From NCBI GenBank assembly GCA_030295235.1, contig AP026128.1:372001-436000 (forward strand): a stretch of 64,000 nt of DNA. Reading direction: 5' to 3'. A program made the translations under genes and the position numbers. The notes under the pieces are model-generated. The model worked only from the letters and a program-made list of their open reading frames with translations, was not told the origin of the DNA and did no database searches. This DNA comes from Fistulifera solaris. Lineage: Eukaryota. Shown in pieces: positions 1-64,000 of this stretch (positions are counted from its first letter, which is position 1; the number at the start of each line of letters is the position of its first letter).

Positions 1-2863
1 CAACCCAACACCAACAAAGCACCGATCAAGTCAACACGGAAGGCCAACCACAAGGACAAGTTGGCAATGGAAAAGGTGGTGACGGCCGACTTAGCTTGCA
101 ATCCAACGTTCTCGTTCACGAAGCGTTCTTCCATGCGGAAGGCACGTACCACAGCCAATCCGCTCAAAGTCTCGGCGGTATGAGCGACGACGTGACTGCC
201 CGACTCTTCCGCGGCGCGCATGAGGGGCACGGAGGCTTGAATGTAGTTGTAGACGGTGTAGATGTATACGACGGCCAAACCACCAACGATGACCAAGAAG
301 AAGATCAGGTTGTAAGCGACGACACCACAGGCCATGATGAAGATCCAGAACATGATTTGAAACATGAGCACGTTGTCAACCAACTGATCGTCGATGATTT
401 CGACATCCTTGGAGAAGAAAGCCAACAATTTACCGACGGGTGTGACATGGAAGAAATGCATGGGGGCCTTGAGGGCGGCAGCAAAAGCAGCGTCGTGAAT
501 GTTCATGGCACCGACTTTACCCGTGCGGAAGTAGAAGAAGGCACGCAAGAAGGACATGCACAAGAAGACAAAAACCAACAAGCCGTAGAGACCAGCATAG
601 AAAGAATCGGCGGTGCGTTCCGGCTCGTACTTGCGCTTCGTCCAGACCGAAACCCAGTTGTCACTGTACACACGGAAAATTTGGCCGATGACAAAGATCA
701 TGGTGGCGGTAGTGAACAAGCAGACGCCAATCTTCTGGATGTACCACAAGTAAATGCTTCCTTCTTCGCCATGGTCGTTCACCTTGGTAACCAGCTTCTT
801 GGTGGAAGGGGTCGGAGTCATTGGAGCATGGGGCTTGAGGGGGACCAATGCGTCGTGCGTCACCTTGACGGAATGATCGGGGTGTTCCAAAATGTCTTGC
901 GAACCGGTGTGCGGATCCGTGGGCTTGGGGTGCTTGACGGCTTGGGAAGAACCGGGTGCAGTGCTTTCGGCAACTTCATCGCCGCAAAAGTTGGGGAACA
1001 AATGCTTGATGCCCTTGAAGGAGTACTTGGCATTGTAAGCGACCTTGTTCTCTTTCATCACGACCAAGTGATCTGACATGGCGAACAACTCCGTTTGATG
1101 CGTTGCCAAGACGACCGTTCCACCACCAGCAATCATCATGTCCTTGATGCAAAGCTTGAAAATGTGTTGGCACGTGTACATGTCGACGGCTGACAAAGGC
1201 GAGTCCAATACGTAGAGCTTGGCACGACTGTAGGCAGCACGAGCGAGAGCGATACGTTGCTTCTGTCCACCGGAAAGGTTACCTCCGCGTTCTCCGATCC
1301 AAGTCTGGTCGCCAAGGGGCATCATCTTCAAATCCGGTTCCAAGGCGCAGGCAAAGATGACCTTGCGGTAGAAGGCTTCGTCAAAGGGCAAGCCGAACAC
1401 AATGTTATCTCGCACGGTTCCCAAGGCTGTCCAAGGGGTCTGAGGAACGTATGCCTTGGATGACGGAGAAAGACACTGGCCGCTACGGATGGTCATGTCA
1501 CCGAGAATGGCTTTCAACAAGTTCGACTTTCCAGAGGCGACCGGACCAGCAACCATCACGAGAGAGCCTTGCGGAATGGTCATGTTGACATCGTTCAACA
1601 AGATAGTACCGTTCATTCCGTACGACATGCAAGCATTGCGGAAGGTGATGCCTTGGTAATCGTAAGACGCGTCGCTCCTCTTCTCGGCAACACCCAGTTC
1701 GGGCTCGAGCAAAAGGCTTGAATACGCTCCATGCTGGACATGGCGTCGAGCACATCACGGAGACTCTTGGGTAACTTGGAGAAAGGCACACGGAGCGTGT
1801 TAAAGAAAGACATGGCGGTGAAGACGACCACCGACTCGATGTCGCCCATCGCCTCCTTGGTACCGAAGATGACAACACACAACATGGGAGGCAAACTGAA
1901 AATCAATCCGAGGATGGTCGACTTGTAGTTATTGATTCCGTCAGCCAAGCGACTCTCTTGGGCACGAATCTCGTTGAGGTTCTTGAAGAAGGAGGCCTCC
2001 CAACCGTAGATCTTGATGAGTTTGATGCTGCGCATGATTTCTTCCATGAGAGAGATACGTTCGTCCGAGACCACGGCGAGAGCCTTCTTGCGGTAGGCGA
2101 CCACCATACCCATGTAGTACTGGAGCGGCATGAAGATGGCCATCATCGCGACACCTGGAAGGATCGTGGCACCCAACAAAATGAGCGTCACCGCAAAGGC
2201 AGCGAGCGTTTCGAAGATACCAGACCACAAGTACTGAAGACTCAAGCATGCTTCGGCGAGCTTCTCCACATCCTTGGCGACGAGAGCGACGATATCGGCC
2301 TTGGATCCGTACGGATCACGAACAATCATCTTCTTATAGATCTCGGTTGTGAGAGCTGCCTTGACCTTGGAGCCCAAAATCGACGAGTAGATACCCATCT
2401 GCTGGATACCAATCGACAACACGAACATGGTGGCGAAGAAACCAGCGCAAAGATAGAACTCGTAGTTTTCGCCCTTGTTGATCGGGGTACCCTTATCCCG
2501 CTTGTTGATGAAGTCGAGGATGTCGAAGACAAAGTAATAGATCGACCAAATGACGAGGACCGACCACGTAAGCTTGGCGAGGAATGCCTTGAAGAAATCG
2601 ACGCGGAAGGACCTCCAGAGGCAACGCAAGAGCATCTTGTAAGGCTTCTCGTTCGGATCCACCTTCTTCTTCTCATGTTCCCAGTTGGAAATGAAAGACT
2701 TGTGCGCATCCGGCACGCTGATGAAGTTCTCGTAGTCCTTGCAGAACTTCTCGACCTTGTCATCCTTGCGGGACGACGGAAGACAGGACTTGCACAAGGC
2801 GGCCTCCTGGTTCACCACCTCGGAGACTCGTCCTCCCGTAATCGCAGCGAAAGGACCAGGCAT
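1..2863 (-). CDS. ABCC/MRP-family ABC transporter (TMD1-NBD1-TMD2; 3' end runs off the window)
   Basis: ORF 1613-2863 encodes a multi-TM domain ending FNTLRVPFSKLP. After a 1-nt frameshift in the A-run at ~1711 the frame gives Walker A GPVASGKS, signature LSGGQKQRIALARA, Walker B LYVLDSPLSAVD, then a second TM domain open to position 1. Confidence 0.93.
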
Positions 2864-3551
2864 GATGACAGCTTTGTAACCAACGTTTGCAATGAAAGAC
2901 GATGTTGATCAGAATGCTTGAGTGTTCAACTGCTCGACTCGAGAGAATTGTGAGAAGACGAAAGTGGTTGATGACGGATGAGGGCGTTGATTGTTGTTTG
3001 CGGGTGTTTTCAGTTTTCACGTAGACGTGCGTAGACTGGTACGTGGACCCCACGTCATCATACGTGGCAAAGTTCACTTCAACATGACGTTGTACCAGAA
3101 ACAAAGGTTCTATTTCTGGTTCTGCAGGGTGACATTCTACTTTTTTACTATCAATAAAAATATTCTGACGTGGTAATCTTGTTTTGAACGATTCACGTGC
3201 TTCCACGGCTTCGGACCATAAAGTTTCAAGTACAACATTTTTTGCGTTCAGTATCGGTACCTGGTACTTAGATAAGTGTCTTCCGGCTTCCGATGTCAAT
3301 TGGATCCGGATCAATACCCACATTCTTTTGCTCGTTGCGTGTACTATTCACGTGATCCTTCGAGTGCCGGCTTGTATTTTACATGCCTTTAACAGTGGCC
3401 ACGGACAGTACAAATATTTCCAACGGACAAAAAATGTGGGTATTGATCCTAGCCATTTTGTTTTCCTACGTAGTAATTATACAACTTCAGTCGTTTTTCG
3501 CACGATCCACGTGCCTTTTTAGCGGGGCTTATGTTAGTAAAAAGCCTTAGC

Positions 3552-3572
3552 GTGACGTAATGATTACGTCAC
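3552..3572. promoter_or_regulatory. Perfect palindrome with two TGACGTAA (bZIP-type) half sites upstream of the ABC transporter
   Basis: GTGACGTAAT-G-ATTACGTCAC: 10-bp arms, 1-nt spacer. Function is inferred only. Confidence 0.4.
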
Positions 3573-4430
3573 CCTGAAAGATCAAAGGCCAAAAACTCAT
3601 CCTTGAGTAAGGTTGAAATTTTCACTGTGAACGGAAGAGTAGCGGTAAAATAAGGTTTACTTTTGGATCTTCGACTCCGAAAAACCAGCGAAACTCACAC
3701 CAAAAAAGATCGACCATGAGATGCATGACGTTTTTTCTCCCATCATCCTTTGCATCGAGTGCAGGCTAAGAAGGTTTTCTTACATGAGATCCACAGGGCA
3801 AGGGGGCTACGGCTGAAGAGTGTCTGACGAGCACAACTCGATGTACAAGAAGGCGACAATTCTTCGCATTTTCATTGCGAGCCCGAAAGCGAAAACAGTC
3901 TTCCCTATTGCTTGTTCCAAAATTACTGTGCCATTCAACGTTTATACCTACTCATTACAGGGCGCGATCTTACTTGCGCTTGGGTTCCGCTTTGTGATGT
4001 CGACGAGAAACGATCGATTGCCATGGCCAATACAGAGAAGATGACCCGATGATATCTTGGTCTATCAACGGAGGCGAACGAAGCAACGCACAACTCGCAA
4101 AGTTGGCCCCCGTCGCCAACAAGCGAATGCTTTTACAAAGGAGAATTTGCCGTTTCTACGAGAAAGTCAGAAGGATTGCTATGCTCTGGGGCGGCATCGA
4201 ATCGAAAAAGTAGAATTGCTGAAATATACAATTAAGGAACTATAAGATGGCTACGTCATAATTTGAATGTATAACACATACTCCGTATTATGTGGACTTT
4301 CGTTTCAAACATCTTCTTCCATTGTTTCCGGTACTATCGTCACAATAGGATGACTGCGCACATGAAGCGGAGAAACGGTGAGAGTGAGGCCAAAGCGATC
4401 CCCATTTGAATGTTTGCGATGCACCGCTAC

Positions 4431-7329
4431 TTACGGATTTTGATTTCTTTGAATTAGTGGTACCCCCTGTGCCACTCGGGGTGGCCCTCGCACGGTGCTA
4501 CTCTCCGGAGAAGTTGGAACAGGAGCCATATCGGTAGTGCTAGTGCTAACTGGAACAGTGGGAGAAGACGGCCCCGAGAGCGTGGAAAGTGGCACCGCAA
4601 TCGGCGACGGCATGGTCACGCCGGTTCGCTTGCCGCTAATGGGACCTAAAACAGGTGGACTGACAGGCGAACTGACAGGAGTCGGTACTGATATAGGTGC
4701 CGGTGCAGGTGAGCCCGAGGGAGTCTGTCAAGAGTAATTGATTAGTCGAAGATGAGGCTGATTTAAACACGAACAACTGACAACACTCACAACTTCCGTC
4801 GATCGATCATAATCAATGCATTGCGCTTTGCTGGCACTGCCCGCTGAAGCAGCAATAAACTGGCAAGGAAGACCTTCATCTGCAGTTCCAAAATTGTTGG
4901 TTGCGCTCACAGACCCTCCGTCCAAAACGACGACAGTTCCTACCCCTGTAAAATCATTACCCACGAAGTTCGTGCTCGAGACTTCGACGGTACTTCCTTC
5001 CACGGCCAAGATTGCGTATCCAAATCCCTCCTCGCTGTAAGTATTGGCTTCGAACCGAGAATTTTCCACAATGATATCGTTGTAACCCGTTGAGGTCGTG
5101 ACGACTCCGCGCGATTTATCAATGATGGGCAGTCCCTGAGCGTTATTACGGAATGTCGTTTCGACAATACGCACTTGCTGACGAGGCAAAGTAGGGTCGA
5201 TTGCAGGAGTTGGAACCGCGGGGGTAGGCAACGCCGGGGTAGGTAGCGCTGGTGTAGGTAACGCCGGGGTAGGTAGCGCTGGTGTAGGTAACGCCGGGGT
5301 AGGTAGCGCTGGTGTAGGTAACGCCGGGGTCGGTAGCGCTGGAGTAGGCAACGCGGGGGTGGGAAGCGCTGGGGTAGGTAGAGCTGGCGTGGGAAGAGCC
5401 GGGGTTGGTAAAGCTGGCGTGGGAAGCGCTGGGGTTGGAAGCGCTGGAGTTGGTAAAGCCGGGGTAGGTAAAGCTGGCGTGGGCAGCGCTGGGGTCGGAA
5501 GCGCTGGAGTTGGTAATGCAGGAGTCGGAATAGCGACAGGGCTTGCAACGGGCGTCGGTAGTGCAGGGGTTGGTAACGCAGGAGTGGGCACCGGAGCCGC
5601 AGCTGGTACAGGTCCAGCAATAGGTGGAGCAACCGGAGCCACAGGGGCAGCGACACATACATCATCGCATACATTGTTCAAGATACTGTCAAAGCCCACT
5701 GCAGTACAAGAGCAATCGCCGACCATGTCTCCGCAGTCATCGTTGCATCCCTTGACGCGGCAATCCGTAAACGTATCGCAATTGTTTCCGCTGCACACAG
5801 AGGTGACCGTGTACGTGAAATCTCTGCCGGTGCCACAGTATCCTGGGCAAAAATCTCATCCATGAAAACCGCATCCGCATGCTGAAACGAATACGAACAG
5901 CCCGGTGGAGTCACGGAAGGTGGGATGGAATGGTTTTCGTTGACAAAATCATCTTGTAGACCGCGTTTATGTGGCTTCTCGTGAATCTTTTGCTGACGAA
6001 CGGCTTCCATTACCGAGCCCATGCTGTTCATGACTTGCTGAACACTATCTGCCGCTTGCACCTTGCGTACCAGACGAGTAGTAGGGGCAGCTACGGGGCT
6101 AAGAGGCGGCTCTGTTGAGGTAACCGTAGGGTCCCACGAGAGCAACATGGGACCAATGTTGGTGTGATCCTGGTCATTGGGAGGAACAATGATAAAGTGA
6201 GATTCACTAAATGAGAAAACATGTAACGTTCGAACAGAAGATTAAACCTCAAACTTACCTCAAAGATGCAATCCTGGAACGTAATGTCACCCGAGTTATC
6301 GAGAACGGCTCCCGCTTGTTGGGCCATGGCAAAGGTAAATCCTTGAAACCGAGCATTGGTCGCCGGCTGCTGATACAAACTAAACGCCGAAATCACTTGC
6401 GTTTCACCACCCCTGAGCACACAGTTGTTGCTGATATCTCCGTTCGCACCACAGATATAATGCGTGTTGGTGCGTGCCGTCAGGGGCGCCATACCGCCCA
6501 CCAACGACGTACTTCCCGCAATGTTGGTGAGAGTTCCAATGTTGTAGACGCGGTTGCTGCAGAGTGAATACGTTGTGACGACGGCCGGATTGGCATTCAC
6601 GACATCTTGCAACAAAAGCGTGGTGTCGCTATAGCAATTCGGAACATCAATCGAGGGAGCTACTACCGTCGGTACCGCAACAGGCGTTGTAATGGGAGTG
6701 GAAGGCACCATCACGGGCGTGGGCACCGATACGGGGCTCGCGAGAGGAGTCGGCAATGCCACTGGTACAGTCACAGGGGCCATCACTGGAGCAGGGACAG
6801 GGACCGTCACGGGAGCCGGAACCGGAGCCACAACAGGCACGGGCGCTGCAGGAGCCGGTCCATCACACAAAACCTCGCAAGCCTCATCGAGTGCGGTGTC
6901 AAAATCTATGATTTCCAAGGGAGGACATTCCAGTAACGCGGATGTACATCCACTCACACCACATAGAATCACCGAACTACAAACGGCTTTAGGATCGGTA
7001 TACGCTATGTCACATTGAGTTTCAATTCGCAGCGTGAAATCGCGACCCGTTCCGCAGCGATCCGGACAAATGAACTGATCGATCGGATTCGTGGATGTGG
7101 GAGTATGATTCAATTCATCGTAATCGCATTCGCTAGGAACAATAAAAGGAGGCAACGTATGCCCTAATCGACGAGCCTTGTACGAAGCGGTCATCGTTTC
7201 TTTGAACTCCTCAAAAGCGTTCAGGCGATTGTTCTCTCCCTTGCTGTATTCGGAAAAGGATTGCGTAAATTGTGCCGCATCTGCCGCCGCCCCTAGCCAA
7301 AGGCTCAAGTATGCGGCCTTCATCTTCAT
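4431..7329 (-). CDS. Large secreted Pro/Thr-rich protein with two Cys-rich modules, PTPAL repeats and a beta-helix-like domain
   Basis: Signal peptide MKMKAAYLSLWLGAAADA. Introns at ~6258-6170 and ~4790-4726 and a frameshift in the A-run at ~5850 join the ORF pieces. Repeated C-P-x-x-C-G-T-G-R-D-F-T module; ends in a Pro/Ser/Thr-rich tail. Confidence 0.8.
5199..5590 (-). repeat. Coding 15-bp tandem repeat encoding (PTPAL)n, about 20 consecutive units
   Basis: Visible in the translation of ORF 4728-5798. Third codon positions vary, with near-perfect 30-bp dimer units at ~5238-5330. Confidence 0.97.
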
Positions 7330-8156
7330 GGCTGTTTGCTTTGCTGGGTAAACGAAGAAGAGAGCACCCGACAAAACGGTTCGTGTCTAATAATGCCTTC
7401 TCGATTGTGCTTGGATCTGGAGGCGCGAGACGAAGGACCACGCAACACGCAACACTCCGTTCGATGGAGGACGTAAGTCTAGAATAAGTGCACCCAAGCT
7501 GTTTCTTGCCTAGATACACTAATAATTAAGCGCTCGGAGGTTCACTTCAGTACTATACTCGGCTTTGCCCCGTTAGATAAGCGACTTTCAACGGAAAACA
7601 ATCGGGACAAAAATACGCCAAATTTTCATTCCGCTTTCGATTTGATACGAGAGAAAGAATTCCCGCCTTTCTATTATCAATCCAAGAAAGTACTTCCAGA
7701 AAGTCTGTCAAGACAAACTATACTATCAAGTGTACTGAGACTAGTTAAGTATTTTCTCGACTTAGAGCTAACGGAAAGGCCTGGCGCACCCTCCTTGACC
7801 GTTTCCATTATTCAAACTTTCACGAACAAAAATGACCCTCCCTCCGATAATTTCGGGCTTCCGCCGAAAAGCCCTCGGATCCATCGGTGATGTGAATGGT
7901 GATGTATCTTGATACGAATAAATACTTTTGTTTAAAATATTAGTCTCCGATAATATCGGTGATGTTTCGGAGGAACGCGATAATGATTGCTACACGATCG
8001 GATGACACTGCCAACATCACGGAACATAAATAATAACAAAATGGCAACGAAAGGGGTTCCCGTTCCCGATCAGGATTCTCGAGGCTTTCAAAGTGCTTTT
8101 ATAGTAATTGGCTATCCTTCCAGCATAATTCTGCTACCTGATTATTTTAACTGTAC

Positions 8157-11039
8157 CTATACAGTCGACGACGACAGTTTCGGACGCGTGACCCACTGCG
8201 CCAACTGTTCGTAGGCCATCAAGGAGATGCCAAATTGCGGAGCGAGACGAAGAACACGCGCCGTGCCTCCTCGAAAGAACGATCGCCACCCCTCTTGCTG
8301 ATACATTTTTGTGACGCAGTCTCGTACGCCGCTGTAATAATAGAGCACTTCACCGTCCGGACGAGTGGATTGCAATCGGGTTTTAACGACATCGGCGGGA
8401 ATCGTGAGCGCGGCGGCCGGGATTCCGGCGACAGTCCCAGCCAACCAAATGTTGGCATTGGTTGGTTGATCGATTTCGGCATCTAGCAAGTGACGGAGTG
8501 CGGAATACGTGGGAAAATAAATGGCACTGAACGGTACATCGCGCAATAAGCATGCGGTAGCACCGCGATAGACTCCAGGTAGACCCATTTGCCGAACGAT
8601 CGATCGGAGAGAAGCTGGTTCGATTGACGGAATGCCCCGTTTCTCCAAGAAGCGATTCGTTTCCCCTTCTAATTGCATATGGATTTTCGTTACTTCCATT
8701 GGATTGGTCACCAGCAACTGGCAGGCGCCCGCGCATGCACCCGCTATCACTTCGACCCACAAACTAGGTTTTGTGGAGACGCCATTCGCTTCATGACTTT
8801 CCCTGTGCGGATCCAGAACTTGCTTGATCAAATCGTTCACCTGAATTTTTATCAATTTTTCAGGACCTATTCCGATGAGCTGAGGAGTGAGTCCACGGTA
8901 GAGGCCGAGGGCAGATTCATGCTGCACGACACTGCGTAAGCAGTGCATCCAGCTTCGATACGATGCTTGTCCTCTTTTAGGCACTGCTTCATTCATCATT
9001 CGCGTCTTGGCGAGATCCAGTGGATAGAGAAACAGGGCCCCCATGGAGCTTGCTACTGCTGTCAGCCAAAAATGCTGTACAAAGCCTTCCATCTTTGCCC
9101 GGAAGCCCTCTTCCGTTTCGTTCTCAAGACTGACTCGATCATCCAGATGAGCCGCAGACGAGGCGAAGGTGAGCTTTCCGTCTCGACCAGGTAACGCTTC
9201 TAAGCGTCGCACAAAATCCATTCCACAAACTTCAATGGCATCGTGCGAAGAGATGTAACCATCATGATTACGATCAAAGAGCGCAAATATAATTTCGACC
9301 TGCCTTCGACTGAGCCGTCCACCCATTCCTAATGCCCGATTCGCTACTTTGAAATCATCCGGAGATATGGCGCCTTTCTTGATTTGTTCCGCTTGGTCGA
9401 TTAAATTGCAAATACCCGATAGATTACCCAGTATTTCTTGAAATGCGAGAAAGTCGCCATATGCAAAGTAGCGCACGCCTGTAATCGTACCAGCATCGAC
9501 AGACAGCTCAGAACTACTAACATTCGTTGGAGGTTCGGCGGCACTTTCGGAATCAATGTTTTTCTCCACTTTTCTATAAATTTCATCCAAGCGGTCTGCG
9601 ACGCCTTGGGGTAATCGCCATCCACAAGCAGTCGTTAACACCTTGATGAACTCGTCTGGATCCAAATGATCTTCCACAGAACCTCGCTTCTTCGTATCGA
9701 CAGCGCGAAGAAACGCTTGCTTTCCAATTTCTCGCTGAAGATCGACTAAAAACTGAGAAAAGTGAACCTGACGGATGGATTGCTTCCCGTCTTTACCGAA
9801 ATATCGTTGAAAGAACTGCGAACTAAGGTCCAGGTCAGGGAAAAGAGGCTTAACGAACGAAACAAGATCAGCAAGCATAATCTGACCCTTCTGTCGTTGA
9901 TCCATCAACAGAAAGGCTATATCTACTTCCGGGTCGGGTCGATCCATGAGCATGTGGTAGAAGCAAAAATCCTCCAAGTAGACGCGCGGTAGTTCATCGT
10001 AATCTTTCTTTTGCCTTCTCCGTAAAAGATGGTGCAATGTGTTTACAGTCCTTAGACTGGACATAGGATCCTCGTTCAAAGTACTGGTCGAGTTCCATTT
10101 GCGTCGAGATTCCACGAACTCTTCCATGGTCATATAGAGAACACCATGCTCGTCCGACTTCGTAGCGCATTCCTCGAACCGGCGACTCATCACTTCACTT
10201 GGGAGAACATATTCCCAAAAGGCTGTGAAATCGACCACCCAACACTGCAAATTCGATCCAGTCTCTGCTTGCGTGGATGCTACGACCGAGGCCGAGTGCT
10301 GCCGTCCGAACAAGAAACCCCCTTCACCAAACAGAGTGCCCGGACCCAGCGATGCTGGACGAAAATTCTGTGGCTGATACCAAACATCGGCTTTACCGTC
10401 GCGAACGACGTACAAAGAGCGTTTGATTCCACTTCGCGGAGACGCAGGAGGATCTTCTAAAAAATCCGCCGATAGAAACGTTGTCGCAGCCTCCCGCGCG
10501 CGAAGGAAAGGATTCTTCCACGAACTATCCATGCCACCAAATACATTCGACAACGAATCATCAAATGACCTCCTTTCATTCACATTGGGAGACTCGGACT
10601 CGTCATTGTTCGCTATCCGATTTCCGGTAACATCTTCCGTTCTGCTCTCCTCCACTGGGGCATTATTTCGTTCAAACGACTTGGCATATATTTCTTCCTC
10701 TTCCACATCCGCAGGATCTATTTCAGAGAAAATTTTGGTGGAAGTCCGTTGCGGTTTTCGAATCCGGCTGTCAGCACGATCTTGTAGGTCGTCGTCATCC
10801 ACACAACCTTCTAGAATGACAATATCTCCCGGATGAAATTCTTTCAACTCGGCGACCGAGATGAAACGCTCTATTTGACTTTCATCTAAGCAAGCGAAGA
10901 AAGGAGATTTTTGAATAGCGAGGCGAATTAGCTCTCGATCTTGTTGATTTTTGAAATGAGAAGGAAAGTAACGTGTTCGCTTGCGCGTCTTGGGCTTTAA
11001 TTGCACTCCTTTTCGGTGACTGTTGTCCGCGTCCGTCAT
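8157..11039 (-). CDS. Ca2+-binding mitochondrial carrier (aralar/citrin-like aspartate-glutamate carrier) with N-terminal cNMP-binding domain
   Basis: Three carrier motifs: PLDLAKTRMM, PMEVTKIHMQ, PADVVKTRLQ. Also LLRDVPFSAIYF and ARVLRLAPQFG. EF-hand-like DQRQKGQI and DRNHDGYISSHD. cNMP-fold elements SPFFACLD...EFHPGDIVILEG and LYVVRDGKADV...LGPGTLFGE...SASVVA. Confidence 0.9.
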   Translation of the reverse strand: MTDADNSHRKGVQLKPKTRKRTRYFPSHFKNQQDRELIRLAIQKSPFFACLDESQIERFISVAELKEFHPGDIVILEGCVDDDDLQDRADSRIRKPQRTSTKIFSEIDPADVEEEEIYAKSFERNNAPVEESRTEDVTGNRIANNDESESPNVNERRSFDDSLSNVFGGMDSSWKNPFLRAREAATTFLSADFLEDPPASPRSGIKRSLYVVRDGKADVWYQPQNFRPASLGPGTLFGEGGFLFGRQHSASVVASTQAETGSNLQCWVVDFTAFWEYVLPSEVMSRRFEECATKSDEHGVLYMTMEEFVESRRKWNSTSTLNEDPMSSLRTVNTLHHLLRRRQKKDYDELPRVYLEDFCFYHMLMDRPDPEVDIAFLLMDQRQKGQIMLADLVSFVKPLFPDLDLSSQFFQRYFGKDGKQSIRQVHFSQFLVDLQREIGKQAFLRAVDTKKRGSVEDHLDPDEFIKVLTTACGWRLPQGVADRLDEIYRKVEKNIDSESAAEPPTNVSSSELSVDAGTITGVRYFAYGDFLAFQEILGNLSGICNLIDQAEQIKKGAISPDDFKVANRALGMGGRLSRRQVEIIFALFDRNHDGYISSHDAIEVCGMDFVRRLEALPGRDGKLTFASSAAHLDDRVSLENETEEGFRAKMEGFVQHFWLTAVASSMGALFLYPLDLAKTRMMNEAVPKRGQASYRSWMHCLRSVVQHESALGLYRGLTPQLIGIGPEKLIKIQVNDLIKQVLDPHRESHEANGVSTKPSLWVEVIAGACAGACQLLVTNPMEVTKIHMQLEGETNRFLEKRGIPSIEPASLRSIVRQMGLPGVYRGATACLLRDVPFSAIYFPTYSALRHLLDAEIDQPTNANIWLAGTVAGIPAAALTIPADVVKTRLQSTRPDGEVLYYYSGVRDCVTKMYQQEGWRSFFRGGTARVLRLAPQFGISLMAYEQLAQWVTRPKLSSSTV

Positions 11040-11526
11040 GGTGTGCTTTATGTTAGTCAGGATGGTTAAAGAAGCGCTATGATTACTGTTTGACTGGAAT
11101 AATATATACAACACTCTGACTGACTTATTTGCTCAACGCAAAACAAACTTCGTTTTGTTCATTGCTCATTGCGTTTTGTGTTTGACTTCGACTTCGTCTT
11201 GCACCTTCGCGCGTTTTATCGGAGGGAAAGACATCATTACCGGTATGACCGGATCATGTTTGAGAGACTGGAGCAAGGAGTGGTGTTGCAGAAAGATCCT
11301 GAGTACAATATAGAGTATACAATCGTAACATTTATTGGCACTGGCGAAATGAAACGGTTCTAAATAAATAGCACAATAACAGTCTCGCGCCTATCGCGCC
11401 ATCGCATGTCGCATGCGATGAGGACAACGACGAGGACGAGTTTTTATTTATTGCGCATCATTGCACGGCTTGAGCTTGCCTTGTCTAGCGCACAAGTCTT
11501 TTAACCTGCATAGAAAGCTCTTTCAG

Positions 11527-12518
11527 ATGAATCTGAACACATTGAAACTCCTCCTCGTCGCGGCGATCGCCGTCAACGCTTCTCTTGTCGACGTTGTTGA
11601 CTTTGAAAGCATCAACAGTCAGCTTCAGGAGGAACCGAGAGACTTGCAAGGTATTTGCGCCGCCATTCTTCGAAATGTCCCCATTTTTAATGGATGCACC
11701 TGTGAACTGCAGTTCATACAAAACACTGCTACAATCAGTTGTGATGATAGGTGCCAGGGCTGCTCACAAACCGAAGACGTCTGTGTTGTGGGCTCGTTTG
11801 ACGCGACGATTGCGGTGGCTACTCTTGAAGTGCAAAAGTTATCTTCCGGGTTGAACACAGCGGCGATGACAGCAGTAAGCGCACGTTGCGACTTGAAATA
11901 GTTGAAGGATCAAACCCTAGTTGCAGCACATTCATCAACAATGTGAAATGCTCGTCCTGTACCTTGAGCACCTCCAACATTGATCTCAGCGCGAACTGCA
12001 TTGACGCCGTCCATGATTGCCGCAACATTGGTTTTGGCCGCGTGGATGGATGCGACTTGACTGCTCTACGAGCTCTTCCGTCCGAGAATCCGTTCAGTGT
12101 TTTGAGGAGTGACATCCTATTCCCTCTCGAGACTTGTCTCGCTCAGGATGGCGCACCAGCTCCAGTTCGAGCGCCAGTACCCGTGCCTGTACCAGTTCGA
12201 GCACCCGTTCCAGCTCCTGTTCGAGCCCCAGTGCCGGTTCCTGTTCGAGCACCAGTTCCAGCTCCTGTTCGAGCACCAGTTCCAGCTCCTGTTCGAGCAC
12301 CTGTTCCAGCTCCTGTTCGGGCACCTGTTCCAGCTCCTGTTCGGGCACCCGTTCCGGTTCGACCACCCGTGCCAGCACCGGTTCGCGTTCCAACATTGCC
12401 GGGCATTCCGCCCAAAAAGACTCCGCCAGATAACAAGGACAAAGATCAATTGAAACTTTCTCAATTTGATGCCGATAGAGGTGGCCTCAAGCGCAAGCTC
12501 AAGAGCGCCCGTGGCTAA
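11527..12518 (+). CDS. Secreted Cys-rich protein with PVRAPVPA repeats (paralog 1 of 3)
   Basis: Signal peptide [22 protein letters not shown] motif, Cys-rich domain. A 1-nt frameshift at ~11848 joins ORFs 11461-11901 and 11886-12518, and the joined protein aligns to paralog 2 (GDDSSKRTL vs GQDSSKSTL). Confidence 0.85.
12153..12390 (+). repeat. Coding 24-bp tandem repeat encoding PVRAPVP(A/V)
   Basis: About 9 units similar to CCTGTTCGAGCACCAGTTCCAGCT. Confidence 0.95.
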
Positions 12519-13684
12519 TCAAATAGATACAAGGGGAAGATTGGACGGTCCATCATAGTTTTGTATGCGATAGATGCATAAAGCCGTATTAACAGTATTA
12601 GTAAGTGTTCTTTGTGTCGGCAAAGGCTATCAAACTTCCTGTTAGAGACATCATGATTAATTGGGTTGCTGTATGCTTTTGAAAAGAAATGCGTCGACAA
12701 TCCCGGGACAGCAAGCCGATTGGGAATGAATAGGAGCCTACCAGGTACCTAGCATATTTGACGCTGTAGTGCTTCCAATCTTTATAGTAGACCACAAACA
12801 AAACCAAATCGGGTTAAATTCGTTGTGCATGATGCATTAGTCTTAAAATATAAGTAGACTCAGGTTCCATTATGGTCTCCATTAATCACTACGTACTGTT
12901 TATGAGCTAAGGTTGACGTCTAGGATGATTTTTTGTGAATCAAATTGTTTCAGTCCCGGAGGTGTTTACGCGACTATGAAACCAATATTATAACCCAATC
13001 GCATCACCAAACCCAAAGAATCTATTGAATTTCTTAAAAGCTATAAATATATCGTCGTACAAGAGTCAAAAACAATGCACAAGGTATTGAAATACGTAGT
13101 AATTATAGGTGACAATTGCTGGGACTGAGTTCACTCGCGACCTCTTTCGTCAAGGACGACACCGGCTCCACTAAAGACGCACAGGACTCTCCACTTCTGA
13201 GCTCTAGGGCTCTCTAATTGAAAAATTGAGACCAGATCATAGATCATTAACATGATACATGATTTTCCCCAAGTGCCGCCACGTTTTTCATAAGATCAAA
13301 AGTCGACGATGATTTTGCTTCCTGGAACTTTCTTTAGCTTGTTACACTCTGTTGTTCTGTACTCCGATCGTTCTCTAGAAACCCACGAGCCAACAAGCCA
13401 ACATCGAACACGACTGTAAGCGCATTGAGAAAAATAGCTTAACGTTACAGTTGGAAAGAAGCCGTCTACTTAGAGTTTTCAGAACCGAGTGTCCATTCAA
13501 CGGACAGATAAAAGCGGCCCCGTGTCCCGTGTCCAATGGCCTTTTATTAAAACCAAAGACAGTGTCGAAGAATGTCGAGCATCGATCACATAAATCCTCT
13601 TACATTTGCTCTTATCTCTTATCGTTGGTCTTTGGTTATCATTATTTGTTCCATCTATTACGTTCTATGCTCTATTTCGTCGCA

Positions 13685-14603
13685 ATGAGGCCCTTCATAT
13701 TCTTCATCTTATCCTTCGTTGCAACACGAGCTGCTCCCTCGATCGATCTTTTCGCAAGTCGATGATCTCCGCAGAGATCTCCGCGAATCTGGCCGCGAGT
13801 TGCAGATTAATGGAATTTGCACCGAATTGCTGAGCGTATTTCCCTTTGACGGATGCCGATGTAACATAAATGCCCTGCAGAACAACGTTCAAGTTGTTTG
13901 CTCGAATTATTGCAACCTTTGCGCTACAACGGAAGACCTGTGCGTTGCCTATTCCTATACCGTTCAGTTCTCTCTGGTGCCCCCTTTGCAACCGCAGCGA
14001 GCGGTTATCCGTGAAGTCCAAACGGGTCAAGACAGTAGTAAGAGTACGCTAGTGATCGAAACACGATACAACTCAAACCAAGTGCTTCTTTCTTGCTCCA
14101 CATCAATCAACAATCAGCAATGTTCGTCGTGTGTGATTAACAGCTCATGCGCGGATGCCATTCATGACTGCCGAAATGTTGGACTCCCCGGTGTTGTTGA
14201 CTCGTGCAACAAAAACCAACTCTCTGCCTTGCCTTCGACCAACCCGTTTTCTACGCTCGCAAACGATGAGCTTAATTTTGATCAGTGCTCGGCGCCTCAG
14301 AATCCTGCACCCGTTCGGGCACCCGTGCCTGCTCCTGTTCGCGCTCCTGTGCCAACTCCTGTACGCGCTCCTGTTCCTACTCCAACATCTTCTGGAATCC
14401 CGCCGAAGAAAACCATTCCGACGAACAAGGAGAAAGATCAACTGAAACTTTCCACTTTTGATGCCAATCGAGGTGGCCTTACGCGCAAATTGAAGAGCAT
14501 CCGGGGAAGTGAGTCACTTTCAACTAACTATGTACCAACTGATCAAATGCGGGCGGAATCGATGCCTAATTATGAAACATTACTGTACGCTAATGAATAC
14601 TAA
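13685..14603 (+). CDS. Secreted Cys-rich protein with short PVRAPVP repeat (paralog 2 of 3)
   Basis: Signal peptide MRPFIFFILSFVATRA, frameshift in the T-run at ~13750, RELQ motif, same Cys spacing and C-terminal IPPKK..KDQLKLS.FDA.RGGL.RKLKS motif as paralog 1. The 3' end is uncertain because of a possible donor GTGAGT at 14509. Confidence 0.85.
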
Positions 14604-14626
14604 TGCGCTCAAATATTTTCATCACT

Positions 14627-15723
14627 TTATTTACTTTCTAAAACCATATCAGCGTGATGTCTAGACGTCTCGTGTATCCAAGCAGAGTTCAGGACTGATA
14701 ATGGGCCAACGAGCATATGGATATGAGCTATAGCTAGTTACGTCCGAGAATAACAAATACCTTCAAACACTACTTACCGTCATTGCTGTCAGCTTTCCTT
14801 TCAGCCCCAATTCTACCTTCACCCCATAAGATCATCTTCTCTTCTGTCCAAGTTTTCAAGTGCCTGTTGATGAGTCTCTCTCGTTGCTCTTCAAGAGTTG
14901 TGCAGGAGATATACCTAGTTGAGAGAATGCACGTAAGAATAGTGTACGGGAATTTATTGACATGAAGATCGAGGACTTACCATGTTTCATCAAAAATTCC
15001 CTTGAGCGGGGCCCAGGCTGGATCATCCCACGCCAAAAGATAGTTTCCTTCTAACAACACGATCGTGTGGGTTAGTTCCAAAGAGACCCCATCGGGTATC
15101 GGATCACTCACGCTGCGATCGTAAATCGGTAGTTTAGCAGTGCCCTTCTCCCGAGCTTCCTGAAAGGCTGCTATACATGCTTGGGCGTTAAAAGTCCATG
15201 GGGCACCTCGACGCTTTAAAAGCTCTTCGTACGTGTACACGGCTCCTTCCGCTTCCGCCATCTTCTTCAATTCGGCTCTACTGTAATGAAACCCATCCAT
15301 AGGTAAAGCAACCGCCATTCCCTCTTTCAATCTCACATTGATTCGCTTCGCAACTTCATACGCCAAGGTTGACTTGCCCGAGCCGGGTCCTCCGGCAATC
15401 GCTATAAATAGTTGTCCATTACGGAGATTATCCTTGTTGACATCGTAGAGATGAATGACCCGCTTCGCCAAATCTTTGTAAAGTGCTGTAGCAGTAACGT
15501 ATTCTGTCTCGAGGTCCTCGGGTAAGCTAAACGACATGGTGCGTTCGTGTTTTTGTTCATCATGTTGCGTCTGTGGCTCGAAATGGAACTGCTCGTTTCG
15601 GTCTTCAAAAATACTCTCCACTTTATCTTCGCGCGTCATATCTTCCATCTCCATGTCTTCCAACGACGACGCTCGTCGCCGCATCGAAGAACGAGGCTCG
15701 ACATGGTCCTCTTTTGTAAGCAT
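14627..15723 (-). CDS. P-loop kinase, YFH7/uridine kinase/phosphoribulokinase-like
   Basis: IAIAGGPGSGKST, LPMDGFHY, RRGAPWTFN, LEGNYLL. Two introns (~14980-14915, ~14778-14694) give the C-terminus YISCTTLEEQRERLINRH...DSNDVLNSAWIHETSRHHADMVLESK*. Confidence 0.88.
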
Positions 15724-15895
15724 CTTTGTAACGATTGATAGGTCTATTGAAGAAACGAAGAGCTACAATTATTTGAAGCACTCTTGTGAATGAGAATTTG
15801 TAATCCGGGGGAATGAATGAGCCGCATTCGTTTCAAGCGTGTGTTGGTGGCAAAAATGGCACGAGAAAGAACTTCGATCGATTTTCCACCGAAAT

Positions 15896-16363
15896 CATAG
15901 GAGTAAGTAGAAACCCTGGGATGAAGACATGTCTGTTCTCGACCGTTTTTTACGCGTTACGCCGTATTATGAGCTTATCTGTCACTGTACATAGTGCGAC
16001 ATCGGTCAAAATGGGTCGAATATCGATCTTTGAAAATGCTGCACCGTGTAATTATCACGGCAAAATGATCGATCTTTGCATGTCAACAACATAATCAAAG
16101 TATGGTCCGACCTTTGGCCGTCATTGCAAATCTTTCTTTCTTAATATTTTAAAACAATTTAGTATCACGGCCAAGGGTCGGACCATACTTTCGTATTAAG
16201 GTAGGGCCACTAAGGTCAGCCTTTTGTCGTGCTGTTACGCGGTGAAAATTTCGGAGCAGCAGCGCAAAGGGTCTGACGACGGACAAACGTTGGTTTAAGC
16301 GGAGAAACTATCAACGGTTGAAAACAGACATGTCTTCATCCCAGGGTTCTACTTACTCCTATG
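15896..16363. mobile_element. Non-autonomous TIR DNA transposon (MITE), P-element-like termini
   Basis: TIR CATAGGAGTAAGTAGAAACCCTGGGATGAAGACATGTCTGTT at 15896-15937 and its reverse complement (one base missing in a T-run) at ~16323-16363. Direct repeat CCGAAAT at 15889-15895 and 16364-16370. No transposase ORF. Confidence 0.9.
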
Positions 16364-16594
16364 CCGAAATCATCGGTCGTCCTGATGTCAATTTCTCCAT
16401 CTGGTTTTGTATTTAAGCTAGGCTAAACCAGATCGGTTCTCAACGAAATCTATCACGTTTTGTAGATAACGTAACACTCGCTAAGAATTGGCACTCACGG
16501 TTTTCGGATTTTTCAAACCAAGTTCATGGATAAGAACAACAACACAACATGCTCATGTCATCCGTATACAGAGGCTAAAGAAATAAAATAGCAA

Positions 16595-17362
16595 ATGAAC
16601 AAGTCGCTCCTTTTGCTAGCATTTCTACTACTTCAGCGTACTCACGCTGATCTGTTGGAGAACGCTGTTGACGATCACAACCCGTCAGCAGCCTTCTTTG
16701 ATCAAAGAGACCTTCAGAATGCCAACGCGTGCAATCAAATTCTTCGGGAGCTACCGGATGGATGTACATGTGTACCTTCGAGTGTAAGGGGTACTTTTCG
16801 TGCTACCTGTAACAGATTTTGCCAGAGGTGTTTGTCGACCCAACAAGTTTGTGTGACGTATTCTTTGAAATTTGAATACCGACGAAATGATGCAAACCTC
16901 CAATACATCCCAAGATCCATTGAATATCAAGCTTCCTACACGGGACGTGACAGTGCGAAAGTGGGATTTTCGTTCAAGACAAACTATGATACGTCTTTTA
17001 ACGCGCAAACCTGTACATCCTCCATTGACGGTAAAAGCTGCCTATGTGTAGTGGACCAAAGTGCGTCGTGCGTGGGAGAATTGCGGCACAATTGTGCGGG
17101 TGTAACATCGGGTGTCTTTGAAGCTTGTCGTCGAGAAGCACCTTTGACCTTGAACAGTCCCTTTCTGGCTTTTACACGGGCCGAGCTGCGCATCGAAACG
17201 TGTGGACTCGATATCCTTCCCGACCCCCGAACAGCAATCCCTCCCAAAAAGAGTCTTCCTGACCGAAATAAAGATGTGCTCAAACTTTCGATTCCAGCGG
17301 ATGGGCTGCGTGGTAGTTTAACCAGAAAGATGCGTTCGAGGATCACGATGATGAGCGTTTGA
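16595..17362 (+). CDS. Secreted Cys-rich protein without the Pro-rich linker (paralog 3 of 3)
   Basis: Intact 255-aa ORF. Signal peptide MNKSLLLLAFLLLQRTHA, RDLQ, shared Cys pattern (DGCTC, CNRFCQRC, VCVTYS, CTSSI, HNC, SPF), C-terminal IPPKKSLPDRNKDVLKLS...RGSLTRKMRS. Confidence 0.88.
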   Translation: MNKSLLLLAFLLLQRTHADLLENAVDDHNPSAAFFDQRDLQNANACNQILRELPDGCTCVPSSVRGTFRATCNRFCQRCLSTQQVCVTYSLKFEYRRNDANLQYIPRSIEYQASYTGRDSAKVGFSFKTNYDTSFNAQTCTSSIDGKSCLCVVDQSASCVGELRHNCAGVTSGVFEACRREAPLTLNSPFLAFTRAELRIETCGLDILPDPRTAIPPKKSLPDRNKDVLKLSIPADGLRGSLTRKMRSRITMMSV

Positions 17363-17785
17363 TCGTGTTTCAGTACTCTGCCGCAATATTAGCATTAAAC
17401 TTACGCTTTACGTCAAGTTTCTCATGTTCTTAGCAATGCTGCTCCGATTTTTTCAATACATTAAACAATTAATGTAGTCTAGCTTATAGCTAACAGAAAG
17501 ATAGACAAGAAGGAACCTGGTAAGGTTAACACGGAGTAGTAATAGGGAGCTCTCATCGACCATTAACCCTACTAAAGCTCGCGTACGTTTCTGCTGCGTT
17601 TTTCGCGCCAATAAAGCTACTATATTATTTACAGTCCAGTTACCGATACGACGCAGCATTTTTTTGCAACAGTAGATGAAGCGCCGCGCGCAAGAAAACT
17701 GTTGCAAAAAACGCGGAGAATAATAAGATGAGCAACAACAAAGAGCGACGAAATCCCGTGTCATTCCTTTGAATATATTATTACC

Positions 17786-20700
17786 ATGCACATCAAACAC
17801 ATTACAATATCCAACTTTCGATCCTTTCGTGATCAAACGCAGATTGAAGCCTTTTCTCCGGCGCTCAACTCGGGTACGTGACAGAGTCGTCTTTGGTTGT
17901 AGCGCCGCATGTCTCTCACGAGGATAATTTTCTTTTACCCTGATTTTATGTTCTTCTTCACTTCACAGTCGTCGGACGAAATGGAAGTGGGAAAAGTAAC
18001 CTTTTCGATGCGGTGCAGTTTTGTTTATTAGCTCCGCGATTCGCCAACTTGCGACAGGTACGAAAATTTTACCCCCGTGAAGCAATGCTGACATTCAAAA
18101 AATGTTCTAACAGTCTCTTGTAATTCCAGGAGGAGCGACAAGCCTTGTTGCATGAGGGATCCGGATCAGCTGCGGTCAACGCGTATGTCGAAATTGTGTT
18201 TGACAACTCGGATCATCGCTTCACTTTGGAGCAATCCGACGAGGTTGTCTTGCGACGAACGATCGGTGTGCACAAGGACGAGTTCTTTTGCAAAGCAAAC
18301 GCACTACCAAGAGCGAAATTCAGAGTCTCCTCGAGAGTGCTGGATTTTCGAAATCGAATCCTTATTTCATCGTTCAGCAAGGAAAGATTCAGGACTTGTG
18401 TACCATGTCCGACGCGGACCGTTTGAAGTGGCTGCAAGAAGTTGCCGGTACTGTCTTGTACGATGAAAAGAAGCAGGAGTCGACACGCAAAATGGCAGAG
18501 AATGCCAGCAGTCGGGAGAAAATTGACGGCATGCTGCAGGACATGGATGCCAAGCTCGAAGAACTCGAAAGCGAACGGGATGAGTTGACGCAATATACGG
18601 AACTCGACAAGCGCCGTCGTGCCGTGGAGTATTCCTTGTACGACGCCGAACACCGGAAGGCGATCCAGTGGTTCCAGGCACTTGAGGACGAGCGAGCGAA
18701 TCATTTTGAACATCTCAAAGAGTTGCACGAGAAGGCGAAATCGACGCACGATGCCATCCGCCATGCCGAAGCCACTCTCAAGGCCGTGTCACATCAAGCC
18801 AAACGCAATCGAAACAACTTGCAAGTGATCATTCAAGATTACAAAGAAGCATCCGTGCAGTCGACGCAACTTCAAGGGCAAGTACGTGAGTATCAAGAAG
18901 CTCTCTCCTCGACCACGGAGCAGCTGGAGAAGAACAAGAAAGAACTGGTTCGTATCGAAGCGGAAATGACGCGTGTGCGTGCCGAATTGAAGGAGAAACA
19001 GGCTATCTTTGACCAAGCCTCCGAAAAACTCATGGTGCTGAAAGATCGCCGAGAGCAAGCGGGTATTGAAGTGGAAGCTCTGTATGCAAAGCAGGGTCGT
19101 GGGCGACAATACGAAACGAAAGAAGAGCGTGATTCATTCTTGAAGACCACACTCTCTGATCTCGAAACAGCCCGCGCCGAGAAGCAAGCTGAGTTGGAGC
19201 AAAGTCGTGACACATTAGCGAACCTTCGACGCATTGTGGAGCAGGAGACTCAGCAGATCAATCAGCTCAAGAAAGAAATTCAGACCGGTTCCGCCAATCT
19301 CCAGCAAGTGACCAAATCTATAGAGGAGAAGAAAAGTCAAAAGCTGCAGGCCCACGACGCTCGCAAAGAAGAATACCGAAAGCTTGAAGAGTTGCATGAT
19401 GTGGTCAGAGAAGCACGGGAGAAGCACAAGCAAGCCGTCTTTGACACTCGGAAAACGATGCCGAAAGCGACTGCTTTGGGGATTGAAGCTCTCAGCAGCA
19501 TTGTCGAACAGGAAGGCTTAGTACAAGGAAAGCACTATTTCGGCTCGCTCATGTCGAATTTTACTCTCCAGCATTCCAAGTACAAAACCGCTGTCGAAAT
19601 CGCTGCTGGAAATAGTTTGTTCCACGTGATCGTTGACACAGACGACACGGCAAGCCGTCTCATGAAACGATTAGAGAGTCAAAAACTTGGTCGTGTGACA
19701 TTCTTGCCTCTTAACAGGCTCCGAGTTGATGATCTTGTCAAGGTCCCAGATGGAAATAGCGACATCCGGTCGATGCTTGACCTGTGCATTCAATACGATG
19801 CGACTGTGAAAGTCGCGATGCAGCATGTGTTCGGTAAGAAGCTCCTGGCGCGCACTACAGACGTTGCAGCAGAGTGGAGCAAGAAGCTTCAAGCAGATGC
19901 GATAACTCTCGATGGTGATTTATGCAGCCGAAAAGGTGCCTTGACTGGTGGATACGTCGACGCCAACAAGAGTCGCCTAAGTGCTTATCAAAATCAAGAA
20001 GAGGCCAAGACAGCATTGTTAGAGGCCGAGCGCTTATATCATGAAAGTGAGACGAATGCGAAACTTGCGGACCAAGCAGCAACATCTGTCGTGCAGGAGT
20101 TGCAAAAGCTAGAGGCCAAACACGGAGAGTTGTTGCACATGCTTGATTCTAAGGAAAACAATCTTGAACGAATGCAAGCCCGACTCGTTCAACGTCAAAA
20201 GCAGACACATAGCGCTGAAACAGCTCTCATTCCTGAAATCGAACGTTCTTTAGTGAAACTTGACGCGGACATGAAACGTATCGAGGATGAAATGGGGACC
20301 GAGTTGACAAAGTCCTTGTCCGAGGCTGAACGAGAACGCTTGAACGAACTCAAGCAGCTACAAACAGATCTTTTGAACGAAATTGAGGATCAGAACGAAC
20401 GGGTCTTGCACGCCAGCACGGAGCGCCAGAAACTGGAAAGCTTGTTGCATGATAACTTGATGCAACGTCACAAAGAGATCAGTGAAAGCAGCGGAATCGA
20501 CGACAATGATGGACCTGACTTCCTCTCTCCTAGGAAAAGCCGTGTCTTCTCGTCGACCGATATTCAAGAGCATCGTCTCGCTGAGAGTCGCCGCCAGCTG
20601 GAAGTTCAAACAAAGATTTTGGAAGACCTTGAAGCTCGCCTTACGGAGGCTCGAGCTTTGGACGAGAAATTCGGAGCAGAAATTTTGGTTGCCAAGAATG

Positions 20701-21855
20701 AATTAGAACAACAGAAAAGCCAAGATGCGAAGAATGTTGAGGCTCTGAGTGCGGCTCAAGACAAATCGGAGCGTTTATTGAACAAGGTTAGTAATTTGGC
20801 GTCTATGCCTACGAATCGATTTACATCGCTTACTAACATATTCACCGTTCTATCAGCGTTGCATGACCATCTCAAAGCGTGATATGTATGCACGTAAAAT
20901 CCAGGAATTGGGATCGTTGCCGAAGAAGTCTGAACTCGACAAAGTCAGCGGAAAGTCTATCCAAGACTTGATGCGCATTTTGGAGGGTATCAACAAAGAG
21001 CTGAAGAAGTACTCTCACGTAAACAAGAAAGCATTTGACCAGTACGTCAACTTCAATGAACAGCGCGATCAGCTTTTGAAACGAAAAGAAGAACTTGACC
21101 AGGGTGCCGAAAAGGTAAAAGAATTAATCGAAAGCTTGGACCGTCAAAAGGATGAGGCCATTAATCGAACGTTCCGTGGCGTTCGCAAGCACTTCAAAGA
21201 AGTTTTCAAGGCTCTTGTTCCGGATGGTGCTGGTGAGCTCATCATGCGAACGGAAATGGATGAAAAGGTTGCTGAAATCGACGACGACTCGTCTGATGAT
21301 GAAGAAAACGCCAAGAGTGTTGATAAAGCCAATCCAGATATCAGTCTGTATCGTGGAATTGGCATCAAGGTCAAATTTGCTAAAGTTGGGGAGAATTACA
21401 TTATGTCGCAGCTATCTGGTGGACAAAAAGCTCTCGTGGCGCTTGCACTTATTTTCGCTATCCAGCGATGCGATCCTGCTCCTTTCTATTTGTTCGACGA
21501 ACTTGACCAAGCTTTGGATTCTTCGTACCGTGCTTCTGTGGCGAACTTGATCAAGAAGCAGGCAGTTGACAAGGAAAATCCCGCCCAGTTCATTGTAAGC
21601 ACTTTCCGGCCAGAATTGGTCGCGGCAGCTAACGCTTGGTTTGGTATTAGTCACCAAAACAAAGTGAGTAATCTGCATTCCTTGACTCGGTCGGATTCTC
21701 TGCACTTCATTGCCAACCTAATGGAAGAAGAAGCCGTAGGAGACGTAACTACTGGGAACACTTCCAAGATCTCGCGTGCAACCCGCGAGTCTCGCAAGCG
21801 CAAGTCGATTGAGAACGATGCCGAGGAAGAAGAGAATAATGATGCCAGTGCTTAG
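17786..21855 (+). CDS. SMC3: Cohesin subunit SMC3
   Basis: [45 protein letters not shown], hinge [48 protein letters not shown]. Introns ~17874-17968, ~18058-18130, ~20788-20856; frameshift at ~18287. Confidence 0.97.
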
Positions 21856-21977
21856 GAACAGTTGAAGATGATAATGCTAGTGATTAGTAGACGGTAAATA
21901 ACTAGTTTTGCGAAACTCGCCAGGTCAATACAATGTGCGTGCTACTACCTAATTTAATTTACCTAGTCATCGACTAT

Positions 21978-24278
21978 TTACGTCATGGCGGGAAGGATGA
22001 AGTGGAACATGGCCAACTTGGCCTTGAGCGGATTCGAGCTCATTGGAGTAGTTCCGTCGTCGCTCAACAACACGAAGTTGTATTCTCCCTGCATTCGTGC
22101 AACGACGGGTGTTAAATCCAGCATCGGTTTAACCGAAAGCGGTGCTGTGCTTGTATACTCAAAGCTTTCCCCGGGCTTTAAGGTCGGCTGGCGGCCTGTA
22201 ACACCCGGTCCTTGTACGACATCCTTATGAGGACTGCCAACGGTTTGAATCTCAAATCGACGTGACACCAACTGAATGGAGCGGCTATTTTCGTTCGTAA
22301 TACGGATGTTGTAAGCAAAGCAATGTTTGTCTTGGCGATCATCGGATCGTTCAGGACGGTAGGACGTTGTCACTTCGACACGGACATTGTCCGTCACCTC
22401 TTCAGATGAGTCATTCAATTTCACCTTGATCAACCCAGTTTTCATGTCCTCATCGCCAGGAAGTGTTGAAGAAGGCGTTGCCGCGGTGCTGGGGTTGGCA
22501 GGGGCACTCTTCGCGGCAGCTTTCGGGGGTTCACTGTAGTCGTCATCATCGTCATCCTCGTCGTCTTCCTCTTCATCCTCGACTCGGAATGGTTGTACAC
22601 GCTGGTCCTGTGGGAAAATGAAATGAAAGGTTCCCAACTCAGCAGTAGCTTCGCCTTTGCTCTTCAACTGTTCTTCCGATGCCGTAGTTTGACCAGGCGC
22701 CAAAGTGACGTAACGATATTCACCACGCATTCGGGCAGCAATAATAGTGGTGCCAAGCGGACGCACACTCAAAGGCGCAGTGCTGGTGTATTCGAAAACT
22801 TCTCCGGGTGCCAGAATGGGAGTACGTCCTGTCACTCCTTCTCCCTGAACAACATCTTTCATGCTGCTACCCACAGTTTGAATTTCGAAGCGACGACCCA
22901 ACAGCTGGATCGTATCCGTCGGCGAGTTGTTGGTAATTCGGATTGTATACTGAAAACAGTGTTTGCGCATCGGAGGGTCGGACTGCTCATGATTGTACGA
23001 AGAGGTGACTTCAACACTCAGCGGACCGGTTGTCGTCTTGCTGGACGATTCCACCGGTATCGTCAGTTCTCCTCTGGTAACATCAGTATCGCCTGGCAAT
23101 CTAGGACGTCCACCCGACGCTTCGGAGACCGCAGCTTCTCTGGCGCGATCCGCGCCAGTCTTGGGGCGCTTATCCTCCTCGTCGTCATCGTCATCATCGT
23201 CGTCGTCATCCTCGCTCCGACTGCTAAGACTCTTACCGAGCTGCTGACGTCGAATTTTTTTGACTTCGTCACGCGCTTCTTGCAGGGCCTTTTCCATGGC
23301 CTTAACTCTGGACTCGGGCGTCTCCGGCAACTTTCCCAGAATTTCCTTGGCCCGCTCTTGCTTCTTTTTGTTATCTTCTTCAAGTTCATCCATCAAACGA
23401 CGCATGGTTCGCTCACGACGCGCTTTGGCCTCCCGGTCTTCTCGGACACCCGGATTGCGCATATCTTCCTCGTACTGGCGTTGTTGCTGTTCGAGGTTTT
23501 TGCGACGCTCGGCCATCATCGCCCTTCCTCTCGCGACACGATCTTCGCGAATCTGACGATCCAGCAACGACATACTGCGGTTGGGACTCAATCCGATTTT
23601 GTAAATTTCGGTGTGCACCGCGTATCCTCGCTTTTCGACCGCTTCGGCGTCAATGCCCGGAGGAGGTCCGCCGAGTTTCTTGGCCAGATTTTTCAAATAA
23701 TCAATCTTTTCCTGATCCGCACCAAGCTGAATAGCGTCTCTCAAACGATCATTCACTCCAAACCAAGGATCTTTCGCGAGGCGGCGCTTCAAATCGTTGT
23801 TGGCCTCCACCCAACCGGCGTGATCCTTTCTTCGACGCAAATCGGGCAAGTCATTTTTCCGGATTTGACGCATGACGTTGACATTCTCACCGCGTTCATC
23901 CGCCGACATGGTTTGGACCAATTGATCATCCGGAATTGTCTTTTCTTCTTCACGAAAGAGACGGGAAGGACGGGGTTTGATTAAAGGATTCGGGTCGAAC
24001 GGATCCATCTTCAATCCGGTAAAAGGAGATTTCGCACCGGTGTAACTCGACAAACGAACATCATCATCCTCGTCGTCATCTTCGTCTTCATCATCTTCGT
24101 CCTCATCGTCGTCCATTCCTAGAAAGCCAGAGCTCGAAAGTTCCAAATAGGACGGAGGACGAACATATGTCACGGCCGAAGATGAGAAGGGCGATATCAC
24201 CGACGATATTGTAGGCACAAATGCCTCGGCATTTTCGGAGGCCAAAAACAAGAAGTACGCAAACGCTGCTGTTCTCAT
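21978..24278 (-). CDS. Plastid-targeted protein with coiled coil and two tandem ApaG (DUF525) domains
   Basis: Bipartite presequence MRTAAFAYFLFLASENAEA|FVP. Two copies of F.Y.IRITN...QL..RRFEI...V.G.GV.G..P.L.PGE.FEYTSTAPL...M.GEY. Acidic linkers. Confidence 0.88.
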   Translation of the reverse strand: MRTAAFAYFLFLASENAEAFVPTISSVISPFSSSAVTYVRPPSYLELSSSGFLGMDDDEDEDDEDEDDDEDDDVRLSSYTGAKSPFTGLKMDPFDPNPLIKPRPSRLFREEEKTIPDDQLVQTMSADERGENVNVMRQIRKNDLPDLRRRKDHAGWVEANNDLKRRLAKDPWFGVNDRLRDAIQLGADQEKIDYLKNLAKKLGGPPPGIDAEAVEKRGYAVHTEIYKIGLSPNRSMSLLDRQIREDRVARGRAMMAERRKNLEQQQRQYEEDMRNPGVREDREAKARRERTMRRLMDELEEDNKKKQERAKEILGKLPETPESRVKAMEKALQEARDEVKKIRRQQLGKSLSSRSEDDDDDDDDDDEEDKRPKTGADRAREAAVSEASGGRPRLPGDTDVTRGELTIPVESSSKTTTGPLSVEVTSSYNHEQSDPPMRKHCFQYTIRITNNSPTDTIQLLGRRFEIQTVGSSMKDVVQGEGVTGRTPILAPGEVFEYTSTAPLSVRPLGTTIIAARMRGEYRYVTLAPGQTTASEEQLKSKGEATAELGTFHFIFPQDQRVQPFRVEDEEEDDEDDDDDDYSEPPKAAAKSAPANPSTAATPSSTLPGDEDMKTGLIKVKLNDSSEEVTDNVRVEVTTSYRPERSDDRQDKHCFAYNIRITNENSRSIQLVSRRFEIQTVGSPHKDVVQGPGVTGRQPTLKPGESFEYTSTAPLSVKPMLDLTPVVARMQGEYNFVLLSDDGTTPMSSNPLKAKLAMFHFILPAMT

Positions 24279-25147
24279 TTGACCGCAATAGAAGGGAGAT
24301 TGTAAGCAGAAGTTCTTATCAAATGAAGAGGAGGAGGAAATATTGATCTCGCAATCCCAGCAATGAGATCGAGAGGTGAAGATGCGCAAAGATCATCATG
24401 AGAATTGCGGAACGAGAGTGTCACACGAAGTAGAACTATTCGGGAGGACTGAATGAGTCATTTTTCGTTCGTACGAGATCTACGTACGGAGCCAAGCCAA
24501 GCATCTGCTCACCGATGACGTGGAACGTGAACATCGTTCGTGTCTCAATGACGTCGCGGCCGTGACTCTCCAACAAACAGTAGACGGAAACGACAAATTA
24601 TTCACGAAACGACTAGGGTGGTCTGCCATACGAGTCTAGCCGACGATTCTATCTGAACCACAGAACAAAGTAACGTGAAATAATATTATCGTCACGCAAC
24701 TTGATGTTCAAATAATAATCATGACATTTCTATTAAAGCATCACGACGACGGTCTTCCTCTCTCTGCTCTTGCGCTTCATCAACCGTTCTCTCTAGAATG
24801 TCTACTACCTACTTCAAGCAGCATGCAGTCACAAACATCATTCATTTGCAATTAAGCTGCAAAAACGTGAAGCAATAGGTCATCAACAATAACATCATCT
24901 GCAAGGAATGCATCGATCAACAATGCCATAACGGTTCTTCCAATGGTAACTATAGCATCAATTACTGACTCGATTTTTACGGTTAAGGAACTTCTTTCCA
25001 GCATAAATGAATCCTGATCTATGAATTGCGTCTTTTCTAACATGGTGTAATACACTCTCTTCAAGCATTTATCAGTCGTCAGATGACAGAATATGTAGCT
25101 TCTTTACAAAAGCGGAGGTAAGATACATGTACAGGCTACTCATCTAT

Positions 25148-25990
25148 TTAAGGTTCCGATTCTTTCCTCGAAAATCGGTTCGGAGAGAAAAGCGGCCTAC
25201 TTGCCAACACGATGCCGGATACAGCTGCAATGGCCAAAGCAGCTATCGACAATATGCCTGTTACCGTCTGAGAGGATTTGGCAAGGTACAAACGAAAGGC
25301 AGTCACTGTCATTTCCCACAAATTCAACAGCTTGATGCCGTCTGTAGCGTAGGAAGTCAGAAACGACCAGAGATGTAGCTTCATAGCCAACATCGCCGAC
25401 ACCAAAAGGTGCGAGCCCTCTTTCGATCGGGCCGCAAGAGGTCAAATTCTAGAATGGCTCGGGTTGTCACAGAATTGAGAAAAGCAAACAAGCTCATAAA
25501 GAAGCTCCAACGCGTAAACGTAAACTCATAGGGACACACTTGCATCATGAAATCATGGCACGATTTGGCTGGAATCGAGTGGCTTCCGAGAAGGAGAAAA
25601 CCGTTGGCAGTGGCTGTCGACACCACGATGACATTGAGACTGAGTATAACAGAAAGCAGAGAGAAAACGTGGTATAGAATGTAGGTCTCAGTCATCCATT
25701 TGTGCTTTCGTGGGTATTCTTGCGAGCTACCGGAAAGTGCAAACATTGCGCCAAACGCACTCTGCGACCATGGTCTGATTCGTAAGATACATGCATTTTG
25801 ACTCAAACAAAGATGCTTCTGGACTTACCCCAGCGATTAAAGATGAGGGAACTCTCATCCCATTGAAGAAGGAAGACGCCATGTCGGCATAATCTGGAAT
25901 CGCACGGAGGGCGACGGTGCGAGACCCTTTCACAAGCGCATGATGAGTTGCGGGTGTGCTTACGAAAGAAAGAACGGAAAAAGCCGTCAT
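25148..25990 (-). CDS. Hypothetical multi-pass membrane protein
   Basis: Three ORF pieces joined by an intron (~25828-25762) and a frameshift in the A-run at ~25404. Several hydrophobic helices. Start codon uncertain. Confidence 0.6.
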
Positions 25991-26757
25991 GCCGCCGGTT
26001 CAAGGAATGTAAATGAGGCGAAGAGCGTTGAGGTTGCTGTACGGGCAACATTATACAATTGAAGTGATGATAAGAACGATGAAAGACGAAGAAAAGTGAT
26101 TTTGAATATTTTGGTGACATTCATTCGAAATCTTTTTTGTTTCTTCGTTTCAAAGAACTCAGAAATATTCTATAGATTAAAGAGTAGATGTGGTGTCTTA
26201 CAGCTACTCGGTCCACCTTATGCCCCAATGTATGCCGTGACTGTTCCGGGACCGTGACTAAAAAACTAAAAAGCCATCTTCAAGAACCAAGCACCATGGC
26301 GGGAAAAGAAGAAAGCGTTATGTGCAATCCGTGGTATGAGAAGCTACCAATGATAAAGCGAATTCCGGGTACCGCAAAGACTTGACAGGGTACATATATT
26401 GTTACACTCTCCGATCTTCGCATTTTTCCACCGCAACATTCTTCGCGGTTTCATGGATCAACAAAAAAATTGCAAGCATCAGCCGTTTTCATCGCGTGTC
26501 TTGATCCACGATCAACGCGAGGAGCCCACACGCTGTTATTATTTCTTGCGGGAAAACGCAGCCGCATTAGAGGCGAATGACAATTTAATGTTTCGTTCTC
26601 ATTAATTTTTGCCTTGCTTTAAAAGTATCATATTATTAATCAAAACCACACGTTGTATCAGTAAAGTCAATTGTGTTGTTTATCAAGAGCGGAAACATAA
26701 AAAAAAGAAGAAAATGACTTCCGGATATTCGTCGCAAAGGGCAGTCGTCCCGTCAAA

Positions 26758-28239
26758 GTGATAATAAGCCGGGATCAGTCGATTCTCGCTAAACGTCATT
26801 TACCTCGACAACTTCGGGGCGACTCAAATTTCATTCTCGTGGGAAATCGAAACAAGAAAGGAAAGTTTGTTTTACTTTCTCGCCCGAAAATCAAGCTCAC
26901 GCACGTACTATCGAAAACGTCCTTGACCTCGTCGCCCAGCCGAGAAGCCACGGACACAGCGTCCAGTAACACCGAGACTGCCGCGACAACTCTTCACAGC
27001 GGTTCCGATTCCGAGCAAGAAGTCAAACATGATTACGAGTCGGATGCGAGCGGTTTTCACTCGAGAGTGAATCCTTCCCGCAGTGAGGACAGCAGCCCAG
27101 GAAATTCGGACAAGCCATTGATTCCGAAAATGGGACCGCAAGATGTTAACGTCCTTGAAGAAAATGAATACCTTGTTGAGCTATGTCGAAAATATAAGTC
27201 GCGCTGTCAAGACACGGAAGCTTTGAAGGAAGAGATTCTTGCATGGGTCCACGGAAAGGGTGGAAATTTTGTTGTGCCGACGAAAGGAGTCTTTACGGTT
27301 GCCCCGTTTTCGACAGTGGACGGCTTTCTGCAACGTATAATTGACGGTGCAACGCAGAAGAAAACTAAGATGGTGGTGCCGAGCCCATTGAAATCAAAGA
27401 GCAAAACGAAGAATGCATCTCCTCGTCCGATGGCCTCCCCTTCCCACGAAAGCAAAGGGCAAATCCAAACAGCTCTGTTTTCCCGAAGGTTCGATAGTTC
27501 CAAATGACGTAGATGTGCTTTTGGGTCGTGGTAATCACACTGCATACCGCGAGGGTAACCTAAACTTCCGAAAGTACTGCTGGGCGCTGCGCGAGGGTAC
27601 GATTACAATATGTTGACAATTGACCCGTTCGAAACGCAATGAAATGGCTCATACATCATCTTACTGATATTTCTCTTTCTTTGACAGAATACAAAAAGAT
27701 TCCTCGAAACGAGAAGCGCCGTCTTGCCCAGGCAGTTGTAGATCGAGTTCACGCAGAAGGAGGACGATTTTTGGAACCGTCTGGTGACGCTTTTATTGTT
27801 GCGAGCGAAGCTAGAGCCCTTGAGAAGGTTTGCCAGGCTCTACGTGAGAAGAAATGGGAATCTCGTAAATCCCTGCTCGGTCCGGAATACAGCGGCACGC
27901 CTGTACAAAAAGAAAGCAAGCCTCAATTCGACAAGACTCTCAAGTTCAGCAAAGTAAACTTGGCAAAGGAGATGGCAATGAAGAAGGCACCAACTTCTGT
28001 AACTCCAAGCTGGCAGCAGCCAGCGCAATCGAAAACCCCTTGAAGCTGTTGCACCGCAATCTGTGAACGAGGAGCTTGAAGTCGGATCACGCATCGAAGT
28101 GTATTGGCCACTGGACCAGAAGTATTATGCAGCAACAGTTAAAGCTGTAAATGGTGGTTACGTCCATATTGAATACGAGTTAGACGGCGTTCTTGAGTGG
28201 CTCAACTTGTCCGAACACACTTTCCGGACGATTTCGTGA
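26758..28239 (+). CDS. DUF6824-domain protein with C-terminal Tudor-like domain
   Basis: VPNDVDVLLGRGNHTAYREGNLNFR...GGRFLE...ALEKVCQALRE across an intron at ~27597-27688. After a frameshift at ~28038: LEVGSRIEVYWPLDQKYYAATV...HIEYELDGVLEWLNL*. 5' end uncertain; another frameshift at ~27480. Confidence 0.75.
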
Positions 28240-28448
28240 AGTGGAGCGACTATTGAGGAGTATACTCATTCTAGATACCGTCCTTAGAAAGACTGGACCC
28301 AAGTAAAATGCTTAGTTATATAATTTTTCACATTAAAAATGATTTGCATTGATCAATTGCACCATTTTACGATTATACAATATTGGGTCGCCGATAAAGA
28401 AACGGACGTGTAGTCTTAACTATACTTTGTTTCAGCTATAGAAAAGTA

Positions 28449-29220
28449 TTAGGAGAGTCCCTGCGGATAGAGATCTGGTCTCATCCAAGGAATTAGTGCC
28501 AGAATCAATGCCTGCTCGTAGTAGTGTGATCGATCTACGAGTCCATCGGTTAATACACCGACTACGCCCAAGCCTTGCTTTGATTTTTCGATGTCAAAAA
28601 CCTTGTCTGTTGCATCCCCTAGTTCCATTCCCTTCTGCACAGCTTCTGATATTTTCCACGGCAAGGGAAAGGCCGCAGCTTTGGCTAAGCCGAAGACTGG
28701 TCGCTGGTCTCCGTAGTATGTTGTTGTGTCTTTACTCGCTAACATGTCAACCGAAAGGGCTTCTCGACGCCCATAAATCGCCATCCAAGCCATGCAGTAG
28801 AGATCTTTCGTTTCGTGTTCCCCGTTACCGTTCATGGTGGGGTCTGCTTCGTTCGCGGTGTCTCCGGCTGTTCTCCTATCCGGCGTCCTCCACTCCAATC
28901 CTCCTTCCATGCCGATCGCAACGTGTGGCGCCTTGCCATTCCTCTTGCAGAATGCCGCAAAAGCTCCCTTGGCGCGATTCTTGGCACCTTCACACGTTTC
29001 GTCGTCACCGAACGGCTGATCCGCAATGCCCGAGGGCACGTCAAAACTTTGTACGACCACTTGAACGTTGCGGTCGGGTCGCTCCATGAGCTGTCGGAGA
29101 GCCCGTTCGGCGGCCCGAATCTTGAGCCGGATTGCGCGTCCCTACGGCGACGCGGAGAATGAACGTGTGCGGACGCTCCTCGGTCGTAAAAATATCCGTA
29201 ATAATAGAAGTCAAGGACAT
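28449..29220 (-). CDS. Non-canonical purine NTP phosphatase (YjjX/PRRC1-like inosine/xanthosine triphosphatase)
   Basis: RVAVGTRNP.KI (upstream of a frameshift at ~29125), VPSGIADQPFGDDETCEGAKNRA, IGMEGG, GMELGDA, KQGLGVVGVLTDGLVDRSHYYEQALILAL. Confidence 0.88.
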
Positions 29221-30391
29221 GATAAATTAAAACCAAAATTGTTGCTGGATAGACTGTGAGCCATAAAAATGACGGCGTTTGTTTTTGCACTCATCCGTAT
29301 GCGCAATAATTATTTGCACCTGCCTGGCATGCGCGGCTTTGCATCTTCCGGGACTGATTATTAGTTGAGTCGGTAGTTGTAGAACCTACTCTTACCGCGA
29401 TAATAAACAATGATGAGATCGCGAAATATAATTATGCTTGCATTAAGCGTAGACTAACACATACCGACCATATCATCGTGAAATTCTACCAGGAACGTCA
29501 ATATAATTAGACTTTGAAGCTGCTCTTACAATTCTAGTTGGTCGGTGCTTAGGGCGCAAGCAAACAATTGGGTTCTCGGGACTGTGTTGAGTCGTCGGAT
29601 CCTGCTTGTACTCTGTACAAGATATCATGAACCGTCCGCACGTCGAATCGGTATACGCGATTAGTGGCAGCAACATTCGAGAGCAATACGTCGACACACG
29701 TCGACCATGAGCTACCTTGAGAATACAAACTGGAATTGCAGCGGCGTTTTTATTAACAGAAGTGAGGAGAGAAGTAGGTGGACAACATCGTGTTTGAGCG
29801 CAATGCAAGGGCCGTCGGATGACTAAAAATATAATGTACTCGAATAGGTGACGAAGTGTCGACGTCGTCGGGCGGAACCCGTCCTCCAAACAATATTTTC
29901 GAATGCCTGGCGTATTGCTATACTAAGTTGTTGATGCAATAAACAGTCGGTATTATTAACTACGAAAGAGAATTGTTTGGCGATGGTTGGAGAGAGATGC
30001 GTGCCGCGTGGCGTGAACTTGAAACGGGACGCCCCGCACTGTCAAGTCACAGTGGTAGAAGTTGTGCGGGATTCAGAACGTTTCGAACATTCACTGTCAA
30101 ACGGCATCACCTTTTCTAAAACACCTTAACAGTTCACGCTATAAATCCACGCACATGCAAGAACATTCCAGCATAAAAGGTGTTGTGCAAGAGCGTTGCT
30201 TCTCAGCGTGGAATACAATTAGGGGCGAAACGGAAGGGAGAAAGTTCCGGCGCGAATGAGCGCAGTTCCGAGGTCAACGAATTGTCGTTATATCTTGTAT
30301 CCCATTCATTCAAATCGAGCGAAAAAAGGAGCGGTTCGACGGCAAGCGCTCACTTGGCGGATCTTCGCAGCCTCGTTTCATTCCTCGTCCT

Positions 30392-31851
30392 ATGGTGGAC
30401 CAAATGAGCACAGGCACCATGTTTCTGCCTTCGATCTCTTCGAGCGATTCACCCATCTGTCATTGGCCTTGTGATGTAGTCAGCAGCTCGTTTACCTCAC
30501 CAGCGAGACAGACTTATCGCAACCGAAGCCGGCCCATGGAGGGTCAAGATATCACAGCTTCCTCGTCTTCTTCTGCGTCGTCCCCCGCGTCATTGCACAA
30601 TCACAGTCTCGCTGAAGGGCATCGCTACGAAGAGAAGTCTCCCGATAACCAGGAAGAAGACAGAAAGCCCATGGCGATAGCCAAATGCATGAGCGATCAT
30701 ACAAGTCCTTCCTTTGAAATGCGCATGACATTCTCCGAAGATTGCGACGACGATCATCGTGCGTTTCATACTGCGAGCGCGTTGGGTATCCTGGATGGCG
30801 ATCACATTGGCATTGGTATCATCCCACACGCTCCCGAGTTTCTGTTGCAGACCTATCAGCATTTCGCCGCTCCCCCCGAATACGAATCATATCCTAACAC
30901 CCAGGCGGAGGAAGAGAAAGAGGAAATTGAACAGCAAAAGATGCACGAGGAGCTGCAAGAAGCATTCTACATGGATCATCCGGCGAATACGCAAGCGGAT
31001 TATACCAGCGATAAGACGAAAGCCGTGAAAGTCTGGCGTCGATCCTCGAGAGTCAAAGCAGCGAAAGTCGTCCGGTCCCGCAAGTCACCTGCCAAGTTCA
31101 AGAGCCCTCGAAAGTCAGCAGGTCGACACATGAAAGAAGAGCCGGCTGAGGTTCCCCCGGAAATCAAACCTACGGAGCGCGAAATGAATAGTGCCGTGAA
31201 TCGGCGCCAACAAGAAGCCCTTCAGCAGTGGTACGGAAAGTTGAACGAGCTCAATCAGTTTCGAATTGCGAAAGGTCATTGCAACGTTCCACAGCAGTAC
31301 CCTCCAAACCCTCAGCTCGGCATTGTAAGTGTACTGTGTGCTTGTGCTCAAAAACATTTCGTTACGATTAATCTCATCTGGAATCCTCACTTCGATCACA
31401 GTGGGTGAATAAACAGCGAATGGAGAAGAAATTCATGGACGACGGAGAAAAGTCATCCATGACGGAGGATCGAAAGCGACAATTAGAAATGATAGGTTTC
31501 ACTTGGGCGAAGCGTAAGGGTGACTACTCGTGGAACGAGAAGTTTCGTGAGTTGGAGGAGTTTAAACGAATGAACGGGCATGTGGATGTTCCGACAAAGT
31601 ACGAGGAAAACAAGGCCTTGGGACGATGGGTCAGCACGCAACGTTCGCAATACAAACTCTTCATGCAAGGCCAGAGATCGCATATGACTCAAGAGCGTCT
31701 GGATGAGCTTGTGGCCATTGGGTTCAAATTCGACATGACAACAGCACCGCCAAAGCCCGCGAGTCGCAGAGGACGCAGCCGTTACATCGAAGAAGAGGAG
31801 GATGATGACGACGATGATGATTATGAATCAGATGAAGCGTATTCAGTTTAG
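30392..31851 (+). CDS. Helicase-associated (HA) domain protein, two HA repeats, no helicase domain
   Basis: WYGKLNELNQFRIAKGHCNVPQQYPPNPQLGI-(intron ~31325-31401)-WVNKQR...LEMIGFTW and WNEKFRELEEFKRMNGHVDVPTKYEENKALGRWVSTQR...LVAIGFKF. Start at 30392 or 30404. Confidence 0.9.
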
Positions 31852-32034
31852 ACAGCGTCTTATGCTTGATGCTGGCCGACTTTGAAAGTCTATTGGCCAA
31901 AAATGAAAAAGAAACACTCTCTTTCTTCATCCGTTTTTCTACACTAGTGATCAACAATTTAAAAAATTACAATTTCATGGTATCGGATAACTTATATATA
32001 AACAACGATCTGCGATTTGTCTGCGTTTGACTGG

Positions 32035-33119
32035 TTAAGGCATATTGATCAAGTCGTGCACCTTCTTGTTTGATGTAGGCTTGATCGGAACTACCGCTTC
32101 GCCATCTTCATCGAAAATGTCGTCAATGGGACCGAGTTCCGAATCCAGAAAATCAGCCAGCATGGATCGGGAAAAGTCGCTTTGGAGTGATTCGAATGCT
32201 GGAGGTGGAATGTTCTGCGGCGCTTCCGACTGCTGGGGTTGGGTATTACAACTGTTTAGGTTCATTGTGCCATTCATGTGAGCGACTCGCTGCACAGTCA
32301 AAGGAGTTCCGTTGAAATACTGTTGAAAGAGGGGCGCAAATCTGGATCCGTAAGCTAGATGTGCGAACTGCGGCATTCTTCCCATCGCTGAACTACTGTT
32401 GCTCTTGATTTGCCCGAGAAGAATCTGGTTGACCTGATCGAAATGACTATTCACCGAAGGTTGGTTGTAAAGCCCTCCATTTACTCCAGCGAGGCTTTCT
32501 GCACTAACCCTCCTCACTTCTGCGATCATTTGCTGACTCTTCTGACGACGAATAGTCTTCGATTTGGTGCTAGACTTATATTTTAAGTGCAATAGATTTC
32601 GAAAGCTGGAACAAACGTATCGAGTTAGAGAGACAAAAACAGAATTCGACGAGCGTTCACCACTTGAGAACCAAGTACTTACTTTTGACCCGTTTTCTCT
32701 CGTGCGTTATGATCGCCTACCTCGTACCATCGTCCGCCTTCTATCTTCACAAATCCTCCCTCTGGACTGGCACTTCGAATGTCCTCAACAACTTTCGAGA
32801 CAATAGCGGACTTATCAAGTTTCGTGACAGCCTTTTCGTAATCATGAATATAAGACTCAATTAACGAGCGGAAGTGCTGATTGCCAGGATGATTGAATGC
32901 TTTATGGCCTCTAGAAATTGAACAGAAGTGAGAAACAAGTAATGATGTATCGGACTGCGAGAAAATGTTGAAGCAGCAACCTTACCGTGCACAAATAACA
33001 TCTCGGTTACCCGGTTTGAAAGACGCTGGTAACGCCTTCATCTCTTCATTCTCTGTCGTTGATGGATGGCTGTCGAAATCAATTGAATGATTCATGGTAT
33101 CGATGGATGCATTCAACAT
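32035..33119 (-). CDS. DUF6824-domain protein (three exons)
   Basis: Spliced frame PGNRDVICAR|GHKAFNHPGNQHFRSLI...KSAIVSKVVEDIR...GGFVK...WYEVGDHNAREKTGQ|NFRNLLHLKYKSS. GTAAG donors at ~32986 and ~32682; frameshift at ~33020. Confidence 0.82.
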
Positions 33120-34048
33120 AAGTAAAAGCGAGGACAAGGGTTGATCAGCAATTGCCGTATTTTCGTTTTTATGTGTCTGATGTGGCTTATTGCTATCAAG
33201 ATAGAAAATTTTGACGACTACAGCCCCTCGTCAGTGCCGCTTATCCGGGTGTGTGTTTCGAGTGTGTGAATGATGCATGAGTGTCCCACTCGAGAAATAG
33301 AACTCCGAAACGTGGAACGCAGCCGTTCCGTGGATTTATTTTGTTCGTTGTTCGCCGGAAGAAAGCAAAAGACCATTAGCCATTAGTACAAAATAATGGA
33401 CAGCGCGGAATTGAGGCCGCCGGCCGCCACCAAAACATGACGAGGAATGCGAAAAGAATAGCGCAGCAGTTAAGCCTCATAATCTAAATCTAGCTAAATA
33501 AATCTAGGTCTTTTTGAAGTACACTATGTATAAAAATATGAAAAGCTAAATTTGACTAGTCAGCATTAAGTACGTTTTCTACTTTAATGACTTTACCAGT
33601 GAAAAGCCCTTACTTTATAGTTTACAGTAATTTCGTCAGAAGGTCGTGTGCGATACGTGGCTGTGATCGTTGGATATAAAAGTAAACTTGTACTCAATAA
33701 TGAATAGTCATTAGTCAATCGTGAATTAAGTGATCGTGAATCCTCTAGTAGCGGAAGTCGCACGTGTTGAGCGGCGAGGTTTTGTTAAGGTGTTAAGGTG
33801 ATCCAGGGGTCATAGATGATGAATTCGTCGAATGCATGTGTGTCATGCGTCATGCAATGAAGTGCCTAAATTTGCGTTACACTGTAGACGTTTTCAGTGG
33901 AAACGATATCTCTTTCAAGATCTAAACCATAAACCATAGACCATAGATCTTTAATAAAAATCGAAAGGTCTTCGGAAGGTTCATCGAAGATCGAAGATCG
34001 ATAAATATCGGTGTTTTCGTCCGTGTCAAAAGCCAAGTGTCCAATTTC

Positions 34049-34080
34049 TGTGATGTGAGATGTGAGATGTGAGATGTGAG
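34049..34080. repeat. Short (GTGAGAT)n microsatellite in intergenic DNA
   Basis: TGTGATGTGAGATGTGAGATGTGAGATGTGAG; neighbouring CCATAAA/CCATAGA and TCGAAGA micro-repeats at 33926-34001. Confidence 0.8.
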
Positions 34081-35282
34081 TATAAAAGCTATGTATTGAT
34101 CTGTGTAGTAAAGTTTATTGTAGATTGTGGAGCACGAGGCACGAGGGACGTTCATTGCATTCGCCGCCATGCCGCCATGTCCAAGTTCCCATGTCCAGCC
34201 CGGATGTGGGATCGAGCTTGATTCACAAACACGACTCGTGAGAACTTTTCACGATTCGTCTCGAGAAACGAGAGACGAGAGGGACATGATGACGTTGGTG
34301 CTCGAATGTGCAGCAAGTCGGCCGATCCTTTCGGAAATCGTGTCAAATGCGCCGGATGTGCGTTGTCGGCCGGCAGAGCTCGCAGAAACCCGGGACTGAA
34401 ACGCGAGAAGGATTGCACAGAAAAGAGAAACTGAGACGGCGTTGGGCATCGGATACAAGTATCATCGCACGTCATATTTCGGTCTCTGTTCGCAATGATC
34501 TCGGAATATGTGTCGCAGTGAGCCTAGTTAGAGGGTCAATGTAGCAACTATTTCGTTCTTCGCGAATTGACGATGAGCATCTTTAATTTGTCAAACGACA
34601 GTTACCGCTCTAAGCCTTGTTTGTTGGCCTTTTTAGAATCGACTGCTTCTTTTGCGATGGGTCAGAAGAGAAAAGAATGAGTCGTGACCAGCGGATATCC
34701 GACGTATCATTCATGTCTCGTCAAAACATTATAAACGGATCCTTAACGATTAATATTGAGTTGGCTCATCATCCATCGCTTGTGATTCTATTGAAACAAA
34801 AGCATGCGCTTGGTCTCGAAGTAGCAAAAGGCGCATCATCAGTCAGGGACGAAAGCAGTGCTTTTGCCCGCCGCAACCTATAGAACCTAAACTAAGATCT
34901 TCTTCGAGTAGATTATTTAATCGACTACCTGGAAATTGTCATGTTTCATAACATCGACAAAGTTCGTCCGCGTTTATTTATTTTCTTGTTTTTCGTCTTT
35001 TGCATCGCAGTGTCGTCCGCGCGTGGTCCGTGGCACGAATGTCATGCGGTACTGGTACCGGTACTGGTAGGACATTATGACGGTCAAGGTGCGGACGAGG
35101 AGAGTTCAACGTGGACCCGCCGCACAACGCACGATGGCACACATCAAATTCATGCCAAGCGGCTGCTGATTGTTCGTCTAGCTAGTCAATCGTCTTGTAT
35201 CAAGCTTGCCTTCATTTCGTATTGCATTGCGTATCACTTTGATAGTGCGGATTGATAGACGCATCATAAGTGTGAGCCGACA

Positions 35283-37365
35283 ATGCCGGCGCAACTTGTA
35301 CCCTTCTACCTCATGCCCATCGCGGCTCTGCTGGGTCTTTATGCTTTGACGGCCGGGTTCAAGGTCGTTCATTTAATGTACGCCAACGCCACGAAGCAAC
35401 AACCCCAACGCAAAGTATCGGCCCGCGAACGTCTTTTGCAGCAACAACATAAAGGAACGGTAGTACCGCTTCAATCCCGAGAATTCGCCCTTCTGTTTCT
35501 GTCGTTTTTGTTGAGTCTCATTGCGTACGCCTTTGTCGTGGCGCGCGTTGAAGCGGGCTTTTGAAAGCCGAACGGGCACTCTTTGATCCGTATGCGCTCT
35601 TGGGTTTGAATTCCAACGAAATGTATAATGCTACGACCATTGTGGAGGTATTCAAGAATGTTGTCAAGCAGCAAAGTGGAGCTACGGAATCTGCCATGGA
35701 AGACATCAAATTCGCTTACCAAGCACTTGCGGATGAACGAGGGATGCTCAATTATAAAAAGTACGGACATCCTCTGGGGGCGTTGGAAGTCGACGCCTTC
35801 AATATGAAGATTCCGTCGTGGTTGCTCGTTCCTGCGGGTCCGTATCGTGCGGGTGTCTACGTGCTGTACGGCCTTTCGGTGCTGTTTTGGTTGAGTGCGG
35901 TTGTTCAAGCATATCGTCGGTATCAATTGGAGAAGCAATTACAGGCTGAATCCGCACGGACCAAGAGTGATGAAGAAAAGGCCAAAGCCGCGGGTGCCAT
36001 GTTGGATGACTCGAATTCGGTATCGCAGGGGGATTTAGCTTTCATGATGAATCAGTTGAAGCCCACCAGCGATTACCACGATATTCTGTTTGGCATATGC
36101 GCTGCGCCGGACACTATAGCGTGGGGATTGCGGCAGTTGGAGAAGGTGGAAGAGATTAAGAAGGAGAGAAAAGAGAAAGAAGCAGCGAAACGCGACGAAG
36201 GTACAGTGAAAACGAAGGATGACGTCGATCTGGGAGCGCTCTTGGATGAAGGCGGCTGGGATGATGAGGGTACTGATGAAGGTTCCAAGTCTCTGGAAGA
36301 GCGTAAAACGGAGTTGAAAGCGGTGACTGGACAAGCGGTCCAGCTGTTAGAAGGAGTTGACGATGGTGTATTAGGACAAACGTGGGTGGAGAATGCTCTA
36401 GCCAAAGTGAACCAGTGGCCTCCTTCAGCTGTTGCCGTCCTCAAAAACGTTTCTTTTGAGTACAAGGGAGAAATTGTGAAAGACTTTCTGGATCATCCTG
36501 GCTTACGAAGAGTTCTTTGCATGACGATGGGACGGCTTAACTCACATTTGCTTAACGGCCACCCACAGCTCTTGGCGGCTGGTGCGAATAAGCTGATTGA
36601 CCAGACATACTTCAAAGGATCAATGGAATTTCGTCAGCGAGCAGGACTTTTGCTGGAAGGGACTTTAAGGCTTTCTATGATGCTTCGTAGCTACCGTTTA
36701 GTTCATATGGTGCTTAAGACTGTGGCCCTTTTTAGAATAGGCTGCCATGACACTCCCGAAGCACTGAAGCTTTTCGAAACGATGATGCAGCGACAAAACA
36801 ATTGCTTGCCACGTTTGGAAGTGCATTCAAAGGCAATCACCAGCGTTGGTCATAGCGAAATTGCAACGGGGGATAAATGTGAGCTCGAAGTGGACATGGA
36901 ACGTCTTCACGCCGAAAACTTTTTGAAAGCCAAGGTGGCTATTTGTCAACAGCAGGGCATTCCTCCGCAAGTAGCGCTGCAGGCTTACCGTGAAGGATGG
37001 TGGCTGCTTTTGCGCTGCAAGAGATTGGATGGACCAACGCCGGCGCAGCCTTTGAGCGTCGACATCTTACGAAACTTGAAAATTGATGATTCACAGATTG
37101 AACTCTTTCAAAAGAAGATCCTGAGTATCACTTACTAAGCGCTATTCCTGTCATTGTTTCGAATGTTGCGCAGCAACGTGGAAAGTTCCAGGTCAAATTT
37201 ACGGCTCCTCTGGAAGCTGGTAAATACCGCTTTTTCTTGACAATCAAAAGTCAGGACTTTTTGGGGGCTGATCAGGAAATTGAACTGACTGAGACTGTTG
37301 TGGCTGCTTCAAGTGTTGGACGAGAAGCTGCTTCCGAATCAGATGAACCCAAAAAAGAGAAATAG
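35283..37365 (+). CDS. Sec63-like ER membrane protein with degenerate J domain
   Basis: Two N-terminal TM helices, FDPYALLGL...AYQALADE...NYKKYGHP.G...IPSWLL, third TM helix, C-terminal EGWWLL...GKYRFFLTIKSQDFLGADQEIEL. Frameshifts at ~35560 and ~37110. Confidence 0.75.
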
Positions 37366-37511
37366 AAGACATTTCTTTGTCGTTTTCGACCACTATAATC
37401 TGTACTTCACAATAGCTTATGATGATGTGTAAATCCACAAAATGACTTGTTTATTGATGCAGAACGCATAAGTCTATTTAGATGTTTACTGGCAAAAAAT
37501 TGGGCCCCAAT

Positions 37512-39747
37512 TTACTTCTTTGCCTTGCCTTTCTTCGCCGCATCAGGATTCTTGGCCATGCGGAACGTAGACGGCGTCACTTCAAGAATCTCGTCAGCTG
37601 CCAGGTACTCGACACATGCATCAAGCGACATCTCAATTGGAGCAACTATACCAGTAGCGATTCCCTTGTTGGCGGATCGCATGTTGGTCAAAGCCTTGGT
37701 CTTGGCCACGTTTACTTCCAAATCACCTGGTCGTTGATGAATACCAATAATCATACCTTTGTAGATTTCGTCTTGCGGTTTGATGAACATTTTACCACGA
37801 TCCTGTGCTCCTTCAATACCGAAGGTAGTTGCTACTCCATCAGCAAACGCCAACAGTGAGCCTTTATCACGACCTTGAATTTCTCCGGGGATGCGTTCTC
37901 GGTAGGAATCAAAAACACTGTCGATAATTGCAGTTCCTCGGGTTGCAGTAAGTAAAGCGGACTTCAAACCCAACATACCACGAGTTGGGACAAGGTACTT
38001 GACAACGCTTAATCCTTCGCCCTCTTCAACTCCCATATCTTGGAGTTCTCCTTTGCGCATGTTGAGAAGATCCACAACACTTCCGACGTAGTCCGAAGGA
38101 ACTCTGACTTCAACACTTTCCCAAGGCTCCTCCGTTTTCCCAGTCTCCTCGTTGACTTTCAGAATAACAGTTGGCGGACCCACTTCGAGCTCGAATCCTT
38201 CACGTCTCATGGTCTCGATCAAAACAGTCAAATGAAGTTGACCACGTCCAGACACTTCATATCGATCAGCAGAGTCAGTTTCCTCAACTCTCAAAGCAAC
38301 ATTGCGGTCAAGTTCCTTGAAGAGACGATCGCGGATCATGCGACTGGTCAAGAATTTTCCCTCTCTTCCAGCCAAAGGGGACTTGTTCACACCAATCGTC
38401 ATGCGGACTGTAGGTTGTTCAACGGCAATAGGCGGCAGAGGACCAGCCGCATTGGCCCCACCCTCCTCATTTGTGACAAGAGTGTCTCCGATTTCAACGT
38501 CGGGAAGACCAGCAAACATCTACGAGACGCGACAGTTAGCAAATCAAAACTTCACATTCGGACGAACACACATTGATGGACTTACGATAATTTCGCCGGC
38601 CTTGGCTTCATCAACTTCACGCTTTCCAAGGTTGTCGAAAACGAAAAGGTTGGAAATTCGACCAGTTTTCTTATCCTTGTTCGGTGAACAAGGGCAACAG
38701 GTTGCCCATTTCGGATGACACCGTTGGTGATTCGTGCAATACCGAGCTTTCCCTTGAATTGATCAAAGTCAATGTTGCTCACCAAGCACTGCAAGTCGTT
38801 AGGTTTCTCGCTGTCCACTGATGGAGGAGGGATGTCCTCCAAAATGGCATCAAGTAGAGGGCTCATGTCCTCTTCCAGTTTGTCGGGCGTGAAACCTGCT
38901 TTTCCTTGGAGACCCGACGCATACACAGTGCGGAAATCCGTTTGCTCATCGCTGGCACCCAAGTCAACAAAGAGGTCAAAGACAGTATCGAGTACATAAT
39001 CCGGACGAGCTGTCGGCCGATCAATCTTATTCACGACAACGAGCGCTCGAAGTCCTTTCTGCAGAGCTTTGTCGAGCACAAATCGAGTCTGAGGTTTGGG
39101 GCCGTCGACACTGTCGACCAACAAAAGAACACCATCGGCCATGTTCAATACACGCTCCACCTCACCACCAAAGTCCGCGTGACCTGAAGAAACGTTATTC
39201 ACAGATGAGTATCACGTTAAAAGTGCACATCATAAAGGGCGGCCAAGAGGAGTCCGAGCGTCTTCGTCGACGTACCTGGTGTATCCAAAATATTGAATTT
39301 CGTGTCTTTGTACATAACCGCCAAGTTTTTCGCCAAAATGGTGATACCGCGCTCTCGCTCTTGGTCTTCGCTGTCCATCACGCGGTCGCCAGCTTCTTTC
39401 TGCTGCGCTTCATCGCGAAAAACTCCACTCTGACGAATCAAGGCATCGACAAGTGTTGTCTTTCCGTGGTCAACCTGAAATACAAACGGAAATGAGAATG
39501 GCGAATAAAGTTAGGCAGAAAACAGCAACAAGCAGGAACGTACGTGAGCAATTACAGCGATGTTTCGAATCGCAGTGTTCTGTGTTTGGGTCGAATCTGT
39601 CGAGGTAGCGACGTCGTCGACCACTGCCGATGAACGGCACGACGATTGTTGTGCCCAGCAAACGCCAAAGGCAGGACGCTGCGTGGGGGTAAATGCAGCC
39701 GAAAGACTGGCTAACGAGAGTAGAGATAGTAACCGAAAGAATTGCAT
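37512..39747 (-). CDS. typA: Plastid-targeted translational GTPase TypA/BipA
   Basis: Presequence [89 protein letters not shown]. Three introns and one frameshift at ~38680. Confidence 0.96.
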
Positions 39748-40177
39748 GGTATTTGTTACTTTCCCCTTTTTGTGTCTTTCGCGCCCACGAAGAACAAAAT
39801 GAAGTCAGAGGGCGAACTTTTAGAATCGAATGGCGAGCCAGTGCAAAAAGTATGTTTTGAAATGAATCAGTCGTCGAATCTGTACCGTACGAAGTACAGG
39901 CGGTACTTGAAATTCTATAGTCGACTTTTGTTGTTTTTCGTTGGAAGTACGTGGAGCTTTTGTGTGGACCTGACAAGCTAAAAAATGTGACGTTTGCCAA
40001 AGACACAACGGCAGGAAAAATGATGCGCATTACCAGTACGATTTCTGTAGAGGATACCTTCTTGTGAGTCCCGTCTTGCCCTAACACGATTTCAAGTGAG
40101 GTTTACCGTAAACGCCGCCTGCGCTCAAGGTTCGTAACTCAATATTTAACGTCTCGTATTATTACTTCGGTCAATCG

Positions 40178-41624
40178 TTAGTTTTTCTTGCCTCCTTTTT
40201 CACCCTTGCTTAGTTCCGGTGGTCCTCTCACGAAAGGCAAAAGTCCTTGCCGCCCATGTAAGGTCGCAAGACTTCCGGCACGATCACCCCCTCCTCGGTT
40301 TGGTAGTTCTCAAGAATACAGCAAATACCGCGTCCAGTAGCACAAAGCGTCGCGTTGAGCATGTGGCAGTAACTAAGACGTGCCGTCAAATCGCCCTTCT
40401 CTCCTTTCTCGCCACGGCAACGCGTTCCGACACCACGCGCTTGATAGTCCGTGCAGTTGCTGCACGAGACCAACTCGCGGTACGTGTTTTGGCCCGGAAA
40501 CCATCCTTCCAAATCGTACTTTTTCGTGGCCGCGTCATTGAGTTCCGAGCTGACCAGACAGACCACGCGATAACCGATGCCGAGCGAGTCGTAAAAGTCC
40601 GTGGCACATTTGAGCATGCGCTTCTGTTCCGCTTGCGACAACTCGAAATCGTCCGCGGTCAAGCAGAACTGCTCAATCTTCTCAAACTGGTGAACACGGA
40701 AAATACCTCGAATATCTTTGCCGCTCGATCCTGCTTCTTTACGGAAGCAGGTCGAGATACCACAGTATCGGAGGGGCAACTCCTTGGGCGAGAGCCAGTC
40801 ATCCTTGTGGTAGGCGCAGAGAGGCTGCTCACTGGTAGCAATCAAGTACTTTTCCGAACTACCATCAGGGTCATCGGTTTTTCCCGAAACTTTATACAGC
40901 TGCTCATCAAAATCATCCAATTGCGCAATGCTGGACATGACTTCCTTCTTCATGAAAAAGGAGGCTGCACGACATTGTAACCTCGTTCTTGCAAGAACGC
41001 AATACTGTAATTGATAATGGCTTGATTGAGTAGAACACCAGCATTGGTGAGAAAGTAAGCACGGTGTCCACCCACTTCGACACCTCGCGTGGGTTCGTAT
41101 CCCCCAATGCGCCAGAGAAGTTCATCGTGCGTCATGGGCTTACTTTCGGGCATGGTGTAGTGCAACTTTCCGGCCGCACAAGGAAGTAACCCCGGGTTCG
41201 TCGCCATTTCCGGTGGTTCGGGCTGGAGAGCAATCACCAAATTATCTTCTTCTTCGTTGTTACTGATCGGGACTTCCGGGTCGACCATATTTCCGATACC
41301 ATTCAAGAGAGCATCACGTTTCTCGGCAATGATGGGGAGCTGATCTTCCATATCTTTGATGTTCTGTTTCATCTCCGCAAGTTTCTGAACTTCAGCGTCG
41401 CAGTTTTCCTTAGCCTTCTTTTTGGGTGTAATCACATCTTTCTGGTATTTGTTAACTTCTTTGCGTGTTTCATCGATAGTTCCTCGCAGATCACGCCATT
41501 CGGCATCGAGCTCTAGGACCTTGTCGACGATGGAGGGATCTTTATAGCGCTGCTCCATGTACGTCTTCCATTTGGCGGGGTCGCCGCCCTTGTAATCGCG
41601 AAGCTCGTTAATATCAATAGGCAT
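40178..41624 (-). CDS. SARS: Cytosolic-type seryl-tRNA synthetase
   Basis: MPIDINELR, YLIATSEQPL, CFRKEAGSSGKDIRGIFRVHQFEKIEQF, ELVSCSNCTDYQAR, HMLNATLCATGRGICCILENYQ. Frameshifts in A-runs at ~40957 and ~40241. Confidence 0.96.
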
Positions 41625-41948
41625 GGTGAACAAGAATGAAAAGAATGATACGGATAGATAAAAGAAGTTAAGAGTATCAAGCAACGGAACCCTTTGCTTT
41701 GTGGCGTATTTTTTGACGGTTTTCTCGCCGGTCATTCTGACCTTTTGACGGTTGACGGACGGCTACAAAGACGATGTCTGTCCGCTGACAGACGTCTATA
41801 AGTGCACGCGACGCGATGAACGTCGTTATAGGGTCAAATTGCCATGAATATCATTATCTACCCATTAATGAAGCTTTCACCAGATAATATTTGTGCGGGT
41901 TTTCGACGAGGGAACATAGGATTGACGAAGGCTACATTGTTTTAAATG

Positions 41949-42596
41949 CCTACGTCAGTGTCACGTAGCTCTCGTAGGGAAATTTATCGACAGAGGGGGA
42001 ACCCGGATATTGTATTATTTCGATCACACCCGTTTTCGGGTCAAAGCCGCACCGATGTTATTTTTCGCTTTCTTCTGCGTGAAACGAAGCTGTAATCGAC
42101 ATCAAAGTGAATCCAATACGAAAAAAGCAAGGAAGATGCAAAGCTTCGAATGTCTACGTGGTTTCACGTAGCTCTCGTAGGGAAATTTATCGACAGAGGG
42201 GGCACCCGGATATTGTATTATTTCGATCACACCCGTTTTCGGGTCAAAACCGCACAAATGTAATTTTCGGTTTCTCCTGCATAAACAATCCGTGCATATA
42301 AACTATAAGCGACATCAAAGTGACTTCAATACGTAAAAAGCATGAAAGATGCAACGCTTCGAATCTCTACGTGGTTTCACGTAGCTCTCGTAGGAAATTT
42401 ATCGACAGAGGGATACCCGGATATTGCATTGTCTTGATCGCACCAATTTTTCGGGTCAAAACCGCACCAATGTAATTTTCGCTTCCTCCTAGATGGATAA
42501 TGCCTGCCAAGAAACTATAATCGACATCAAGGTGACTTCAATACGTGAAAAGCATGAAAGATGCAACGCTTTGAACGCCTACGTGATTTCACGTAG
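41949..42596. repeat. Tandem repeat, three units of ~203-213 bp plus start of a fourth
   Basis: Core TCACGTAGCTCTCGTAGGGAAATTTATCGACAGAGGG..ACCCGGATATTG at 41961, 42164, 42377; partial CTACGTGATTTCACGTAG at ~42579-42596. Confidence 0.95.
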
Positions 42597-42806
42597 CGCG
42601 GTCACATCATTATTACCAGGTAGTGATTATGCGACATTACGCGACTATAAAAAAAAAGACGCACACACAGGCGGAGAAATGCAATGCAAAAAGAGCAACC
42701 GCCATTTTCAACTTTGGGTGACTTCATTGTCCATAATATCATTATCGATAGAACTCACAACCTCTTAGATCAATCAAAAAGTCACGAAAGATTTCTTTGG
42801 CAGGCG

Positions 42807-45800
42807 ATGAATTTTGTGCAGCAGCTGGAAGAATGTCTCCGCGACTTGGCGGCCGAGGCGCGCAAGAATCATCCGGGGGTCAAAGAAGCCAGTGAACGCG
42901 CTACTCTTAAACTGCGAACGTTGAAAAACTCCTATGTCTCTGCCGTTCGACAAGCGACGTCCTCTGGCAAAGAACATCCGACGACAAAATTGTTTCAGTC
43001 CTCGGACTTACTGCATCCGTTTCTCCTCGCCGCCAACTATCCGTACGCCTCCAACACTTTGTTGGATATTTCCTTTCGGGCCATGAAGCTGTTAATGGAA
43101 GCAGATGCTGTCGTTCCCTCCGATGGCTTAAATATGATCCGCGTGTGGACGATACAAGCACATGTTGTTACAGCGTACTATCAAAAGCATTTCGCGAAAG
43201 AGTTAAAATCCATGCAATCGGATGAGAAATTAGTGGGAGAAGAGACTTCGGTACCGACTGCGCCACCTGTCGCTACTACAACTTCTTCCAGCTGGTTCAG
43301 TTGGGGTTCGAGCACCGCATCGGCTACAAGTGTTGCGGATAACTCGTTGTCTGCGTCAACTTCTTTGAATGAGTCGTCTTCCAGTAAACTATCCGTCAAA
43401 AATGCAGTCAGCAGTTCCAGCGGTCAAACAGGACAAGGGTCGCTTTCTCCCACAGCTATGGATAAGGTTGCTTTGGAAATTTTATCATGTTTGTTGCAGC
43501 TGGTAGAACGGCTAAAGGGATATCCGGAAAGTCTTACCCCGGAGGTTTGGACGAATGCCATGTCGTTGGCCTGCCTTTGGCTCTACAATACGCCCAATCG
43601 CCACAAGGTGCAACAAGCTGCCCAATCTACAACCGTACAAATTCTTGAGCTTTTATATCAGGTGAACAGTCATGACAGCAAACTGATTACAAACACTTGG
43701 CATGATCTCTTGACTTTGGCCATGTCTTCGCCAAAGACATTGTCGCTGACGGGTGCTTTTTTGCTGTGTCGACGTAGTCCGGGGACGACGGTGGCGAATC
43801 CGCCGTCGCCGGAATTTGCGCTAGAGCTCATGACTCAAGTGTGGAAAGACGGGAAGTTTCTACCGAATGACGCGTTGTTGATGAAAACGTTTAGTTTGAC
43901 AATGGGCTTGCTGGAGCAGATTTCGAAGCTTAGCGTAGAGCGAACGCTACGTGCTTTGCAGTGGAGTTCCATACTTTTTCAAAGGGAATCCGCGCTATTT
44001 CCAAACGAGTGTCGCGAAATTTTTGCACGCATTATCAAGCCTATAGTAACAGCTACGGATGCTTGTCGAAGCCACCATGACTTTGAAGATGGCTATGTGT
44101 ACACGTCGAAAGAAGCCTCGCTGGAAGAGACTTCGGACTCCACGCTAACAGATAGAGGTTTGAAACGGCGGAGTGAAAGCCTTTCATGTTTCTTTCCGAA
44201 ACCCATACTGTGGAAAGCGAGCTTTTCGTTGGAAGTCATTTATACTGCGCTAGACATAGAAAGCAATGCGGCTGGCGTTCTTTTCGACGATGCCAGGCTC
44301 GTAGCTCAAATCGCCGAAGCCCTGAGTCATTTTGCGACAATTGGAGCGAGCTGTCGAGACCACATTCTACAAATTGTGGACTTCTGCAATTTCCAGCATG
44401 CTACAAATCATAAACCAGCGTCAATGAGAAAGGCCGAGATAGCTATTTTATCAGGTGATATATCTGTATTCTCCGCGACTTCTCAGAAAGCAAGTGAAAA
44501 GGGTAATGGCAACCATTCTTCAGTTCTCGGTGAATGCATTTATTTCTCGTTGCAGTCAATGCTTCGGATAGCATATTGTCTCCGGGACATGAGAAACTCT
44601 GTGAATATCTTAGAAGATTCGTTTGCTCCTTTCCTCGCTATACTGCAACACTTCATGAAACGCTTCACAGGTTCGCCGTCCCTTGTTAGTATGGCTCTCG
44701 ATGGTTACACATTCCTCTCCGATGTCTGTCTTCCGCTGGAAAACAATTTAATGCAGAGAAAAGCGCTGCTCACATCAGTTTCGAAACTCTCGCTGCCCTC
44801 GTGGGGAAAACACGACCCTTCGACTCGCGTAAGTCATTTTTCCAGCACTTTACGTCAAGAATGAATGCTTTCGCTTGATCATCTCATTCGTTTTATTTTT
44901 CAGCTTGATGCGCATCACATTCGTGCCATCATTTGTTTACTGAAGATTGTGCACCAGCATTATGATATCATTCTATCAGATTGGGATTTAATTTTATGGA
45001 CTTTTGAGGAATTGTCGATTATCCCCATTGCATCTCCCTTGCTTTGTGATGAGGATTATCACGCGGCTCTTTCAATAGCTGCTGTTTACGAGCGACTTGC
45101 ACCTTTTTCCACCTGTTTCGGTGACATTAGCGTAGTGAAGATGGTCGAAACGTTGGCTGATATTTGCGAAACGTCAATGCGAGACAGAGACATAGTTGGT
45201 GATTCCGAAACTGTACTTCCTGAGATTTATTACTCAGCTGAGAGCCAAGACAAAGCTGTGGACGGCCGGGGAGAAACTATTGGAGGAAAGATTATGAGCA
45301 TGGGGGTGAAGGCCTTATACGGTTCTTCCGGCGATGAGAATGGGAAGGCGGACGGCCAAACACCCATCGCCAGCATAAGAACGAAGAACGTCTTCTATGA
45401 AGAGTATAGACAGTTTTTCATCCAGCGGCTCACTTCCTCGAAACACACTGTTCGAGTTAATTCTCTTGGTAGAGTCCCGTTTGTATTGATGCTACTAGCT
45501 GACGTAGCCATAGCAAACTCTTTTCGGTCAAAAGAATGTCAGGAAGTATTTTCAAGTCAACTTTCAAAGCTTGCTGCCTCCACTCCTGCAGTTCGACCGT
45601 TTGTTATGGATGTAATGACATTGTTAATCATGACACGGCTTTCCGACGATAAAACTTTCCCAGCTAGGAACCTGGGTCCTGGAAAAGTGTTATTTCGGGA
45701 TCCTATGTTAAGCCAACTTTTGGCTAGTGAACGAAAAGAAACGAATCCGACTATTCGCCATGAAATTGCGCATGTCGACATTCTGGCACCTCTGTGCGAG

Positions 45801-48319
45801 ACCATTAGATCATCAGAAAGAGCAGATGTAACCGAGTCAGCATTAGGTATACTAAGCATGATTTTGCAAGGTGCCGGGCATCTATTACAGCCGATGGCTT
45901 GGTCATTGGTGCTCGTTACAATAACATCCGTCTCAGGTGATCCTTCGCTCTCAAAAAGCAGGTCGTCTTCACCATGGACAACTTGCTGCCAAATGGGCTT
46001 TCGCTGTTTTAAATTGATCATTGATGACTTTCTCGAAGAGGTCCCACAAATCGAAAATGGCAGTCAAAGTAACAGAGAGAACGTTCTGGACTGCTGCTTA
46101 TCTTTTGTCAAGTCGCGGCATGATGTAAACACGTCATTAACTGCGATTGGTCTCTTGTGGACAGTTGCCGACCAGGACTCAAACGCGGATTCAATGGACC
46201 TTGCTTTACGAAAGCTTGTTCTGTTGGCATCAGATGATCGTGTTGAAGTGAGGAATGCCGCCGTCAACACTTTGTTCTCGTGTATTGTAGGCAAAGGCAG
46301 CTCCTTCAATTCAGAAAGGTGGCGATCGTGTTTTAATGAAGCTATTTGCGGCGTATACGAAGTCGTGGCATCTCACTTTCGTTCTCAGACATCAGGAGAG
46401 GCTGCACAAGTGACATCGTCAAAGCAATCGAGATACAGAGTTGTTTTGCATGCTTCCAGGGATTCTGCGAGTAAGCAATGGATAGCAACCCAAGTTTTAG
46501 TCCTTAGAGGCCTGATCCGTGTCCTTCGTTCCTTCTTTAAAGAGCTACTCGATACGACCGACATAGGAGCTGGTGAGGAGAAGTCAACTCCATGGTTCCA
46601 AGAAACTTGGGTCCGCGTCCTTGATTTCGCATGGGAGGCGGTGACCCAAGAAGGGGATCGAGAAAGCCTTGATATTCGAGCTGTCGGGATTGAGCTACTA
46701 GGTACCGCGACACAGCTTACAAGTTCGGCAGGTATCCAAGCTGCTGCCACTCCTGCACGAGTAGGAACCAATATGGAAGTTGTAAATGGAGCACTACGAA
46801 GTGTAAGAGAATCCACGTCTAAAACAGCGATACAACGCGCTCACTCGATGGCTACTAATGTGATCCGGCAGAAACTATTTCTGGAAGCATTTGAAAGTTT
46901 AGAATCCTTTCAAGAGGTTATAAGCTGTAACGCTGAAAGGGCAGATTTCCCTTCGGACGTTGATTTGCAGGTTCTTCATCGATTCGCTTCGTCTCTTACA
47001 AAAGTGTATGATTGTTGCAAAACTGAAGAGTTGAAATGTGATTCTTCCTTGGAGACCCTCCTTACTTTGAATATAGAAAGCGGAGAAGAGGGGGCTTTGG
47101 AGAGACGTTTTGTTGGTTTGGTGACAAGCGTCTTACTTGCCTCCTCAAAAACAAGCCAAGCGAAGTACCTTAACCAGTCCCAAAGATGTTGTATGGATTT
47201 ACTTCGCGTGATGGCAGCTCAGGGTTCCCGCAGATCTTTTGAAGCTTTAATCACAGTTGCAAGCGGCTCTTTCTTTGTGCGGAAAGACCAAGACGGCGAC
47301 GGAAACGAGTCAGAGAAAGATGCCGAGCCTACAAAAGTTTTTAGTGTTTTGTGTCATGAAGCGGCTGTAATAGTTTCAGAAGAAATCGGGAAAGAGTCTA
47401 TTCCAGTTGAATCTAGGGTCTGGGTTCTCGAACTTGTGTTGGCTGAATTCAACGATGAATTCGGCTCTGGCGACGTGGTTTGGAAAAGAGATATTTCAAG
47501 TATTTTATTCCCATTTTACGCTGTGGCTTGTCCAGCACAGCCCACTTGAGTCACGAGAATGCAAATGATATAAAGACTCGTGTTTGGGAAAAATTGGCAA
47601 ATTTCCTTATGAAAGCTCTGACGGTTGTGGAGCTTGGACACAACACGACAAAGATCCCTCGAGTAAATGAAATTATCGAAATCATTGAGGTCTCAACAGT
47701 TCACACTCCGTCTGGAAGTTCAAAAGCACTGAATGAAGCGCTTGGACTTGGCCTCATTAATTCCTTTGCCACCGCCAAGCGCCACGCTGTATTAGCCGCT
47801 GAGCGAAGTAATTCCGATTTTGGACGCAGATCTGGTCGTCATCGCGATGAGCTTCTGGTTTTATTCAAACTTGTTTTGGAGCACTTGTGTAGACTGGACT
47901 ATGACAATTCCACGATACGGAATATTTCTTTCGAGGCTCTCTCGGGGGCGCTTTCAGCGAAACAAGATAATCCAGAAAGGGACGTGTTTATAGCAGCTTC
48001 GCAATATGTGTGCGAAAGCTTGCAGAAATATGAAAATATGCAAATGGTAGCAGTCTCATTGTTTCCCATTTTGAGTCAGTTTGTGGGGTCCGATGTCGTC
48101 GAGCTTAAAGAAGCAGCCCTCTCTCTTCTGACGGCTGTTGACGTTTCCGATCTTCTAGAGCGCGCAAAAACGCGCTACACTCTTGCCGAACACCGCGCCG
48201 ACGAAGCCGAGAAAAAGGTTGACCAATTGAAGTCTACCGTCAAGGATCTTACGAAGGCTAACGAAAAGCTGCGTCAAGAAGTCGCTATTCTCGAAGCAAG
48301 TACGGCGCTTCACGCCTGA
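42807..48319 (+). CDS. MON2: MON2-like Arf-GEF-related trafficking scaffold
   Basis: N-terminal DCB-like LRDLAAEARKNHPGVKEASERATLKLR...LLHPFLLA; C-terminal GFRCFKLIIDDFL, DVNTSLTAIGLLWTVAD, DDRVEVRNAAVNTLF. Intron ~44829-44903; frameshift at ~47483. Confidence 0.85.
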
Positions 48320-48388
48320 TAACTGTTAATATTAGATAGACGTAGACATCACAATATTCAATTAGCTACTAATCCTGAGAGCAAGCCG

Positions 48389-50157
48389 TCATCGCTCGTC
48401 CTCCTTCTTTTCCCCTTGACCTTGTACAAGCCGTTCAAGGGGATCGCGGGGATTAACATGTCTAGTTCTGTTGGCTACTTTGTTTCTCAAGCGGGTCACA
48501 GATGAGTCTTTCTCGCCTTTCTCTTTATCAAAGCGACTTTTCCTCTCAGGATTTCGAAAAGCAGGCTGTTGAAAACGATCTTTCGATCTGTCGACATCGA
48601 TTGGTGATGAAGTGATATCTTCCCATTCACTCAGGTGCGAAGCCTTTCGATGTCTCTTCTTTATACGAGAATGTGATAGGTAGGACGAAGGTGCAACATC
48701 TTCATCGTCTTCCCATTCGCCCCATCCGTATCTTCGGGCAAGGTCGTACACACCACGAGGATCGGCGGCTTCATCTAGAGAAACAGCGTCTCCGGGATAT
48801 GCCCCCAGTAAACTTTTGCTATTTGCCCCAGCCGCAGCTCTGATTCGCCCTAAAAACCCATCCCTGTCGCTGACTTTAAGACTTACACTCTTCTTTCTGT
48901 TTTTCGGCGTCAATGCTGCTTTCGCTACCTGAGTTCTCTGCTGAATATCAAATTCAAATACGATTCTTGGTGTCCTTGATTTTGAATCTCCTCGTTTCGG
49001 CAACAAATCTTTGGTGAGCGCGTCAAGGACCCAGTCCCCCTCTTCCTTTTCCGTTGTGCTTACTCCAGAGCTTTTTTTTAAAGGTAACTTCATCAGTTGC
49101 GCTGTTCTCCGCTTGAGTCGTCGCATACGATCCGAGTCCGTGGCGAGTAAGGAACTCGAGACTCACGTATCTATATTTTGCTTCATGTACATTTCCAACT
49201 CGCTTCAACTGGTCTAAAGCCATTTGATCCGCCTGTTTCGTCAATTTCCTCCGTTGTCTAGATGACTGTCCTGTACGGCGGCTGGACACCGCAGACGATG
49301 CAAGCTGACTCATAGCGCGACGTTCGGGTCTCGTCCGGTCGTTCCGTTGTGGCTGAGGCAGAAAATACGACACGAGGCTGGAAAGAAATGGAACATATGC
49401 ATTGAGATAATCCGTGATGAACATAAGAAGAAGAGCTAACGTTTGACCAACGATGCCTAAATCGAGGAGAAATCGATACAAAGCATTTGGAGGGGGGTAT
49501 CGCCGCACAATCTCTTGCGGTTGGACCTCCTTGTCCGTTTCAATTTCACTGTTTGTTTCTTGAATATTGCCCTGCTCCTGTATCTCTATTTGAACCTCTT
49601 CTGACTCCTCCTCCTGTAACTCTACCTGAACTTCTTCTGAAGATTCCTCTATTTCCTCCCCCTTCCTGTTCGTTATATTCGTCTAATTGTTTTTCTTTGT
49701 CAGAAATACTGTGATTGCGGTTTGTGTGCGGTACAAGATCCCCCTCCTCTTCGTTCGCATCACTGGTCTGGTGACCTTTCATAACTTCTTCATCGCCAGA
49801 TGTACTAGAAGAGTCATCAAATTGTGCTTCGAGTTGTTTCTTTTTTCTTTTCGAGCTTCTGCGTTTTCTCGGACGAGTAGATGCCACAATCACCGTCAAA
49901 TCATCCGGCGACGAGCGCTCGGATGTTTCATCACCTAACGCCGCCAAATTGTTCTCCTCGTCGACTGACGCAATAAGCTCATCAATATAAGCATCCAACG
50001 CCACATCCTCTTCTTTGGATCCGCCCCGAGTGTGTACGCACGGCTTCGTCACAGATGATTCGGATGTGACGACGGTCGAGACGACAGCGAAAAGGAGAGC
50101 GGGAAAACCGTATCGACCACCAAGCGTGCATTTTCTAGACCTAGCAGCGCGCGTCAT
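48389..50157 (-). CDS. Hypothetical protein with N-terminal hydrophobic segment and internal TM segment
   Basis: Three consecutive minus-strand ORFs joinable by frameshifts at ~49530 and ~49075. Signal-like ALLFAVVSTVV followed by RGG. No recognised domain. Confidence 0.6.
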
Positions 50158-50349
50158 TAGGTCGATTCCGGCAAGCGAATGTTAATTGCATTGATTGCCG
50201 GAACTGTGGTGTGTCATGGCCTACTTTGTCGCGTTCGTTGCGCTGTTGCTGAAGTTTTTTTTGCCCTGCTCCTCCCCGTGCGATCCGACATCCGATCGTT
50301 TGTGGTAAAGCAAGAGTTCATTAAGGTGGAGGATAACTCACAAAATTAT

Positions 50350-51078
50350 TGGTCCAGAATTTCTGGACCACCACAGAATTTCTGTATGATGAAAATAACC
50401 TTTCCAGAACTTCTGGAGCGCGCACTTGCTTGATCCAGTTGTTCTGGAACGCAAACAGACAGAATTTCTGTATGATGAGAAACAACATTTCCAGAACTTC
50501 TGGAACGCGCACTTGCTTTAGTTATGATCAAAACACAATTTCCAGAATTTCTGGAATGCGAACTTTCATTCGTTATGATCCAAACCACCGTCTCCAGTTG
50601 TCCTGGAAGTGCACAGCATTTTGGTAGGATCGAAAATACTGGTCCAGAATTTCTGGACCACCACGGAATTTCTGTAACATGAGAAATAACCTATCCAGAA
50701 CTTCTGGAACGTGCACTTTGTTTCGTCATGATCAAACCACAATTTCCAGAACATCTGGATCGCGCACTTGCTTCTGTTATGATCCAAACCACCGTCTCCA
50801 GAATTTCTGGAACGTACACAGCATTTTGGTAGGATCGGAAAAATTGGTCCAGAATTTCTGGACCACCACAGAATTTCTGTATGACAAGAAATAACCTATC
50901 CAGAACTTGCTTTTGTTATGATCAAAACACAATTTCCAGAATTGCTGGAACGCGCACTGGCTTTCGTTATGATCCAAAATAATACCGTGTCCAGTTGTTC
51001 TGGAACGTGCACGGCATTTCGGTTGGATCGAAAAAACTGGTGGTCCAGAATTTCTGGACCACCACGGAATTTCTGTAT
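50350..51078. repeat. Palindromic satellite: ~51-bp monomers in ~200-bp higher-order units
   Basis: About 14 copies of TCCAGAA(C/T)TTCTGGA or variants. Marker monomer TGGTCCAGAATTTCTGGACCACCAC at 50350, 50640, 50845, 51041. Confidence 0.95.
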
Positions 51079-51191
51079 TTGGTTCCATGAAAACCAAAAT
51101 AATCTAGAGCGGTTCAAAGCTATAACCAAATCGAAACTAAAGGAGCTCACAACAACAAGATTTATATAAATACTACTAGGAATAATCATTT

Positions 51192-53496
51192 TTAAGCTGC
51201 AAGGCAATTGGTACCCGTTGCGTCACAGCACAAGGTGCAGCATCCTTCGCTGCAAACGTTTTCAGCTTCGGCACCCTCGGCAAGGCAATCAGCTTCAACC
51301 TCCACCAAAACCGCGTTCGAGCGCAAGCCGCAAAGCTCCTCCGGAACTGGACCTGTTAGATCGTTGCCAGAGACGGAAAAGGTTTGGAGATTGGTCAAAG
51401 CATTCACGTTCGAAGGGATTGCTCCCGAGAAACGATTGTTCTGAGCTCGGAACGTTATCAGGGAACTAACTTCACCAATTTTTGAGCTGAGCGTCCCCGT
51501 AAAGTTACAGTTATAAATGTCGTAACGCCAGAAGCCATCCCTGTAAATTTCTTCCGGAATGTCACCGCCCAATTTTCCGTTGCTGTGAACACGCAAGTCA
51601 CCAAGTATAACAGTGCTGCCCAATTCAGAAGGCAGAGTACCGGAGAAGTCGTTTTCATGCAACCAGAGAGTATCCATCAGCTGAATATTTGCCAACTCGG
51701 ACGGAATCGTTCCGTTCAATTGATTGCGCTGTGCTCTGATGAACGTCAAACTTTTCATTGTTCCAATCTCCGATGGAATAGGACCCGTCAAAAGGTTCTC
51801 AAATAGATAGAGGCCTTTCAGATCACCAAGCCTCGCGATACTCGACTGAATGCTGCCTTCCAAAAGGTTCCCCGCAAGGTTGAGCCGCTGTAGATTCCGC
51901 GTCGCAAAAAGCTCTGACGGGATGCTTCCGGTCATTAGGTTGTAGTGAACTTCGAAATTGATTAAATGCTTAAACTTGGCAATCTCCGTTGGAAGTGTGC
52001 CCTTGATTTCGCCGTACCCAATCGCAAGAGTTTGGAGGAAAGGCAAGTGATGCAGTCCTTCTGGAAAGCTTCCCGTGAAATTCATGCCATCTGCGAAACA
52101 GAGTAAGCAATGAGAATGCTGCATTGAAATACAGATCATGGTTAATCACAAGAAACACTTACTCAAATCAATCGATCGAATCTGACTGAATTCGTCACAG
52201 AAAATGCCAACCCATTTGCACTCGGGCTCTTGGCTGAGCCATCGAACTGATCCAGGGACTGGCGTTCGAACCAACTCCGGCGCGATCGACATGAGCCTCA
52301 TGTACTCACAGATTTCGTCGTCCTCTTCCCCCGGAGGATTGCAAGACCCCCAGGGTCTCGATTCACTAGTAGCGTAGTAGAAGTATGCCGCAATGTAGCG
52401 CTGCATGAGATTGGGGTCATCGGGCGTCAAGGCCATAGGGTCGGAATACGCAACCCATCGAAGTGCTTTTGCGTACGGAGATAGTGGATCTTCCAGAAGA
52501 TCCGCTCCAATGACCCTTGTAACCAGCTCTTCAATATCTAGAGCACCTTGACTACGGCCACCCGCATCGTCGTCTTTACCGAGGGACATTCCAACACCAA
52601 ATCCAACGGCAAGGACCACCACAATGAAAAGACTGAGGGCGGCATACAGACGAAAGCGTCGATTGTGATACAAGGGAGGCTTCGCGTCCGGATCGTATTC
52701 CACTGCCGATGGAATAAAGACGTTCTCGTCTTCTTCCATGACGGGAACGGCGACCGCGAGTCCCTCGGCGTTGTCGTAGCCACCGTATTCAATATCATTT
52801 GGATCGAACAGACCACCGGGGCGCATTTGTCTATCATCAAACAAGTCATCGTCCTCTAACTTGTTGTCGGGAATTTTCTCGGCGAACTCGTCGTCTTTCT
52901 TCATGCCCCCCACTTCGTGAGCTCCATATCCGGCCCGCGATCCGTCGCCTCGATCCTTCTTGTCGTTGGCGTCTGCTTCATAACCTCCTCGTTTCGAGTC
53001 TGCCGGCATCTTTTTGTCGTCGTGAGCATCGTCGGAAGCAAACTGCGCCGTCTTCGACGCGATGCGTTCATCGAGGCGAGAGAGCTCGGCGTAGGGACGA
53101 GGCGCCCCAGTCTTTGCCGCAATGGCGTCTTCCAAGCTTTCTAACTGAGCCTGAGCCGTACCAGCTTGGTCGCTGCGGACCTTGGCATTGATGCGATCTT
53201 CTAGGGACTCAATAGCGTTACGTCCGTTAAAGTCGGCGGCGGCGCCAAACTTTGAGTTGACCGGACGCCCGCCCATGGCCACCGCGCCTGGCTTGGAATC
53301 AAACTGCTCCGAACCAGCCGACGCTAAATGGGGAGGTGCCATACCCTTGTTAATTTTTTTCTTCGATACGCTGATCCAAGCGGGCCGTTTCCTCGGCAGC
53401 AACGGCAGTGACACCCGGTTTTGTTGCTGGGGCATTCTTCGGCCGGGCTATCTCCTTGGCGTCCTTATCTTGTTTCTCCCGTTCGTCGTTGTTCAT
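51192..53496 (-). CDS. Single-pass membrane protein with C-terminal leucine-rich repeats
   Basis: Disordered N-terminus with KPGV/KPGAVA motifs, TM helix LSLFIVVVLAVGFGVGM, SPYAKALRW...QRY...W...EC.W.GI.C cap, plant-type LRRs (N.L.G.IPSEI). Intron ~52161-52092; frameshift in the T-run at ~53355. Possible upstream micro-exon at 54352-54372. Confidence 0.88.
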
Positions 53497-55210
53497 CTTG
53501 GCGTTCAAAAGGAGATTTACCGAGACGTCGTAACTAAGTGCCTGTCTCACAAAACAGGAGAAGAAGCAGAAATTAGTTTCAAGGCAGATCAGTTATTGAC
53601 AATCGACTGGAATAATAGAGAAAACAAGCAAAAGCGCAGGGGGGAGAAGACCAGGAAGGACAACTGTGGCAGCGCGTGACTGCGCTTGTACAGAATGACA
53701 ATGGACTGTGGTCGAAAAAGGCCTCTCCCACATTCATTATTCACAGTTCGTAGCATGTGACCATGGTAGGTTAGAACGTCTAACGCGTTTCACAGTTAAT
53801 ACACTGGTAAGATTATTAGGGAGAACGAACTTCGCTTCGACAGAGGCGCATGCGGAAAAGTAGCGAATGCGACATCAAAGGTCATTCTGCCTGTCCTTTT
53901 GTCCTAGCATTGTTCGTTCGATGGGGAGGAACGGCGAAAGTGAACAACATGGAAATTCCCAGCAGAGGTGCGGTGCCTACGTAGCCACAAAGAAATGCAA
54001 TGATTGCTCCATGTGTGGACGATTGGAAGCGAAATGATGGTCGGTCATTACGGCAAGAATATTAACTGACAAATGGAGGCTTCATTGCATACGTTCGGTC
54101 GTCCGAGTCAAAAACGTCGACGACGACTTTCACACAAGTAAACGAGTGAAGAAGGGGAACAAGAACGCGTGTGGTAGTGTACGTGAAACGCTGACGAGAT
54201 TGTGGAGGGGGAAATGACACGGCACAAGAAAAACGCATAGAAACGAAGTTGCCTCTCCCGGCTTTTCATAATCCCAATCCTCCATTTGCGCAAAATAGAC
54301 ACAATCTTTCTCATCTTCTTTCACAAGAAATCAATTCATTACAAGACTTACGTTATTCGATATTGCTTTCATGTTCTCTGAGCCAGCAATCGCTTTGACC
54401 GCTGGTGCTTTGAATGAGGATTTTTTGTGAGCGAAAAATGGTGCAGAATTGATCCATCAACGATAGGACCTCTCGGATGGCATGTCCCTGTAAACTTGTA
54501 CTAATTCCTCTGTAGAAAAAGGGGGTGAATTTTCTGTTCCCGTATGCCGGTCATTTGATAAGTGTGTCGTACCGCATGTCTTCTTTTTTAAGTAAAGTAT
54601 CGACTGGTACTGGCTTTGTTAAGAAACATCCGTGCTTGGTACTAGTCAAAAGCGCACCTCAGCTATCGCGTCAGCTCTTTTTCTGAACATCTCAAAGTCT
54701 TTTTGTTCTATTGCAATGGTTTTGTTGTGACACCTTGTAAATCTATGAGGATCCACGACTACAGCAGTCCCACATTGCCTGTATTGCGTAAGCCGTTTCG
54801 CGTTGTTGATGTACTATAGTCAATGCATCTCGAGATAGAGCGGTTTTGCGAAAGGTTATTGCAATTTTAACATTGGGAATATCTAGAATGTAAATAAAAG
54901 CCGACTACAATCAAAGTTTGCATGTTCTTCTCACTATCGAAAAGCATCAGCTCGAGCTCACTGACACGGGTTGAGGTCGCGATCATTTTGTTAGATCATG
55001 TTGTTGCGTCGGACAAGCTGAAGAGCGAAAATTATCCAAAGAAGCGACGTCTTCACGCTACAAGAGTTTGGCATAGTAAGGACTGCCACTCTGATCGAAA
55101 GGATTTTGCTTCGTTGTCATCGCGATAATAGGTTGCTAGCCTTCTAAAGCGTACGTTCTTTTCTCGAGAAACAGAACCCATCAGCTGACACGTCAATCAA
55201 CCGAACCATT

Positions 55211-55429
55211 CTATAAATCTTTCCACTTTCCAAGTTCAGCAAGGAGATTCTGTTGCTTCTCCGCAACTCCTCCGGGCGTTCCAACAGAAGTCAAACGCAC
55301 AATATCTCCCAACACTTGATGGATGTTGGAAAGTGCATTCACCGTCGCACTCAATTCCAACAGTAGTTCGTCCTGCTTTTTCGCAATGCGTTCCGCTTTC
55401 GTTGCTGTGACTTGGTCGGAAGAATGCAT
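55211..55429 (-). CDS. Small putative coiled-coil protein (72 aa)
   Basis: ATG-started ORF with amphipathic helical pattern, divergent from the MFS gene. No confident family. Confidence 0.4.
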   Translation of the reverse strand: MHSSDQVTATKAERIAKKQDELLLELSATVNALSNIHQVLGDIVRLTSVGTPGGVAEKQQNLLAELGKWKDL

Positions 55430-55740
55430 AATTCAGTGCAATATTACTTCGAGGGGACGTCTGTTTTGAGAGCTTTGTGACTGCCATTGCATGAAACGTT
55501 CCATGGTGGCGAGGGCGTCGAAAACGTTTTTCGTTGCGCATTATTGCGCAATCCGATGATTCGTGACTCACCACCCGGGACCCTTTTTTCGACCGATGAC
55601 AAAAGTGGACCGCGATGATGACGAGCACGCGATAATTGCGGTCGAGGACGAATGAATTAAACACACAGCGTGCCGAATGGTATTCCTGACTTTTATTAAT
55701 AAGTCATTTTATTTCCTTCTCTATCGTTAACTTCTAGAAG

Positions 55741-57297
55741 ATGGACGCTGACCAGTGTCTGGAAGAACCGTTAATTGGCCAAGAAGTGCATGTAGAAACA
55801 TCGAATACAGAAGAATCTCCGGAAAGCGCCGAGGACGAAGAAAGGTCACAAGACGATGCTATCTTGAATCCGTGGAAGAATCACAATGTACGGTTGTCGT
55901 TTCTCCTTTGCATCGTCAGCGGAATTGCGGATTCCATATGGGGGTCCGTGGTGCTCAGCGGCTTTCTCTTTGCACTCGGCAAAGCCATGGGGAAAACGAA
56001 AGAAGAAAATACGCTAGTTGGTCTAGCCGAAATGGTACAAGGTTTGACGATGCTCATTTTTGCGTTGCCGATTGGGCTTTTAGCCGACAAGACTGGCAAG
56101 GCCAGAGTCGTACGATGGGGCGGTGCATTGCTGTTGTTGACGGTCGGCATTACCCTTTGGGCGTTGCTGGTTATCAATCGAGAGGCTTCCGAGAGTCAAA
56201 AGGCGGCCGATCAATCGTATTACATCCTGCTCGTCGCGCTCGGATTGTGGGGAATTTGCGGTGGTATCTTGAATGGGCCTTCGCAAGCGCTCTTTTCGGA
56301 CTCGATTCCCAAAGGACGGCGTTCCGAGCTGCTCACGTATCTTTACAGCAGTTATCTTATTTCAGCTGCCGTTGGCCCGCTGGTCGGTATCATTATGCTT
56401 TCACAGAGTAATGAAGAAGACTGGTCGTTGAAAGAAATTTTTCCCGTGTTTTTCGTGGGGGTATTACTAGAAATACCGGCAGGAGTTCTCTGCTTCTTCT
56501 TCTCGGAAAAGTATACTGTTCCTGAACCCGATGACGAGCCTCGGCCTGTCGATGAAAGTATTGAAACTCTTAGTATAGACAATCCGGAGCAAACTGAGAC
56601 GGCGAACGTTGTACCTTCTTTGTTGAATGGATATGGGTTGACGAAAGCGGCTGTCCCCTATGTACTGTTCTTCTCCTCTTTGGTCGTTTCCCTAGGAAGT
56701 GGAGCAAGCGTTAAATACTTTCCTTTGTTCTTCAAAGAAATCGGCTTACGGAGCGAAGTTGTTCAGGGAATATTTCTTACTGTTCCAGTGAGTATCTCAT
56801 TCTTCAGTTTTGTCAGTCAAAAGATCAGTCAATCTATGGGACGAGTTGAAACATCTGTCATGTTTAACGTCTGCGGGGTGTTGATGCTCTACTTCATGAC
56901 ATGGCTCAGCCACGATATTCAGGAGGGCGATACAAGTCGACGAATTCTTATTGTAGGTGTTTACTTGTTACGAACTGGAATTATGAACTGTCCTTATCCG
57001 CTACTTGAAAGCATTCTGATGGATGCCGTCCCATCCAACCAAAGGGCGCGCTGGAAGTCACTCGAAAGTATAGCCTCGTTTGGGTGGACGGGAAGTGCTC
57101 TTTTAGGAGGAATTTTATCCGATTCCCACTCCTATGAGTACACATTTGCCATTACTGCAACCATGCAGTTGGTCGGTGGACTGATGCTCATTCCGATCCA
57201 GCATCTGGTCGAGCGCGAACAAGTCGAACCTATCAGTGATGAAGATGTGGCCGATGAGACTAGAACGGACCTTGAAGAGCCTTTATTGACATCGTAG
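55741..57297 (+). CDS. Major facilitator superfamily transporter
   Basis: Intact 518-aa ORF with about 12 TM helices, motif A variant GLLADKTGKARV, and acidic-dileucine-like EEPLI/EEPLL at both termini. Confidence 0.92.
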   Translation: MDADQCLEEPLIGQEVHVETSNTEESPESAEDEERSQDDAILNPWKNHNVRLSFLLCIVSGIADSIWGSVVLSGFLFALGKAMGKTKEENTLVGLAEMVQGLTMLIFALPIGLLADKTGKARVVRWGGALLLLTVGITLWALLVINREASESQKAADQSYYILLVALGLWGICGGILNGPSQALFSDSIPKGRRSELLTYLYSSYLISAAVGPLVGIIMLSQSNEEDWSLKEIFPVFFVGVLLEIPAGVLCFFFSEKYTVPEPDDEPRPVDESIETLSIDNPEQTETANVVPSLLNGYGLTKAAVPYVLFFSSLVVSLGSGASVKYFPLFFKEIGLRSEVVQGIFLTVPVSISFFSFVSQKISQSMGRVETSVMFNVCGVLMLYFMTWLSHDIQEGDTSRRILIVGVYLLRTGIMNCPYPLLESILMDAVPSNQRARWKSLESIASFGWTGSALLGGILSDSHSYEYTFAITATMQLVGGLMLIPIQHLVEREQVEPISDEDVADETRTDLEEPLLTS

Positions 57298-57741
57298 TAT
57301 ACCATTTTAGGGAAAATTTTACTTGGTATTTATAGTGGCTTACCTAGTACTTGACATGCAGCTTACAGCTCTGATTAGGTCAATAGAACTTGCCTAAAGC
57401 ATAGTTTCCAATTTCCGGGACTGGACACAGTTTGAGTCGAGCAACCATTTATACTGCGTTCCTCCTACCGGTACCGGTACAATGCAGACATCAAACATCA
57501 ATTGTCTGAGTGGTTTCCAAAGAGGCGCGCGCCTTTTTCTTTTCCGCAAAATTTGAAATCTCGTTTGTGCACACAAACCATCTTTTTGAATTTGCTTTCG
57601 CACTGCAAACGTTTAAGACCATGAAGAAAATGAAAAAACTTGTCGAAACTCTTTTCATTGTGATAGCTGGATAGCATACTGCGTAGAGCAACAGCGAGTA
57701 CCCCGAAGTTTTTCAAGGTCAACCTTGCAGGTTCGAATGCG

Positions 57742-58759
57742 ATGACGAGGAGCGCGTCCTCGCCCGATTGCGTGCACAGCAGCCGTGTAGATCATCACAG
57801 TCCTTCATCGGGCTGTGATACTCCGTCCCTGGTGACTTCGATAGACAAAGAGCGTAAGATAAACGAATCAAACCTTATTGGGACGGTTGTAAAGAGCTTC
57901 GATTCTGTCGAGCTATCAGTGGATGCTGGAACAACGACGACTCCTTCTCGATCGCAGAAAGCAAAAACAGAACGACAGTTTCAGCGATGGACATCTGCTG
58001 AGGACCGCTTGCTGAAAGTGGGAGTTAGTAAGGGTGACGGTCCACCACACGACTGGACAAAGATTGCCGCCGACCATTTCAATGGTATGCGATCCCCAGG
58101 ACAGGTACGTTTGTCGCTAGCGTCGATCATTTATTCCCAAATTTGACCTCACCCATATCATCGACAAGTGTAAATCAAGGTGGAAGAACGCTTTTTGTCC
58201 GAATGTGAATTACGAACCTTTTACTGAAGATGAAGATAATGCCATCGTATACTATCGACAGCTTGGACTGGGATGGTCGACCATTGCATCTTATCTACCG
58301 GGTCGTATAGCCGAACAAACTCGAGATCGGTTTGTTAATCATATCGATCCTTCATTACGAACAACACCTTGGACCAAGAAAGAAGACGCACTTCTAACAG
58401 AGCTCCAGGCCAAACATGGCAATCGTTGGACTTACATTTCCAAGTACTTGCCAGGTCGGTCGGAAAACTCGATAAAGAACCGCTGGCACAATCGCATGAC
58501 TCGCCAGCGCCGTGCACTACGCCGTGAAGCTGTGACTTCAAAAGTTGCAGAAAATTCGCACACCTCTGAAGCTGCTTTGACGGAACCATTCGTTGCGGAG
58601 GCTGTCCAAAGCGGTCAGCACCTTTCAACTGTCGATATCCAGGAGGACGTTCATCTTCACAAGTTCAGCATCGCCGAAATCGAAAAAATTGAACGAGATT
58701 TAGCGGCATATAGCCACGTTAAAGATGAAGAATTCACCCCGGCTATCAGTGAAGTCTAG
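57742..58759 (+). CDS. MYB transcription factor with three repeats
   Basis: WTSAEDRLL...DWTKIA...RSPGQ|CKSRW (intron ~58105-58168), FTEDED...WSTIASYLPGRIAEQTRDRF, WTKKEDALL...GNRWTYISKYLPGRSENSIKNRW. Confidence 0.92.
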
Positions 58760-58941
58760 GGTGATATTTCACCAGCTAGATGTCAAATTTGTCTTGATCT
58801 CATCGATGCAACGTAAACACGTAAGACGACTGATAGCTAACAACTAGCAAAACTGCCACAGAGTACTTAGTATCTTGACAAATAATCTTTTTAGTTAATC
58901 GTTTAGCTTCGTACAATTATTTATATTAGTGAAGTAGCTCA

Positions 58942-60249
58942 TTACTTTTGCCTGGCTTCCAGAAAGGCTCTTAATTTCGTCATAGCAACCGCTAACTCCT
59001 CCAAGCTCGTTGCGTAGCTGATGCGGATCGTCCCTGGAGCACCGAAACTGCTGCCTGGTACCAAGGCTAACTTCTGCTCTTGCAACAGATCCAGACACAG
59101 TTGCGTATCATCATCACCGTAATACGAGAAATCCGGAAGCACGTAGAAAGCGCCTTGCGGGGGCACCGCCACTTTCACACCATCCATTGTATTTAATTCC
59201 GCCAACACATAATCACGTTTTTGCTTCAACAGCTGAACATTACTTTCTATTTCCTCATCGGACACTTTTTTCGAGAGCGGCAACACCACCCGCTTGTGAC
59301 AGACTGCTCGCACACGATGTCAATTGCGATTGAATGGTGGTGATAGCGCGTGCAATGGGAGCGGGTGCCGCCACATATCCCAGTCGAAGTCCGGTCATGG
59401 CGTGAGCTTTGCTGAAACCGTTGACCGTCATCGTTCGGGAAAACATACCCGGCATGGATGCCACCGAAGGACACTCGTCAATATCGTACACAAGTCGCTC
59501 ATAGATCTCATCCGCCAGTACCTTCACTTGAGGAAAGTCTTGTAATACATCGCATAATTCGGCAAGTTGCTGTTTGGAATAGACGCCACCGGTGGGGTTG
59601 GAAGGGTTACAGAGAATAATGAGTTTGGTCGATGGGTTTTCGTTCAACGCTGTTCGAAGTTGCTCCGCGGTCATCAAATATCCCGTCTCCGCCTTGGTCT
59701 CCACAATGACCGACGTGGATCCCGCCAGGCTGACCATTTCGGGATAACTCGGCCAATACGGCGCTGGAATGATGACCGCATCACCGACACCACTGGTCGC
59801 CAAGAGTGCTTGATACACACTCTGTTTGGCACCATTCCCCACCACAATTTCATTCGCTGGATTGTACTTGACTCCTTTTCGACGTTCCAAATCGGCGGCA
59901 ATGGCTTTGCGGAGCGCCAACGTCCCCGTCACGGCCGTGTAGCGCGTGTCACCTTCTTTCACCGCGGCGGCCAAGGCATCGAGTACCGCCGGAGCCGGCA
60001 AAAATCCGGCTCTCCGACACACAAACTCGTCACGTGAATGCCGTTGGCTTCCATATCCTTTACTTGAGAAAATATTTCAACAGTCTTGCTCGGTTGAATG
60101 GAATCAATAAGTGGATTTAAATACGGTTTGTTGTCGACGGAAGTGGTCTCTCGGAGTTCGCTGGATGATCGGATAGGACGAAGACTGGGAAGCCATGCTT
60201 CTAGCAGTGCTGCGCTCGATAGGATGAGGATTGCTGTCAGTAATTTCAT
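58942..60249 (-). CDS. Class I/II PLP aminotransferase (aspartate/prephenate aminotransferase type), probably plastid-targeted
   Basis: Presequence ending LLEA|WLP, SLCVGEPDF, GAKQS, APYWPSYPEM, CNPSNPTG, DEIYE, NGFSKAHAMTGLRLGY, PQGAFY, IRISYA. Frameshifts at ~60001 and ~59267. Confidence 0.93.
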
Positions 60250-60900
60250 TATTCAATTGATCTCCTTCAAACTGTTGCCTCTCTTTTTACAACATAACAA
60301 CCGGTCGATCGGATCGTCCAAAACGCCAAAATGCGCGCAAACGAAGACGGAGGTTTTGCGTCCAAGAAAATAAGAGCGTACCAAGCACAGACGCCTAGAA
60401 AAATCTGGGCACGAGGTGTTTTTCCGTCCAAAGAAAATCTGGTAATACAATGTTTTCCAAGGACAAAATCTGGGCAAATGGTGATTTCATTTGCAACATA
60501 AGTCTGTGCATTTTGGGCCTCAATGCGCAATGAAAATTTGTCCTTTGGTGACGACTCACGTGCTCACGTGCATATATTTAGTTCGTGACTGAGATGCAGT
60601 CGTGTTAAAATGAATATACACTTTGGGCTATAGTGTGTCTCTAGGTACACAAAAAATCTGTGGTTGTGGTGTGTTTACGTCCACAGAAAATCTGCGGAAA
60701 AGACTATAGGATCATTGTGTTGGTTCAGGGAGACCGTGACTGAATTGCAGTCACGCTCCAATTTTGGAACATAAATAAAAAGAGCGGCGAAAATTTTGAT
60801 TGCACCAAAAACGTTCTTGAATCATTATCTATGGTACATTCTATTGCCATCCATAAATACTTTTGTGTCATGGAACGATAATCGACATCCACTTGATTTC

Positions 60901-60972
60901 CTTCGAAATCTACGTGGATTCCACGTAGCTCTCGTAGGGAAATTTATCGACAGAGGGGGTACCCGGATATTG
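60901..60972 (+). repeat. Dispersed solo copy of the core of the 41949-42596 repeat
   Basis: CTACGTGGATTCCACGTAGCTCTCGTAGGGAAATTTATCGACAGAGGGGGTACCCGGATATTG is nearly identical to 42153-42215. Confidence 0.95.
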
Positions 60973-61032
60973 TTACGTATCTTTCCTCGCGTCGGCAACA
61001 AGGCTCAAAATATAAAGCAATCGTCGAGCACC

Positions 61033-62103
61033 ATGTTGCATTCCTCAAGAAGCTCATCAATTTGTCTCCTCTCGTGTTTCGCTCTACTTTCATCACAACT
61101 GACATACGCCATGAGCGGGTCTTATACTACAGCATCGAGTGCACGTGCGGCGGGATTGTTTTACGAAACACCCCTCCTACGCTCGGTGCCTCTCTCGTCG
61201 TTGTGTGGACGCGATGTGTATCTCAAAATGGATGGATTACAAGCGTCCGGGAGCTTCAAAGATCGGGGAATGGCGCATCTGTGTCTCGAACTCAAAGCGA
61301 CGGGGGTGCAGCGTTTGGTGAGTAGTTCCGGAGGAAATGCGGGATTGGCGGTCGCGACGGTGTGTGCGCGCCTCGGCATCCCGGTGGATGTCATTGTGCC
61401 GCAGACGACCAAACCCATGGTCATTGCCAAATTGCAATCGTTGGGTGCGTCAGTGACAGTACATGGAGAAAACTGGAATGCCGCGGATGAATTTACACGG
61501 AAAAAAGTGGCCCAGAGTCCGGAAAAGACTGCTTACATTAGTCCATACGACAATCCGTTGTTGTGGACGGGGCATTCGACGTTAGTCGACGAAATTTGTG
61601 AACAGTTACATAATGTGCAACCTGCTGCTTTGATTGTTAGTGTGGGAGGAGGCGGCTTGCTTTGTGGTGCTTTGGAAGGCATTCAGAGACATGGTTGGAA
61701 ATCGACCACCGTCGTCGCGGCCGAAACCGAAGGAGCGGCCAGTTTTGGAAAAGCCTGGACGGAAGGCATCGAACGGCTTTCGTCGATTGACAGTATTGCC
61801 ACGTCGTTGGGTGCCTTACAAGTAACGCCCGTGGCGTTGCAGCGTTCCAAAGATCACGGATCGGTGACATCCATACAATGCACCGACGCCGAAGCAGTCG
61901 ACGCTTGCTGGAACATGGCACAAGATCACCGTATTCTGGTAGAACCAGCGTGTGGTGCGGCTCTGGCGACATTGTACTCGGAGCGACTGCGGAATTCATG
62001 GCTTGCCGGCCTAGCAGAAGGTCCCATTGTCGTCGAAGTGTGTGGGGGCAGTGGAGTCAACATTGACTTGTTGACTCAATTGAAGAAAGAATTCTTGCAA
62101 TAG
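61033..62103 (+). CDS. PLP-dependent L-serine dehydratase / threonine deaminase (SDS-like)
   Basis: ETPLLRS, YLKMDGLQASGSFKDRG, SSGGNAGLA, PYDNPLLWTGHSTLV, SVGGGGLL, SIATSLGA, LVEPACGAALA, VCGGS. Confidence 0.93.
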   Translation: MLHSSRSSSICLLSCFALLSSQLTYAMSGSYTTASSARAAGLFYETPLLRSVPLSSLCGRDVYLKMDGLQASGSFKDRGMAHLCLELKATGVQRLVSSSGGNAGLAVATVCARLGIPVDVIVPQTTKPMVIAKLQSLGASVTVHGENWNAADEFTRKKVAQSPEKTAYISPYDNPLLWTGHSTLVDEICEQLHNVQPAALIVSVGGGGLLCGALEGIQRHGWKSTTVVAAETEGAASFGKAWTEGIERLSSIDSIATSLGALQVTPVALQRSKDHGSVTSIQCTDAEAVDACWNMAQDHRILVEPACGAALATLYSERLRNSWLAGLAEGPIVVEVCGGSGVNIDLLTQLKKEFLQ

Positions 62104-62651
62104 TTTGTAAAAAGGTAATGCTACCCTAGAGACTTTAACTAAATTTGAGGCAAGTCATCCTGCCGGGATCAACATAGTTTGCAATTGTTGCACGTAAATA
62201 ATTACGAGGGTGGCGGAGCACCATGCTCGGGCAAGATAAAAAGGGCAGTGAATACGTTTGATTTCATCAAAATTATCCGCAGCGACAACGTCGATAATGG
62301 CAGGATTAAAGACTGTTCATTTATCGGTCAACAGGCGTCAAAGCAGGGTGTTTTTTTGTCCCAAGAATACTTTACCGTCACCATCCGCCATTTCCGGGAC
62401 TGAATTTTGGTTGAGTCGCCACGCTTAGAACCTACACTTTACACCATAGTTCATACGCACTCTAGACGGGAAAGTAAAGACAAGACCAGCACTCGGAACT
62501 CCAAACAAGACGAGAAGACGAGATGCGAGATTCATGACAACAATAACGAGAGGCATATCCGCATTGTCATTGTATTACTCGAAAGTCGATCAACTCGGAA
62601 TACTATCTTACTTTTAAGCTTCTTTTCATTATCCAAACTTTCATATTGCCT

Positions 62652-64000
62652 ATGACTGTCGCCCCAGAACAATCCCGTGTGGAGGAATCTTCCCCCAATG
62701 ATCAAGGACCCCGCGACGACGTCTCGCGCATGTCCGATGTCTCGACGACCAGTCGCGCTTCCGCCATTTCCCGTCTGTCACATGATATTGCATGTGTTCT
62801 GTCTCAGTCTTTGTGTATATTGAAAGGAGAAAGTCCGATCGTCGAAGAGAATGATGAGAGTGAAATCCCGCTGCAAGTCACGACTTCCTGCGGCGGTGTC
62901 GACGAAAGTCCCTTGACCGACGCGTTGAGTCCTCAGAGCGCTGAGGAGCCATTTCACAAACGCGACAACGGAACGAATGAAAATGCTGCAGAAGGAATCA
63001 ATTTTCTCAAAGATCTTCCGAACGAAATGACGTGGGGTCGACGTCTTGCTTTATTTTGTATGAAACGATATCCTTGGTATAATCCGCGTTTACGTCCGCA
63101 AAAAGAAGAACCGACTGATGAATCCCCACTTTTTGATAATCTTCCACGAGAAACCTTTCATGCGTATCCCTTTGATATCAGTCGGCGTGAGAATCCGAGC
63201 TTGGAGAAAGCGTGGGCGTACTTTGAACACGTGACGCTTTCACGGTACGTTGTTCCTCCCGAAGATCAAAACAAGACGAAGAAGAGTCTTTTGGTACGAA
63301 TCTTTCGACGGCTGTTTTGTAAAGGTGGACAACAGCTGCGACGAGCCGAGCCGGGGGAGAAAGACTTTCCCACTCGTTTGTACAAACCCATTTTTACGCC
63401 CCCATGCGCAGCTGGGAGACTTTGGTTTGGGCTTGGGAATGTACTTTTCGACGCTTCGAGCACTCACGGTGATGACACTCATCGCTGGACTACTGAATCT
63501 GCCCAATATCCTTTACTTTGTGAGTGATGACTACAATGTAGCAACGAACCAGAAGGAAAATGTCAATTCTTGGTTTGTCCAAGGATCAGCAATCTGTGTC
63601 GATACCACATGGGTACCTTGTACCGACTGCAACGGGACGCTCTCGGATTCTCGGGTCTTGCAAGCTACGAATGGGACCAAAGAAATTACTTTTGCGTTGA
63701 AAAACAACTGTGATGGTGCAATCGAACAAGTGGCTTTTATCAACTTGGCAACATTGGCTCTGATCTTCTTCGGAACGATCGGTCTCAATCTGTATCTGCG
63801 ACGGATGGAGATTATATACGATGAGGATGAACAGACAGCACAAGACTATTCTATTGTTGTTCAGAACCCTCCAGGCGATGCCACCAGTCCCGAAGAGTGG
63901 TTCAAGTTCTTTCACGAAAGTTTCGATGGGGCACACATGACTGCCTGCACGATCGCTGTGGATAACGACTTGTTGGTTCGATCGCTGGTGGAACGACGAG
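62652..64000 (+). CDS. CSC1/OSCA/TMC-like multi-pass membrane protein (5' part; runs off the window)
   Basis: After a frameshift in the C-run at ~63400 the frame reads QLGDFGLGLGMYFSTLRALTVMTLIAGLLNLPNILYF...DEDEQTAQDYSIVVQNPP...EEWFKFF. Family call is tentative. Confidence 0.6.

Follow-up and report, generated by a model that had tools for sequence, protein, structure and literature searches.

The available portion of PMC7611774 names only AGC and APC among SLC25 carriers with a regulatory domain, both carrying EF-hands and regulated by Ca2+, and it counts the way in which such domains act on their carriers among the questions still to be answered. A locus in the window analyzed here, a 64,000-nucleotide stretch of contig AP026128.1 of the diatom Fistulifera solaris, raises the question of whether a carrier of this kind has also been joined to a cyclic-nucleotide-binding (CNB) domain, and what such a domain might do there.

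Three folds in one reading frame

The locus consists of a single uninterrupted ORF of 960 aa, as the earlier note had read it, and the chance of so long a stop-free run is ~2e-22 at the base composition of the window (Table 1). The encoded protein, P0001, contains a split CNB fold, an aralar/citrin-type EF-hand domain and a three-repeat mitochondrial carrier, in this order. The three modules are recognized alike by Pfam, by sequence searches of the PDB, in two AlphaFold models and by structure searches; in the PDB, the sequence matches are to CNB domains of PKG/PKA, to the N-domain of aralar/citrin and to carriers of the UCP/AAC type. AlphaFold is confident within each of the modules, while the pTM of the full model is only 0.57. 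The fusion of CNB, EF-hand and carrier domains that had been claimed from the letters alone is borne out by Pfam, HMMER alignments, Foldseek and superposition.

Table 1 Features of the CNB-carrier gene and its product, in order from the N-terminus, with window coordinates.
Feature	Position	Strand	Basis or remark
Whole coding sequence	8157..11039	−	960 codons + stop (8157-8159), intron not required, predicted start
CNB domain, N-terminal part (residues 30-82)	10794..10952	−	N-terminal helices and strands, ends at 'IVILEGC'; pLDDT 90-97
Disordered acidic insert in the CNB β2-β3 loop (residues 83-199, 117 aa)	10443..10793	−	pLDDT 31-48
CNB domain, C-terminal part (residues 200-292)	10164..10442	−	β3-β8, cassette helix, B/C helices; pLDDT 91-97
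Phosphate-binding cassette FGEGGFLFGRQHSAS (residues 237-251)	10287..10331	−	Alignment to PKG/PKA cassettes
His248 codon, Arg in canonical CNB domains	10296-10298	−	HMMER alignment
Aralar/citrin-type EF-hand regulatory domain (residues 293-608)	9216..10163	−	HMMER and structure matches
Only canonical EF-hand loop DRNHDGYISSHD (residues 589-600), last EF-hand	9240..9275	−	Pfam EF-hand_1/6/5
Linker, regulatory domain to carrier (residues 609-649)	9093..9215	−	Low pLDDT at 615-641
Mitochondrial carrier domain (residues 650-953)	8181..9092	−	Three Mito_carr repeats, six transmembrane helices
Seven-residue tail KLSSSTV + stop	8157..8180	−	Conserved C-terminal family extension missing

The CNB domain is divided, as the note had proposed, into two halves that contain the peptides it quoted (residues 30-82 and 200-292). 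Both AlphaFold models build one β-roll from the two halves with core pLDDT >90, so that the cNMP fold it expected is indeed predicted. This fold comprises an eight-stranded β-roll, an N-terminal helix, a cassette helix and C-terminal B/C helices, as in PF00027-type domains, and the B/C helices run straight into EF-hand 1. Aligned with PKG I CNB-A (3ocp_A), the model (range 21-281) gave a Z of 19.9 and an rmsd of 1.3 Å over 127/127 residues at 28% identity. Foldseek returned E 3e-9 and TM 0.84-0.89 by target length, and its best matches were all CNB domains of PKG, PKA or HCN. In sequence, the C-terminal part matches PKG and PKA RI in the PDB, and Pfam cNMP_binding gives a partial match (residues 207-259 to profile positions 18-73 of 89) with 27.5 bits, exactly at the gathering cut-off of 27.5.

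The insert that separates the halves is acidic, as the note stated (27 D+E against 15 K+R), and its length is 117 aa rather than ~125. Its G+C content (0.43-0.46) lies below that of the rest of the ORF (~0.50), as might be expected of a gene-model artefact. In that case an in-frame intron left unspliced would have been read as the insert, or a leader that is not translated or a distinct gene lying upstream would have been read as the CNB, and the protein would be an ordinary AGC. We regard such an artefact as scarcely credible, given a single frame of 960 codons, a single β-roll that requires both CNB halves, and inserts in P0001 and its homolog P0002 that differ by substitutions and frame-keeping gaps alone (92/117 residues identical, 7 gapped positions). 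The frame also stays open across inserts of widely varying length in 61 homologs, and the transcript-derived protein P0040 of Attheya has the insert in frame; on all these grounds the intron was rejected. Together with P0040, the MMETSP transcriptome proteins of Corethron (P0137) and Pseudo-nitzschia australis (P0143) carry the cNMP, EF-hand and Mito_carr domains.

At the locus itself, contigs from three runs of one study, whose RNA status was guessed, show no preference for genic over intergenic bins within 7000-12500, and no joints. Bacterial consensus patterns for promoters and terminators matched 7 and 9 sites where 4.9 and 4.6 would be expected, a result that is not informative on eukaryotic DNA. 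No Pfam family was found in the neighboring ORFs at 6094-7329 (−) and 11527-11898 (+).

EF-hand and carrier domains

The EF-hand domain was matched by HMMER to 4p5w (E 3.9e-9) and 4p5x (E 1.6e-6). VIA-align superposed the model range 285-608 on apo aralar (4p60_B; Z 16.5, rmsd 3.4 Å, 260/284 residues), and the domain likewise matched citrin (4p5w_B, Z 16.4) and aralar-Ca (4p5x, Z 16.1). Taken as a whole, the match identifies the domain as the aralar type, which has eight EF-hand folds. Human aralar (AGC1, SLC25A12) and citrin (AGC2, SLC25A13) share with P0001 this multi-EF-hand domain and the three-repeat carrier that follows it. As the note assumed, the available parts of PMC7611774 and PMC4250520 describe characterized AGCs with EF-hand and C-terminal domains only; the N-terminal CNB domain is extra in P0001.

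The aralar/citrin-type EF-hands read by the note hold for the domain fold and not for the Ca2+ input. The sole Ca2+-binding hand in aralar/citrin is EF-hand 2, according to the available part of PMC4250520. Its human loop DQTKDGLISYQE (aralar) aligns with RRRQKKDYDELPRVYLED in P0001, where the D-x-D-x-D-G pattern is absent, and in the AlphaFold model a 14-residue loop at 341-354 takes its place; judged by sequence, EF-hand 2 thus appears to lack a canonical Ca2+ loop. The single canonical loop of P0001 lies instead in the last EF-hand, where Pfam EF-hand families match near residues 554-603 (EF-hand_1/6/5 at 582-603). Among 66 aligned sequences, this loop has Asp at position 1 in 66, Asp or Asn at position 3 in 64, Asp at position 5 in 64, Gly at position 6 in 65 and Asp at position 12 in 64.

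Three PF00153 (Mito_carr) repeats with a Pfam E of 3.4e-61 assign the carrier to the SLC25 family. It aligns with UCP1 (8hbv_A; Z 28.0, 281 residues) and with ADP/ATP carriers (Z ~22). The blocks PEK..K..VND, LLRD.PFSAIYFP and R..R..PQFG of named AGC1/Aralar proteins, which we take to hold AGC substrate contact points, are conserved in P0001. The first matches outside the CNB-AGC family are all named AGC1/Aralar proteins (from fungi, animals and amoebozoa), with identities over the EF-hand domain and carrier of 31-34% to P0001 and 38-41% to its unsplit relative P0094, placing the carrier closest to the AGC group. AGCs exchange aspartate for glutamate + H+ across the inner membrane, and these sequence features suggest that P0001 is likewise mitochondrial and specific for Asp/Glu. 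ATP-Mg/Pi carriers (APC/SCaMC, SLC25A23-25) resemble it in having an N-terminal ligand-sensing domain, and form the other such SLC25 class named in the available portion of PMC7611774. They differ in their four-EF-hand calmodulin-like domain, their ADP/ATP-carrier-like transport domain and the absence of a CNB, and they were not the nearest relatives of P0001 in any search run.

P0001 also lacks the C-terminal amphipathic-helix region that in human AGCs binds the N-terminal domain. Most homologs extend past the carrier with a tail of 40-80 residues of the form 'PPTNAP.DP.DYR.AFP...K..DID.L..N.G', and P0001 and P0002 both end 7 residues past it; the 'PPTNAP..DYR' peptide was absent from the three minus-strand frames of 7400-8200, the 800 nt downstream. 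By its position, the conserved family tail may be equivalent to the human C-terminal helix.

Origin of the fusion and of the altered cassette

P0001 is collinear with P0002 along 100% of its length (90% identity) and with many diatom homologs along 96-99%. The co-occurrence of cNMP_binding, EF-hand and Mito_carr domains, for which the note proposed a search, was found in at least 78 homologs; the architecture is not peculiar to this gene, which belongs to a conserved family. The fusion has one origin: in a tree of 90 rows, the 78 that bear a CNB form one clade (SH-aLRT 99) beside ordinary AGC1s. Within it, 61 rows from crown diatoms that combine the insert with His in the cassette form a clade of their own (SH-aLRT 98), nested among 17 Arg-type rows, with Corethron (P0057) and P0073 as the nearest branches. 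In the 17 deeper members (Corethron, Tribonema, other protists) the CNB is not split, the insert is missing and the cassette keeps its canonical Arg, and in the unsplit P0091, P0093 and P0094 Pfam cNMP_binding covers the full profile with 59-71 bits. The unsplit proteins, among them P0057 and P0137 of Corethron hystrix, P0156 of Tribonema minus and the EukProt entries P0093 and P0094, are known from sequence; they share modules, order and clade with P0001 and differ from it in their continuous CNB, cassette Arg and lack of an insert. In the crown diatoms the insert and the Arg-to-His change co-occur in all 61 members, brought in by one later event or a tightly linked pair.

Purifying selection is stronger on the CNB core than on the carrier. 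Across the 61-row clade, mean identity to P0001 is 59% and 58% for the N- and C-terminal parts of the CNB and 83% for the cassette ±5 residues, whereas the EF-hand domain reaches 49%, the carrier 47% and the insert 16%. Between P0001 and P0002, identical residues number 52/53 and 90/93 in the two CNB parts and 299/320 in the carrier.

In the cassette, HMMER alignments pair His248 with the Arg of Plasmodium PKG and PKA RI, confirming the replacement that the note had pointed out. This His is present in 61/61 members of the clade, 38 of which have the 15-mer FGEGGFLFGRQHSAS unchanged, and the Arg is kept in 17/17 CNB-AGC relatives outside it. P0001 retains the cassette Glu that contacts the ribose 2'-OH (E239; Glu in 57/61 clade members, Ser, Thr or Asp in the rest), the S249-A250-S251 end, and a small residue, Gly241, at the PKA-A202 position. 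It shares F-G-E and S-A-S in the cassette, and the B/C helices after the β-roll, with the CNB domains of PKG and PKA regulatory subunits, the closest solved folds, and differs from them in its His, in the Gly-Gly of its cassette helix and in the 117-aa β2-β3 insert. The PKG/PKA domains are linked to kinases, whereas that of P0001 is attached to a transporter.

A possible ligand for the CNB domain

The available part of PMC10959531 describes the cassette Arg as neutralizing the cyclic phosphate. Because this residue (R209 of PKA RIα) is absent from P0001, we class its domain as a CNB fold that is possibly cNMP-binding, not as a proven binder. The ribose-binding Glu, Gly241 and the S-A-S cassette end are kept, and on the strength of these residues we infer that a small ligand is bound in the pocket, cAMP or cGMP at an altered affinity being the likeliest. 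With His in place of Arg, binding could have become weaker or dependent on pH, or could favor a different ligand.

The same loss could also mean that the domain has bound no ligand since, and has a structural, autoinhibitory or protein-docking role; the acidic insert would then be a platform for interactions or phosphorylation, and any regulation would be exerted through Ca2+ at the last EF-hand. KCNH channels do contain CNB-homology domains without nucleotide binding, and the Arg is replaced in every member of the clade; the Pfam cNMP score is only at threshold, and the Arg was lost on the same branch on which the disordered insert of 55-225 residues was gained, as expected if the domain had changed its job. 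We nevertheless hold this to be rather unlikely, because a pocket without a ligand ought to have drifted in the way of the insert, and the cassette is instead the best-conserved stretch in the protein (83%, against 47% for the carrier), with the ribose-binding Glu and the S-A-[ST] end kept.

A working pocket with a switched ligand is suggested by the Arg-to-His change, which occurred once where a large clade begins and was then frozen; the crown-diatom domain would in this case bind a metabolite other than cAMP/cGMP, for instance a nucleoside or a non-cyclic nucleotide. The structural matches include trypanosome PKAR (Z ~16), and a precedent exists in the kinetoplastid PKA regulatory subunits, which bind purine nucleosides: the cassette Arg is replaced across the whole lineage, and polar residues in its place accompany nucleoside specificity (PMC10959531, available part). 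In those proteins, however, the Glu at the A202 position clashes with the phosphate, which it excludes, and binds the ribose hydroxyls, according to the same part of PMC10959531. Because P0001 has Gly241 at this position, a cyclic phosphate is not excluded from its pocket, where the His could still contribute a charge or act as a hydrogen-bond donor. A switch of ligand seems distinctly improbable to us.

On balance, we lean towards P0001 being a diatom AGC ortholog with an added CNB, in which a nucleotide drives the gating of glutamate/aspartate exchange. In a stramenopile ancestor, a CNB domain would have been fused ahead of the aralar-type EF-hand domain of an AGC (SLC25A12/13/Agc1 group). 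By analogy with other AGCs, the N-terminal modules would face the intermembrane space, which would be accessible to small cytosolic molecules. A small ligand bound in the CNB pocket may then shift the B/C helices (271-291), which are joined without a linker to EF-hands 1-2. In human AGC, EF-hands 1-2 (1-3 in the abstract) form a mobile unit and EF-hands 4-8 are static, according to the available part of PMC4250520. The human mobile unit opens and closes the vestibule above the carrier, and that of P0001 may by analogy do the same. The coupling from CNB to EF-hands 1-2 to carrier that we infer draws on the domain order and on these human structures. Because the Ca2+ loop of EF-hand 2 is degenerate here, a nucleotide signal might replace or supplement the Ca2+ trigger, and Ca2+ may still work through the canonical loop of the last EF-hand; the end effect would be gated glutamate/aspartate exchange. 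The human gating model cannot apply unchanged, because the C-terminal helix used in the human mechanism is missing. AGC homodimers form via EF-hands 4-8.

More tentatively, the carrier may be set by a second messenger beyond or instead of Ca2+, its CNB domain reading cytosolic cAMP/cGMP from the intermembrane space and driving the mobile EF-hand unit; we consider this possible, if doubtful. What is established so far is the anatomy, distribution and selection pattern of the CNB-AGC family. A CNB fold attached to the mobile section of an aralar-type domain amounts in itself to a natural experiment on how regulatory domains act, and the family holds a built-in comparison between Arg-type unsplit members (Corethron, Tribonema) and His-type split ones (crown diatoms). 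Were the second-messenger reading true, such a messenger would join the short list of carrier regulators, and nucleotide signaling would connect directly to the malate-aspartate shuttle and to the flow of nitrogen. In diatoms, which are major primary producers, reductant and nitrogen intermediates pass between mitochondria and plastids, and cAMP has been linked to the CO2 response; a nucleotide-controlled Asp/Glu carrier, if real, would give them a direct link between signaling and metabolism. In PMC10096703, cAMP is mentioned only for cyanobacteria.

In the literature searched, with subscription-only papers and supplements outside its scope, a CNB-carrier fusion is not described. Two papers that combine carrier and cyclic-nucleotide terms use them for separate proteins. 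Leads from a protein atlas suggest that CNB-carrier fusions also occur in oomycetes and green algae, and on account of these leads SLC25 carriers gated by a ligand might form a class that recurs and has been overlooked. The CNB-carrier architecture is auto-annotated in databases.

The split CNB domain and its gene

P0001, the protein with a cyclic-nucleotide-binding (CNB) domain, an aralar-type EF-hand domain and a mitochondrial carrier, is encoded in one piece by an open frame of 960 codons, the chance of an equally long stop-free run being ~2e-22 as computed at the base composition of the window (47.6% G+C). Pfam assigned three Mito_carr repeats (E 3.4e-61), several EF-hand families (residues ~554–603) and a cNMP_binding match of 27.5 bits, exactly the gathering score, confined to residues 207–259 (profile positions 18–73 of 89). 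Frame and matches agree with the earlier note, which had described an uninterrupted ORF with cNMP elements, EF-hands and three carrier repeats; the CNB peptides it quoted are present, but the acidic insert between the CNB halves comprises 117 residues (27 acidic, 15 basic) rather than ~125. The three domain types also lie in one frame in transcriptome-derived P0040 (Attheya), P0137 (Corethron) and P0143 (Pseudo-nitzschia), and the Attheya protein contains the insert. We consider it very improbable that P0001 is an artefact of the gene model.

Features of P0001 and its surroundings, with identity to P0001 by region
Feature	Window position (strand)	P0001 residues	Mean identity to P0001, 61-sequence clade	Identical, P0001 vs P0002
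P0001 ORF	8157–11039 (−)
CNB N-part			59%	52/53
Insert		83–199	16%	92/117, plus 7 frame-keeping gap positions
CNB C-part			58%	90/93
Cassette		237–251	83% (cassette ±5 residues)
B/C helices		271–291
EF-hand domain			49%	320/347
Canonical loop, last EF-hand		589–600
Carrier			47%	299/320
Second carrier signature	~8650–8700 (−)	780–790
412-aa ORF	6091–7329 (−)
124-aa ORF	11527–11901 (+)
24-bp tandem repeat	12195–12355 (array ~12162–12370)

In a phmmer search of PDB sequences, residues 30–300 best matched Plasmodium PKG (E 6.6e-14), followed by the CNB domains of PKA RI and PKG I. These alignments placed His248 on the Arg of the phosphate-binding cassette ('...qHSASv' in P0001 vs '...qRSATi'), bearing out the replacement noticed earlier. 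AlphaFold2 modeling of full-length P0001 with 66 aligned sequences gave a mean pLDDT of 78.7 and a pTM of 0.57, with pLDDT of 90–97 at residues ~30–90 and 200–290 and only 31–48 at residues 92–190 in the insert region; the AlphaFold model of the isolated domain (residues 25–300, 80 sequences) matched this picture. The top Foldseek matches listed from the PDB were CNB domains of PKG, PKA and HCN (best 4z07_C, E 3.3e-9), with TM scores by target length of 0.84–0.89 and rmsd of 1.3–1.7 Å for single PKG CNB-A domains. Using VIA-align, model residues 21–281 covered 127/127 residues of 3ocp_A (Z 19.9, rmsd 1.3 Å, 28% identity). Since these matches span both halves, the two sequence halves are predicted to form one β-roll of the CNB fold, in line with the split cNMP fold first proposed, and the insert is modeled as a disordered excursion of the β2–β3 loop.

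Family, origin and constraint

A whole-P0001 search of 5.8 billion proteins, in which 8000 candidates were scored, returned 299 matches at E ≤ 0.001, and the first 90-odd of the best 120 share the build of P0001. Named sources are Seminavis robusta, Mayamaea pseudoterrestris, Cylindrotheca closterium, Amphora coffeaeformis, Attheya septentrionalis, Corethron hystrix and Pseudo-nitzschia australis. Database labels of family members include 'AGC1', 'Calmodulin' and 'solute carrier family 25 aspartate/glutamate transporter 12/13', and one JGI name reads 'Mitochondrial carrier protein/Cyclic nucleotide-binding domain/EF-hand domain pair'. Below the family, the matches listed include ordinary AGC1/Aralar proteins (31–34% identity over 61–71% of P0001). 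A search with the unsplit relative P0094 recovered more CNB-bearing members, one of them from Tribonema minus, and then AGC1s of fungi, amoebozoa and animals (38–41% identity). The combination of CNB domain and aspartate/glutamate carrier (AGC) is a family, not a single oddity, and the domain co-occurrence suggested for a search was found in diatom homologs and in the family that includes Tribonema. The Tribonema minus protein P0156 (1136 aa) also has short-chain dehydrogenase families (PF13561, PF00106) in its precomputed Pfam list; a merged gene model may account for this addition, near-identical P0152 being 862 aa long.

When residues 25–300 were scored against 1.84 billion cluster representatives, only 130 matches were obtained at E ≤ 0.001, 61 at ≤ 1e-10 and 32 at ≤ 1e-30. 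A Pfam scan of 30 hand-picked matches found cNMP and Mito_carr in all six long matches at E ≤ 1e-20 (five also with EF-hand families) and cNMP, EF-hand and Mito_carr together in 2 of the 24 between E 2e-12 and 1e-4; the other 22 were tandem-CNB proteins (14 CNB alone, 3 kinase, 1 patatin, 1 RhoGEF, 1 WW, 2 TPR). In the protein atlas, the family's own cluster has 59 members, from Bacillariophyta. Two further atlas clusters with cNMP_binding and Mito_carr, one commonest in Oomycota (66 members, 56% with Peptidase_C92) and one in Chlorophyta (123 members, ~620 aa), are leads (score 0.80–0.81) that may represent independent CNB-carrier fusions.

The history of the cassette was followed in a 66-sequence alignment (P0001–P0066 minus the short P0047, P0051, P0056 and P0064, plus P0073, P0091, P0093 and P0094; fragments P0067–P0092 were otherwise excluded). 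His occupies the Arg position in 61/66 sequences, and Arg is kept in P0057, P0073, P0091, P0093 and P0094, as well as in 12/12 further CNB-bearing sequences from the P0094 search (7 by pattern, 5 by eye). The N-helix marker lies 73–88 residues from the cassette in the seven Arg-type sequences with a marker match and 134–303 residues in 51/61 His-type sequences, the pattern being unmatched in the other 10. We built a tree of these 78 rows and 12 CNB-less AGC1s as outgroup (IQ-TREE quick search, LG+G4, 860 columns, cassette columns included, insert columns filtered out). The 78 rows with a CNB domain all group together as a single clade (SH-aLRT 99), and inside it the 61 rows with His and insert form a clade of their own (SH-aLRT 98), adjoined by Corethron P0057 and P0073. 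The monophyly of the 78 rows indicates that the fusion arose once; the His and the insert were acquired together, once, in crown diatoms.

Regional identities within the His clade and between P0001 and its 90%-identical relative P0002 (see table) indicate stronger constraint on the CNB pocket than on the transporter, and the 15-residue cassette is unchanged in 38/61 clade members. This constraint argues for a working site; that the CNB domain is instead a ligand-free CNB-homology module seems unlikely to us, but deserves some weight. The insert is retained as a feature, not as a sequence, its recurring motifs being short and near the ends only ('AD.D' early; 'P.S', consensus 'PPP.SG', directly before β3).

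Comparison with human AGC and proposed working

Using VIA-align, P0001 285–608 matched apo human aralar 4p60_B (Z 16.5, rmsd 3.4 Å, 260/284 residues), Ca-bound aralar 4p5x (Z 16.1) and citrin 4p5w_B (Z 16.4), and HMMER matched the 4p5w and 4p5x chains at E 3.9e-9 and 1.6e-6, respectively. Residues 650–953 matched UCP1 (Z 28.0) and ADP/ATP carriers (Z ~22). Alignment with named fungal and animal AGC1/Aralar proteins shows PEK..K..VND, LLRD.PFSAIYFP and R..R..PQFG as blocks retained in the carrier; the proposed substrate contact points presumably sit in these blocks. The second carrier signature reads P-M-E-V-T-K-I-H-M-Q in P0001 and K-I-R-[LM]-Q in named AGC1s and other diatom homologs, His replacing the normally basic Arg/Lys.

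According to PMC4250520, human AGC binds Ca2+ by EF-hand 2 only, EF-hands 1–2 (1–3 in the abstract) form the mobile unit and EF-hands 4–8 the static dimer interface, and in the Ca2+-bound state an amphipathic helix at the C-terminus docks onto the N-terminal domain. In contrast to human EF-hand 2, the aligned stretch of P0001, 'RRRQKKDYDELPRVYLED', is degenerate, and the loops of other diatom homologs are equally non-canonical at this position. The sole canonical loop of P0001 is DRNHDGYISSHD; across the 66 aligned sequences it has D at position 1 (66/66), D/N at position 3 (64), D at position 5 (64), G at position 6 (65) and D at position 12 (64). Most family members conserve a tail after the carrier ('PPTNAP.DP.DYR.AFP...K..DID.L..N.G'), whereas P0001 and P0002 end seven residues past the carrier without it, and no peptide resembling it is encoded within 800 nt downstream of the ORF. 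As Fistulifera solaris lacks the tail helix, the 'helix in the groove' step of the human mechanism cannot apply unchanged.

We lean slightly toward P0001 being a ligand-sensing regulator of an AGC-type carrier. The N-terminal modules of AGCs are known to face the intermembrane space, where those of P0001 would also lie. This space is confluent with the cytosol, as stated in PMC7611774. The CNB pocket would bind a small ligand, and movement of the B/C helices would pass straight to EF-hands 1–2, because in the model secondary structure EF-hand 1 begins at ~residue 296 with no linker. A cyclic nucleotide is our best guess for the ligand, since the ribose-contacting Glu and the S-A-S end of the cassette are kept and the PKA-A202 position is Gly; nucleoside-binding trypanosome PKAR, in contrast, has a phosphate-excluding Glu there (PMC10959531). 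A pocket with a switched ligand is rated as doubtful. For the favored cyclic nucleotide, we speculate that His in place of Arg weakens the phosphate contact or makes it pH-dependent.

Supplements and most subscription journals aside, no description of a mitochondrial carrier bearing a CNB domain was found in the literature searched, although the family sequences are already public and auto-annotated. Two publications co-mentioning carrier and cyclic-nucleotide terms concern separate proteins, and an SLC25 review names, in the passages covered, EF-hand regulatory domains only (PMC7611774).

Neighboring features

The 412-aa ORF has a signal-like, hydrophobic N-terminus, is rich in Pro/Val/Ala/Thr over a long middle stretch, matches no Pfam family and adjoins a 24-bp repeat at 6773–6830; its product resembles a protein that is secreted or displayed at the cell surface. 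The Cys-rich 124-aa ORF, also without a Pfam family, has a signal-like N-terminus, and a 487-bp spacer separates it from the divergently oriented carrier gene. The tandem repeat at 12195–12355 (6.7 copies, 91% match) leaves several frames open on both strands, producing mechanical ORFs (87–101 aa) whose repeats are rich in EQ/EL, GT/GA or QF/LF.
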